Part shown: in pieces, positions 1-49,015 of the stretch
Position numbering within the stretch: position 1 is the first letter of the stretch
How the letters are laid out: every line of letters begins with the position of its first letter
Assembly: GCA_017463665.1 (NCBI GenBank)
Contig: JAFTOT010000087.1
Span: forward strand, 71,871-120,885
Source of the DNA: Clostridia bacterium
GTDB lineage: Bacteria > Bacillota > Clostridia > Oscillospirales > CAG-272
DNA length: 49,015 nucleotides
Direction of reading: 5' to 3'
Notes under the pieces: generated by a model
Databases searched by the model: none
What the model was told of the DNA's origin: nothing
The model's input: the letters and a program-made list of their open reading frames with translations, nothing else
Position numbers and translations under genes: made by a program

Positions 1-315
1 TTCGGTGTTCAGGCGTACCGAATAGCTTCCGTACAGCTCCGCATGCTCCTTGATCTTGAAGGTCGGTGCATCGCTGTGTGCCGCCGCCATGACAAAGGCG
101 CTCGGAGAAGCGTTTGGCACGCGGAATGCGAGGAGCGAGGAGCCGTTGCGGCAGACAAAATACTTGCCGCCGCTTTTCAGCTCCCATTTTTGTGCTTCGA
201 AAAGCTCGGTGTAGCCGTTTTCGGTAAGCATCGTGCGGAAATTGTCTGTCGCATGGTAGCAGCTCGGGCTGCGGCGAATAAAGGCGAGCAGATCGTTTGC
301 CAAGTTGGTTTTCAT
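1..315 (-). CDS. M18-family aminopeptidase, N-terminal fragment (continues beyond window start)
   Basis: The minus frame is open from 816 to 1. It is absent from the ORF track because no stop lies in the window; I checked every in-frame triplet. From ATG 315 it reads MKTNLANDLLAFIRRSPSCYHATDNFRTMLTENGYTEL...AAAHSDAPTFKIKEHAEL, a typical M18 aminopeptidase N-terminus. A purine-rich GGAAAGGGGA lies 5 nt upstream of that ATG. Confidence 0.75.
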   Translation of the reverse strand, partial: MKTNLANDLLAFIRRSPSCYHATDNFRTMLTENGYTELFEAQKWELKSGGKYFVCRNGSSLLAFRVPNASPSAFVMAAAHSDAPTFKIKEHAELYGSYSVRLNTE

Positions 316-816
316 GGGGATCCCCTTTCCATACAAATGTTTTTGAATGCCGCTCCACGCATCCGTCAACCGCGCAAGTGACCACGCCGCGTTGGCAGGG
401 CTGGTGGAGGGAAGTGTAATTGCTTTTCTGCCCGTGACGGGCAGAATGTATTTTTCATAGAGTGCGGCGGCGGTCTTGCCGTTGACATAGATCTCGGCGA
501 TGTCCGCGCCGCTAAGAATGGGGCGAATGTCATTTGCCACCGCATTTTTGATGCTCGCATCGGAGGAGCCTACGATCTCGCAGGAGGCGATCACATCCCA
601 CAGGGCGATGTGCTTTTCGTGCAAAAACGCTTTCTTTTCTGCAATGCTTGCAGGAACAGACGTGCCGACCGCGGCGGCGCATACCCGCCAGAATCGGTTT
701 TGCGGATGCCCGTAGAAAAAGGCGGTCTCGCGGGACTTGACCGACGGAAACGAGCCGAGGATCAAAATCCTGGATCCCGCATCCCACAGCGCAGGGATCG
801 GATGTTCCACCCGCAT
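316..816 (-). CDS. hypoxanthine (deoxyinosine) DNA glycosylase, UDG superfamily; no stop codon before the aminopeptidase frame
   Basis: ATG 816 is preceded by GGAGGTGG with a 4-nt spacer. The protein reads MRVEHPIPALWDAGSRILILGSFPSVKSRETAFFYGHPQNRFWRV...LPSTSPANAAWSL. The GSFPS..S, HPQNRFW and PSTSPAN motifs fit the hypoxanthine-DNA glycosylase family. The frame continues without a stop into ATG 315. Confidence 0.7.
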
Positions 817-842
817 AAATCCACCTCCGTAACAGATTTATA

Positions 843-871
843 TTGACATTTTTTGCAATAAAAGGTATACT
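843..871 (+). promoter_or_regulatory. sigma-A-type promoter for the 906 gene
   Basis: TTGACA (843-848), 17-nt spacer, TATACT (866-871). An AAGGAGGAA RBS at 891-899 precedes ATG 906. Confidence 0.65.
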
Positions 872-905
872 AAAGTAAAGAACCGCTCCAAAGGAGGAAC
901 ACAGC

Positions 906-1496
906 ATGAAATTTTGTATCTATTGCGGTACGCAGCTGGAGGACGATGTGCAGTTTTGCCCAAACTGTGGTGCACCCGTGAACGAACAGCCTGCGCAGAC
1001 CACAACACAGACAACACAGAATACGCAGACCGGGGAGACAGCCTCCGCAGAACAAAACACGGTATTCACCGCCCCCGAGCAGACGGCATTTTCGGCATCG
1101 CCCGTGCAGCCTGTGCAGGATCAAAAATATAACGGATTTGCCATCGCGGCACTTGTCCTCGGTATCGTTTCCTGCGTCGTGTGGGCGTGCTGCCTGAATA
1201 CCATCACCTGTATTCTGGCGATCATCTTCGGTATCGTTGCACTTGTGCAGATCAAGAAGAACAGCCAAAAGGGCAAGGGTATGGCGATCACGGGATTGGT
1301 TCTCGGTATCGTTATGGTGATCGTCTTTGTCGCATTGTTTGCATACACTGTCGTCATGGCTGCGAGTGAAGGCTGGGAAGAAATGTTCGATAGCTACTAC
1401 TACGATGATTATTATTACGATGATTACTACTATGACGATTATTACGACTACGAATTTGATTACAACGACTTTTTAAACGAACTGGACGAAGCATAA
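906..1496 (+). CDS. zinc-ribbon / DUF4190-like membrane protein with C-terminal Tyr/Asp repeat tail
   Basis: The N-terminus CIYCG...CPNCG is a zinc ribbon, followed by a Gln/Thr-rich linker. Two hydrophobic helices follow (FAIAALVLGIVSCVVWA..., ITGLVLGIVMVIVFVALFAY), as in DUF4190. The tail reads YYYDDYYYDDYYYDDYYDYEFDY. The gene has a strong RBS and promoter. Confidence 0.8.
   Translation: MKFCIYCGTQLEDDVQFCPNCGAPVNEQPAQTTTQTTQNTQTGETASAEQNTVFTAPEQTAFSASPVQPVQDQKYNGFAIAALVLGIVSCVVWACCLNTITCILAIIFGIVALVQIKKNSQKGKGMAITGLVLGIVMVIVFVALFAYTVVMAASEGWEEMFDSYYYDDYYYDDYYYDDYYDYEFDYNDFLNELDEA
1395..1463 (+). repeat. in-frame tandem ~15-nt repeat encoding (YYYDD)n
   Basis: TACTACTACGATGAT / TATTATTACGATGAT / TACTACTATGACGAT / TATTACGACTAC. 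The units differ mainly at synonymous positions. Confidence 0.85.
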
Positions 1497-1503
1497 ACGA
1501 TGG

Positions 1504-1530
1504 AAAAGCGGCTGCAATGCAGCCGCTTTT
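1504..1530. terminator. bidirectional intrinsic terminator hairpin
   Basis: AAAA-GCGGCTGC-AAT-GCAGCCGC-TTTT, 8 nt after the stop of the 906..1496 gene. Confidence 0.8.
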
Positions 1531-1559
1531 ATTATATCCGCAAATCAAAACTTTGTCAA
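1531..1559 (-). promoter_or_regulatory. orphan consensus sigma-A promoter on the minus strand
   Basis: The minus strand reads TTGACA (1559-1554), 17 nt, TATAAT (1536-1531). It points into the terminator hairpin and runs antisense to the 906..1496 gene. Confidence 0.4.
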
Positions 1560-1644
1560 CGAGGAGATGCGGCATTTGCGCGATAGGACCGCCATTGCCG
1601 AAATAACATCGGGCAACTTGCCTGCCGATATTGCTTACAATTAC

Positions 1645-1670
1645 AAAGGACGCGCTGCGTCCTTTTTCTT
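1645..1670. terminator. intrinsic terminator hairpin, probable end of the two-component operon
   Basis: GGACGC-GCT-GCGTCC (1648-1662), flanked by AAA on one side and TTTTTCTT on the other. It lies about 40 nt downstream of the minus-strand response regulator stop. Confidence 0.55.
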
Positions 1671-1709
1671 TGTATCGCTTCGGATCATTTTCGGCGGCAC
1701 ACTGCAAAA

Positions 1710-2384
1710 TTATTCCGCAATTTTGTACAGCATGCAGGGGCGACCGCCGGTTTCGTAGTTCATTTGTGCGATGACCTTGCCCGATTCGGCGAGGTAGTTC
1801 ATGTACCGCCTGACGGTTACGCCCGTCAAGCAGACCTTCTCGGCAATGGCATCGCCCGTCAGCCATGCGTCACGATGTTCTTTCAGATGCTCCAAAATCA
1901 GCCGCAGCGTCTTTTCCTGTATACCTTTGGGGTACAGCTCCTCACTCTTTTTACGCGCGTTGTCGATGATAAAATCAATGTTCTTTTGACTCAGTGTGCC
2001 GAGATCTTTGAGCGCATCGGTCTGCGCAATAAACTTATCCAGCGCCATCTGAAACCGATCAAAGGTAAACGGCTTCACCAGATAGTCCACGATGCCGAGA
2101 TGCAGTGCTTCCTCTAGCGAGTCGCGGTCGTTTGCCGCGGTGACCATAATGGCATCCACCGAGATCTGTTTTTTGCGGATCTGCCGCAGAGTTTCAAACC
2201 CGTCCATATACGGCATAAACACGTCCAGAATGAGCAGATCGACATCGTTTTGTTCCAAAAACTCCAGCGCACTTTTGCCGTCCTTGCATTTTCCGACTAC
2301 GCAAAACTGCTTGTTGCGGCGGATATACTGCTCGTTGATCATTGCCACCATCGGATCGTCTTCTGCGATCAATACTTTATACAT
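1710..2384 (-). CDS. response regulator, CitB/DcuR (CitT) family
   Basis: Receiver domain MYKVLIAEDDPMV...DLLILDVFMP...VTAAND plus a C-terminal HTH (LTGDAIAEKVCLTGVTVRRYMNYL). It sits 18 nt downstream of the kinase gene. Confidence 0.85.
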   Translation of the reverse strand: MYKVLIAEDDPMVAMINEQYIRRNKQFCVVGKCKDGKSALEFLEQNDVDLLILDVFMPYMDGFETLRQIRKKQISVDAIMVTAANDRDSLEEALHLGIVDYLVKPFTFDRFQMALDKFIAQTDALKDLGTLSQKNIDFIIDNARKKSEELYPKGIQEKTLRLILEHLKEHRDAWLTGDAIAEKVCLTGVTVRRYMNYLAESGKVIAQMNYETGGRPCMLYKIAE

Positions 2385-2402
2385 GGTTCTATCCTCCGCA
2401 CA

Positions 2403-4043
2403 TTATAGATTCTTGGTAAAACTGATCGAAAAGGAAGTTCCCACGCCCACCTGCGACTCCACGGTGATCTTGCCGCCGAGTCCTTCCACCAGCGTTTTCA
2501 CCTGATACAGCCCTGTGCCTCTGCCTTCGCCTTTGGTGGAGTAGCCGTTTTCAAAGATACGCCCGAGGTCTTCTGCGGGGATGCCCTTGCCCATGTCATC
2601 GACGGTGATCAGAACCGCTCCGGGGCGGGAGTAGATGCCGAACAGCAGTTCCTTCTGTGCTCCGTAATCTTCGCCGCTCTCATTCATGGCGTCAAACGCG
2701 TTGTCGATCAGATTGCCGATGATGGTCACCAGCACTTCGGACGGCAGGGAGAGGGCAGTGCTCGAATAGAAGCAGCCTTCGCGCAGAACAAATTTGATAT
2801 TCAGCTCCGAGGCGCGTGCCGCTTTGCCGATCAGCAGTGCCGCGACTGCGGGTTCGTTTACTGCGTGCATGATCTTGCTGATCGTGGAACGCTGTACGAT
2901 GGTAATGTTCTCGATATAGGAGACCGCCTCGTCGTACATTTCCATTTGGATGAGCCCGAGGATGACGTGCAGCTTGTTGGTGAAATCGTGGTTGTTGGCG
3001 CGCATCGAATCCACGAGGTAACGCGTACCCGTCAGATCCTCCATGAGTTTGGTATATTCGGCTCGATCATGCAGGATGCCCACCGCGCCGATGACGGTAT
3101 CGTCTTCCTTGATCGGGATACGGTCGATCAGGATGTTTGCATTGCCCAGCGCTTGTTCTTGTACATTGAATTCTTTCTCGCCGCTTTGGAGCGTGTGCGC
3201 CAGCAGCGCTCCGCCGCAGACGGCGTCCAGCGGTTGTCCGACGATGCTGTCGCCTGCGTCTTTTTTGATGTTGCTCAGCATTTCGACGGCGGCATGATTG
3301 GCAAACTGCACTGTACCGTCGGCATCCACTGCCAAAATACCTTCGTCCAGCGATTCGAGAATGTTATCGCGGATCTGATACATTGCGGAGAAAACATCCG
3401 GCTCGTAGCCGAGCAGGCTGTCTTTGATCTTTCCCCACAGCTCGGCAGAGATCAAAAGCTCCAGAAGGATTGCCGCGGCGGTGATCAAAACAAATATAAA
3501 AAGCGTTTGCGTCGTCTCACTGTAGATGTTTTTCATCAGCATGATCGCCATGACAAATCCGATATATGCGCCGTTCTCGTCATACACCGCCGCATAGGCT
3601 CTGCGCTGTGTACCCGAGGGGCCGCTGTCGTTGGTGGCGTAGTATTCCTTGGCATTCAGTTCGAACTGCGGCAGTGTGCCGTCATACACGGTGCCGATCA
3701 GCTCGTGATTGGAATGGTACAGACGGATATTGTCACTGCCGACGACCGAAATGACATCAATATCCTCGAGGGTCTCTTTCAGCGAATCGAGGTATTCCGA
3801 AAGCACGACGGAAGCATCCGCGCCGCTTGCGTCCTTTTCGGTAAGGATCGGAGAATGGGCGATCGCCTCGGCAACATTCTGCAAGTTTTGATCTCGCTTC
3901 TCTGTCTCAAAATGAATGTTGATCAGCGTGCCTGCCACGCCCAGAAACAGGGCAAGCGAAATAATCAAAACAAGCTGCGCGCGAATAAAATTCCGTTGGA
4001 TCCCTTTCAGCGTCGTTCGCTCTTTGTGTATCATAAGCACCAC
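2403..4043 (-). CDS. sensor histidine kinase, CitA/DcuS family
   Basis: Two TM segments flank an extracellular sensor region, followed by a PAS-like segment. The H-box reads NHDFTNKLHVILGLI. GHKL ATPase motifs are IGNLIDNAFDAM and GKGIP...GYSTKGEGRGTGLY. Confidence 0.85.
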   Translation of the reverse strand: MVLMIHKERTTLKGIQRNFIRAQLVLIISLALFLGVAGTLINIHFETEKRDQNLQNVAEAIAHSPILTEKDASGADASVVLSEYLDSLKETLEDIDVISVVGSDNIRLYHSNHELIGTVYDGTLPQFELNAKEYYATNDSGPSGTQRRAYAAVYDENGAYIGFVMAIMLMKNIYSETTQTLFIFVLITAAAILLELLISAELWGKIKDSLLGYEPDVFSAMYQIRDNILESLDEGILAVDADGTVQFANHAAVEMLSNIKKDAGDSIVGQPLDAVCGGALLAHTLQSGEKEFNVQEQALGNANILIDRIPIKEDDTVIGAVGILHDRAEYTKLMEDLTGTRYLVDSMRANNHDFTNKLHVILGLIQMEMYDEAVSYIENITIVQRSTISKIMHAVNEPAVAALLIGKAARASELNIKFVLREGCFYSSTALSLPSEVLVTIIGNLIDNAFDAMNESGEDYGAQKELLFGIYSRPGAVLITVDDMGKGIPAEDLGRIFENGYSTKGEGRGTGLYQVKTLVEGLGGKITVESQVGVGTSFSISFTKNL

Positions 4044-4220
4044 TATCTTTCTTCGTTGATACTACCATTATAAAGATATTTGTTGCTTTTGAAAAGACTT
4101 TTGAAAGTAAAATAAACGGTGCAAACCACAAAATTTTGTTTGTATTTTTCATAAAATTGTCTTTCCGAACATGCTGTGTTATTCTGTGTACGAAATCCAA
4201 ACACACGGGAGATGTTGATT

Positions 4221-4517
4221 ATGAGTTCTGTTTTTGAAACGATCATGCTGATCTGCTTTGGTCTGTCCTGGCCGCTGAATGTCATCAAGGCATACAAGGC
4301 GAGAACCGCCAAGGGAACAAGCCTGCCGTTTATCCTTTTGATCATTACCGGATACATCGCAGGCATCACCGCGAAACTGGTCACGCAGCAGATCAACTAT
4401 GTGCTGGTTGTATATCTGCTTAACCTTGCGATCGTATCGCTGAATGTTGCGGTGTACTTCCGCAATGCGGCACTGGACAAAAGCACCAAGAGAATGGAGG
4501 CAGTGAAAAATGCTTGA
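4221..4517 (+). CDS. small 3-TM membrane protein, PQ-loop/SemiSWEET-like (putative)
   Basis: MSSVFETIMLICFGLSWPLNVIKAYKARTAKGTSLPFILLIITGYIAGITAKL... has three hydrophobic helices. I prefer ATG 4221, after GGGAG at 4207-4211, over the ORF-track start at 4176. Confidence 0.45.
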   Translation: MSSVFETIMLICFGLSWPLNVIKAYKARTAKGTSLPFILLIITGYIAGITAKLVTQQINYVLVVYLLNLAIVSLNVAVYFRNAALDKSTKRMEAVKNA

Positions 4518-5109
4518 CAATGCGATCAAAAAGTATACGGCGCTCAACGAGCTTGCAGAGCAGGGAGGCATTGTTATCCTCGGCGGAAGCGCGGATAGGG
4601 ATATCCCCCTTTGCGAGCTGAAACAGGCGTTTGCACTGGATGCAAACCTGTATAATCGAAGCGTAGACGATCTTTCGATCGATACTGCCGCCAAGGTCTA
4701 TGATGCCTGTGTCGCACCTTTGCGCCCCGAAACGGTTCTGCTGCATGTCGGAGCCGCAGATTTGAATTTTTTCGCTGAGCATCCCGCCGAATTCGATCAA
4801 GCCTATCGGGAATTGATCGGACACATCAAAGCGGCAAATCCAAAGGGCAGAATCGTGATCATTTCTCTGAAAAATCCCACGGAAGAGGCAAATATTGCCG
4901 AGATGAACAAGCATCTGCGGTACATCGCCGAGTCTGAGCAATGCGAATACGGCGATATTGCGGCAAAGCGGGTATGGAATCCGAAGCAAACGAAAGATGT
5001 GGTCTCGTTTGTATACTCGACGGGTTTTGTTCGCCCCTTGCACAGCAAGCGTCCGATCTATGACCTTGTCAAGATCCTGTTCTGCTGCGAGGCATCCTGC
5101 ATCGCATAA
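4510..5109 (+). CDS. SGNH/GDSL-fold hydrolase-like protein (putative)
   Basis: GIVILGGSADRD (block I-like) and LLHVGAADL (block III-like). It overlaps the upstream gene by 8 nt. The catalytic motifs look degenerate. Confidence 0.45.
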   Translation: MLDNAIKKYTALNELAEQGGIVILGGSADRDIPLCELKQAFALDANLYNRSVDDLSIDTAAKVYDACVAPLRPETVLLHVGAADLNFFAEHPAEFDQAYRELIGHIKAANPKGRIVIISLKNPTEEANIAEMNKHLRYIAESEQCEYGDIAAKRVWNPKQTKDVVSFVYSTGFVRPLHSKRPIYDLVKILFCCEASCIA

Positions 5110-5113
5110 AACA

Positions 5114-5150
5114 AGTCCTGCGGATGGAGCATTGCTCCATCCGCAGGACT
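5114..5150. terminator. bidirectional terminator (17-bp stem)
   Basis: AGTCCTGCGGATGGAGC-ATT-GCTCCATCCGCAGGACT, located between convergent genes. Confidence 0.8.
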
Positions 5151-5206
5151 TTGCTACTTGACGCTGTTCGGAGGATATGTCAACTGTTTAACAGGGATAC
5201 TTTTGT

Positions 5207-5629
5207 TTACACAAGTGCTGCGCCGAGCGCTTTGCAGGCGGCAGCCGCATCTGCGTCGGGGGCATCGCTGCAGATCACGAAATCGCACGCGAGAACCGCA
5301 CCGTCGTTTTTGCATTGCTCCTCCCAGTTGCGCATCCACTCGCCGTCGCCCCAACCGTAGGAGCCGAACAGTGCGATCTTCTTACCGCCGAGCTTTGCTT
5401 CGCATGCTGAGAACATCGGTTCAAACTCGCTGTCCTCCAGTTCCTCTGCTCCCATAGCCGGGCAGCCGAATGCGATCGCATCAAAGGTGTCCATCATAGA
5501 CGCGTCGAACTCTGCCGAGGTCAGCACTACCGATTCGCCGCCTTTTTCTTTGATACCGTCGGCAACCGCCAAAGCCATAGCCTCGGTATTACCGGTACCG
5601 CTCCAATACACTACTGCAATTTTACTCAT
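5207..5629 (-). CDS. flavodoxin (short-chain)
   Basis: MSKIAVVYWSGTGNTEAMA... is the FMN phosphate-binding T/SGTGNT loop. The protein is 140 aa. Confidence 0.9.
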   Translation of the reverse strand: MSKIAVVYWSGTGNTEAMALAVADGIKEKGGESVVLTSAEFDASMMDTFDAIAFGCPAMGAEELEDSEFEPMFSACEAKLGGKKIALFGSYGWGDGEWMRNWEEQCKNDGAVLACDFVICSDAPDADAAAACKALGAALV

Positions 5630-5668
5630 CGTATATCATCCTTTCAAGATAAATAATATATCTATATA

Positions 5669-6217
5669 TCAACCGAAGACCGTAAGCCGTTCGATAGATT
5701 GACCTTTTGCATACTGCGCCGAATAGACCGCAGTACATTTTTTATATTTGGCAAAGGTTTTCTTTGCCGATTCCGCGTCGCCGTAGACTTTCCATGTGCC
5801 TACGCATTTACAGCACGCTCTGTTTTCGATAAAACCGCAGACATCCTCGGGTGGATAACCGAGAAACAGACCGATCTCATGGGGAAATTCTTCTCCCGTG
5901 CCGAGCCTTTGCATCAGCTCGAAAATACAGCGTGACGGTGTCTCCATGCCGTAACCGCGCTCACGGAGAATTCTGCATGCGGTACGATGCTGCAGATCGC
6001 GGGAAAGCTGCGCGGGGCGATAGACATAGATCAAGGCTTTGTTGTCTTGAAAGCGCAGCGGCAAAAGGCGCAAGCCTTTTTTGCCGAGCTTCGTGTTGAA
6101 GCGGCGCAGAGTTTCGCGCATTTCCGCCTCGCCTGTAAAGCTGCTCACAAACATGTTGGCGGTCTTCATCCCTGCAAGGGTGGGCGAGCAGTGTCTGACC
6201 AAAAGTTCTTCCGACAT
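5669..6217 (-). CDS. DUF3793-family protein
   Basis: The motif HCSPTLAGMKTANMF and overall length match my recollection of DUF3793. It lies between DUF2325 and flavodoxin, as is commonly seen in Clostridia. Confidence 0.6.
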   Translation of the reverse strand: MSEELLVRHCSPTLAGMKTANMFVSSFTGEAEMRETLRRFNTKLGKKGLRLLPLRFQDNKALIYVYRPAQLSRDLQHRTACRILRERGYGMETPSRCIFELMQRLGTGEEFPHEIGLFLGYPPEDVCGFIENRACCKCVGTWKVYGDAESAKKTFAKYKKCTAVYSAQYAKGQSIERLTVFG

Positions 6218-6495
6218 CAGACCGCATGCTCCTCTAAAATATTTTTCAGTGCTGCCATGGAGCTGCTGTGCGAACGTGCGATCTTAATGTTTTGTCCGCG
6301 CGTCTCGCTTAAAGCGCACCGTATCATCTTGTGCGAAACGGTATTGGTAAACAGTACAAGCAGGTCGGGACTGCCGATGTTTTTGAGGCCGTTTGTCATT
6401 TTCGGGTAGACCTTTGCCTTACATTTGTATTCGCTGCACAGATCTTTATATTGGCGCGTCATGCATTCGTTTCCGCCGACAATTACTACACTCAT
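6217..6495 (-). CDS. DUF2325-domain protein
   Basis: MSVVIVGGNECMTRQYKDLCSEYKCKAKVY...FTNTVSHKM. I prefer ATG 6495, 5 nt after GGAGG, over the ORF-track start at 6507. Confidence 0.65.
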   Translation of the reverse strand: MSVVIVGGNECMTRQYKDLCSEYKCKAKVYPKMTNGLKNIGSPDLLVLFTNTVSHKMIRCALSETRGQNIKIARSHSSSMAALKNILEEHAV

Positions 6496-6510
6496 TCTAT
6501 CCTCCATGCG

Positions 6511-6526
6511 GTTAGCAACTGCTAAC
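6511..6526. promoter_or_regulatory. palindromic operator GTTAGC-AACT-GCTAAC (site A)
   Basis: A perfect 6+4+6 palindrome, 16 nt upstream of the DUF2325 start. It is one of five copies in the window. Confidence 0.6.
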
Positions 6527-6576
6527 TCGTCGCTAAAAAAATATAAGGTTAAAACCGGATTACGAAATTATTTTAC

Positions 6577-6622
6577 CAAAGGAAAAGAGCCTTATCTACT
6601 CCAAACGGGTAGAATAAGGCTC
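6577..6622 (-). terminator. intrinsic terminator ending the feo/AraC/HMA operon
   Basis: The minus strand reads GAGCCTTATTCTAC-CCGTTTGGA-GTAGATAAGGCTC followed by TTTTCCTTT, 12 nt after the HMA gene stop. Confidence 0.75.
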
Positions 6623-6633
6623 CAAAAGAGAGA

Positions 6634-6984
6634 TTATTGCATGTCGGTTACAGGGTATCCCGCTTTTTCGATGCGCGCTTTGATCAGCGCATCATCCACA
6701 TCCTCGGCATAGGATACCACTAATGTACCTGTTTTCAGATCGACTTTGCCGCAAACGCCCTGTATATCGTTTACGACTTCTTCGACTCTGTTTTTACAAT
6801 GCTCGCAGTGCATACCGTCTACCTTAAAGGTCTTTTGATAGGCAATGTGCGGCAGCCTTTTCTTTTTCGGCTTATAGTCACCGCCGCAGCAGCAGCCGCC
6901 TTGCCCCTTGAAATGTTTGACTGCCGAAACGATACCGAAGCTGATCGCTATAACGAGTATTGCGATAATGATAAGATTTTCCAT
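6634..6984 (-). CDS. membrane-anchored heavy-metal-associated (HMA) domain protein with Cys-rich juxtamembrane segment
   Basis: MENLIIIAILVIAISFGIVSAV-KHFKGQGGCCCGG... is followed by an HMA fold with GMHCEHC. I prefer ATG 6984, after AAAGGAGAAAGG, over the track start at 7008. Confidence 0.8.
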   Translation of the reverse strand: MENLIIIAILVIAISFGIVSAVKHFKGQGGCCCGGDYKPKKKRLPHIAYQKTFKVDGMHCEHCKNRVEEVVNDIQGVCGKVDLKTGTLVVSYAEDVDDALIKARIEKAGYPVTDMQ

Positions 6985-7004
6985 GTCCTTTCTCCTTTCG
7001 GAAT

Positions 7005-7916
7005 TCAATTGCTTTTTTGATGAACAGCCCGATACTCTCGGGGCGCCATGCCTTTCACTGCGCGGAAGGCACTTGCAAATTTGCTCGAATTATCATAGCC
7101 GTGCGCATTGGCGATCTCGATGATCGGTTTGTCGGAATATTCCAGCATGTAAGCAGCGGATTCCATTTTCTGCGTCTTTATAAAAGCATAATAGGAAACG
7201 CCGTAAACCGCTTTAAACGCGTTCTTTATATTCGTCGCCGAAACATGAAATTTGTTTGCCGCCTGTTCAAGCGTGAACTTTTCGTCCATGTTTTCGGTCA
7301 GGTGCTTTGCCACATCTTTGGCAAGATCGACCTGATACTGCGATATCGAACGGTTCGCGGATGCACTGCCGCTTGCATCAAAGACGCTTAAAAACAGCAT
7401 CAGCTCAAGGATCTTGATCTTAAAATACCCCTGCTGTATCTCGGCGGGTACGTTGTACAGTTCGGAAAAAATATGTTCGACAGACGAATTGGAACGCGCG
7501 ATAAAGTAATCCTTTTCGCCGCAGAATTTCTCCGCGATCCGCCTTGGCTGCACCGCAACATCCCGCAAAAAGCAGGACAGACATTTGGGGGCGGTTTCCG
7601 TATCAATGCGGATCGTGATCCCGTGATAATGGTGAAGCGGAAAGCAGAACGACGGGGAAATACGGTCGGTCTTCGCGATCAGCAGATCGCCGGGAGAGAT
7701 ATAGCAATAATCGGCACCGATGTTGCATTCCATACGACCTTCGCGGCAGTGGAAGATCTCAAAAACTTGATCGGTGACATCTGCATCTGCGTCCGGTATA
7801 GCATTCTGAACATGGGAACTGTAATACGCGATCCGAATGCCGGGGAAGACCGCATGTTCGGTTGCGGTGTATCTGCCGCTCTCGGTGTTTGTATGCGTCA
7901 CATCCATTTGTGCCAT
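7005..7916 (-). CDS. AraC-family transcriptional regulator (N-terminal cupin-like sensor, C-terminal double HTH)
   Basis: The C-terminus TLEQAANKFHVSATNIKNAFKAVYGVSYYAFIKTQKMESAAYML...IANAHGYDNSSKFASAFRAVKGMAPREYR is a typical AraC HTH. ATG 7916 is preceded by AAGGGGG. Confidence 0.85.
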   Translation of the reverse strand: MAQMDVTHTNTESGRYTATEHAVFPGIRIAYYSSHVQNAIPDADADVTDQVFEIFHCREGRMECNIGADYCYISPGDLLIAKTDRISPSFCFPLHHYHGITIRIDTETAPKCLSCFLRDVAVQPRRIAEKFCGEKDYFIARSNSSVEHIFSELYNVPAEIQQGYFKIKILELMLFLSVFDASGSASANRSISQYQVDLAKDVAKHLTENMDEKFTLEQAANKFHVSATNIKNAFKAVYGVSYYAFIKTQKMESAAYMLEYSDKPIIEIANAHGYDNSSKFASAFRAVKGMAPREYRAVHQKSN

Positions 7917-7923
7917 CGCCCCC

Positions 7924-8280
7924 TTAAACCAGCATCTCGAAGCTTTGCTCGGAAAGCTCCGCCAAGAAGGCATAGATCGCCCTGTCCGCCGTAGGATCGG
8001 TCGTATCGGTTACAAACAGCTTTTCTTTTAATCTGCTGTGATAACTCTCGAACAGAGATGCCATTTGCAGACCGTGCTCGGTTAAGAAAACAAGACCGCC
8101 GTGTTCTTTTTCAATATACTGCAGATCTAAAAAAGTATCCATCATATTATGCACGCTCACCTTGGACAGTCCGAGTGTTTTGGCAACCGCAACGCTTTTG
8201 ATGCCCGATACCGCGTTTAGTTTTTTTAGTGCCAATAGATAACGAATATGGGAGGCGGTCAAAAAAGTATTGTTAGCCAT
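7924..8280 (-). CDS. short DtxR/MntR-family (iron-dependent-repressor-like) transcriptional regulator
   Basis: The protein is 118 aa. SHIRYLLALKKL...IKSVAVAKTLGLSKVSVHNMMDTFLDLQYIEKE..LVFLTEHGLQMA..YHSRLKEKL follows the DtxR N-terminal wHTH plus first dimerisation-helix pattern. ATG 8280 comes after GGAGG. The track ORF extends spuriously to 8403. Confidence 0.65.
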   Translation of the reverse strand: MANNTFLTASHIRYLLALKKLNAVSGIKSVAVAKTLGLSKVSVHNMMDTFLDLQYIEKEHGGLVFLTEHGLQMASLFESYHSRLKEKLFVTDTTDPTADRAIYAFLAELSEQSFEMLV

Positions 8281-8287
8281 AACTAAC
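8272..8287. promoter_or_regulatory. palindromic operator GTTAGC-CATA-aCTAAC (site B)
   Basis: It has one mismatch to the palindrome and overlaps the RBS and start codon of the DtxR-like gene. Confidence 0.5.
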
Positions 8288-8301
8288 CTCCTGCTTTTAA
8301 G

Positions 8302-8337
8302 GAAAGGGATGCGAACGCTAAGGTACGCATCCCTTTC
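8302..8337 (-). other. 12-bp stem-loop between the Cys-rich ORF and the regulator gene
   Basis: GAAAGGGATGCG-N12-CGCATCCCTTTC with no clear U-tract. It could be a processing or attenuation element. Confidence 0.4.
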
Positions 8338-8345
8338 AAGGAATT

Positions 8346-8519
8346 CTAATCGTTTTTTTCTGTGTGGTTGCCGCTGCAGCCGCCGCTGCACTTGCCGCCG
8401 CACTGCTTTGCGTAGGGGCAGCCGATGCAGGTCTCGCCGCGTTTCTTAGCTTTGTATAGATAGAACACAATGCCGCCGACAATGCACAGAAGAATCGCAA
8501 CAATTATGAAATTTTCCAT
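8346..8519 (-). CDS. FeoB-associated Cys-rich membrane protein (57 aa, below ORF-track cutoff)
   Basis: My own translation is MENFIIVAILLCIVGGIVFYLYKAKKRGETCIGCPYAKQCGGKCSGGCSGNHTEKND*. It starts 3 nt after the feoB stop. It has one TM helix followed by a Cys/Gly-rich tail. Confidence 0.8.
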   Translation of the reverse strand: MENFIIVAILLCIVGGIVFYLYKAKKRGETCIGCPYAKQCGGKCSGGCSGNHTEKND

Positions 8520-8522
8520 AAC

Positions 8523-10559
8523 TTATTTACTCATAGAGTATTCTTTCTGCTTGGTGTTAGAACCGCCAAGGGCATATTCTGCCTTCAGCTTCTTATTGGT
8601 ATTGTGGATCAGTGCAGCAATAACAGCTACCATAGCGACAACGGCGATCAGACCGCAGATTGCTGCGCCGACATTCAGGGAAGCGGGTGCGGTGATGAGC
8701 GTACCGATGGTGTAAACCAGATAAGCGATGGTGTAGCCGGTTGCAAGCTGGAGACCGATACCTGCCCAGAGCCACTTGCCGCTCTTCATCTCGGAGTTCA
8801 TTGCACCGATAGCAGCGAAGCAGGGAGGCGTGTAGAGGTTGAACATCAGATAAGCCAGAGCCGCGATCTTGGTGATTGCCATAATACCGGCAACTTCGGC
8901 ACCTGCACCTTCCATGAGGGCAAGTTCTTCCGTGTCGATAAGGTTCTCAAGACCAACGAAGCAAACTGCGAGCGTACCAACAACATTTTCCTTGGCGATG
9001 AAACCGGTAACAGCGGCAGCAGCAAGCTCCCAGCTGAGAACGCCGACGATCGGAACGAGGAGATAAGCGAAGGGACCTGCGATAGATGCGAGAATGGAAG
9101 CATCAGAACTCTCAGCAACCTGGAAGCTCCAATCAAAGGTCTGCATCAGCTGAACAGCCATGTTGCAGAGCAGAATGATGGTAGCAGCTTTCACTATGTA
9201 AGCCCAACCGCGGCTGCACATGGACTTAAATGCACCCCAAAGAGAAGGTACTTTGTATTCGGGCAGCTCGATGATGAAGAAGGACTTTCTTGCCTTGTGA
9301 CCTGCGATCTTGTTGACGAGCAGGGCACCGAGGAAGATCAGTACGATACCGGTAGCATACATCGTGAAGCTTACCCAGCCTGCGTTAGCAAAGAACGCAC
9401 CTGCAAACAGAGAGATAACGGGGATCTTTGCGCCGCAAGGCATGAAAGGAGTGAGCATTGCGGTAGCTCTGCGCTCACGCTCATTACGGATGGTACGGGA
9501 AGCCATAACGCCCGGAACGGCACAGCCGATACCGATAACGAAAGGAATAACAGACTTACCGGACAGACCGACCTTCTTGAAGATAGGATCGAGAACGACC
9601 GCAACGCGGGACATATAACCGCAGTCTTCCAAGAGAGCGAGCAGGAAGTACATGACCATAACGAGGGGCAGGAAGCCGACAACGGCAACTACACCGCCGA
9701 TAACGCCGTCAACCAGGATAGCGGACAGCAGCGGGTTTGCATCTGCGAGCAGTTCGCCTACCCAGCCCTGGAAAGTCTCCAGCCAGCCAACGAGCAGATC
9801 AGCGATCGGGGTACCGACCCAAACCTGCGAGATCTGGAACACGAGGAACATGACGACAGCGAAGATCGGGATACCCAGCCACTTGTTGGTGAGTACTGCG
9901 TCGATCGTATCGCCGATGTTTTTGTCCTTAGTGAGCACTTTGCGCGTTTCAACATCTTTTACGATCTTGTTGACAAAGTCAAAGCGCTTGCGGTCGGCAG
10001 CCTCAACAGCGTGCTTATCCGTCAGATCAATGTCGCCCTGATGATAGGGAGCCTTCTGCGTCGTGTTCGCCTGCGCTACGGCAGCTTCCACAACGGCTTT
10101 GAGACCGTCGGCAGAGGTAGAAACCGTTTCGACGATGGGGCAGCCAAGCTTCGCAGACAGAGCCGCGGTGTCGATCTTGGTTTCCTTTTTCTCGTTGATG
10201 TCTTTCTTGTTCAGCGCGACAACGACCGGAATGCCGAGCTCGAGCAGCTGCGTGGTGAAGAACAGGCTGCGGCTGAGGTTGGTCGCGTCAACGATGTTGA
10301 TGATAACATCGGGGTTTTCGTTCTTGACGTAAGAACTGGTTACGCTCTCCTCGCTGGTGAAGGGAGACATGGAGTAGGCGCCGGGGAGGTCAACAGCGAT
10401 CAGCTGTTCGGTTCCGGCATAATATGCCTTTTTGATGGGGTGTTCTTTCTTGTCTACGGTAACACCTGCCCAGTTTCCGACCTTTTCATTGCGACCGGTC
10501 AGAGCATTGTACATTGTGGTTTTACCGGAGTTCGGGTTGCCGGTTAAAGCAATTCTCAT
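8523..10559 (-). CDS. feoB: ferrous iron transporter FeoB
   Basis: G-domain GNPNSGKTT...DLPG...NKKD followed by a polytopic permease. The protein is 678 aa. Confidence 0.95.
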   Translation of the reverse strand: MRIALTGNPNSGKTTMYNALTGRNEKVGNWAGVTVDKKEHPIKKAYYAGTEQLIAVDLPGAYSMSPFTSEESVTSSYVKNENPDVIINIVDATNLSRSLFFTTQLLELGIPVVVALNKKDINEKKETKIDTAALSAKLGCPIVETVSTSADGLKAVVEAAVAQANTTQKAPYHQGDIDLTDKHAVEAADRKRFDFVNKIVKDVETRKVLTKDKNIGDTIDAVLTNKWLGIPIFAVVMFLVFQISQVWVGTPIADLLVGWLETFQGWVGELLADANPLLSAILVDGVIGGVVAVVGFLPLVMVMYFLLALLEDCGYMSRVAVVLDPIFKKVGLSGKSVIPFVIGIGCAVPGVMASRTIRNERERRATAMLTPFMPCGAKIPVISLFAGAFFANAGWVSFTMYATGIVLIFLGALLVNKIAGHKARKSFFIIELPEYKVPSLWGAFKSMCSRGWAYIVKAATIILLCNMAVQLMQTFDWSFQVAESSDASILASIAGPFAYLLVPIVGVLSWELAAAAVTGFIAKENVVGTLAVCFVGLENLIDTEELALMEGAGAEVAGIMAITKIAALAYLMFNLYTPPCFAAIGAMNSEMKSGKWLWAGIGLQLATGYTIAYLVYTIGTLITAPASLNVGAAICGLIAVVAMVAVIAALIHNTNKKLKAEYALGGSNTKQKEYSMSK

Positions 10560-10625
10560 TAGAGGGTCCTCCTATAAATGATTAACTTATATTTAATCCT
10601 TGCGGATCAAGTTACATGAGAATTG

Positions 10626-10641
10626 GTTAGCTTTTGCTAAC
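10626..10641. promoter_or_regulatory. palindromic operator GTTAGC-TTTT-GCTAAC (site C)
   Basis: A perfect palindrome in the feoA-feoB spacer, 67 nt upstream of the feoB start. Confidence 0.55.
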
Positions 10642-10645
10642 TCTT

Positions 10646-10679
10646 GGTCAAAAAACAATCAGCAGATTGTTTTTTGACC
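10646..10679 (-). other. perfect 15-bp stem-loop in the feoA-feoB spacer
   Basis: GGTCAAAAAACAATC-AGCA-GATTGTTTTTTGACC, starting 6 nt after the feoA stop. Confidence 0.6.
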
Positions 10680-10684
10680 ATCTG

Positions 10685-10909
10685 TTAAATGATGATGGCC
10701 TCAGCCAACTGATTGTCGATATTGTATCTTCCGTCCTTGATGGAAACTACGCATCCACCCTTCAAGTGGGAAACGACCGTAATGGTCTCTCCGCTGTAGC
10801 AACCAAGAGAAAACAGGAAAGCATTCAATTCTTCGTCATCGGTTTCGATCTGCTGAATGATGTACTCTTTGCCTTCAATAGCATCTTTCAAATTCATACG
10901 TACCACCAT
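10685..10909 (-). CDS. feoA: FeoA-family protein
   Basis: The protein is 74 aa: LKDAIEGKEYIIQQI...LGCYSGETITVVSHLKGGCVVSIKDGRYNIDNQLAEAIII, an SH3-like FeoA fold. An alternative start at ATG 10897 is possible. Confidence 0.9.
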   Translation of the reverse strand: MVVRMNLKDAIEGKEYIIQQIETDDEELNAFLFSLGCYSGETITVVSHLKGGCVVSIKDGRYNIDNQLAEAIII

Positions 10910-10947
10910 GTATTCTCTCTTTGAGCTGAGATAACAAGTGCCGCAAA

Positions 10948-10963
10948 ATTAGCGACAGCTAAC
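10948..10963. promoter_or_regulatory. palindromic operator aTTAGC-GACA-GCTAAC (site D)
   Basis: It has one mismatch and lies in the feoA 5' leader, 39 nt upstream of the start. Confidence 0.5.
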
Positions 10964-10981
10964 CACAGCTCGCAAAATATA

Positions 10982-10997
10982 GTTAGCAATCGCTAAC
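10982..10997. promoter_or_regulatory. palindromic operator GTTAGC-AATC-GCTAAC (site E)
   Basis: A perfect palindrome 8 nt downstream of the feoA -10 box, around the expected transcription start. Confidence 0.6.
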
Positions 10998-11005
10998 CTT
11001 TTTAC

Positions 11006-11034
11006 ATTATAGAAGCTTCGACAGGATTTGTCAA
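11006..11034 (-). promoter_or_regulatory. consensus sigma-A promoter of the feo operon
   Basis: The minus strand reads TTGACA (11034-11029), 17 nt, TATAAT (11011-11006). Confidence 0.75.
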
Positions 11035-11227
11035 GCCTTTTTTGAACATTTTTTGAATTTCATGTGATAATTGTTTCTTTGAACAAATTCTTACCGTATC
11101 CATAATCATGGCTTGTACCAAATATATAATCCCAAAGAGGGGGAAATATGCTTGAAAATGAAAGTATAGGCGGGTTTGTATTTGTAAAAATAGATATTTT
11201 CGCCGTTTTGTGTAAGACTTGCGACTT

Positions 11228-11405
11228 TAAAGTGAAATCGTTCGCTTCGCTCACGGTGAAATCAAAGGCTATCGCCTTTGGTGAAATATTTTGCTAACGC
11301 AAAATGTGAAATTAAATCCACCCACCCGCCGTCGAGGCGGATTTCACTGCCCGAAGGGCATTTTCACCGCGAAGCGATTTCACCCACCCGAAAGGGTGGA
11401 TTTAG
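11228..11405. repeat. word-plus-hairpin mirror array (word GTGAAAT / ATTTCAC)
   Basis: GTGAAAT occurs at 11232, 11256, 11281 and 11306. ATTTCAC or TTTTCAC occurs at 11341, 11361 and 11377. The words are separated by small GC-rich hairpins: AAAGGC-TATC-GCCTTT, TTTTGC-TAAC-GCAAAA, CCGCC-GTCGA-GGCGG, TGCCC-GAA-GGGCA and CACCC-GAAA-GGGTG. Confidence 0.8.
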
Positions 11406-11406
11406 T

Positions 11407-11443
11407 TGAAAAAAGACCAAGCCTTTCGACTTGGTCTTTTTTC
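11407..11443. terminator. bidirectional terminator downstream of tRNA-Gln
   Basis: AAAAAAGACCAAG-CCTTTCGA-CTTGGTCTTTTTT, immediately 3' of the tRNA. Confidence 0.75.
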
Positions 11444-11517
11444 TGGCTGGGGATGAAGGATTTGAACCCTCACAAACAGAGTCAGAGTCTGTCGTGCTGC
11501 CATTACACAAATCCCCA
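11444..11517 (-). tRNA. tRNA-Gln (anticodon CUG), CCA encoded
   Basis: The minus strand reads TGGGGAT-TT-GTGT-AATGGCA-GCAC-G-ACAGA-CTCTGAC-TCTGT-TTGT-GAGGG-TTCAAAT-CCTTC-ATCCCCA-G-CCA. I folded the cloverleaf by hand. The 5' UGGGG and discriminator G are typical of tRNA-Gln. Confidence 0.9.
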
Positions 11518-11550
11518 ATATTCGGTTTGCCGCTCTCAGCGACATTTGTT

Positions 11551-11579
11551 ATTATAGCAGAGTGAATTTGTTTTGTCAA
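11551..11579 (-). promoter_or_regulatory. consensus sigma-A promoter of tRNA-Gln
   Basis: The minus strand reads TTGACA (11579-11574), 17 nt, TATAAT (11556-11551), about 33 nt upstream of the mature 5' end. Confidence 0.75.
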
Positions 11580-11723
11580 GTGTATTTTTACAAAAAATCG
11601 CGAAATTATACAACTTTTTATTTTTGCTTTTTCCGGGAAAAAATTTTGCTCTGTGGTATAAGGAAGTACAGCCAAAAGAAAAGGGATCCAAGCTATGCTC
11701 GGATCCCTTTCTTTTGGTTTATC

Positions 11724-13681
<1,958 letters not shown>

Positions 13682-13700
13682 TTAAAATCAGGGACTGCTT

Positions 13701-13727
13701 TTAGCACTCTTTATCTTCGAGTGCTAA
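13701..13727. promoter_or_regulatory. CIRCE element (HrcA operator)
   Basis: TTAGCACTC-N9-GAGTGCTAA is a perfect match to the CIRCE consensus. It lies between the groES promoter and the start codon. Confidence 0.9.
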
Positions 13728-13735
13728 CATGGTAT

Positions 13736-13763
13736 ATTGTAACATATTCCATTGAAAAATCAA
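13736..13763 (-). promoter_or_regulatory. sigma-A promoter of groES-groEL
   Basis: The minus strand reads TTGATT (13763-13758), 16 nt, TACAAT (13741-13736). CIRCE begins 9 nt downstream. Confidence 0.65.
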
Positions 13764-13928
13764 TACCTTTTTTGAAAAAACTTGAATTTTCGCAGGATGT
13801 TCACAGAAATGCCAAAAAACAGGGGATTCTTCGGCGCATAGCTGTTCGCCTCGCCGAATATTCTGTTTTAGAGGTGATGCACTATTTTTAGGTGGATTTT
13901 AGCACTTGAAGGGGGAGTCTCGCAAATT

Positions 13929-15206
13929 TTGCCGATTTTTGCCGCGGGGATGCTGCTTTTTGCAGGCGGGTATTTTACGCTGCGGTTTCGCGCGTTTTAC
14001 CTGCGGCATCCGCTGCGTACCCTGCGCGCGATGCCGCTTGCGGGCGGGGCAAAGGAAATGCTTCTGTCACTCGGCGGCACGGTCGGCGTCGGCAATATCT
14101 CGGGCGTAGCAGTCGCGCTGATGCTTGGCGGCGCGGGCGCGGTGTTCTGGATGTGGGTGGGGGCGTTCGTCTCCATGGCATTAAAATATGCGGAGATCAC
14201 GCTCGGCATGCTTTCGCGCCGAAAAGAGGGGCGCGGGTATGTCGGCGGGGCACCGTATTATATAAAAGAAGCGATCGGATCGCTTGCCGCAGTGCTTTTC
14301 ACGGTGCTGCTCCTTGCGGACTGCGTAATGATGGGCGGCGTGATCCAATCGAGCGCGATCGCCGAGGCTGCAGAAACGGCGTTTGGCGTATCGCCGACGG
14401 TGTGCGGCATCCTTGTCAGCGTGCTTGCGGCGGCAGTGTTCTTTTTTGACGTGGATCTGTTCAAGCTTTCTGCCTATGTTGTACCCACGATGAGTGTCGG
14501 CTATGTCATCGCCGCCCTTGCCGTGATCGTGTGCAACGCGCGCGGACTGCCGCAGATGTTTGCCGCGATCTTCTCGGGCGCGTTTGCGCCGAATGCTGCT
14601 GTGGGCGGTGCGCTCGGCTTTTTGCTCTCTCCCGCACTGCGGCAGGGCATCGTGAAGGGGCTGTTTTCCAACGAGGCAGGCTGCGGCACTGCCCCCACCG
14701 CGCATATTGCATCCGAGGAAACAGTTCCCGCAAGGCAGGGACTCTTCGGCATTTTGGAAGTGTTCGTAGACACCGTGCTTATGTGCAGTTTGACCGCGTT
14801 TGTGATCCTGCTCACCCTCGGTGAGGAGCTGAGCGGCATCGGCGGGGGCGGTGTGGCGATCTGTGCACGCGCCTTTGGCGCACTGTTCCAAAACGGCGCA
14901 CCTGTAATGCTGTCCATATTCGTTTTTCTCTTTGCGTTTGCGGCGATCATATCCTTTGGCTATTACGGTGCACAAAGTTTATGCTTTTTCCGCGGCGGTG
15001 CGCGGTACAGAGATGCTTTTTTGCTTCTGTACTGTTTGTCGCTGCTGCTCGGTGCTGTTGCCGCCCCTGCGGCAGTGTGGGCGATCTCGGATGCCGTCAT
15101 CTGCCTGATGCTGCTGCTCAACACCTCTGCCGTGCTTGTCAGCAGAAAGAAGATTTTGCAGGCACACGGTGAGCACATGCAAAAAACAAAGAACCGACTT
15201 CTTTAG
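13929..15206 (+). CDS. alanine/glycine:cation symporter (AGCS) family transporter
   Basis: GGYFTLRFRAF...GGTVGVGNISGVAVAL..GGAGAVFWMW...FSNEAGCGTAP are the conserved AGCS blocks. The start is TTG, preceded by GAAGGGGGAG. Confidence 0.85.
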   Translation: MPIFAAGMLLFAGGYFTLRFRAFYLRHPLRTLRAMPLAGGAKEMLLSLGGTVGVGNISGVAVALMLGGAGAVFWMWVGAFVSMALKYAEITLGMLSRRKEGRGYVGGAPYYIKEAIGSLAAVLFTVLLLADCVMMGGVIQSSAIAEAAETAFGVSPTVCGILVSVLAAAVFFFDVDLFKLSAYVVPTMSVGYVIAALAVIVCNARGLPQMFAAIFSGAFAPNAAVGGALGFLLSPALRQGIVKGLFSNEAGCGTAPTAHIASEETVPARQGLFGILEVFVDTVLMCSLTAFVILLTLGEELSGIGGGGVAICARAFGALFQNGAPVMLSIFVFLFAFAAIISFGYYGAQSLCFFRGGARYRDAFLLLYCLSLLLGAVAAPAAVWAISDAVICLMLLLNTSAVLVSRKKILQAHGEHMQKTKNRLL

Positions 15207-15220
15207 GGAAAGTCGGTTCT
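15190..15220. terminator. bidirectional terminator between AGCS and pncB
   Basis: AGAACCGACTT-N9-AAGTCGGTTCT with T-rich flanks on both strands. It overlaps the last AGCS codons. Confidence 0.7.
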
Positions 15221-15226
15221 GCTGTT

Positions 15227-16678
15227 TTATTTGTTGCCTTGCTTGAGAAGTTCCTGCTTGATGTCCCAGAGCTTTTGCGAGAGGTCCACGTAGTAGTGAT
15301 GCGGATTCTCAAAGCGCTTGACCTCGTCCCAGAGGGAATCGACTTCCTTTGCGCAGTAGTCGCGGATCTCACCGGTCGAGGGGGAAGTGTAGACGCACTT
15401 GCCGTCCTTGAAAACCGGAACCTGCAGCTCGCGCACGGTGCAGCTTACCACGGTCTTGCGCTTCCAGGTGAAGTCGGGGTCAAACAGCTCGATCGGCTGA
15501 CTGCCGTCTACGACTTCGTCATAGAGGGCGATGTAGTCGGCGATCGCCTTGCCGTTTTCGGGATCGAACAGGCGGTAGACCTTTTTGTAGTGCGGATTTG
15601 TGATCTTTGCAGCGTTTTCGCTGATCTTGATCTTGGGGATGATGGTGCCGTCTGCCGTTTCTCTTGCGCAGAGCTTGTACACGCCGCCGAAGACGGGCGT
15701 GCTCTTGGAGGTGATCATGCGCTCACCCACGCCGAAGGAATCGACTGCCGCGCCCTGACGGATCAGTGCGAGGATGATATCCTCGTCGAGAGAGTTGGAG
15801 ACAACGATCTTGCATTCCGGCAGTCCAGCGTCGTCGAGCATCTTGCGCGCTTTTTTGGAGAGGTAGGCAATGTCGCCCGAATCGAGACGGATCGCGCAGT
15901 TGCGAATGCCCTTCGGCCAGAGCACTTCTTTAAAGACCTTGATGGCGTTCGGCACACCGCTTTTCAGCGTGTTGTAGGTATCGACCAACAGTGTCGCATT
16001 GGTCGGATAGATCTCGCAATAGGTCTTAAATGCCTCGTATTCGCTGTCGAACATCTGCACCCACGAGTGCGCCATGGTGCCCGTTGCGGGTACGCCGAAG
16101 TCGCGGTCGGTGATGGTGCAGGCGGTTGCCGCACAGCCGCCGATATACGCGGCGCGCGCACCGAGATAAGCACCGTCTGCGCCCTGCGCACGGCGGGAGC
16201 CGAACTCGGCAACGGCGCGTCCCTTTGCGGCGCGAACGATGCGGTTCGCCTTAGTGGCGATCAGCGACTGATGGTTGATGGTGAGCAGCAGGAAGGTCTC
16301 GATAAACTGCGCCTCGGCAGCGGGAGCGCGAACGGTAACGATCGGCTCACCGGGGAAGATCGGCGTTCCTTCGGGAACGGCGTAGATATCGCCAGTGAAG
16401 CGGAATGTTTTGAGACTTTCGAGAAAGCCTTCGTCGAAGACGTTCTTCGAGCGCAGATATGCAATATCTTCGTCGCTGAAGTGCAGGTTGTTGATATAGT
16501 CGATGAACTGCTCCAGCCCTGCGCAGATGGCAAATCCGCCGCCGTCGGGAATATCGCGGAAGAACATGTCAAAATACGTGATGCCGTCCGCCATATGCGC
16601 CTTGTAATAGCCGTTTGCCATGGTCAGCTCGTAGTAGTCGCAGAGCATGGTGAAATTCTGTCTTTTGCTTTGGTCCAT
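15227..16678 (-). CDS. pncB: nicotinate phosphoribosyltransferase
   Basis: The protein is 483 aa: FTMLCDYYELTMANGYY...GTMAHSWVQ...SGD. Confidence 0.92.
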   Translation of the reverse strand: MDQSKRQNFTMLCDYYELTMANGYYKAHMADGITYFDMFFRDIPDGGGFAICAGLEQFIDYINNLHFSDEDIAYLRSKNVFDEGFLESLKTFRFTGDIYAVPEGTPIFPGEPIVTVRAPAAEAQFIETFLLLTINHQSLIATKANRIVRAAKGRAVAEFGSRRAQGADGAYLGARAAYIGGCAATACTITDRDFGVPATGTMAHSWVQMFDSEYEAFKTYCEIYPTNATLLVDTYNTLKSGVPNAIKVFKEVLWPKGIRNCAIRLDSGDIAYLSKKARKMLDDAGLPECKIVVSNSLDEDIILALIRQGAAVDSFGVGERMITSKSTPVFGGVYKLCARETADGTIIPKIKISENAAKITNPHYKKVYRLFDPENGKAIADYIALYDEVVDGSQPIELFDPDFTWKRKTVVSCTVRELQVPVFKDGKCVYTSPSTGEIRDYCAKEVDSLWDEVKRFENPHHYYVDLSQKLWDIKQELLKQGNK

Positions 16679-16708
16679 TGCCTTTTTCTCTCCTTGGATT
16701 CGCTGGTT

Positions 16709-18580
16709 TTACAGCATCTTGATGATGCGGAAGCTGTCGCTCGGGAGCTCGATGTGTCCCTCGCCGACTTCGCCGCTCAGCAGATCGCGCCACTTGCCGT
16801 CCACATCGTAGCGGATGGTGAAGGAGGCACGGTTTACGATCGTTTGCAGTGTTTCTTTCTCGTTCTCGCGCACAAAGGCGAAGAGACCTTCATTGTGCGC
16901 CGTTACGCGGAAATCACCGCCTGCAAAGGCGCTGTGCTCGCGGCGCAGTTTGCCGAGCGCGCGGTAATGCGCAAGCAGCTCCTGATTTTCTCTGCCCCAC
17001 GGATAGGGCATACGGCAGAAGGGATCGCGATATCCTTCGATGCCTGCTTCATCGCCGTAAAAGACGGACGGAAAACCGTAGAGCGTGTACTGCAACGCGC
17101 TTGCGATCTTAAGCAGTGCGATGCCGCGTGCGCGTTCCTGCTCCTGCATGTGCGTGTGGGCGAGCTCGTCGTTGGACAGCCCCTCGGAATTCTTGCCGGC
17201 GAGCACGGTCAGAATGCGCTCGGTGTCGTGCGTGCCGAGCAGGTTCATCAGACAATCGCATACGCAGCGGGGGTAAGAGGAATAGATCTCGGTGACCGTG
17301 TTGTACAGGCGGCTGCAGTTTCCGCTCTTGACATAGTCAATGATCGCGTTTTTGACGGGGTAATTCATGACGCTGTCGAGCTGTTTGCCGCGAAGATAGC
17401 GACGGCGCGTACCGTACGCAACCTTTTCGGCGGCGTTTTCCCACACTTCGCCGATGATCAGTGCCTCCGGATTCGCTTTTTTGACTACACTGCGCAGTGT
17501 GTCGAGGAAGGGATCACCAAGCTCGTCCGCAACGTCGAGACGCCAGCCGCCCGTACCCGAGCGGATATAGCTTTCACAGACGCCGCCTTCTCCTACGAGA
17601 TAGTCTCGACATGCGCGGCAGGAATGATTCAATCGCGGCAGAATGTCGATGCCCCACCAGCTTTCGTACTGATTGGGGAAGCGTAAAAAGTGATACCACT
17701 CATAGTAAGGGGATTTTTCACTCTGATATGCGCCGAGCGAATCATATTTTCCGTAGCGGTTGAAATAGATACTATCGTCGCCCGTGTGGTTGAACACGCC
17801 GTCCAGAATGACCTTAATGCCGCGCTTTTTACATGCGGCAAGCAGGGCATCGAACGCTTCGCGCCCACCGAACATTTCGTCGATCTCATGATAGTTTCCG
17901 GTGTCGTATTTGTGATTGGAATACGCCTTAAAGATCGGGCTGAGATAAATGCAGTTCACCGAAAGGCTTTCGAGATAGTCCAGCTTTTCGATCACACCCC
18001 ACAGGCTGCCGCCGAAGAACTGATTGTTTTTGAGCGGCGCGCCCGGGTAGGGCGCATATTCGGGAATGCCGTCGTCCCAATCCGTACGCAGGATCGCGTC
18101 CTCGCGCACGGGGAGTTTTTTATCGCTCTTGGCAAAGCGGTCTACAAAGACATGGTACATCGTTGTGCCGTAGTAACTTGGCGGCGTGGAAAACGACGGC
18201 TCATACACGAGGAGCAAAAAGCGTCTGGACGGCTTATCCGCCAGATAAAAATCTACATTATTGATGCTGGAAGTATATACGGTCTGGTGACTGCGGGTGA
18301 ACCGAAATTCATAGTAAAAAAGTCCGTCTTCCTCGCCGTCACAAAGCGCGGCAAGGTTTAGGGTGAAGGTGAATATATCCTTCTCATCTTCACTGCCTTG
18401 ATAGACAGGTAGGATCGTATGGTCCCTGTATCCGTCGCGGCAGATGACCATTGCGGGGTCTACCAGTTCCAGCGAACGTGGTATGTGCAGGGTGATCTGC
18501 GGTGTTTCACTCAGGCAGAACGCGCCACAGGCGGAACGGTCTTCGCCATTTACGGTTTTGACAATACCGATTTGCTGCAT
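16709..18580 (-). CDS. GH13 alpha-amylase-family enzyme (neopullulanase/cyclomaltodextrinase-like)
   Basis: GH13 conserved regions are present: DGVFNHTG, GWRLDVADE, EVWE and LLGTHDTER. LPRLN resembles the MPKLN motif of the neopullulanase subfamily. Confidence 0.85.
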   Translation of the reverse strand: MQQIGIVKTVNGEDRSACGAFCLSETPQITLHIPRSLELVDPAMVICRDGYRDHTILPVYQGSEDEKDIFTFTLNLAALCDGEEDGLFYYEFRFTRSHQTVYTSSINNVDFYLADKPSRRFLLLVYEPSFSTPPSYYGTTMYHVFVDRFAKSDKKLPVREDAILRTDWDDGIPEYAPYPGAPLKNNQFFGGSLWGVIEKLDYLESLSVNCIYLSPIFKAYSNHKYDTGNYHEIDEMFGGREAFDALLAACKKRGIKVILDGVFNHTGDDSIYFNRYGKYDSLGAYQSEKSPYYEWYHFLRFPNQYESWWGIDILPRLNHSCRACRDYLVGEGGVCESYIRSGTGGWRLDVADELGDPFLDTLRSVVKKANPEALIIGEVWENAAEKVAYGTRRRYLRGKQLDSVMNYPVKNAIIDYVKSGNCSRLYNTVTEIYSSYPRCVCDCLMNLLGTHDTERILTVLAGKNSEGLSNDELAHTHMQEQERARGIALLKIASALQYTLYGFPSVFYGDEAGIEGYRDPFCRMPYPWGRENQELLAHYRALGKLRREHSAFAGGDFRVTAHNEGLFAFVRENEKETLQTIVNRASFTIRYDVDGKWRDLLSGEVGEGHIELPSDSFRIIKML

Positions 18581-18603
18581 AAAGGCCTCACAGAATATGT
18601 ATT

Positions 18604-18634
18604 TTCTGCGCGCCGCAAAAAACGGCGCGCAGAA
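18604..18634 (-). terminator. GC-rich hairpin after glgP (weak or partial terminator)
   Basis: TTCTGCGCGCCG-CAAAAAA-CGGCGCGCAGAA, a 12-bp stem. The U-tract on the minus strand is poor. Confidence 0.4.
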
Positions 18635-18648
18635 TGCTTTAAAATATT

Positions 18649-21084
<2,436 letters not shown>

Positions 21085-21119
21085 TTTTGGGTGTTCTCCT
21101 TAAAAAATATATACTGGTT

Positions 21120-21197
21120 TGGGAATTTGCCGTGACGGATTAAAAACCAACACGCGGAGTGCCGCAAAAGCGGCACTCCGGGTGAGGCAATTCCCAA
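21120..21197 (-). other. nested inverted repeats in the glgA-glgP spacer
   Basis: The inner hairpin is CGGAGTGCCGC-AAAA-GCGGCACTCCG (21155-21180). It is enclosed by TGGGAATTTGCC and GGCAATTCCCA. Confidence 0.5.
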
Positions 21198-21256
21198 TGC
21201 GGCATAACTAAAGGGAAAGGTATGCAGATAGTTAAGACCGTTATTGTTTTTTATGA

Positions 21257-22699
21257 TCAGAAAAGTTCATCGTACATCTGCATGTACTTTTCTGCCGACG
21301 CTCCCCAGGAGAAGTCGGTCTTCATGATCTTGGTAACGAGCTTCTTACGCTTCATCTTCTTGCTCCAGAGTGCGATCGCGGCGCATGTACGCTCGTAGAG
21401 CTCACCGGAGTAATAATTGGCGAAGGTAAAGCCGTTGCCGTGTATCTCGCCGTCGGCTTCATAATACGGCTTGATCGAGTCGTACAGACCGCCGGTCTCG
21501 CGCACAACGGGGATCGCACCGTAACGGGAGGCGATCATCTGCGAAAGTCCGCAAGGCTCGCTCTTGGAGGGCATCAGGAAGATGTCGCATGCCGCGTAGA
21601 TCTTCTTGGACATGTCGCGGTTATAGAGGATCAGGCAGCGCGCTTTATCGCGGTGGCGCTCCTCCAGACCGTGCATGAAATTTTCGTACTGTTCATCGCC
21701 CATACCGAGCACGACCAACTGGATGTCCTTCTCTAGCAGCTTGTCGGCGATGGGGGTGAACAGATCGAGACCTTTATGCGCTACCAGACGGGAGATGAGT
21801 GCGACCATGGGCACATCCTCGCGCACGGGAAGGGCAAGTGCCTCCTGCAAGGCTTTTTTGTTCTCCGCTTTCTTCGCGGGTGCCTTTGCCGAGTAGTTTG
21901 CGGTGATGATCGGATCGGTCTCGGGATTGTAGAGATCGTAGTCGATACCGTTGAGGATGCCGCGCAGCTTGTTTTGCTCCTTGATCAGCTCATGGTGCAG
22001 ACCGTGCGAGTACGTGGGAGACTTGATCTCGTCGGCATAGGTGGGGCTGACGGTGGAAACCATGTCGCAGCATTCGATGGCAGCCTTCATCAGGTTGATG
22101 CAGCCGTCGTAGCACATCAGGGGCAGGTGCTTTGTGCCAAGACCGAACAGATCGCCCAAAACATAGGGATCGTATTTGCCTTGATATTCGATATTGTGGA
22201 TGGTGAATACCGACTTGACATGACCGTAGCGCCAGTCTTTTTTATACTTGACCTGCAGGTAAACCACTGCCATTGCAGCCTGCCAGTCGTGTGCGTGCAG
22301 CACATCGGGAATAAAGTCGATGTACGGCAGACAGCTGAGCACGGCTTCACAGAAGTAAGCAAAACGCTCGCCGTCATCGCCGTGACCGTAGAGCTTACCC
22401 TCTCTGCCGAAATACTGCTCGTTGTCTACAAAATAATAAGTAATGCCGTTATGCGCGAGCTTGCGGATACCGACATACAGCTCACGCCAGCCGAGCACGA
22501 CCGTGCCCTCATAGATGGTTTCCATCTGCGCGCGGTAGGTGTCCGAAACTGCGCGGTAGAGCGGCATGATCACGCGGACATCCACTTTGTCACCGGCGTG
22601 TTTCTGAATTTCCGTCGGCAGGGATCCGAGTACATCGCCGAGGCCGCCGGTCGCTGCAAAGGGCAGCGCTTCGGCGCCGACAAACAGAATTTTTCTCAT
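21257..22699 (-). CDS. glgA: glycogen synthase (ADP-glucose type)
   Basis: The protein is 480 aa: MRKILFVGAEALPFAATGGLGDV... is the KTGGL-like motif. Confidence 0.95.
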   Translation of the reverse strand: MRKILFVGAEALPFAATGGLGDVLGSLPTEIQKHAGDKVDVRVIMPLYRAVSDTYRAQMETIYEGTVVLGWRELYVGIRKLAHNGITYYFVDNEQYFGREGKLYGHGDDGERFAYFCEAVLSCLPYIDFIPDVLHAHDWQAAMAVVYLQVKYKKDWRYGHVKSVFTIHNIEYQGKYDPYVLGDLFGLGTKHLPLMCYDGCINLMKAAIECCDMVSTVSPTYADEIKSPTYSHGLHHELIKEQNKLRGILNGIDYDLYNPETDPIITANYSAKAPAKKAENKKALQEALALPVREDVPMVALISRLVAHKGLDLFTPIADKLLEKDIQLVVLGMGDEQYENFMHGLEERHRDKARCLILYNRDMSKKIYAACDIFLMPSKSEPCGLSQMIASRYGAIPVVRETGGLYDSIKPYYEADGEIHGNGFTFANYYSGELYERTCAAIALWSKKMKRKKLVTKIMKTDFSWGASAEKYMQMYDELF

Positions 22700-23829
22700 A
22701 TAATAACTCCTTTATCAATAAAGAAGGGAAGCGTCTCGTGTCCGGAAAGGACGCGACCGTCGCGGATCACCGCGTTTTTATCGGTGATCACACAGTTCAG
22801 CGAAACATCCTTGCTGACAACGGTGTCCTGCATGAGGATGGAGTTCTTGACCGTGGCACCGCGTGCGATATGCACACCGCGGAAGATGATCGAGTTTTCG
22901 ACCTTGCCTTCGATAATACAGCCGTCTGCGATCAGGGAGTTTGAGACCATGGCGCCCTCGAGGTACTTGGTCGGAGCCGAGCTGCGTACCTTGGTATATA
23001 CCGGATGGTAGGGCATCTCAAAGAGCTGCGCACGTACATCGGGCTTGAGCAGATCCATGTTGGCGCTGAAGAAGGACGAGAGCGAGTTGATCGTCTGGGA
23101 ATAGCCGTCGAAATTATAAATATAATAATCCGAGTGCAGCATATTCTTTGCGATGATGTCATGGTAGAAGCTCTTGTAGCCGTGCGCGATCGAATCGCGG
23201 ATGATGCTGAGCAGATATGCGCGCTTGAGAACGAAGATGTTCATAGAGACATTGTGATATCCCTCGTCCGCTGCGGTGTGCTCGGAGATATCGTCGATCT
23301 TGCCGATCATGTCCGCATCGATCAGGATCTCCTTGCCGATGCCGTCGTCGGTGACCTTTTTGCGGTGCGTGACGATGGTGATGTCGGCGCGCGACTCAAT
23401 GTGACGGTCCAGCAGCTTTTGATAATCCAGCGTGCAGACGCGATCGCAGTCGGTCATGACCACATACTCTTCCTTGGAACGCTCGATAAAGCTGAGCGCG
23501 CCCTTGAGCAGCTCAAGGCGGGAGGTGTTGAGAGCCTCGCTCTTGGCAGTGTCATACGCGGTGATATACGGGGGCAGGATCTTGATACCGCCGCTGCGGC
23601 GAGCAAGGTCCCAATCTTTACCGGTGCCAATGTGATCCATCAGCGACTGATAGTTGTAGTTGGTGATAACGCCAACCTTAATAATGTCGGAGTTGACCAT
23701 GTTGGAGAGCTCAAAGTCGATCATGCGGTATCTGCCGCCGAAGGGGATCGAGGCGATCGCGCGGCGGCGGGAAAGCTCGGGGATCACATAGTCATGTATA
23801 TTGGAAAAAATCAATCCGATAGCGTTCAT
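22696..23829 (-). CDS. glgD: glucose-1-phosphate adenylyltransferase subunit GlgD
   Basis: The protein is 377 aa. It is a GlgC paralogue lacking the GGxGxRL loop (GLIFSNIHD...IPFGGRYRMIDF). It overlaps the glgA start by 4 nt. Confidence 0.9.
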   Translation of the reverse strand: MNAIGLIFSNIHDYVIPELSRRRAIASIPFGGRYRMIDFELSNMVNSDIIKVGVITNYNYQSLMDHIGTGKDWDLARRSGGIKILPPYITAYDTAKSEALNTSRLELLKGALSFIERSKEEYVVMTDCDRVCTLDYQKLLDRHIESRADITIVTHRKKVTDDGIGKEILIDADMIGKIDDISEHTAADEGYHNVSMNIFVLKRAYLLSIIRDSIAHGYKSFYHDIIAKNMLHSDYYIYNFDGYSQTINSLSSFFSANMDLLKPDVRAQLFEMPYHPVYTKVRSSAPTKYLEGAMVSNSLIADGCIIEGKVENSIIFRGVHIARGATVKNSILMQDTVVSKDVSLNCVITDKNAVIRDGRVLSGHETLPFFIDKGVII

Positions 23830-23842
23830 CAGTATACCCTCC

Positions 23843-25030
23843 TTAGTCCGAAATCATTTCGCCGGCTGCAACTGTCGCACCGGCAGCTACTTTGCATCCG
23901 TTGCCGATCACGGCGATTCCCTTGTCGGTCTCTTTCGATGCACCGACGGTTGCGCCCGACTCAACGGTGATGTTCTCGTCCAGAATCGAGTGGGTGACCG
24001 AGGCATCTTTGCCGATGTAGGTGTTTGCCATGATGACGCTGTCCTTGACAACAGCACCGGGCTCGACGATAACGCCGTGCGAGAGGACAGAGTTGATGAC
24101 CGTGCCGTGGATCTTGCAGCCCTCGGTGATGATCGAGTTGGAGATTACGGCGCTCTTGCCGACAAACTGCGGGGGGCTGACAGAAGAACGGGAATAGATT
24201 CTGCCGCGGGACTCCTCGTTCATCGAGAACGCAGGATCCTCGCCGAGCAGATCCATGTTTGCCTCCCAAAGGCTGTCGATGGTTCCGACATCCTTCCAGT
24301 ATCCCTCAAAGGGATATGCGAACATGCGCTCGCCGCTCTTCAGCATCGTGGGGATGATGTTTTTACCGAAGTCGTTGGAGGAATTCTCGTCCGCTTCATC
24401 GGCGATCAGATACTCAAACAGCTTCTTTTTATTAAAGATGTAGATACCCATGGATGCTTTGGTCGAATCGGGCTCCTTGGGCTTCTCGGTAAACTTATAG
24501 ATCTGACCGTCCTCGTGCGTGGTCAGAATGCCGAAGCGGCTCGCCTCCTTGAGCGGCACTTCCAAAACGGCAATGGTGCAGTCAGCATCCTTGCGCTTGT
24601 GATACCGCAGCATCTCCGAATAGTCCATGCGGTAGATGTGGTCACCCGAGAGGATGATGACATATTCGGGATCGTACTGTTCGATGAAAGCGAGGTTCTG
24701 ATAGATCGCGTTTGCCGTGCCCTTGTACCAGTCGGCCTTTTTCTGTCCCTGATACGGGGGCAGGATCTTTACACCGCCGTATGTGCGGTCGAGATCCCAG
24801 GGAAGTCCGTTGCCGACGTAGTCGTTGAGCACCAGCGGCTGGTATTGGGTAAGCACTCCGACGGTGTCGATGCCGGAGTTGATGCAGTTGGAGAGGGGAA
24901 AGTCGATGATGCGGTACTTACCGCCAAAGGTGACTGCGGGTTTTGCAGTCGATTTTGTCAGGGCGTACAGGCGCGAGCCTTGACCGCCTGCCAGAAGCAT
25001 TGCAACACATTCTTTTCTCTTTTGGTTCAT
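23843..25030 (-). CDS. glgC: glucose-1-phosphate adenylyltransferase
   Basis: The protein is 395 aa: [38 protein letters not shown]. Confidence 0.95.
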
Positions 25031-25198
25031 ATAGCCTACCTCCGAGTATTTAATTATTTAGTCTTTTCTTTTCAATGATAGCGCCGTGGGCAGGAAGATT
25101 TACGCGAATCGTGTATGTGCCGTTTGCATTTTTCTTTGCGCGGATCCCGGTCTTGGTCTTTTGCGGACTTTCATCCGACATTTTCTCTTTGGATGCTG

Positions 25199-25657
25199 TT
25201 ACTCGCCGATCTGACCGACATGTACGGATCTGAGCGCTTTTTTGAGTGCGTTGATCATTTCCTTATGCGTGCAGTTCGGGCGGAGCTCAAACACCTGGTC
25301 TTCCCGCATGACAAATCCCTTGGAGGGAACATTGTCGGTCGGGGTAAAAGCAAAACCCTCGCCTTCTTCGTAAAAGCCGACGAGGAGCCCAAGATTTTGG
25401 GTAGCTTCGCGGTAAGAGCGTGCTTTCAGATATGTTTGGATGCTGGGCGGCATATCGTCCTTGGCGTCTTCGGTGTCACACTGGTCAAACAGGCGATTGA
25501 CGAATTCGCAGAGCATTTCATCCGAATAACCGGGCATCAGCAAGAACAGTTTGTCCAGCGGACGTTTGCCGTATTTCTCCGAGGGACCGAACGGAGCGCC
25601 GTACAGAGCTTTGTTCTTGTCTATGTAGATGTTAATGATCTTATAGTCCTGCGCCAT
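25199..25657 (-). CDS. hypothetical protein (152 aa), no family recognised
   Basis: It has a good RBS (AAGGAGAC, 6-nt spacer) and a coding-like composition. I recognise no motif. Confidence 0.6.
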   Translation of the reverse strand: MAQDYKIINIYIDKNKALYGAPFGPSEKYGKRPLDKLFLLMPGYSDEMLCEFVNRLFDQCDTEDAKDDMPPSIQTYLKARSYREATQNLGLLVGFYEEGEGFAFTPTDNVPSKGFVMREDQVFELRPNCTHKEMINALKKALRSVHVGQIGE

Positions 25658-25944
25658 GATAGTCTCCTTAATTTATATTCACATATATATTATAGCACAA
25701 AGTTTGATAGAATGGGCAAGTTTTTGAAAAAAAGCGAAGATATGTTCATTTTGCCCTACGAAAATCGAAAAAAGCGTGATTTTATGCATTTTTCGCGGTG
25801 TTTTTTGTGTGATTTTAAGGAAAAAATTTTTGTTTGTTGGTGATTTTTTATATTGGAAAAATCAGGGAAATTTATCAAAAGCACCAAATTGTTACTTTTT
25901 TATGAACGGCTGAAAATTTTGTACGAACAGTTGGATTTTTTGGC

Positions 25945-25973
25945 TTGACAGGGTTTGTACAAGTTGTTAAGAT
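25945..25973 (+). promoter_or_regulatory. sigma-A promoter for the BNR-propeller gene
   Basis: TTGACA (25945-25950), 17 nt, TAAGAT (25968-25973). A second possible -10 box, TATAAT, lies at 25979-25984. Confidence 0.5.
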
Positions 25974-26006
25974 TTACGTATAATCTCACTGCGCGTTTTG
26001 GAGGAA

Positions 26007-27602
26007 ATGATGAAGAAAAGAATTTGCATCGCTATGGCTGTCTTGCTGCTTCTCGGCTGCATGCCGATTTATGCTGCCGCCGACCTTAACACAATTGTAC
26101 TCGCCGACGAGCGGCAGACACCGCGTGTGACCGGCGGCTATCCGCGTTTTGAAACACTGGCGGACGGAACACTGATCCTGCTTGCGGGAGGGGGAACTTT
26201 CCGCCGCAGCGGTAATAACGGAAAGACCTGGGAGCAGTATTCCATCGCACAGAACTGCCAGAAGATCGTCACTACTGCCGGCGGGACCACGCATATCCTC
26301 AGTCAGGAAAACTGGCAGCCGTATGTGTTGGAGGACGGTACTGTTTTTGCCGCGTACCGTTCGCGTACTTCTGCGTCTGCGTATACGTCCGGTAAAGAGT
26401 TTTACACTTCGATCCGTGTGCTCAAAAGCACAGATAACGGAAGGACTTTTGCAGACGAAGAAATTTTGGTGGAAAGCACGCCGAATTATACGCACGGCTA
26501 TTGGGAACCGATCATGATGCAGATCGATGAAAATACCGTGGCGCTGTACTATGCGGATGATCTGAACGTGGATAAGGTCGGTCCGCAGCAGAATATAAAC
26601 TATGTGACGTACGATATTCCGTCGGGTAAGTGGGACAAGACGGTACGCACTGCGATCAACGGTGTCGTGCGCAATTCCCGCGACGGTATGCCTGTCATCA
26701 CAAAACTGTCGGACGGCGGCTTTGCTATGGTCGTGGAAGCGCATGACTATGCAAACCGCGTGTACGGCAACAAATATTATTCCTGTCGGTTTGTGATCGG
26801 TCTTTCTCTGTCTGCGGATGGAAGAACCTGGAGCAACCCGATCCCCGTGGTTGTGCCGGAAGACACAAAATCCTATCTCACATGCTCGGCGCCGTTTATT
26901 ACCACGTTGCCCGATGGACGTGTAATTATTTCCTATCAGACCGATGAGGACTATGTGGGGGCGACCAAGGATGCAAGCGTGGACAAAAACTGCGTATACG
27001 GCGCGGTGATTTCGGACGCGCCGCTGACGGTCAACACGGTGCTGACGGCATCGACGGGCGGTGCGGCGGAAGGCTTTACCAAGATTCCGGATATTTTTGC
27101 AAGTACGCCAAACGGATATATGATCTGGAACACGGTATACTGCGACGGTAAATATGTCTATTTTGCAGGCGGCTACGGCCGTAACAACAGCAGCGGAAGC
27201 GCAGTTCGTATCCGCCGCGCGACCGTGTACGGCACTGTGCTCAGTATGACGGTCGGCGCGACCGATTATACGTTGAACGGCGAGACGAAGACGATGGATG
27301 TTGCTCCCGTTATTCGCAATGACCGCACGATGCTGCCCGTACGGTATGTCGCAGAAGCCTTGGGTGCGGATGTCGCATGGGATGCAGAGACATCCACGGC
27401 AACACTCACGACCGATACAGTTGCAATCAAGATCACGGTCGGTTCAAGCACGGCAACCGTGGGCGGCGAAAGCGTCTCCCTCGATGCACCCGCGTTCATC
27501 GAAAACGACCGCACGTACATGCCTGTCCGCTTTGTCGCCGAAGCGCTCGGCGCTACGGTTTCGTGGGATCCTGCGACCGCTACGGCTACGATCCGAAAAT
27601 AA
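26007..27602 (+). CDS. secreted BNR/Asp-box beta-propeller (sialidase-fold) protein with two C-terminal copper-amine-oxidase-N-like stalk repeats
   Basis: The signal peptide reads MKKRICIAMAVLLLLGCMPIYAAA. Asp-box-like motifs are SGNNGKTWE, STDNGRTFA and SADGRTWSN. The C-terminus carries two copies of DRTMLPVRYVAEALGA.V.WD. The start is ATG 26007 or 26010; the track uses TTG 25998. Confidence 0.7.
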   Translation: MMKKRICIAMAVLLLLGCMPIYAAADLNTIVLADERQTPRVTGGYPRFETLADGTLILLAGGGTFRRSGNNGKTWEQYSIAQNCQKIVTTAGGTTHILSQENWQPYVLEDGTVFAAYRSRTSASAYTSGKEFYTSIRVLKSTDNGRTFADEEILVESTPNYTHGYWEPIMMQIDENTVALYYADDLNVDKVGPQQNINYVTYDIPSGKWDKTVRTAINGVVRNSRDGMPVITKLSDGGFAMVVEAHDYANRVYGNKYYSCRFVIGLSLSADGRTWSNPIPVVVPEDTKSYLTCSAPFITTLPDGRVIISYQTDEDYVGATKDASVDKNCVYGAVISDAPLTVNTVLTASTGGAAEGFTKIPDIFASTPNGYMIWNTVYCDGKYVYFAGGYGRNNSSGSAVRIRRATVYGTVLSMTVGATDYTLNGETKTMDVAPVIRNDRTMLPVRYVAEALGADVAWDAETSTATLTTDTVAIKITVGSSTATVGGESVSLDAPAFIENDRTYMPVRFVAEALGATVSWDPATATATIRK

Positions 27603-27606
27603 CAGC

Positions 27607-27642
27607 AAAAGATCCGTCACGGCATCCGTGACGGATCTTTTG
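27607..27642 (+). terminator. intrinsic terminator
   Basis: AAAA-GATCCGTCACGG-CAT-CCGTGACGGATC-TTTT, 5 nt after the stop. Confidence 0.85.
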
Positions 27643-27679
27643 TGCGGTTGAGAAAAATGAAAGTTCGGGGAAGAAATAT

Positions 27680-27832
27680 ACATCTCCCCGTAAGATCCTT
27701 CGCTGACGCTCAAGGATGACAAGCGGGAGTATTGCAGATCGAAACAAAAGCTTTATACGCATTCTGCTTGATCCCGCCCCCTGTCATCCTTGAGTGGAGC
27801 GGAGCGAAACGAAGGATCTTGGGCGGAGATGT
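27680..27832. repeat. MITE-like inverted-repeat element, copy 1
   Basis: The arms are ACATCTCCCCGTAAGATCCTTCGCTGACGCTCAAGGATGACAAGCGGGA and TCCCGCCCCCTGTCATCCTTGAGTGGAGCGGAGCGAAACGAAGGATCTTGGGCGGAGATGT. A related copy lies at 48675..48814. Confidence 0.75.
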
Positions 27833-27896
27833 TTGCAGCATAAACATGCATTTTTCTCTTATCAAACATTTCTGCGAGAAAAAACGAAATGTCGTA

Positions 27897-27925
27897 TTGC
27901 AATTATTTTGGAATGATAGTATAAT
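27897..27925 (+). promoter_or_regulatory. sigma-A promoter of the yhcH-aminotransferase-trpS gene string
   Basis: TTGCAA (27897-27902), 17 nt, TATAAT (27920-27925). Confidence 0.6.
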
Positions 27926-27975
27926 AAATCCGTATAGTATTTTTACAGCGGCAATGCCGCAGGAGGAAAAACAAC

Positions 27976-28428
27976 ATGATCGTTGACAGAATTGAAAACC
28001 TGAAGCTCTACATTCCTTACAATGATAAACTTCGCGTTGTATGCGATTATCTTGCAAAGACCGACATCTATGCGCTGGAAGTCGGCAAGTATGAGATCGG
28101 CGAGGGTGTGCGCGTTGTCGTAAACGCATTTACGCCCAAGGAACCCGAGGCAGCAAGATGGGAGACGCATCAGAAGTACATCGACCTGCAGTATCTCATC
28201 GAGGGCGATGAGACCATGGGCTATCTCCACATCGACGAGATGGAAGATGCAGAGTATAATGAAGAAAAGGACATCAGCTACCCCGTTCCGAAGGCAGATG
28301 CAGACATGACGCTCATCCCGCTGAAAGTCGGTCATTTCGCATTCCTCGAACCCAGAGACGCACACCGTCCTTCTGCAAAGCTGCATGCGACCGCTTCCAA
28401 GAAGCTGATCTTCAAGATCCCGGTGTAA
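27976..28428 (+). CDS. YhcH/YjgK/YiaL (DUF386, EbgC-like) family protein
   Basis: MIVDRIENLKLY...E.HQKYIDLQYLIEGDETMGY...F.FLEPRDAHRP is the family hallmark. The protein is 150 aa. Confidence 0.8.
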   Translation: MIVDRIENLKLYIPYNDKLRVVCDYLAKTDIYALEVGKYEIGEGVRVVVNAFTPKEPEAARWETHQKYIDLQYLIEGDETMGYLHIDEMEDAEYNEEKDISYPVPKADADMTLIPLKVGHFAFLEPRDAHRPSAKLHATASKKLIFKIPV

Positions 28429-28445
28429 GATAAGAGGCGATTTCG

Positions 28446-29642
28446 ATGACATACCGGTTTTCCGATAAGCTTGCCAATCTCAAGCCGTCCGCGATTCGCG
28501 AGATCTTCAAGAATCTGACGGATCCGTCGGTCATCTCGTTCGGCGGCGGCAATCCCGCACCCGAGTCTTTTCCGGTTGCCGAACTCAGCAAGCTTGCCGC
28601 GGACATTTTTGCAAACCAATCCACCACGGCGCTGCAGTACAGCATCACCGAGGGATATATGCCCCTGCGTCAGACGATCAAGGCGCGTTTGCACGAAAAA
28701 TTCAACGTCGGACGCGACTTTGACGACACGGTGATCGTGTCGGGCGGTCAGCAGGGCATTGAGCTTGCCTGCAAGGCATTCTGCAATGAGGGCGATGTCG
28801 TTCTCTGCGAGGATCCCAGCTTTATCGGTGCGCTGAACGCATTTCGCTCCAACGGCGCAAAGCCTGTCGGCGTTCCCTGCGACGGCGAGGGCATTCTGAC
28901 CGATGCACTGGAAGAAAAGCTCAAGACCACGCCGAATGCAAAGCTTCTCTATATCATTCCAACGTTCCAGAACCCCATGGGCATTACCACGCCCCTTTCG
29001 CGCAGAAAGCGTGTGTACGAGCTGTGCCGTCAGTACGGCGTGATCATTCTGGAGGATAACCCCTACGGCGAGCTGCGCTTCGGCGGCGAGGATATCCCCA
29101 CCATCAAATCTATGGATGAGGACGGCATCGTGATCTACTGCTCGTCGCTCTCCAAAATTCTTTCTGCGGGCATGCGCATCGGCTTTGTCACGGCGCCCGC
29201 CGAGATCATTTCCAAAATGGTGGTCGCAAAGCAGAGTGAGGATGTGCACACCAACATCTTCTTCCAGATGCTTTGTCACAAGTATATGACTGAGTGCGAT
29301 CTCGATGCACACATTGCGAGCATTCGCGCACTATATCGGCATAAGTGCTCGCTGATGCTCTCCTGTCTGGAAAAAGAGCTGCCGAGCGAGATCACCTTTA
29401 CGCGCCCCGACGGCGGACTCTTTATCTGGTGCACGCTGCCGCGAGGTCTTGACAGTGCGGCGTTTGCCAAGGGACTCACCGAGCGTAAGCTCGCGGTGGT
29501 TCCCGGTGCGACCTTCCTTGCCGACGAAAGCGGCAAGTCTTCTTCCTTCCGTCTCAACTACTCCACGCCCTCCGATGCACAGATCGAGGCAGGCGTGAAG
29601 ATCCTCGGTGAGTACGCCAAGGAATATCTTTCTACCCACTAA
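28446..29642 (+). CDS. PLP-dependent aminotransferase (class I/II fold, 2-aminoadipate/aromatic-type)
   Basis: LKPSAIREIFK...ISFGGGNPAPESFP...NPMG...SSLSKILSAGMRIG includes the PLP lysine. The protein is 398 aa. Confidence 0.85.
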   Translation: MTYRFSDKLANLKPSAIREIFKNLTDPSVISFGGGNPAPESFPVAELSKLAADIFANQSTTALQYSITEGYMPLRQTIKARLHEKFNVGRDFDDTVIVSGGQQGIELACKAFCNEGDVVLCEDPSFIGALNAFRSNGAKPVGVPCDGEGILTDALEEKLKTTPNAKLLYIIPTFQNPMGITTPLSRRKRVYELCRQYGVIILEDNPYGELRFGGEDIPTIKSMDEDGIVIYCSSLSKILSAGMRIGFVTAPAEIISKMVVAKQSEDVHTNIFFQMLCHKYMTECDLDAHIASIRALYRHKCSLMLSCLEKELPSEITFTRPDGGLFIWCTLPRGLDSAAFAKGLTERKLAVVPGATFLADESGKSSSFRLNYSTPSDAQIEAGVKILGEYAKEYLSTH

Positions 29643-29661
29643 GAAAGGAACTTTCTCTAAC

Positions 29662-30660
29662 ATGATCGACGATAAGAAAGTGGTTTTCTCGGGCGTACAG
29701 CCGTCCGGCAACCTTACAATCGGCAACTATCTCGGCGCGATCCGCAATTTTTCGGAGTTCTCCGACCTTTATAAGTGCTTTTACTGCGTCGTGGATATGC
29801 ACGCTATCACCGTACGGCAGGTCCCCGCAGAGCTGCGCCGCCGCACCTATGAAACGCTGGCGCTCTACATCGCCTGCGGTCTTGATCCCAAGAAAAACAC
29901 GCTCTATGTGCAGTCGCATGTACCTGCGCACGCCGAGCTCGGCTGGATCCTCAACTGCTACACCATGTTCGGCGAGCTTTCGCGCATGACGCAGTTCAAG
30001 GACAAGAGTGCCAAGCACGCCGACAATGTCAACGCGGGACTTTTCACGTATCCCACGCTGATGGCGGCAGACATTCTGCTGTATCAGACCGACCTTGTGC
30101 CCGTAGGCGTTGACCAGAAGCAGCACCTCGAGCTGGCACGCGATATTGCCACACGTTTCAACGGTGTTTACGGCGATACGTTTGTCGTGCCCGAACCCTA
30201 CATGGCAAAAAGCGGCGCCAAGATTGCATCGCTTGCTGAGCCGACCAAGAAAATGTCCAAGTCGGATGAAAATACCAACGCTGTTGTGTACATCCTCGAC
30301 TCCAAGGACGATATCCTGCGCAAGTTCAAGCGCGCCGTGACCGACTCGGATACGCGCGTTGTCTTTGCCGAGGGCAAGGACGGTATCAATAACCTCATGA
30401 CCATCTACTCCTGCTTTACCGGCAAGACCTTTGACGAGATCGAGCGCGAGTTCGACGGCAAGGGATACGGCGACTTCAAGTTGGCTGTCGGCGAGGCATG
30501 CGCGGACGGTCTTGCACCCGTGCGCGAGGAGTTCGCACGCCTGATGGCGGACAAGGCATACCTTGAAGAAGTTATGAAAAACGGCGCGGCAGAGGCATCC
30601 TACTATGCGCGCAAGACGCTCTCCAAGGTCAAGCGCAAGATCGGATACACCTCGCTGTAA
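29662..30660 (+). CDS. trpS: tryptophan--tRNA ligase
   Basis: SGVQPSGNLTIGNYLGA is the HIGH-region equivalent, and KMSKS is present (KKMSKSD). I prefer ATG 29662 over the track start at 29608, which overlaps the upstream gene. Confidence 0.93.
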   Translation: MIDDKKVVFSGVQPSGNLTIGNYLGAIRNFSEFSDLYKCFYCVVDMHAITVRQVPAELRRRTYETLALYIACGLDPKKNTLYVQSHVPAHAELGWILNCYTMFGELSRMTQFKDKSAKHADNVNAGLFTYPTLMAADILLYQTDLVPVGVDQKQHLELARDIATRFNGVYGDTFVVPEPYMAKSGAKIASLAEPTKKMSKSDENTNAVVYILDSKDDILRKFKRAVTDSDTRVVFAEGKDGINNLMTIYSCFTGKTFDEIEREFDGKGYGDFKLAVGEACADGLAPVREEFARLMADKAYLEEVMKNGAAEASYYARKTLSKVKRKIGYTSL

Positions 30661-30679
30661 GGAGAAATTGTCATACATT

Positions 30680-31858
30680 ATGAACGAATACATTTACAGC
30701 ATCTGTGCGGTCGTCTGTGCGGCGCTGCTTGCCTTTGCGCTCACGCCCATCGTGCGCGTGCTGGCAATTAAGATCAAGGCGATCGATATCCCCACGGATA
30801 ACCGTCGCATGCATCACAAGCCGATCCCGCGTATCGGCGGGCTTGCCATATTTTTGGCATTCCTGATCGCCACGATCAGCTTCTGTAAGCCCGACCGCGA
30901 TATGATGACGATCCTCGTCGGCGGCGGCACGCTGGTGCTGCTCGGCATTCTCGACGATATCTACCGCTTGAACGCTTTTCTCAAACTGGCGGTACAGATC
31001 GTGGTCGCGCTGTTTGCGGTCTCGCAGGGGATCACCATTGACTTTATCGGCTTCGGCGGCGACTACATCTCGTTTGGCATGTGGTCGGTGCCGATCACGG
31101 TTCTTTGGATCGTCGGACTTACCAACGCCGTCAACTTCATTGACGGTCTGGACGGTCTTGCCTGCGGCGTTTCGGTCATCAGCTCGATCTCACTGTTTTT
31201 GGTCATGCTGCTTTCGGGCAGCAGCGCCTCGCATTGCCTGCTCACCGCACTTCTGATCGGTGCGTGCCTCGGCTTTTTGCCGTTCAATGTCAACCCCGCG
31301 AAGATCTTTATGGGAGACACGGGTGCGCTCTTCCTCGGCTACACGCTGTCGATCCTCTCGGTCGTCGGCGTTTTCAAGACCGATATGGTGCTCGCATTCT
31401 TTATCCCGCTGTCGATCTTCGGTCTGCCGCTCGCGGATACCACGTTTGCGATCGTGCGCCGTGTGGCACACCGCAAGAGTCCTTTCGCGCCCGACCGCGG
31501 GCATCTGCATCACAGACTTATCGACATGGGCTTCGGGCAGAAGCAGAGCGTGCGCCTTTTGTACGCGGTCTGCGCCATCCTCGGCATCTCTGCCGTTATG
31601 CTGACGCGTGAGGAGTGGCTCGGCGGTGCCGTGGTGCTGACTGCGGCGCTCATCATCTTCTTTGTCATTTACTGCATTCTCAGCAATCCAAAGCTCCGTA
31701 TGCATTCGGGTATTTACAATGCGGATGACGGCGCGGAACCGCCCGTGGAGACCTTTGACGATATTATTTTACCGACCGAACCTGCGGGCGACGCCCCTTT
31801 GATCACCCATGAGGAGCAGAACCGTGAAACAGAAAACGAAGGAACAAAAGAAGAATAG
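30680..31858 (+). CDS. GT4 polyprenyl-phosphate N-acetylhexosamine-1-phosphate transferase (WecA/TagO/MraY family)
   Basis: NAVNFIDGLDGLA, FMGDTGALFLGY and about 10 TM helices. I prefer ATG 30680. The tail is acidic and low-complexity. Confidence 0.85.
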   Translation: MNEYIYSICAVVCAALLAFALTPIVRVLAIKIKAIDIPTDNRRMHHKPIPRIGGLAIFLAFLIATISFCKPDRDMMTILVGGGTLVLLGILDDIYRLNAFLKLAVQIVVALFAVSQGITIDFIGFGGDYISFGMWSVPITVLWIVGLTNAVNFIDGLDGLACGVSVISSISLFLVMLLSGSSASHCLLTALLIGACLGFLPFNVNPAKIFMGDTGALFLGYTLSILSVVGVFKTDMVLAFFIPLSIFGLPLADTTFAIVRRVAHRKSPFAPDRGHLHHRLIDMGFGQKQSVRLLYAVCAILGISAVMLTREEWLGGAVVLTAALIIFFVIYCILSNPKLRMHSGIYNADDGAEPPVETFDDIILPTEPAGDAPLITHEEQNRETENEGTKEE

Positions 31859-32675
31859 GCATACCTTTTACAGTGCCCGCGGCATAGGACTGATGGCGGC
31901 GGTTCTGCTGCTGTTCATTATCCTTGCGCTGACGGGAATGTATACGATCGGCGTTATTCGTTTGCCCGAGTCCTTCTCGGCGCTCTTCGGACAAGCTGGG
32001 GAGACGGCGGCGCCCGCTGCGGCGGCAAATATTGCCCCCGAGGAAGAAAAGGCAGAGCTATATGTGGCGATCCCGCGCGAGGAATATGCCAAGGCGCTGG
32101 CGGATATGCCGCTGCCGACCGAGTATTACCGCGCGTATTCGATCACGGTCTCGTTCGGCATCCGCGAGGATGTCACCGACTATGTTGCGATCCGACGCGG
32201 CGAGGACTTCTGGGTGCAGACCTTCAAGGAGAATGTGATCCTGACCACCGCGATCTGCAAGGACGGCAATGTGCGCATCACTGATAACGCGCAGAATACT
32301 GCGGTTACCGCCGCCGGCTATTCCGAGGAGAACCCGGGCGGCGTTTCCTTTGAGGAGCGCTGCGGCGTGCTGCCGCTGAACCGCCTGGTGGAGATCATCC
32401 GCGCTGTATCCAGCGGTGAATCGGTGGACTACGGCGGCGGTATCACCGACTATTCGCTTTTCTTTACGCAGGCGCGCGGCACGGGAGAAAATGTGTTTGT
32501 CTTCACCTTTACCTGCCGAAACGGCGTGACCGAGGAGTACCGCTTTACGTTTGAGAGCGCGGCGATCCTCTCGGCGAGCAAGTCGATCGGTGAGATCAAA
32601 ATTTATCAAATGGAAACGAAAGAACACCGTAACGATCTGTCGGATATCGATGTGGATGCGTTGATCGCGTTCTGA
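31824..32675 (+). CDS. membrane-anchored hypothetical protein
   Basis: GTG 31824 follows GAGGAG with a 7-nt spacer. There is an N-terminal Lys-rich segment plus a TM helix (GIGLMAAVLLLFIILALTG). No family is recognised. It overlaps the GT4 gene end. Confidence 0.6.
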   Translation: MKQKTKEQKKNRHTFYSARGIGLMAAVLLLFIILALTGMYTIGVIRLPESFSALFGQAGETAAPAAAANIAPEEEKAELYVAIPREEYAKALADMPLPTEYYRAYSITVSFGIREDVTDYVAIRRGEDFWVQTFKENVILTTAICKDGNVRITDNAQNTAVTAAGYSEENPGGVSFEERCGVLPLNRLVEIIRAVSSGESVDYGGGITDYSLFFTQARGTGENVFVFTFTCRNGVTEEYRFTFESAAILSASKSIGEIKIYQMETKEHRNDLSDIDVDALIAF

Positions 32676-32683
32676 AAAAGTAT

Positions 32684-33187
32684 ATGTTAGAGATCAGAAA
32701 AACTACCATGGACGATCTCGATCGCGTGATGGAGATCTATGCTGTCGCGAAGCGTTACATGGACGAAAAGGGAAATCCCACGCAGTGGGTGGACGGCTAT
32801 CCGCAGCGCGACCTCATTGAAGAGGATATCGCTCGCGGCGAGAGCTATGTTGCGCTGGAAGACGGCGCGATTCACGGCGTATTCATGTTTATGCAGCGCA
32901 CAGAGCCGACCTATGCCGTCATCGAGGACGGCGCATGGCAAAATGATCTGCCCTACGGTACGATCCACCGCGTAGCCAGCGACGGACAGTGCCGCGGCGT
33001 CTTTGATACAATCGTTGCCTATTGCAGCAAGGTTACCGAAAACCTGCGCGTGGATACGCACCAGGATAATTTCCCGATGCAAAAAGCCATCGAGCGAGGC
33101 GGCTTCGTCCGTTGCGGCATCATCTATGTTGAAGACGGCACAAAGAGAATAGCCTATCAAATGCCAAACCAAAAAGCGAGTCGATGA
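32684..33187 (+). CDS. GNAT-family N-acetyltransferase
   Basis: The protein is 167 aa: IHRVASDGQCRGVFDTIVAYC...VDTHQDNFPMQKAIERGGF, a GNAT motif A-like region. Confidence 0.8.
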   Translation: MLEIRKTTMDDLDRVMEIYAVAKRYMDEKGNPTQWVDGYPQRDLIEEDIARGESYVALEDGAIHGVFMFMQRTEPTYAVIEDGAWQNDLPYGTIHRVASDGQCRGVFDTIVAYCSKVTENLRVDTHQDNFPMQKAIERGGFVRCGIIYVEDGTKRIAYQMPNQKASR

Positions 33188-33202
33188 CCGACTCGCTTTT
33201 TT
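33175..33202 (+). terminator. intrinsic terminator overlapping the GNAT stop
   Basis: AGCGAGTCG-ATGAC-CGACTCGCT-TTTTT. Confidence 0.8.
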
Positions 33203-33220
33203 GCATGGTGGCTTTCTAAG

Positions 33221-33392
33221 CCTTCCCCTCGAGGGGAAGGTGATGCCGTAGGCATCGGATGAGGTGTAGGATGCGCCGTAAGGTCGCATCCGTTTCCGTA
33301 GAGGTGTAACATTCATTTTGTAAGGGGAAACGCCGCTGCGGCGGCTACACCTCATCAGTCAGCTACGCTGACAGCTTCCCCTCGAGGGGAAG
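33221..33392. repeat. composite palindromic element bounded by CTTCCCCTCGAGGGGAAG
   Basis: The palindrome CCTTCCCCTCGAGGGGAAGG lies at 33221-33240, and CTTCCCCTCGAGGGGAAG lies at 33375-33392. The word GAGGTGTA occurs at 33261 and 33301, and TACACCTC at 33346. Small hairpins lie between them, at 33242-33256, 33269-33291, 33332-33345 and 33358-33372. Confidence 0.75.
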
Positions 33393-33448
33393 CCTTGTTT
33401 TACTCCTGTCGCGTTTAACGAATTAACATACTATTTTCACAAAACCAC

Positions 33449-33477
33449 TTGACAAGTCATTCTACACGTTGTAGAAT
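33449..33477 (+). promoter_or_regulatory. sigma-A promoter of the blaI/blaR1-like operon
   Basis: TTGACA (33449-33454), 17 nt, TAGAAT (33472-33477). Confidence 0.7.
33461..33475. promoter_or_regulatory. BlaI-type operator 1, TCTACA-CGT-TGTAGA
   Basis: A perfect palindrome lying between -35 and -10 and overlapping the -10 box. Confidence 0.65.
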
Positions 33478-33485
33478 ATAATCAG

Positions 33486-33500
33486 TCTACAGAATGTAGA
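33486..33500. promoter_or_regulatory. BlaI-type operator 2, TCTACA-GAA-TGTAGA
   Basis: A perfect palindrome just downstream of the -10 box. The TACA/TGTA core matches BlaI/MecI-type operators. Confidence 0.65.
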
Positions 33501-33518
33501 ATACAAGGAGGTATATCA

Positions 33519-33881
33519 ATGAGTGAAATACAAATGGGCGCGATCGAATCGCGTTTTGCGGATATTATCTGGCAGCATGAGCCGATCACCACGACCGAGC
33601 TTGTGAAATACAGCGAGGAACTGCTCAAATGGAAGAAGACCACCACCTACACCGTGCTCAAACGCCTGTGTGAGAAGGGGATCTTTCAGAATAACAAGGG
33701 AACAGTGACCTCGATCATCTCCCGAAAGGAATTTTACGCACTGCAAAGCGAAAAGTTTGTGGACGAGACGTTCCAGGGCTCGCTTCCTGCTTTTTTGGCG
33801 GCATTCACCACGCGCAAGTCGCTGAAACCCGAGGAGGTCGAGGAGCTTCGCCGCATGATCGAGTCCTACGGAAAGGAGTAA
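33519..33881 (+). CDS. BlaI/MecI/CopY-family transcriptional repressor
   Basis: The protein is 120 aa: ESRFADIIWQHEPITTTELV...KKTTTYTVLKRLCEKGI... is a winged helix followed by a C-terminal dimerisation helix. Confidence 0.88.
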   Translation: MSEIQMGAIESRFADIIWQHEPITTTELVKYSEELLKWKKTTTYTVLKRLCEKGIFQNNKGTVTSIISRKEFYALQSEKFVDETFQGSLPAFLAAFTTRKSLKPEEVEELRRMIESYGKE

Positions 33882-33884
33882 ACC

Positions 33885-36800
33885 ATGACAGCGATTTTCC
33901 TCAAACTGCTCAATATGAGCATCACGGCAAGCTGGCTCGTGCTGGCGGTCGTTGTGCTGCGGCTGCTGCTGAAAAAAGCGCCGAAAGCGATCACCTGCGC
34001 GCTGTGGGCGCTGGTGGCGATCCGTCTGCTCTGTCCGTTCTCCATCGAGAGCATGTTCAGCCTGATCCCGAGCGCCGAGCCTGTGTCGCCCGAGATCGTA
34101 TACACCGAAAAGCCGACTGTTAATACCCCTGCGGAATCCCCCGTGCAAACGGTTACGCCGAACATAGCCGAACCCACTCTACCGACGGCGCCGATCGAGC
34201 CGACCGTACCCGCGGTCAGCACCGATCCTGTAGAGATCGCGCTGACTGTGGCATCGGCGGTATGGATCCTCGGTATCGTCTGCATGACGGTGTATGCGCT
34301 CGTCAGCTATCTGCGCCTGCGTAAAAAAGTCGCCGAGGCGGTCGAGATCGAGCAGAATGTTTACCTGTGCGACCACGTGGATACGCCGTTCATCCTCGGC
34401 ATCTTCCGTCCGCGCATATATCTGCCCTCGGCGATCGGCGAGACGGATATGCGCTACGTCCTCGCGCACGAGCGTGCGCATCTGCGCCGCCGCGACCACT
34501 GGTGGAAGCCGCTCGGCTTTGCGCTCCTCACCGTATACTGGTTCAACCCCGTGCTGTGGGTGGCGTATGTCCTGCTTTGCCGCGACATTGAGCTTGCGTG
34601 CGACGAGCGGGTGATCCGCGATATGGGCGTGGAGGATAAAAAGGCGTATACCTCCGCGCTGCTGAACTGCAGCATACCGCGCAAAATGATCGCCGCCTGT
34701 CCGCTCGCCTTCGGCGAAGTCGGCGTAAAAGCTCGCATCAAGAGCGTGCTGCACTATAAAAAGCCCGCGTTCTGGATCATCCTTGTCGCCGTGATCGCCA
34801 CCATCGCCGTCGCGGTCGGATTCTTGACCGATCCGAAAGAGGATGTGCGCGATGCAGATATTATCTATAGAGCGCAGATTGCTTATGGCCCGACGGCAAA
34901 CGGGGTGCATGCAAGCGCCGAGTCCGAAAAGGGACGTAAGCTGCTCGGACTCTATGAAGAACCGCTTCGCAAATTCGACAGTGCGGACGAGCTGGATGCG
35001 TTCAAAACAGAATTTTCCGACATCTTTGTTATGGATGCAACCTACAATGCCATATCTTCGTTCAACAGCGCTTCCAAAAAATACGATGCGGATTTCTTTG
35101 CAAAAAATGCACTGTTTGTCTGGTATGCACAGTCCACCAGCGGAACCTGGCGCTATACCGTGGACAGCGTTGTGCGCGACGGGGAAAAGCTGACGATCAA
35201 CATTGCGGTGGAAAATGCGATCGAGGTCAATGATTATCGAGGTTGGTTCCTGTTTGTGTCGGTCGAAAAAGAAGCCATCAAAGGCTGCACCGATTTTGCA
35301 GTACAGACGAATGCGGACGGCGTTTTGTCCTATCGGCAGGCACCGTATTTTTCCGCAAAAGTTGCCCATGCGGGCATTCCCGAAAACATGGATATCTATA
35401 ACGGCTCTCTCAATACTGAAAAGCTGTTTGTGGACGGCCCGGAGCATCTGCCGATCTACGAGTTCGAGAATACGGCGGAGCTGGATGCGTTCAAGACAAA
35501 ATTCACGGATGCGCTGTCCCTGACAGAGGGGGACGGCGAGATACCGTCCTTTGCAGAGGTGACGGCGTCGTATGACGATGCGTTCTTTGAGGAGTATTTC
35601 CTGCTTGCGATCTATCGCCGTACATCCTGCCGCGATGACCGCTATGCGGTAGCCGGCGTCTATGTCGGAGATACAAGTTTAACGGTGCATGTGCAGCAGA
35701 TCACATACGGCGAGGTGCAGGAGGAAACAGGCATGTTCTTCCTCGTCGCGGTGGATAACAAATATGCGCCCTACTGCACTGAGTTTGACGCATATATGGT
35801 TTACAAGTCGGTCGAAAATCCCATCGTCGGCGTATGGTCGAACGGCGCAGCGGGAGAAGCGTCTGTTGTTTTCAAATTCAATGCGGACGGTACCGGCGAA
35901 AAGAACGAGCCGCAGGGCGAAAATGTATACATCAGCAGCTATTTCACTTACGAAGCCGAGGACGGGATCTTAAAGATCGCATACGGCAAGTCTCTCTCAA
36001 ATGTGCAGGATCCTCTTTGGTACGAGCAGTACACCTATACGATCAAGGATGGGTATCTTACGCTGCAGATGGGAACCGAAGAACTGGTGCTTTTCGCCCC
36101 GATGACCGACAGTAAGCTCCTCGGCACTTGGCAAACGGAAGGCACTTCCGACGCGACGGGATTTACGCTGACCTTCTATGCGGACGGCAGAGGCTTTGAA
36201 AGCGGCGGGGGCAACTCGCGCGCATTCACCTATGCGACAAACGGCGAGACGCTTTGGGTGACGTATACCGCCGATATCCCCGACGGGGAAGTCAGCGTGT
36301 TCGGAAACGGTCTTTCGCTCGGTGGGGAGTGCGCCTATACATTCGACGGGGATACCGTAACGATCGCACAGGCTTACCAAACGGACAGGAATGTAGTTTT
36401 CACCAAGGTATATCCCGATACCGAAGAAACTGCGGCGGTGGATACGCCCTATGAAGCCACGCTTGCGCACGTCAACTACATCAGCAAAAATGATGCGATC
36501 TTTACAGGTGCGCTCAACAGCGACAAAATGGCGATCAGCAGTGTGCGGCATCTTCCCATCCGCAAGTTTGACAGCAAAGAAGCGCTGGACGCTTTCAAAG
36601 CAGAGTTTGCGGACGATCTTTCCAAGCAAAGTCGGGATGAAGTGCCGTCCTTTGAAGCGGTCTCCGCCAAGTATGACGAAGATTTCTTCGCGAGCCATAC
36701 ACTGTTCATTGTCTACGTGCAGGCAAGCAGCGGTTCCTGCCGCTATGAGGTCGGCAGCGTGTACAATGACGGCAAGAACTTTGCAGTCCATGCGGAAGTT

Positions 36801-38384
36801 ACAAGATCGCCGCGCACAGCCGATATGCGCGGCTGGTTTCTCTGCGTTGCGGTAGACAAGGACAGCGTCAAGAGCTGCACATCCTTCGACGCGGATCTGA
36901 ATGCGCTCACCGATACGGAACAGCTCGTCGGCACGTGGAAAACGGTAGCCTCCAACATGGGCGGTGACTATATGCCATCGGCGACAAAGGCATCGTACTA
37001 TACCTTTCGCGCCGACGGCACGGGAACGCAGATCGACGGAGAGGACGAGATCCCGTTTACCTACACGACCGAGGGACGCTTGATGACGATACGGCTGTCG
37101 AATAACGCCGCAAAGCATTTTGTCTACAGGATAAGCGGCGATATGCTCAGCTTTAGCGGTGAATATAATTCGGATGTGCAAGCCACGCTGCAAAAGACGA
37201 CCATCGTGACAGACACCATGCTCGGCGATGCGCTGTTTACGGCAAAGCTGTTTCAAAACGGCAGTGCCGCGACCGTCCATGTAACCGATACCGGTGACCA
37301 AACGGTCAAGCTGTCCGTCTGCAAAAACGGTATCGAGACATGGAGCACGACGCTTGGCACTGCACATGCGGGTTGGGCATCCTACCATCTGTGTCGGCGG
37401 GGTGAGCAGGACTATATTCTCGAATATACACCGACCATGTATCAAGGCGCGGCAACCTATACATACACGCTGTTTTACCTGAATGGGAACGGCGATGCGG
37501 TGAAGCGGGCGAGTGATACGCTGACATTTGATACGAATGATCTCGTGCCGATAGATGTGGATATAATCTTCTCTTTCGTAGACGGGATCAACGACTTGCT
37601 CGGGGAAAGTGATCTGATCGTAAGTACGCTGAACGGCAATAAGCAGATCGGCTCGGAGACGGCTCCCGTGCATTTGACGGAAACGCTGTCTTGGCTGGAT
37701 GATGGCGGCGTGCAGTATTCGGACGGTGATACTCTGCGCGAAAAACTGACCAAGTATATCGCGGCGAACACAAGCGGTGTCCGATATAAATCGCTGGCAA
37801 AGGCAGATGCCTACGATGTCGAAGTTCTTGCGAAAGAAGATAGTTTGTACACATACACCGAATTTATGCTCAAAGTAGGAGAAAAGGAAAAACAGTTCAG
37901 CGGAAAGTGTTTTTGGTTGGATATATCTATACATGCTCCGACTGTGCATGTCGAAGACCTGACGGATGACGGATATCCCGAGATCATCGTAGTATTTGAA
38001 TGCAACAGCGGCACATGCACATACCAAGAAGATATACATGTATTTGATTCTCGCACGCTGGAAGAATACGAGGTCGAAAAAGTATACGAGACGATCGGAA
38101 ACTACGTGCCCATCACCATAGACGATAAAGCGTTTTATTTGCAGACGACCGACGGCGTGCGCAAGATCGACAAAATGGTATTCTATCCCGATTACGAGCC
38201 GGAGAACCTGTGGAATCGAATCGACCTTACGAGCATGTATCGGTATTCGGTATCGGATGGCGTACTGCGTATTACAATGCAATGCCAGATTGCTCCCTCG
38301 GCAGCATACGGTGCAGTAGTTGCAAACTATGCGTTCGAGAATGGCAAATTCGTATACGATACATCGACGTTTGTTGCACCGTAA
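33885..38384 (+). CDS. M56 (BlaR1/MecR1-like) signal-transducing metalloprotease with ~1170-aa non-PBP modular ectodomain
   Basis: The N-terminal ~320 aa contain TM helices plus LAHERAHLRRRDHWWK (HExxH). The remainder has three A modules, three B modules and a unique C-terminal region. It starts 3 nt after the blaI-like stop. Confidence 0.85.
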   Translation: MTAIFLKLLNMSITASWLVLAVVVLRLLLKKAPKAITCALWALVAIRLLCPFSIESMFSLIPSAEPVSPEIVYTEKPTVNTPAESPVQTVTPNIAEPTLPTAPIEPTVPAVSTDPVEIALTVASAVWILGIVCMTVYALVSYLRLRKKVAEAVEIEQNVYLCDHVDTPFILGIFRPRIYLPSAIGETDMRYVLAHERAHLRRRDHWWKPLGFALLTVYWFNPVLWVAYVLLCRDIELACDERVIRDMGVEDKKAYTSALLNCSIPRKMIAACPLAFGEVGVKARIKSVLHYKKPAFWIILVAVIATIAVAVGFLTDPKEDVRDADIIYRAQIAYGPTANGVHASAESEKGRKLLGLYEEPLRKFDSADELDAFKTEFSDIFVMDATYNAISSFNSASKKYDADFFAKNALFVWYAQSTSGTWRYTVDSVVRDGEKLTINIAVENAIEVNDYRGWFLFVSVEKEAIKGCTDFAVQTNADGVLSYRQAPYFSAKVAHAGIPENMDIYNGSLNTEKLFVDGPEHLPIYEFENTAELDAFKTKFTDALSLTEGDGEIPSFAEVTASYDDAFFEEYFLLAIYRRTSCRDDRYAVAGVYVGDTSLTVHVQQITYGEVQEETGMFFLVAVDNKYAPYCTEFDAYMVYKSVENPIVGVWSNGAAGEASVVFKFNADGTGEKNEPQGENVYISSYFTYEAEDGILKIAYGKSLSNVQDPLWYEQYTYTIKDGYLTLQMGTEELVLFAPMTDSKLLGTWQTEGTSDATGFTLTFYADGRGFESGGGNSRAFTYATNGETLWVTYTADIPDGEVSVFGNGLSLGGECAYTFDGDTVTIAQAYQTDRNVVFTKVYPDTEETAAVDTPYEATLAHVNYISKNDAIFTGALNSDKMAISSVRHLPIRKFDSKEALDAFKAEFADDLSKQSRDEVPSFEAVSAKYDEDFFASHTLFIVYVQASSGSCRYEVGSVYNDGKNFAVHAEVTRSPRTADMRGWFLCVAVDKDSVKSCTSFDADLNALTDTEQLVGTWKTVASNMGGDYMPSATKASYYTFRADGTGTQIDGEDEIPFTYTTEGRLMTIRLSNNAAKHFVYRISGDMLSFSGEYNSDVQATLQKTTIVTDTMLGDALFTAKLFQNGSAATVHVTDTGDQTVKLSVCKNGIETWSTTLGTAHAGWASYHLCRRGEQDYILEYTPTMYQGAATYTYTLFYLNGNGDAVKRASDTLTFDTNDLVPIDVDIIFSFVDGINDLLGESDLIVSTLNGNKQIGSETAPVHLTETLSWLDDGGVQYSDGDTLREKLTKYIAANTSGVRYKSLAKADAYDVEVLAKEDSLYTYTEFMLKVGEKEKQFSGKCFWLDISIHAPTVHVEDLTDDGYPEIIVVFECNSGTCTYQEDIHVFDSRTLEEYEVEKVYETIGNYVPITIDDKAFYLQTTDGVRKIDKMVFYPDYEPENLWNRIDLTSMYRYSVSDGVLRITMQCQIAPSAAYGAVVANYAFENGKFVYDTSTFVAP

Positions 38385-38412
38385 AAACTTTGCTTTTACC
38401 TATCTTTCTTTC

Positions 38413-38449
38413 CAAACCAAAAAGCCGCTTCGGCGGCTTTTTTGGTTTG
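38413..38449. terminator. bidirectional intrinsic terminator
   Basis: CAAACCAAAAAGCCGC-TTCG-GCGGCTTTTTTGGTTTG. Confidence 0.8.
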
Positions 38450-38496
38450 CGGCAAAAGATTGTTTGTGTGTGTAACGGCTTCACACAAACCGGTAG

Positions 38497-38589
38497 GGTG
38501 CGGCGTCTTCGACGCACCGCATGAACAAAAGCAAAACGGGAGGGGAGACCCCTCCCCTACGATGGTTGCTTGTTGTCGCGGGGGCTTTT
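38497..38589. repeat. cluster of GC-rich hairpins and short repeats
   Basis: GGTGCG-N10-CGCACC at 38497-38518 and GGGAGGGG-AGAC-CCCTCCC at 38538-38557. GGCTTTTGGTTTGCGG at 38574-38589 repeats the right arm of the terminator. Confidence 0.5.
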
Positions 38590-38598
38590 GGTTTGCGG

Positions 38599-39117
38599 TT
38601 ATTTCAGCAGTGCGGCTCTTTTTTTGTAGTCGGGGAGATACGTCTCGACCATTTGCCAAAAGGCGGGGGAGTGGTCGAAGTGCCGCAGGTGGCAGAGCTC
38701 GTGCACCACGATGTAGTCCCACGTCTCCTCTGGGTAGAGCATCAGCCGAAAGGAGTAGTTGATGCTGCCTTTGGCACTGCAGGAGCCGAAGCGTCCTTTC
38801 GCGCTTGTGATGCCGATGTGCGTATAGGTGACGCCCATTTTGGCGGCATAATACGCTGTTTTTTCGCTGAGGACGGCGAGCGCCTTTTCTTTGAGCGCGA
38901 CAATCTCGTCCTCGCTGAGCGCGGGCATGCGGGCAAGCTTTGCCTTGGCTTTTTCCTGCTTTTCGGCGATCCACGCGGTGTGCGCTGCGAGAAATGCCTC
39001 GATCTGCCCCACAGGCATCTGCAGCGGGGCATGCACGATCAGCTTTGCCTCGCGGTTGATCTCTATAGAAAGCGTGCGGCGCATAGAACGCCGCAGCTCA
39101 TATTCGGGAATGCTCAC
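38599..39117 (-). CDS. YgjP-like M48/DUF45 metallopeptidase-fold protein
   Basis: The protein is 172 aa: YIVVHELCHLRHFDHSPAFW carries the HExxH motif in the DUF45 context. Confidence 0.8.
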   Translation of the reverse strand: MSIPEYELRRSMRRTLSIEINREAKLIVHAPLQMPVGQIEAFLAAHTAWIAEKQEKAKAKLARMPALSEDEIVALKEKALAVLSEKTAYYAAKMGVTYTHIGITSAKGRFGSCSAKGSINYSFRLMLYPEETWDYIVVHELCHLRHFDHSPAFWQMVETYLPDYKKRAALLK

Positions 39118-40223
39118 TTGACTTCGATCAGTTCATACTGCATGGTGCCGATGCCGATCTTTTCGCCGTGGATCAACTGCGTTTTCCATGCAGTGTTGGG
39201 AGCAATGTCGGTGAAGTGGTCGCCGTGCGTGTGCTCGACTTCCTCAAGAATGGAGCCTGCCGCGATGGGTGCTTGCAGCACTGCCTCTGCGCATGCCATG
39301 TCGAGCGCGACGGGGTCAAACGATGCGAACATGCCGATGTCGGAAACAACGGGCACATCGTTTTCGCCGTGGCAGTCGCAGTTCGGGGAAACGTCGATGA
39401 CAAGGCTGATGTGGAAGTTCGGTCTGCCGTCGATGATCGCCTTGGTGTACTCGGCGATCTTCGCGTTGAGGATCTCGCCCTTTTCGTCCATGGATGCTAC
39501 GATGGCATCCTTGGGACATACGCCGATGCAGCGACCGCAGCCCGCGCACTTGTTATGGTCGATGTGCGCCTTTCTGTTTTCGATCACGGGGGCATCATGC
39601 GCGCAAATGCGTACGCATGCGCCGCAGCCGATGCAGCGCGTCTGCTTGACGGACGGCTTGCCCGCGCTGTGCATTTCCATCTTGCCCGCGCGGCTGCCGC
39701 CGCCCATGCCGATGTTCTTCAGCGCGCCGCCGAAGCCCGCACACTCATGTCCCTTGAAATGGCTCATCGAGATCACGACATCCGCGTCCATCAGTGCGCG
39801 GCCGATCTTAGCTTCTTTCACGTATTCGCCGCCGACAACGGGAACGAGCGCTTCATCGGTGCCTTTAAGACCGTCGGCGATAATGGTATGTACACCCGTC
39901 TGGAAGGGGTTGTAGCCGTTGGTATATGCGCTGTCGAGGTGGTCGAGCGCGTTTTTGCGTCCGCCGACATACAGGGTGTTGCAGTCGGTGAGGAACGGCT
40001 TGCCGCCGAGCTCCTTGACGTAGTCGCAGACGACCTTTGCATAGTTCGGGCGCAGGTAAGCGAGGTTGCCCGGCTCGCCGAAGTGGATCTTGACGGCGGT
40101 ATACTTGCCGTCAAAGTCGATCTGCTCCATGCCTGCGGCTTTCAGCAGACGCTTCAGCTTTGCGAGCAGGCTGTCGCCGACCTTTGTGCGCATGGATGTA
40201 TAATAAACCTTAGATGCTTCCAT
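39114..40223 (-). CDS. DUF362-domain protein with inserted 2x[4Fe-4S] ferredoxin motif
   Basis: CIGCGACVRICAHDAP and CAGCGRCIGVCPKDA sit within a DUF362-like scaffold (KIHFGEPGN...FLTDCNTLY...HFKGHECAGFGGALKNIGMG). I prefer ATG 40223, after GGAGG, over the track start at 40424. Confidence 0.8.
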   Translation of the reverse strand: MEASKVYYTSMRTKVGDSLLAKLKRLLKAAGMEQIDFDGKYTAVKIHFGEPGNLAYLRPNYAKVVCDYVKELGGKPFLTDCNTLYVGGRKNALDHLDSAYTNGYNPFQTGVHTIIADGLKGTDEALVPVVGGEYVKEAKIGRALMDADVVISMSHFKGHECAGFGGALKNIGMGGGSRAGKMEMHSAGKPSVKQTRCIGCGACVRICAHDAPVIENRKAHIDHNKCAGCGRCIGVCPKDAIVASMDEKGEILNAKIAEYTKAIIDGRPNFHISLVIDVSPNCDCHGENDVPVVSDIGMFASFDPVALDMACAEAVLQAPIAAGSILEEVEHTHGDHFTDIAPNTAWKTQLIHGEKIGIGTMQYELIEVK

Positions 40224-40336
40224 AATTGACCTCCGAGTTTTTTCATTGCTATTATTGTATACGATTTCGGCGGCAAATTCAATAGAAATTTCCGCCGATG
40301 TTTTCGCGGGGAAATAAGCTGTGATGGGGAGGGAAT

Positions 40337-40556
40337 GTTTACGCGCAAAGCGCGTAAACAGCGATATAAATCCCTGACGGGATTTTCGATATGCCCGTCG
40401 GGCGCGATATGTGCCTGACGGCACGCGATATGTCCTGCGGGACGAGAGGGATTTATATCATATCGCAAGCACGCAGTGCTTATATCGAAACCGAGCTCTG
40501 CGAGGTTATATCGTGCGGCACCGCCGCATATCGCCTTAGCGGCAAAGCCGCTAAAC
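40337..40556. repeat. word-plus-hairpin mirror array (word CGATAT / ATATCG)
   Basis: CGATAT occurs at 40362, 40387, 40405 and 40426. ATATCG occurs at 40460, 40482, 40508 and 40528. The words are separated by hairpins: AAATCCC-TGAC-GGGATTT, GCCC-GTC-GGGC, GTGCC-TGAC-GGCAC, GTCC-TGCG-GGAC, AAGCAC-GCA-GTGCTT and TGCGGC-ACC-GCCGCA. The array is flanked by GTTTACGCGC-AAA-GCGCGTAAAC and TTAGCGGC-AAA-GCCGCTAA. Confidence 0.8.
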
Positions 40557-41429
40557 TCACAAGTCCTCATTGAACTGATCCTTGTATCCCTTGCCGAATA
40601 TTTCTGTCGCGCTGGAGATGATCATAAACGCAGAGGGATCGACGGCTTTGACTACGTCGCGGACCTTGGGGAAGGTGTGCTTCTTTGCGGCGCAGAAAAT
40701 GACCTTCTTCGGTGTCTGCATATACGCGCCCTCGCCCGTGAGCAGCGTGACGCCGAGATCCACTTTCACGAGCAGTTCGTCGGTGATCTCCCCATACTTG
40801 TCGCTGATGATGAAGATCAGCTTTGCGCTATCGCCGCCGTAGAGCACTTTGTCGAGCATGACGCTTTCCACGACCATGGCGATCGCCGAATAGACCGACA
40901 GCTCAAAATTGCCGAAGGCGATCAGCGTTGCCGTAACGACCACGGCGTTGACGATCATCGCCATGCTGCCCGTGCGGATATGACGGTACTTTTTGCGCAG
41001 AATTTTGATCACGATATCGGTGCCGCCCGTGCAGCCGCCCGAGCGGTAGACGAGTCCGAGACCGATCGCATCAAAAAATGCACCGCAGAGTGCCGCCACG
41101 ATCAGATCATCCGTCAGCGGTACGACCTTTGCCGCGAGCGGCTCAAGGATATTCATCAGTACCGAAGCAAACGAGGTGGCGTAGATGGTCAGGAAGAAAA
41201 ACTTTTTTCCCAGACGAAACCACGCCAAAATCAACAGCGGGATGTTTAAAAGCAGTACGAGTGTACCGGTGGACACAGCAGGGAAGAGGTTGCTGATAAT
41301 AACGGCAAAACCGGTCAGTCCGCCGGGTGCGAGCATGGAAGGATCGTAGAAAAAGGTCACGGCGACGGCGAACAGCGATGCACCGAGGGTGGCAAGCAGC
41401 AGGCTTTTCCCAAGAGACTTTGTTTTCAT
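40557..41429 (-). CDS. YitT-family membrane protein (DUF2179 C-terminal domain)
   Basis: The protein is 290 aa with five or six TM helices and GGCTGGTDI. The C-terminal soluble domain reads VTLLTGEGAYM...VRDVVKAVDPSAFMII. Confidence 0.85.
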   Translation of the reverse strand: MKTKSLGKSLLLATLGASLFAVAVTFFYDPSMLAPGGLTGFAVIISNLFPAVSTGTLVLLLNIPLLILAWFRLGKKFFFLTIYATSFASVLMNILEPLAAKVVPLTDDLIVAALCGAFFDAIGLGLVYRSGGCTGGTDIVIKILRKKYRHIRTGSMAMIVNAVVVTATLIAFGNFELSVYSAIAMVVESVMLDKVLYGGDSAKLIFIISDKYGEITDELLVKVDLGVTLLTGEGAYMQTPKKVIFCAAKKHTFPKVRDVVKAVDPSAFMIISSATEIFGKGYKDQFNEDL

Positions 41430-41508
41430 AAAAACGCCTCCGGTTGTTTTTATTCAACTATAGTATAGCATGAAATTCGATGCAGATATATTATTTTTAA
41501 AAAAAGTG

Positions 41509-41537
41509 TTACAATTCTCTTGTATTTGTGCTACAAT
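41509..41537 (+). promoter_or_regulatory. sigma-A promoter of the hydrolase gene
   Basis: TTACAA (41509-41514), 17 nt, TACAAT (41532-41537). Confidence 0.5.
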
Positions 41538-41569
41538 ACTGTAAAACTATTTTCGTATGGAGACAGACT

Positions 41570-42520
41570 ATGTTTTGGACGGCTTTCGGGATCATTACGG
41601 CGGTGATCGTCGTTGTACTTTCGGCACTGCTGCTGTTTATCTGCCGCAAGATGTTTGATCTTGCGCTGGTGCGCGGCAACAAGGTCATCGGCGGGGACGG
41701 CTTTGAGGAGCAGCTTGCCGATTTCAAGGGCGAGTGGGAAGCGGGAAAGGCGCTCTATGATTCCATCGCCAAAGAGGATGTGTGGATCACGAGCTTTGAC
41801 GGGCTGAGGCTGCACGGTGAGCTCCTTAAAAACGGCGACGGCAAGAAACTGCTGATCGAGGTACACGGCTTCCGTTCGAGCGCGAAGCACGATTTTATTG
41901 CGGCGATGCCGTATTTCTACGGGAAAGGCTTCAGCATTCTGCTGATCGATCTGCGCGCGCACGGAGAGAGCGAGGGCGAGTACATTACATACGGTGTGCA
42001 TGAGCGCTGCGATCTGCGCGACTGGGTATACTTTGCCATGGAAAAGCTCGGTGCCGATATCGAGATCGTCCTGCACGGCATTTCGATGGGTGCGTCCACG
42101 GTGCTGATGACAAGTGCGCTCGATCTGCCCGAAAATGTGCGCGGTATCATCGCGGACAGCGGCTATACTTCGCCGTATGATATCTTTGTCCGTGTGTTGG
42201 AGCACTCCTTCCACGCAAAACCGTTCCCGATCCTGCCGATCACGCAGCTGATGGCGGAGCATAAGGCAAATTTCGGCTTCAAGGACGCGTCCACTTTGGA
42301 CGCGATGGCGGAGAACACCATCCCCGTCTTGTTCGTGCACGGCGAGGACGATGACTTCGTGCCGATCGAGATGAGCGAGGCTAACTACAACGTCTGCAAG
42401 GCGGAAAAGCAGTTTGTCCGCGTGCCCGGCGCGCGCCATGCCTGCGGCTATGTCGTGGACAAAGAGCGCTGCGAAGCGGCGTTGGATGCGTTTTTTGAGC
42501 ATGCATTCCAAAATGCATGA
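41570..42520 (+). CDS. membrane-anchored alpha/beta hydrolase
   Basis: I prefer ATG 41570, after GGAGA. There is an N-terminal TM helix, the nucleophile elbow GISMGAS, and the later motifs HGEDDDFVP and ARHA. Confidence 0.8.
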   Translation: MFWTAFGIITAVIVVVLSALLLFICRKMFDLALVRGNKVIGGDGFEEQLADFKGEWEAGKALYDSIAKEDVWITSFDGLRLHGELLKNGDGKKLLIEVHGFRSSAKHDFIAAMPYFYGKGFSILLIDLRAHGESEGEYITYGVHERCDLRDWVYFAMEKLGADIEIVLHGISMGASTVLMTSALDLPENVRGIIADSGYTSPYDIFVRVLEHSFHAKPFPILPITQLMAEHKANFGFKDASTLDAMAENTIPVLFVHGEDDDFVPIEMSEANYNVCKAEKQFVRVPGARHACGYVVDKERCEAALDAFFEHAFQNA

Positions 42521-42537
42521 TGCTTTGCTGAAAAATG

Positions 42538-42587
42538 AAAAATCCTGCAAAAATTCTAAAAAACGGTGGAATTTTTGCAGGATTTTT
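42538..42587 (+). terminator. intrinsic terminator (18-bp A/T-flanked stem)
   Basis: AAAAATCCTGCAAAAATT-N14-AATTTTTGCAGGATTTTT. Confidence 0.75.
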
Positions 42588-42588
42588 G

Positions 42589-42617
42589 TTGACTTCTTGC
42601 ATTTGATTTGCTATAAT
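42589..42617 (+). promoter_or_regulatory. sigma-A promoter of rpiR and the downstream gene string
   Basis: TTGACT (42589-42594), 17 nt, TATAAT (42612-42617). Confidence 0.7.
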
Positions 42618-42674
42618 AAAAAGGATGCTTGTACACGCAAGCACAATGACAGTATACAGTAAGAGAGTGTTGAA

Positions 42675-43538
42675 ATGAGAAAAGATCTGATCCGCGAGAT
42701 CGAAGAAATGATGCCCACGTTTTCCAAGGGGCAGAAGACCATTGCAAACTATTTGATCCACAACTACGATAAAGCGGCATATCTCACCGCATCCCGTCTC
42801 GGCAAAGAGGTCGGCGTATCCGAGTCCACGGTCGTGCGCTTTGCGATCGAGCTCGGCTTTGACGGCTATCCGGGGCTCCAGCATTCCTTGCAGGAGATCA
42901 TCCGTACGCGCCTGACTACAAAGCAGCGTATGGAGGTCACCAACACGCGCATCGGCAACGGCGACATTCTGAACAGCGTTTTGGAGTCGGACATCGATAA
43001 TATCCGCCGCACGATGGAGGAGATCAACCGTGAGGATTTCAGCGAGGCGGTACGCAAGATCATTTCTGCCAAGAATATTTATATCCTCGGTATGCGTTCT
43101 TCCGGCTCTTTGGCAAGTTTTTTGGCGCATTACTTCCGCTTGATCTTTGACAATGTCCGTCTGGTGCAGGCGACCAGCGGCAGTGAGGTTTTTGAACAGA
43201 TGCTGCGCATCGGTGATGGCGATGTGATGATCGCCATCAGCTTCCCGCGCTACAGCGCCCGTCTCATCAACGCGGTCGCATACGCAAAAGAGCAGGGGGC
43301 AAACATCGTTGCCGTGACCGACAGCGTGCTCTCGCCCATCGCGCCGTATGCCAACCAGACGCTTGCCTGCCGCAGCGATATGGCATCCATCGTGGATTCC
43401 TTCGTGGCGCCGCTCAGCATTCTCAACGCGCTGGTCGTGGCAATTGCCAAGGAGATGCAGGACGATCTCAGTGACGTATTTGACAAGCTCGAACGCATCT
43501 GGGATGAGTTCAATGCGTATGCAAAGGTGCACGACTGA
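42675..43538 (+). CDS. MurR/RpiR-family transcriptional regulator (HTH + SIS domain)
   Basis: The HTH_6 region reads FSKGQKTIANYLIHNYDKAAYLTASRLGKEVGVSESTVVRFA. The SIS region reads IYILGMRSSGSLASFL. Confidence 0.88.
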   Translation: MRKDLIREIEEMMPTFSKGQKTIANYLIHNYDKAAYLTASRLGKEVGVSESTVVRFAIELGFDGYPGLQHSLQEIIRTRLTTKQRMEVTNTRIGNGDILNSVLESDIDNIRRTMEEINREDFSEAVRKIISAKNIYILGMRSSGSLASFLAHYFRLIFDNVRLVQATSGSEVFEQMLRIGDGDVMIAISFPRYSARLINAVAYAKEQGANIVAVTDSVLSPIAPYANQTLACRSDMASIVDSFVAPLSILNALVVAIAKEMQDDLSDVFDKLERIWDEFNAYAKVHD

Positions 43539-43539
43539 T

Positions 43540-44760
43540 ATGCGGATCGCTGTAATCGGTGCGGGCGCTGCAGGGATGATGGCGGCGGGACGCGCTGCCG
43601 AGCTCGGCGGCGACGTCACTTTGTTTGAAAAGAACGCTTTCAGCGGAAAAAAACTGCGCATCACGGGCAAGGGCAGATGCAATGTCTGCAACGACTGCGA
43701 TGTCAACACCGTGATCGAGAACGTACCCACCAATCCGCGCTTTTTGTATACCGCTTTAAACGCTTTTGCCCCTGCGGATACAAAGGCGTTTTTCGAGGAA
43801 CGCGGCGTACCGCTCAAAACCGAGCGCGGCAACCGCGTTTTTCCCGTGTCGGACAACGCGGAGGAGATTGTGAACGCACTGCGTGCATATACTAAGGAGA
43901 ATGGCGTGCACTATGTGCCCGAGACGGTTCGCTCCGTGCGGATCGACGGCGACGGCTTTGCCGTCACTGCCGCACGCGACTATTCTTTTGACCGCGTGAT
44001 CGTGGCGACGGGCGGCGCATCCTATCCGCGCACCGGTTCCACGGGAGACGGATACCGCTTCGCGCGTGAAATGGGCATCGAGGTCACGGCACTTTCCCCC
44101 TCGCTCGTGCCGCTCGAGACTGTGGAGCGCGATCCTGCGGAAATGCAGGGACTTTCGCTCAAAAACACCGCGCTCGAAGTGATCGATACGGCAAGCGGCA
44201 AGTGCATCTACCGCGATTTCGGCGAGATGCTGTTCTCGCACTACGGCGTGACCGGACCGATGATTTTAAGTGCATCCTCGCATCTGCGCAAGGTCGAGAG
44301 CGGCAGATATGTCTTGAAGCTGGATCTCAAACCCGCGCTCGATGAAAAAACGCTCGACGCGCGTTTGCTTTCGGATTTCGGCAAGTTTGCCAACCGCGAT
44401 TTTGCCAACAGCCTCGGCGAGCTGCTGCCGCAAAAGATGATCCCCGTGATCATCAGACGCTGCGGCATTGATCCGCAGAAAAAGGTCAACGCCATCACCC
44501 GCGAGGAGCGCCGCGCACTGCTTGCACTGCTCAAGGGCTTTACCCTGACCGTCAAGCAGCCGCGCCCCATCAGCGAGGCGATCATCACCTCGGGCGGTGT
44601 CTCGGTCAAGGAGCTCTCCCCGAAGACCATGGAGGCAAAAAAGGTTCCCGGCTTGTTCTTCTGCGGTGAGGTCATTGACGTAGATGCCTACACGGGCGGA
44701 TTTAATTTGCAAATCGCGTTTTCCACTGCGCGCCTTGCGGCAGAAAACGCGATCTGGTGA
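43540..44760 (+). CDS. NAD(P)/FAD-dependent oxidoreductase, HI0933/YhiN (BaiN-like) family
   Basis: MRIAVIGAGAAGMMAAGRAA...GKGRCN...GGASYP..GSTGDGY...GGFNLQ. ATG 43540 lies 1 nt after the rpiR stop. The track ORF extends spuriously upstream. Confidence 0.85.
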   Translation: MRIAVIGAGAAGMMAAGRAAELGGDVTLFEKNAFSGKKLRITGKGRCNVCNDCDVNTVIENVPTNPRFLYTALNAFAPADTKAFFEERGVPLKTERGNRVFPVSDNAEEIVNALRAYTKENGVHYVPETVRSVRIDGDGFAVTAARDYSFDRVIVATGGASYPRTGSTGDGYRFAREMGIEVTALSPSLVPLETVERDPAEMQGLSLKNTALEVIDTASGKCIYRDFGEMLFSHYGVTGPMILSASSHLRKVESGRYVLKLDLKPALDEKTLDARLLSDFGKFANRDFANSLGELLPQKMIPVIIRRCGIDPQKKVNAITREERRALLALLKGFTLTVKQPRPISEAIITSGGVSVKELSPKTMEAKKVPGLFFCGEVIDVDAYTGGFNLQIAFSTARLAAENAIW

Positions 44761-44779
44761 AAGGATATATTGGATTTTT

Positions 44780-46102
44780 ATGATAGGAATTGCGATTGAC
44801 GGGCCGAGCGGCGCGGGCAAAAGTACCATTGCCAGGGCGCTTGCCAAAGAGCTTGGGTATATCTATGTCGATACCGGCGCCATCTACCGCACGGTGGGAC
44901 TCTATATGTACCGCGTCGGCGTTTCCACCGAGGATACCGCCGGCATCGAAAAGAACCTGCCCGATGTGCAGTTTGAACTGAAATACGAAAACGGCGAGCA
45001 GAAGATGTATCTTTGCGGCGAGGATGTCAGCGACAAGATCCGCACGCCGATCATTGCCAAATATGCGTCGGTCGTATCAGCGGTGCCGAGCGTCCGCGCG
45101 TTTTTGCTGGAAACGCAGAAAAAGCTTGCCCGCGAGAACAATGTCATCATGGACGGCAGAGATATCGGCACGGTCATCCTGCCAAGTGCCGAGGTCAAGA
45201 TCTTTTTGACCGCCTCTGCGGAGTCGCGTGCAGACCGCCGCGTGAAGCAGCTCGCCGAGAAAGGCGAGATCGTCGGCTACGAGGAGACGCTCGCCGCCAT
45301 CCGTGAGCGCGATGAACGCGACAGCGGACGCGATGTGGCGCCGCTGAAAGCCGCGGAGGATGCCGTGTTGCTCGATACCTCGGCGCTCACGCTCGAGGAG
45401 AGCGTTGCCGCCGCGAAAAAGATCGTGGAAGACCGCCTCGGCGAAAAAAAAACGCAGAAACAGTCTGTAAAAAATAAAGATAAAAACCATAGCGGTTTGT
45501 ACTATTGGCTCCTCAAATATGTCGCCCCCTTCGTTCGGCGATTGATGTGCGTGCATACCTACGGCACCGACAACGAGAAGAACGAAGGGCCGCTGATCAT
45601 CTGCGCTAACCATACCGCGATATTTGATGTGCTCTCGCTCGCCGTCAGCTTCAAGCGTCAGCTTCGCTATCTTGCCAAAAAAGAGCTGTTCAAGATCCCG
45701 CTGCTCTCGCAGCTGATCAGTGCGCTCGGTGCGTATTCGGTCGATCGCGGGGCAAATGATGTCGGAGCGATCAAAAAGACGCTCAGCCTGCTGCAGAACG
45801 GTGAAGTCGTTGCCATGTTCCCGCAGGGAACGCGGTATCGCGGCGTTGATCCGGCAGAAACGCCTGTCAAAAACGGCGTCGGCATGATGGTCTACCGCTC
45901 GCATGCGGATGTGCAGCCGGTATTCATTCGCGTCAAGGGGTATAAATACCGATTCCTGCGCCGCAAGGATGTCATTATCGGCGAGCCGATCCGCTATGAG
46001 GAATTCGGCTTTACAAACGGCGGCAAGGAAGAGTACGAGCGCGCGGCAAAGCTAGTGTTTGACCGCATCTTGGCGCTCAGAAACGAGGGACTTGACAAGT
46101 GA
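44780..46102 (+). CDS. cmk: fusion protein: cytidylate kinase + 1-acyl-sn-glycerol-3-phosphate acyltransferase-like (PlsC) domain
   Basis: The N-terminal half reads IAIDGPSGAGKSTIARALAKELGYIYVDTGAIYR...DGRDIGT (Cmk). The linker is Lys-rich. The C-terminal half carries NHTAIFD (HX4D) and FPQGTR (LPLAT). It is a single ORF in the track. Confidence 0.85.
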   Translation: MIGIAIDGPSGAGKSTIARALAKELGYIYVDTGAIYRTVGLYMYRVGVSTEDTAGIEKNLPDVQFELKYENGEQKMYLCGEDVSDKIRTPIIAKYASVVSAVPSVRAFLLETQKKLARENNVIMDGRDIGTVILPSAEVKIFLTASAESRADRRVKQLAEKGEIVGYEETLAAIRERDERDSGRDVAPLKAAEDAVLLDTSALTLEESVAAAKKIVEDRLGEKKTQKQSVKNKDKNHSGLYYWLLKYVAPFVRRLMCVHTYGTDNEKNEGPLIICANHTAIFDVLSLAVSFKRQLRYLAKKELFKIPLLSQLISALGAYSVDRGANDVGAIKKTLSLLQNGEVVAMFPQGTRYRGVDPAETPVKNGVGMMVYRSHADVQPVFIRVKGYKYRFLRRKDVIIGEPIRYEEFGFTNGGKEEYERAAKLVFDRILALRNEGLDK

Positions 46103-48066
46103 AGGTAACCGTAGCGAAAGAAGCGGGGTTCTGCTTCGGTGTCAAACGTGCGACCGACTTCGTTGAAAAAGAGCTCGTGGGCAGCGCCGAGGTATACATC
46201 CTCGGGCACCTGATCCATAACCGCATCTATAACGAACAGCTTGCAGAGCGCGGCGCAAAGGTGATCGGCATCGACGATGTGGAAGCGATCGCAAAGCAGG
46301 GCAGAGAAGCGCGCGTGATCATCCGCACGCACGGCATCCCGAAGGGACAGGAGCAGCATCTGCGCACGCTCGAGGCGCAGTATCCGAATCTGCTCATCGA
46401 GGACATGACCTGCCCGTTTGTCAAAAAGATCCATAAGATCGCCGACGAAAATACAAGCGCGGATACCACGCTTGCCGTGGTCGGCAATCCCGTGCACCCC
46501 GAGGTGCTCTCCATTTTGAGCTATGCCAAGGGCGAAAGTGCGGTCTTTGACAGCGAAGAAACGCTCGAAAAGTATATCGAGCAGGAAAAAAATCCCGAAA
46601 AATCCATTATTTTGGTTGCGCAAACCACTCAAAACACATCACTTTGGAAAAAATGTGAGAAAAAATTCAAAAAAGTATATACAAACGCAATTATTTTTGA
46701 TACAATATGTAGTGTTACGGAAAAAAGGCAGTGTGAGGCGGCAGACCTTGCACAGCACAGCGACGGTATGATCGTGATCGGGGGCAGAGAAAGCTCCAAC
46801 ACGCACAAGCTGTTTGAGATCGCCTCGGCACACTGTAAGAAGTGTGTTCTCGTGGAGAACGCCGAGGAAATTCAAAAAAGCGATTTTTCCGATTGCATTT
46901 CTATTGGTATTACGGCCGGGGCTTCCACTCCGAGCGGTATTATAGAGGAGGTATATAAAACCATGGCAGAACTTGAAAACTTTGAAGAACTTCTTGAGGC
47001 TTCATTCAAAACTTTAAATACAGGAGATACCGTAGTCGGCACAGTTATGTCGGTTTCGAACAACGAGATCCGTCTTGACCTCGGCGCAAAAGCAACGGGC
47101 GTCATTACATACGACCAGATTACCGACGAGCCGGGCGCAGATCTGAATGCAATGTTCAAGATCGGCGATCAGGTTGAGGGCTTTGTAATCAAGGTCAGCG
47201 ACATCGACGGTATCGCTGTACTGTCCAAGAAGCGCGTTGACTCCGACAAGAACTGGAAGTATATTGTCGAAGCTAAGGAAAACGACACCGTTCTCGAGGG
47301 CAAGGTCGTTGAGGCTGTTAAGGGCGGCGTTCTGATCTCCCTTTCCGGTGTTCGCGTATTCATCCCCGCATCGCTCAGCGGCGTACCGAAGGGCGGCGAT
47401 CTTCAGACGCTCGTAGGCACCACCCAGAGAGTGAAGATCATCGACATCAACGAGCAGCGCCACAGAGCATATGCTTCGATCCGTGCCGTACTCCGCGAGG
47501 AGCGCAAGGCAAAGGAAGATGCATTCTGGGCAACCGTTGAAGAGGGCAAGCACTATCAGGGTACCGTTAAGAATCTCGCTACCTACGGTGCATTCGTTGA
47601 CCTCGGCGGCGTAGACGGTATGGTGCACAACAGCGAGCTGTCCTGGAAGCACATCAAGCATCCTTCGCAGGTCGTTAAGGTTGGCGACGTCATCGACGTA
47701 TGGGTCAAGTCCTTCGACAAGGAGACCGGCAAGATCTCCCTCGGCTACAAGACCGACGACATGAACTCCTGGTACGTATTCAAGAATAAGTACGCAGTAG
47801 GCGATGTTGCTACCGTTAAGATCGTAAGCTTTACGCCCTTCGGCGCATTCGCTGAGATCGTTCCCGGTACCGACGGTCTGATCCACATTTCGCAGATCTC
47901 CAAGACCAAGATCGCACAGCCCTCTGACGTTCTTGAGATCGGTCAGGAAGTGGAAGTTAAGATTATCGACATCGACGAGGAGAAGGAAAAGGTCAGCCTT
48001 TCCATCCGCGCTCTTCTCGAGGATGCTGCAGCAGAAGCCGCAGAAGCTCCCGCTGACGCAGAGTAA
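46099..48066 (+). CDS. ispH: bifunctional 4-hydroxy-3-methylbut-2-enyl diphosphate reductase (IspH) / ribosomal protein S1-like
   Basis: The N-terminus GFCFGVKRA...HNRIYN...GGRESSNT is IspH. The C-terminal ~340 aa contain four S1 domains, for example GTVKNLATYGAFVDLGGVDGMVH and VKIVSFTPFGAFAEIVPGTDGLIHISQIS. The GTG start overlaps the cmk-plsC stop as GTGA. Confidence 0.92.
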   Translation: MKVTVAKEAGFCFGVKRATDFVEKELVGSAEVYILGHLIHNRIYNEQLAERGAKVIGIDDVEAIAKQGREARVIIRTHGIPKGQEQHLRTLEAQYPNLLIEDMTCPFVKKIHKIADENTSADTTLAVVGNPVHPEVLSILSYAKGESAVFDSEETLEKYIEQEKNPEKSIILVAQTTQNTSLWKKCEKKFKKVYTNAIIFDTICSVTEKRQCEAADLAQHSDGMIVIGGRESSNTHKLFEIASAHCKKCVLVENAEEIQKSDFSDCISIGITAGASTPSGIIEEVYKTMAELENFEELLEASFKTLNTGDTVVGTVMSVSNNEIRLDLGAKATGVITYDQITDEPGADLNAMFKIGDQVEGFVIKVSDIDGIAVLSKKRVDSDKNWKYIVEAKENDTVLEGKVVEAVKGGVLISLSGVRVFIPASLSGVPKGGDLQTLVGTTQRVKIIDINEQRHRAYASIRAVLREERKAKEDAFWATVEEGKHYQGTVKNLATYGAFVDLGGVDGMVHNSELSWKHIKHPSQVVKVGDVIDVWVKSFDKETGKISLGYKTDDMNSWYVFKNKYAVGDVATVKIVSFTPFGAFAEIVPGTDGLIHISQISKTKIAQPSDVLEIGQEVEVKIIDIDEEKEKVSLSIRALLEDAAAEAAEAPADAE

Positions 48067-48076
48067 TTTCACAAGT

Positions 48077-48126
48077 AAAAAGCAGTGTGCAATGCACAGC
48101 AGTGTGCATCGCACGCTGCTTTTTTA
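48077..48126 (+). terminator. intrinsic terminator (compound hairpin)
   Basis: AAAAAGCAGTGTGC ... GCACGCTGCTTTTTT encloses ATGCACA-GCAG-TGTGCAT. Confidence 0.8.
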
Positions 48127-48151
48127 TACACCAATATTAGAACAAAACCGG

Positions 48152-48180
48152 TTGACAAAAGTGAAATAATAGGATATCCT
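48152..48180 (+). promoter_or_regulatory. sigma-A promoter of the lipoprotein gene
   Basis: TTGACA (48152-48157), 17 nt, TATCCT (48175-48180). An AAAGGGGGAAG RBS precedes TTG 48204. Confidence 0.55.
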
Positions 48181-48203
48181 ATACATAGAAAGGGGGAAGT
48201 GCT

Positions 48204-48563
48204 TTGAAAAAAATAATCGCATCGATCGTTGTCATGGCACTGGCTGTGGTTATGTTGTCCTGCGGCAGTGTTGAAAAAGAGCTGTTAGGCAAATGGAAAA
48301 TAGAGGTCAGTGTGATGGGGCTTGCAGAGGAGCCCGAAACGCAATATTTAGAGATCGTTTTTACGGAAGACGGTACAGGATACGGTAAAATGCCGTTTGT
48401 AGCACAAGTTGATTTCGCATATGCGTTGGATGGCGAAGTAATGACGTTTGCGTATGTTGACAGGGACGGAACCAAGGTCGAAAAGACGGTCCCTTTTGCC
48501 CTCGAGGATACCACACTCACTTTTTTCTCTGATCGAGCCGATGTAGTATTAAGTAAGACGTAA
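48204..48563 (+). CDS. small lipoprotein, lipocalin-like (DUF5640-like) module
   Basis: The signal peptide and lipobox read MKKIIASIVVMALAVVMLSCGS. LLGKWKIEV...IVFTEDGTGYG...FAYALDGEVMTF matches the GxW...DGTG...Y.. pattern that also repeats in the BlaR1-like ectodomain. Confidence 0.7.
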   Translation: MKKIIASIVVMALAVVMLSCGSVEKELLGKWKIEVSVMGLAEEPETQYLEIVFTEDGTGYGKMPFVAQVDFAYALDGEVMTFAYVDRDGTKVEKTVPFALEDTTLTFFSDRADVVLSKT

Positions 48564-48612
48564 CAAAGGCGTTCTTTCGCCGGTAAAACGAGACAGCCTT
48601 CGGCACAATATC

Positions 48613-48648
48613 AAAGCACCAAGCTCCGATGAACTTGGTGCTTTTGAT
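48613..48648 (+). terminator. intrinsic terminator
   Basis: AAAGCACCAAG-N10-CTTGGTGCTTT-TGATTTT. Confidence 0.75.
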
Positions 48649-48674
48649 TTTGGTTGGAAGAAAAGAGGGGGCAA

Positions 48675-48814
48675 ACATCGCCGCCCGAGATCCTTCGCTT
48701 CGCTCGAGGATGACTAAGGGCGGGTTTGAGCAAAATGCTGATAAAAGCGTAATCCCCCGCTTGTCATCCTTGAACGGAGCCGCAGGCGCAGTGAAGGATC
48801 TTGCGGGGAGATGT
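48675..48814. repeat. MITE-like inverted-repeat element, copy 2
   Basis: The arms are ACATCGCCGCCCGAGATCCTTCGCTTCGCTCGAGGATGACTAAGGGCGGG and CCCCCGCTTGTCATCCTTGAACGGAGCCGCAGGCGCAGTGAAGGATCTTGCGGGGAGATGT. It shares the GATCCTTCGCT, AGGATGAC, GTCATCCTTGA, GAAGGATCTTG and GAGATGT cores with 27680..27832. Confidence 0.75.
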
Positions 48815-48867
48815 GTGCCAACTATTATGTTGCTTATTGAAGAAAATTGCGCATCAGTGGAGAGCTT

Positions 48868-49015
48868 TCAGGATTCCATGATCTCCTGCAGATACTGCTT
48901 ATACTCCGCTACGGCGCTTTCGGGGGCTTGGATCTTGACGAGTTTACCGAGGCCTGTGAGCCAGCCGAAAAATTGTGGGCTGATAAAGACGCGCACGGTG
49001 ACGTCAAAGGTGCCG
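48868..49015 (-). CDS. C-terminal end of an ORF entering from beyond the window (possibly a WYL/YafY-type regulator C-terminal domain)
   Basis: The minus frame is open to the window edge: ...GTFDVTVRVFISPQFFGWLTGLGKLVKIQAPESAVAEYKQYLQEIMES*. The pattern resembles the C-terminal extension of YafY-like regulators. Only 48 aa are visible. Confidence 0.35.
   Translation of the reverse strand, partial: GTFDVTVRVFISPQFFGWLTGLGKLVKIQAPESAVAEYKQYLQEIMES

Follow-up and report, generated by a model that had tools for sequence, protein, structure and literature searches.

A conserved DtxR/IdeR-type palindrome marks a putative iron regulon with a metal-site-deficient DtxR paralogue in Clostridia

The palindrome GTTAGC-N4-GCTAAC occurs five times in the window (the whole stretch of DNA that was analysed, 49,015 nucleotides long), and sequence evidence supports it as a genuine operator marking an iron-type regulon, which comprises feoAB and a DUF2325–DUF3793–flavodoxin operon. 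The most probable reading, to which we assign a probability of about 0.6, is that a canonical DtxR encoded elsewhere is the iron sensor acting at these DtxR/IdeR-type operators, and that a 118-aa DtxR paralogue encoded in the feo operon is a repressed secondary factor.

Operators and genes of the locus

A pattern search of the 49-kb window returns exactly the three perfect and two one-mismatch palindromes of the original prediction, which had likewise claimed no other full copy, and none is added when two mismatches are allowed. With zero mismatches, three sites are found and 0.00 are expected. With up to one mismatch, five are found and 0.10 are expected, and 0 of 100 shuffles reach five, which agrees with the earlier estimate of far less than one occurrence per 49 kb. 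Chance or a dispersed repeat element is ruled out by these shuffle controls together with fixed-position conservation in unrelated species. The five sites are:

10982..10997, no strand: site E, perfect operator, GTTAGCGATTGCTAAC on the minus strand
10948..10963, no strand: site D, one-mismatch operator in the feoA leader, GTTAGCTGTCGCTAAT in sense orientation
10626..10641, no strand: site C, perfect operator in the feoA–feoB spacer
8272..8287, no strand: site B, one-mismatch operator, GTTAGTTATGGCTAAC
6511..6526, no strand: site A, perfect operator just ahead of the ribosome-binding site of the DUF2325 gene

The genes and transcription signals around them are:

11006..11034, minus strand: feoA promoter, TTGACA-17-TATAAT, 12 of 12 consensus positions
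10685..10909, minus strand: feoA (Pfam FeoA, E = 1.4e-12)
8523..10559, minus strand: feoB (Pfam FeoB_N, Gate, FeoB_C)
8346..8519, minus strand: FeoB-associated Cys-rich small membrane protein (Pfam PF12669, 29.2 bits, cutoff 27)
7924..8280, minus strand: 118-aa DtxR/MntR-fold paralogue (wHTH118) without the canonical metal site (AlphaFold2, Foldseek, hhalign)
7005..7973, minus strand: AraC-family regulator (Pfam HTH_18, HTH_AraC)
6634..7008, minus strand: membrane-anchored HMA (CopZ-like) metal-binding protein (Pfam HMA, E = 2.1e-15; NCBIfam CopZ-like)
6217..6507, minus strand: DUF2325 gene (Pfam PF10087, E = 2.6e-30)
5669..6217, minus strand: DUF3793 gene (Pfam PF12672, E = 1e-55)
5207..5629, minus strand: short-chain flavodoxin (NCBIfam TIGR01753, 131.6 bits, cutoff 123)
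5113-5151: terminator closing the flavodoxin operon

Pfam and NCBIfam bear out the gene identities assigned earlier, except that the 118-aa protein has no PF01325/PF02742 (Fe_dep_repress) hit in Pfam at E <= 0.01 and is DtxR-like at the fold and profile level only.

The placement of all five sites is as originally described. Site E starts 8 nt past the -10 box of feoA and thus overlaps the predicted feoA transcription start; site D follows in the leader, 34 bp away centre-to-centre. Site C lies 67 nt upstream of the feoB ATG, and a perfect 15-bp hairpin (10646-10679) ends 4 nt ahead of it. Site B spans the spacer between an AGGAGG ribosome-binding site and the ATG of the 118-aa gene, the ATG itself and codons 2-3. 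The end of site A is 15 nt from the second, ribosome-binding-site-preceded ATG of the DUF2325 gene, the real start of which is probably the ATG at 6495, and a possible -10 box (TATATT, 6539-6544) lies 12 nt before the start of the site. A hairpin with a T-run, terminator-like and read directly from the sequence, comes after the HMA gene at about 6583-6622. A metatranscriptome contig of a related strain spans 10245-10982 and stops short of the feoA promoter (weak evidence). Several related loci (L129, L133-L135, L159, L196) share the synteny in which the AraC-family gene comes after the 118-aa gene. The nearest relatives share only about 76% DNA identity with the window, the DNA of which is found in ruminant gut metagenome runs.

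Conservation of the motif across genomes

The motif scan covered species-representative genomes and returned at least 120 loci, almost all of them in Clostridia. Site conservation in related genomes, which the original prediction had put forward as a check, is extensive: the motif is found again, with its position and target genes, in at least 120 species-level genomes and 80 metagenome loci, in keeping with the earlier claim of a metal regulon made up of feoAB and DUF2325–DUF3793–flavodoxin. Among the matches listed, each of pentamer positions 2-5 is at least 98% conserved over 341 sites, the 16-mer flanks beyond positions 0 and 17 carry almost no information, and the spacing is 33-35 bp in 91 of the 143 pairs of neighbouring sites that lie within 80 bp of each other. 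The commonest mismatch is the GCTAAT variant, and few sites only (e.g. L001, L005) are extended to TTAG-TTAGC. The arrangement at the feoA promoter recurs in other species: of the 87 tandem clusters among the matches listed, 43 have a -10 box that ends 7-9 nt upstream of the first site; in some loci the first site comes directly after the -35 box.

ORFs flanking the site clusters among the matches listed are feoA or feoB (113), canonical small DtxR (27) and DUF3793/DUF2325/flavodoxin (23), and other cluster neighbours include MacB/FtsX-type and other ABC transporters, ZIP, FecCD and ZinT-like genes. Many other loci likewise have a site a short way upstream of the feoB start (e.g. L001, L005, L012, L017, L026, L031, L034, L035, L043, L044), and one perfect site precedes DUF2325 in the same place as site A in L133, L170, L196 and others. 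Tandem sites lie ahead of DUF2325/DUF3793/flavodoxin in 23 species loci (among the matches listed). The recurrence of tandem sites ahead of feoAB, the DUF2325/DUF3793/flavodoxin genes and metal transporters supports the reading of the motif as the mark of an iron regulon. A literature search returned no paper on the motif, on DtxR regulons of clostridia or on the 118-aa family; one paper on Feo mentions DtxR, only as a remark on database filtering.

Comparison with IdeR/DtxR boxes

A one-dimer IdeR site is 14 bp long, TTAGGNNNNCCTAA, and consists of two inverted pentamers 4 bp apart (PMC8464063). The Clostridia motif, TTAGC-N4-GCTAA, likewise presents two inverted xCTAA pentamers with a 4-bp gap and differs from this consensus at pentamer position 1 only, the pentamer being GCTAA here and CCTAA in IdeR/DtxR. 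Because the published one-dimer geometry is matched, the spacing of the motif is not new: the non-IdeR spacing originally proposed does not hold, and a new half-site spacing is ruled out by the one-dimer consensus (PMC8464063).

The resemblance to the actinobacterial IdeR/DtxR system, in which each subunit reads one xCTAA pentamer and one dimer sits over two inverted pentamers across the 4-bp gap, extends to the position of the operators. In both cases they overlap promoters of iron-uptake genes; here the promoters or transcription starts overlapped belong to metal-uptake genes, with feoAB, ZIP, FecCD and ABC transporters as targets. Unlike the 19-bp IdeR/DtxR box, in which four pentamer repeats serve two overlapping dimers, the present sites have nearly information-free flanks in place of further repeats; each serves one dimer, and they follow one another in tandem at about 34 bp. 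The hosts also differ, being Clostridia here and Actinobacteria there.

The 118-aa protein

The AlphaFold2 model of the 118-aa protein (pLDDT 87) predicts an N-terminal winged helix-turn-helix followed by a helical dimerisation domain. Foldseek relates it to MntR, DtxR, IdeR and SloR at TM 0.6-0.73. It is most like MntR (Bacillus subtilis, E. coli), which is the best structural match (TM 0.71-0.73, Foldseek E = 5e-5), provides the best profile match (2h09, E = 3e-5) and has the same two-domain size. The hhalign comparison of the family with canonical two-domain DtxR (probability 98%, E = 1.4e-13) covers 105 columns including the dimerisation helices. Against the NCBIfam MntR model the protein scores 23.5 bits, below the cutoff of 153, and some distant family members carry precomputed PF01325 hits. 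A homologue search with the 107-sequence alignment returned 43 proteins, of which three are named (hypothetical protein, Eubacteriales / Oscillospiraceae).

It resembles FeoC of Gammaproteobacteria in being a small winged-helix protein whose gene lies after feoB, but unlike FeoC it has a DtxR-type dimerisation domain and its family occurs also away from feoB, ahead of a MacB/FtsX transporter operon. A FeoC-like role is rejected, as there is no FeoC Pfam match at E <= 0.01.

The primary DtxR metal site is lacking: R13, Y103, L106 and A107 occupy the positions of M10, C102, E105 and H106. Across the family (n = 107) these four positions hold R/K in 100 of 107 members, C in 54 or Y in 30, L/I/M/V in 105 of 107 and A/S/G in 101 of 107, and position 81 is Y/F. 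With positions transferred through DtxR, D8, E11 and H77 of MntR would correspond to R/K13, L16 and Y/F81 of the 118-aa family, and MntR E99, E102 and H103 presumably have no counterpart in it.

The recognition helix is conserved within the family. Where DtxR contacts the pentamer through S37, P39 and T40, the family has S/T39 in 93, P41 in 84 (V in the window protein) and S42 in 101 of the 107 members; S42, H44 and M46 are nearly invariant. It begins S-K-P-S-V like that of canonical DtxR, so that the first five residues are common to both, and positions 44-47 then read H-N-M-M versus S-R-A-V. Positions 44-45 of the family hold H and a variable residue instead of S-Q, the base-contact position equivalent to Q43 being N/A/T/K/S. 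Since the helix is conserved and begins like that of DtxR, the 118-aa protein may well bind the same sites.

The gene itself appears to be a target of the regulon. Of 37 distinct start contexts of orthologues, 17 have a site in the register of site B with no more than one mismatch, and 19 match its non-coding left half by the same measure; the GTAAGC variant is frequent at this position. Where the flank is long enough, genes of the family nearly always lie downstream of operators, and in one lineage (the L170 group) the 118-aa gene is the first after tandem sites. The conservation of site B in distant orthologues suggests that the 118-aa gene is under the control of this operator, exerted by the protein itself or by canonical DtxR. 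This conserved site across the start of the gene is what survives of an earlier idea of self-regulation. An operator over a regulator's own start codon is the pattern that autoregulation would give.

Canonical DtxR in relatives

Near the operators of related genomes lies a canonical small DtxR that carries both PF01325 and PF02742 and, when aligned to DtxR, preserves its ligand positions: among 52 sequences, M10 is kept in 46, H79 in 52, and C102, E105 and H106 in 51 each, and the recognition helix has P39 and R43 in 50 each. It resembles IdeR/DtxR in keeping M10, C102, E105, H106, S37, P39 and S/T40, and differs in having Arg, not Gln, at position 43 and in being a two-domain protein without the SH3-like third domain.

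Co-location, an indirect kind of evidence, favours the canonical protein. Among the matches listed, it lies in 30 of the 120 loci with the motif versus 4 of 120 for the 118-aa family, the corresponding figures for motif-controlled feo operons with a visible downstream side are 17 and 3 of 45, and about 70% of the motif loci have neither regulator within the 8-kb tile. Canonical DtxR is also near many loci carrying a 118-aa orthologue, and it is the only one of the two seen near some motif loci in Lachnospiraceae, Erysipelotrichaceae and Negativicutes (among the matches listed). Canonical DtxR is absent from the 49-kb window: tblastn, and a profile of the 52 canonical small DtxRs against all 379 window ORFs, return the 118-aa protein only, which is thus the sole DtxR-fold protein found there, and a hidden canonical copy is ruled out.

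Proposed mechanism and alternatives

In the mechanism that we favour, each palindrome would be an operator for a single dimer, with two inverted GCTAA pentamers separated by 4 bp. A DtxR-family dimer carrying metal would occupy the operators as long as iron is in sufficient supply. Sites E and D, on and just past the feoA transcription start, would stop transcription at initiation or early in elongation, sites C and B would act further down the same transcription unit (C before feoB, B over the start of the 118-aa gene), and site A would control the separate DUF2325–DUF3793–flavodoxin operon. When iron is scarce, the repressor would leave, the Fe2+ importer would be made, and flavodoxin would replace ferredoxin-type electron carriers. 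The likeliest sensor is a two-domain canonical DtxR, about 120 aa long, with M10/C102/E105/H106 kept and Arg at base-contacting position 43; its gene, which adjoins the operators in many relatives, would in this organism lie outside the 49-kb window. The 118-aa protein would be a DtxR paralogue that has diverged and no longer has the metal site. Itself a repressed, iron-starvation-induced member of the regulon, it would probably bind DNA at the same or similar sites as a secondary factor that needs no metal.

The original prediction gave the 118-aa protein the role of the cognate metal-sensing repressor, which would bind all five palindromes and autoregulate the operon. Its favourable points are that the protein is the only one of DtxR fold in the window, encoded inside the regulated operon, that about half of the orthologue lineages keep site B over the ribosome-binding site and ATG, that in the L170 group the gene comes first after tandem sites, and that the conserved recognition helix has the S-K-P-S-V start of canonical DtxR. 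However, the four primary ligands are replaced family-wide, three of them by non-metal-binding residues (R/K, L/I, A/S), and the family is found in just 4 of 120 motif loci and 3 of 45 motif-controlled feo operons (among the matches listed). Furthermore, in Lachnospiraceae, Erysipelotrichaceae and Negativicutes there are motif loci with only canonical DtxR seen nearby, many orthologue loci carry canonical DtxR too, and the Q43-equivalent varies (N/A/T/K/S) while the motif is invariant. The 118-aa protein is thus unlikely to be the cognate metal sensor, as judged from sequence, and the five-site autoregulatory scheme built on it is improbable. A further role for the family is possible, if tentative: it may be a metal-blind DtxR paralogue, made only after sensor release and acting on the same operators, site B at its own gene start among them, either as a metal-independent brake that caps Feo in starvation or by pairing with the sensor and inactivating it. 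We know of no description of such a two-paralogue circuit for DtxR-family regulation. As an account of the locus, operators shared between an iron-dependent canonical DtxR and the paralogue, made after derepression as a metal-free Feo brake or anti-repressor partner, would fit the homology of both proteins over 105 columns with the dimerisation helices included, the five common residues at the start of the recognition helix, the position of the paralogue gene downstream of operators and the basic R/K13 in place of metal ligand M10 in 100 of 107 members. Such an account is doubtful, though: DNA binding by the 118-aa protein and heterodimers are purely conjectural, helix positions 44-47 differ (H-N-M-M vs S-R-A-V), and most motif-bearing species dispense with the extra component.

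The palindromes might also work not as DNA operators but as RNA hairpins in leader or intercistronic RNA, which could for instance mask the start codon at site B. This reading was considered because of a strand bias at position 16, where the commonest mismatch, a T in the sense orientation, keeps a G-U pair (118 versus 8 mirror changes); sites D, C, B and A are transcribed, and at site B the AUG would fall in the hairpin loop. Yet the stem sequence is invariant over more than 100 species, and it is for this lack of compensatory change that the reading was rejected. At site B the GTAAGC variant, which is frequent, disrupts a base pair and is uncompensated, the inner pair (6/11) has no wobble bias, first sites overlap the transcription start or directly follow the -35 box, where they are untranscribed, and the geometry is that of a known protein-binding site. 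Hairpin function is therefore extremely improbable.

Implications

In Clostridioides difficile, iron limitation reportedly induces the feo genes and flavodoxin as part of the Fur regulon. The output of the putative regulon would be the same, Fe2+ uptake and flavodoxin in place of ferredoxin, but the regulator family in C. difficile is Fur and the operator is different. Regulation by iron in Clostridia of the gut and rumen (Oscillospiraceae, Ruminococcus, Acutalibacteraceae, Lachnospiraceae) is for the most part taken to run through Fur and, to our knowledge, has hardly been studied. RGTTAGC-N4-GCTAAY, often in tandem about 34 bp apart, offers a sequence handle for iron-responsive genes in genomes and metagenomes. 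Through it, three uncharacterised components, DUF2325, DUF3793 and the MacB/FtsX-type ABC transporter, would be tied to iron limitation. It also exposes an unannotated DtxR-fold family that has lost the metal site and yet is still wired into the regulon, the role of which is open to direct assay.

Palindromes and gene layout

Pattern search of the window finds three perfect copies of GTTAGC-N4-GCTAAC, at 6511 (site A), 10626 (site C) and 10982 (site E), and two copies with one mismatch, at 8272 (site B) and 10948 (site D), in agreement with the counts and coordinates of the original prediction. Dinucleotide-preserving shuffles (n = 100) give chance expectations of 0.00 perfect copies and 0.10 copies with up to one mismatch, and the observed count is reached in 0/100. 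A two-mismatch search of the window reveals no site beyond these five. All genes neighbouring the palindromes are on the minus strand.

Promoter and genes neighbouring the palindromes, in transcription order
11034-11006, minus: consensus promoter TTGACA-17-TATAAT, ahead of feoA
10685-10909, minus: feoA, first gene
8523-10559, minus: feoB, second, after feoA
8346-8519, minus: FeoB-associated Cys-rich peptide, after feoB
7924-8280, minus: 118-residue protein, after the Cys-rich peptide
7005-7973, minus: AraC-family regulator, after the 118-residue protein
6634-7008, minus: membrane-anchored HMA/CopZ-like protein, after the AraC gene
5207-6507, minus: DUF2325, DUF3793 and short-chain flavodoxin, beyond a terminator-like hairpin 3′ of the HMA/CopZ-like gene

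Site E starts 8 nt past the -10 box of the promoter, site D lies 34 bp beyond site E, site C occupies the spacer between feoA and feoB, and site A is immediately 5′ of the DUF2325 ribosome-binding site. Checked against genes, promoter and ribosome-binding sites, all placements are as originally described. In a bovine-gut metatranscriptome, the feoA-feoB contigs of a related strain reach as far as 10982 without crossing the promoter, which is weak evidence for the predicted feoA transcription start.

A perfect 15-bp inverted repeat, GGTCAAAAAACAATC-TGCT-GATTGTTTTTTGACC (10646-10679, minus strand), is found 3′ of the feoA stop codon, 4 nt ahead of site C. It is A+T-rich, carries no T-run and may serve in attenuation or RNA processing. 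The interval from groEL to the feoA promoter contains a Gut-1 RNA (Rfam RF01706; 70.3 bits, gathering score 50) and a tRNA, at 11336-11408 and 11447-11517, both on the minus strand; DNA contigs of run X1 carry a variant that skips 61 bases in the Gut-1 region (11312-11374). In a syntenic relative (L133 of the compared species-genome and metagenome loci, L001-L206), a canonical small DtxR gene directly upstream of feoA replaces the Gut-1 RNA and tRNA.

A putative conserved clostridial operator

Loci of orthologues of the 118-residue protein (~62% identity) have the matching feoA-feoB-small peptide-regulator order and carry three or four motif copies at corresponding places: two in tandem, with 34-bp spacing, after TTGACA-17-TATAAT, and one or two sites before feoB. 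In a scan with a single genome for each bacterial species, pairs of sites separated by 10-40 bp occur at at least 120 loci. Isolates that carry the motif include Anaerotignum lactatifermentans DSM 14214, Intestinimonas aquisgranensis, Acutalibacter sp. 1XD8-36 and Butyrivibrio sp. CB08. Among those listed, nearly all belong to Clostridia (Oscillospiraceae, Acutalibacteraceae, Ruminococcus, Lachnospiraceae, Christensenellaceae), with a few from Erysipelotrichaceae and Negativicutes. Conservation in relatives, proposed originally as a check, is thus borne out in both sets. Tandem-pattern matches also occur in bins labelled Burkholderiaceae (L040), Bacteroides faecis (L073) and Rhizobium (L087); L073 shares a MacB-type ABC gene with Clostridia loci and is therefore probably a mis-binned contig, and the other two may be chance matches.

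Among the matches listed, the logo of 341 sites reads R-GTTAGC-N4-GCTAAC-Y, with uninformative centre and flanks, and of 143 neighbouring pairs within 80 bp of each other, 91 are spaced by 33-35 bp. Of the 87 listed tandem clusters with a known target, 43 have a -10-like hexamer whose end lies 7-9 nt ahead of the first site, and in some loci the first site immediately follows the -35 box. The flanking ORFs of the listed site clusters include feoA or feoB (113), DUF3793, DUF2325 or flavodoxin (23) and small canonical DtxR (27); by Pfam, some of the rest encode MacB-type ABC ATPases with FtsX permeases, ABC exporters, ZIP transporters, a FecCD permease and a ZinT-like lipoprotein. Promoter-overlapping sites and metal-gene targets together give the architecture of a repressor operator in an iron-uptake and iron-sparing regulon, so the recurrence, position and targets of the palindrome uphold this part of the original assignment. 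Neither the motif nor a clostridial DtxR regulon is described in the literature searched.

One human-gut lineage (L142 6225-6645; L141, L145, L149, L151, L152) has a feoA leader of ~370 nt in which five or six sites read GTTAGC-N4-GCTAAT, the first three 34-35 bp apart and the later ones ~110 bp apart, with G+C-rich hairpin-like repeats between the later sites.

IdeR reads one CCTAA pentamer per subunit; within the 19-bp box, a single dimer touches repeats 1 and 3, it also binds a half site, and a 14-bp consensus, TTAGGNNNNCCTAA, has been proposed as the redefined site (PMC8464063). TTAGC-NNNN-GCTAA has the same spacing as this one-dimer site, the sole difference being the base that opens each pentamer. 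The geometry is thus not new, and the earlier view that C-N4-G departs from IdeR spacing is wrong. Unlike the four-repeat IdeR box, the sites here are single-dimer units in tandem. On these sequence comparisons, they are best described as putative single-dimer operators of the DtxR/IdeR type belonging to a conserved clostridial iron regulon.

When all sites of L001-L206 are oriented in the sense of the target gene, the two half-sites differ. The outermost base of the downstream half is relaxed (C 77%, T 22%, giving GCTAAT), and its mirror position barely varies (G 97%, A 3%; ATTAGC is rare); one-mismatch sites have T16 in 118 cases and A1 in 8. With T16, a G-U pair would keep an RNA hairpin intact. 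Against an RNA role, there are no compensatory changes among the sites, one pair is lost in site B's GTAAGC variant, no wobble bias is seen at the 6/11 pair, and some first sites are not transcribed. On these four counts an RNA role was dropped and the DNA-operator reading kept.

Two candidate regulators

The 118-residue protein has no Fe_dep_repress match in Pfam and only a sub-threshold match to the NCBIfam MntR model. Its AlphaFold2 model (pLDDT 87) matches MntR, DtxR, IdeR and SloR structures at TM ~0.7, and the profile of its family (283 representatives at 50% clustering, E <= 1e-10) matches E. coli MntR with E = 3e-5. The literature searched holds no description of this family. Alignment to canonical small DtxRs by hhalign (probability 98%, E = 1.4e-13, 105 columns) pairs R13, H/Y81, Y/C103, L106 and A107 with the DtxR residues M10, H79, C102, E105 and H106. 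Across 107 diverse members, these positions hold R/K (100), Y/F (85), C/Y (84), hydrophobic residues (105) and A/S/G (101), respectively; the canonical metal site is thus lost in the family.

The canonical small DtxRs of related loci (121-123 residues, PF01325 + PF02742) are encoded divergently from feoA and preserve all five residues when aligned to DtxR (88-100% conserved among 52 from fetched loci). P39 (50/52), S40 (51/52) and an arginine at position 43 (50/52) are also conserved. In IdeR, Gln43 makes contact with the pentamer's first base (PMC8464063), and we infer that Arg43 fits the G that replaces C at this position.

Among 120 listed of the at least 120 species loci chosen by motif only, 30 carry a canonical small DtxR and 4 a member of the 118-residue family. 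The counts are 17 and 3 in the 45 of these whose feoB is almost complete and followed by 700 bp or more of visible sequence, and 5 and 0 in the 23 flavodoxin-type operons. The canonical small DtxR is thus the regulator that most often adjoins the operator, across wider taxa. The listed locus closest to the window in DNA (L120, 76% identity) has the feoA-feoB-small peptide unit with no 118-residue gene behind it. In the reverse comparison (80 metagenome loci chosen by the 118-residue family), this gene is almost always behind the operators, either after feoAB or, in an abundant human-gut lineage, as the first gene directly after tandem sites. The window sequence itself is found in ruminant gut metagenomes.

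The window encodes no canonical DtxR, and the likeliest iron sensor (probability about 0.6) is a two-domain protein of this canonical type whose gene lies elsewhere. The original assignment of the 118-residue protein as the cognate metal-sensing repressor is improbable, given ligands replaced family-wide and adjacency to 4 of the 120 listed motif loci. That this metal-blind paralogue works on the shared operators, either in feedback or as an anti-repressor, is rather unlikely; the broader reading, which also allows it to act on its own site, is somewhat less unlikely but doubtful.

In the human-gut lineage (L170-L183, L190, L191, L199-L201; e.g. L170 9331-16360), the tandem sites precede a unit of the 118-residue gene, a MacB-type ABC ATPase, an FtsX/MacB permease, an HMA protein and an AraC regulator. 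A canonical DtxR is divergent from this unit, and a single site then stands ahead of DUF2325-DUF3793-flavodoxin. MacB-type ATPase genes are direct motif targets also in L018, L024, L042, L055, L065 and L073, which suggests an uncharacterised iron-regulated transporter.

Site B and the 118-residue gene

In the 118-residue gene, site B begins 7 nt ahead of the start-codon A and extends from the spacer that follows the AGGAGG ribosome-binding site through the ATG and codons 2-3. Of 37 distinct orthologue start contexts, 17 keep this register with no more than one mismatch, including some whose proteins are only 36-45% identical. In 19 of the 37, the left, non-coding half deviates from GTTAGC at one base or none (~0.5% expected per position). 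Lineages without site B have different residues at positions 2-3, so it is apparently the DNA site, rather than the protein, that maintains the Ala-Asn codons. Judged from this conservation, site B is predicted to be a real operator.

The genes for the FeoB-associated peptide and the 118-residue protein are separated by a G+C-rich hairpin (8302-8337, minus strand). Just upstream of the 118-residue gene, several relatives (L130, L132, L141, L142, L154) have a G+C-rich stretch with a terminal T-run, resembling the 3′ portion of an intrinsic terminator, so the paralogue may need read-through for its expression.

The 118-residue gene is a conserved target of the operator, and site B would allow it to be blocked separately from feoAB, either by the iron sensor or by the paralogue itself.
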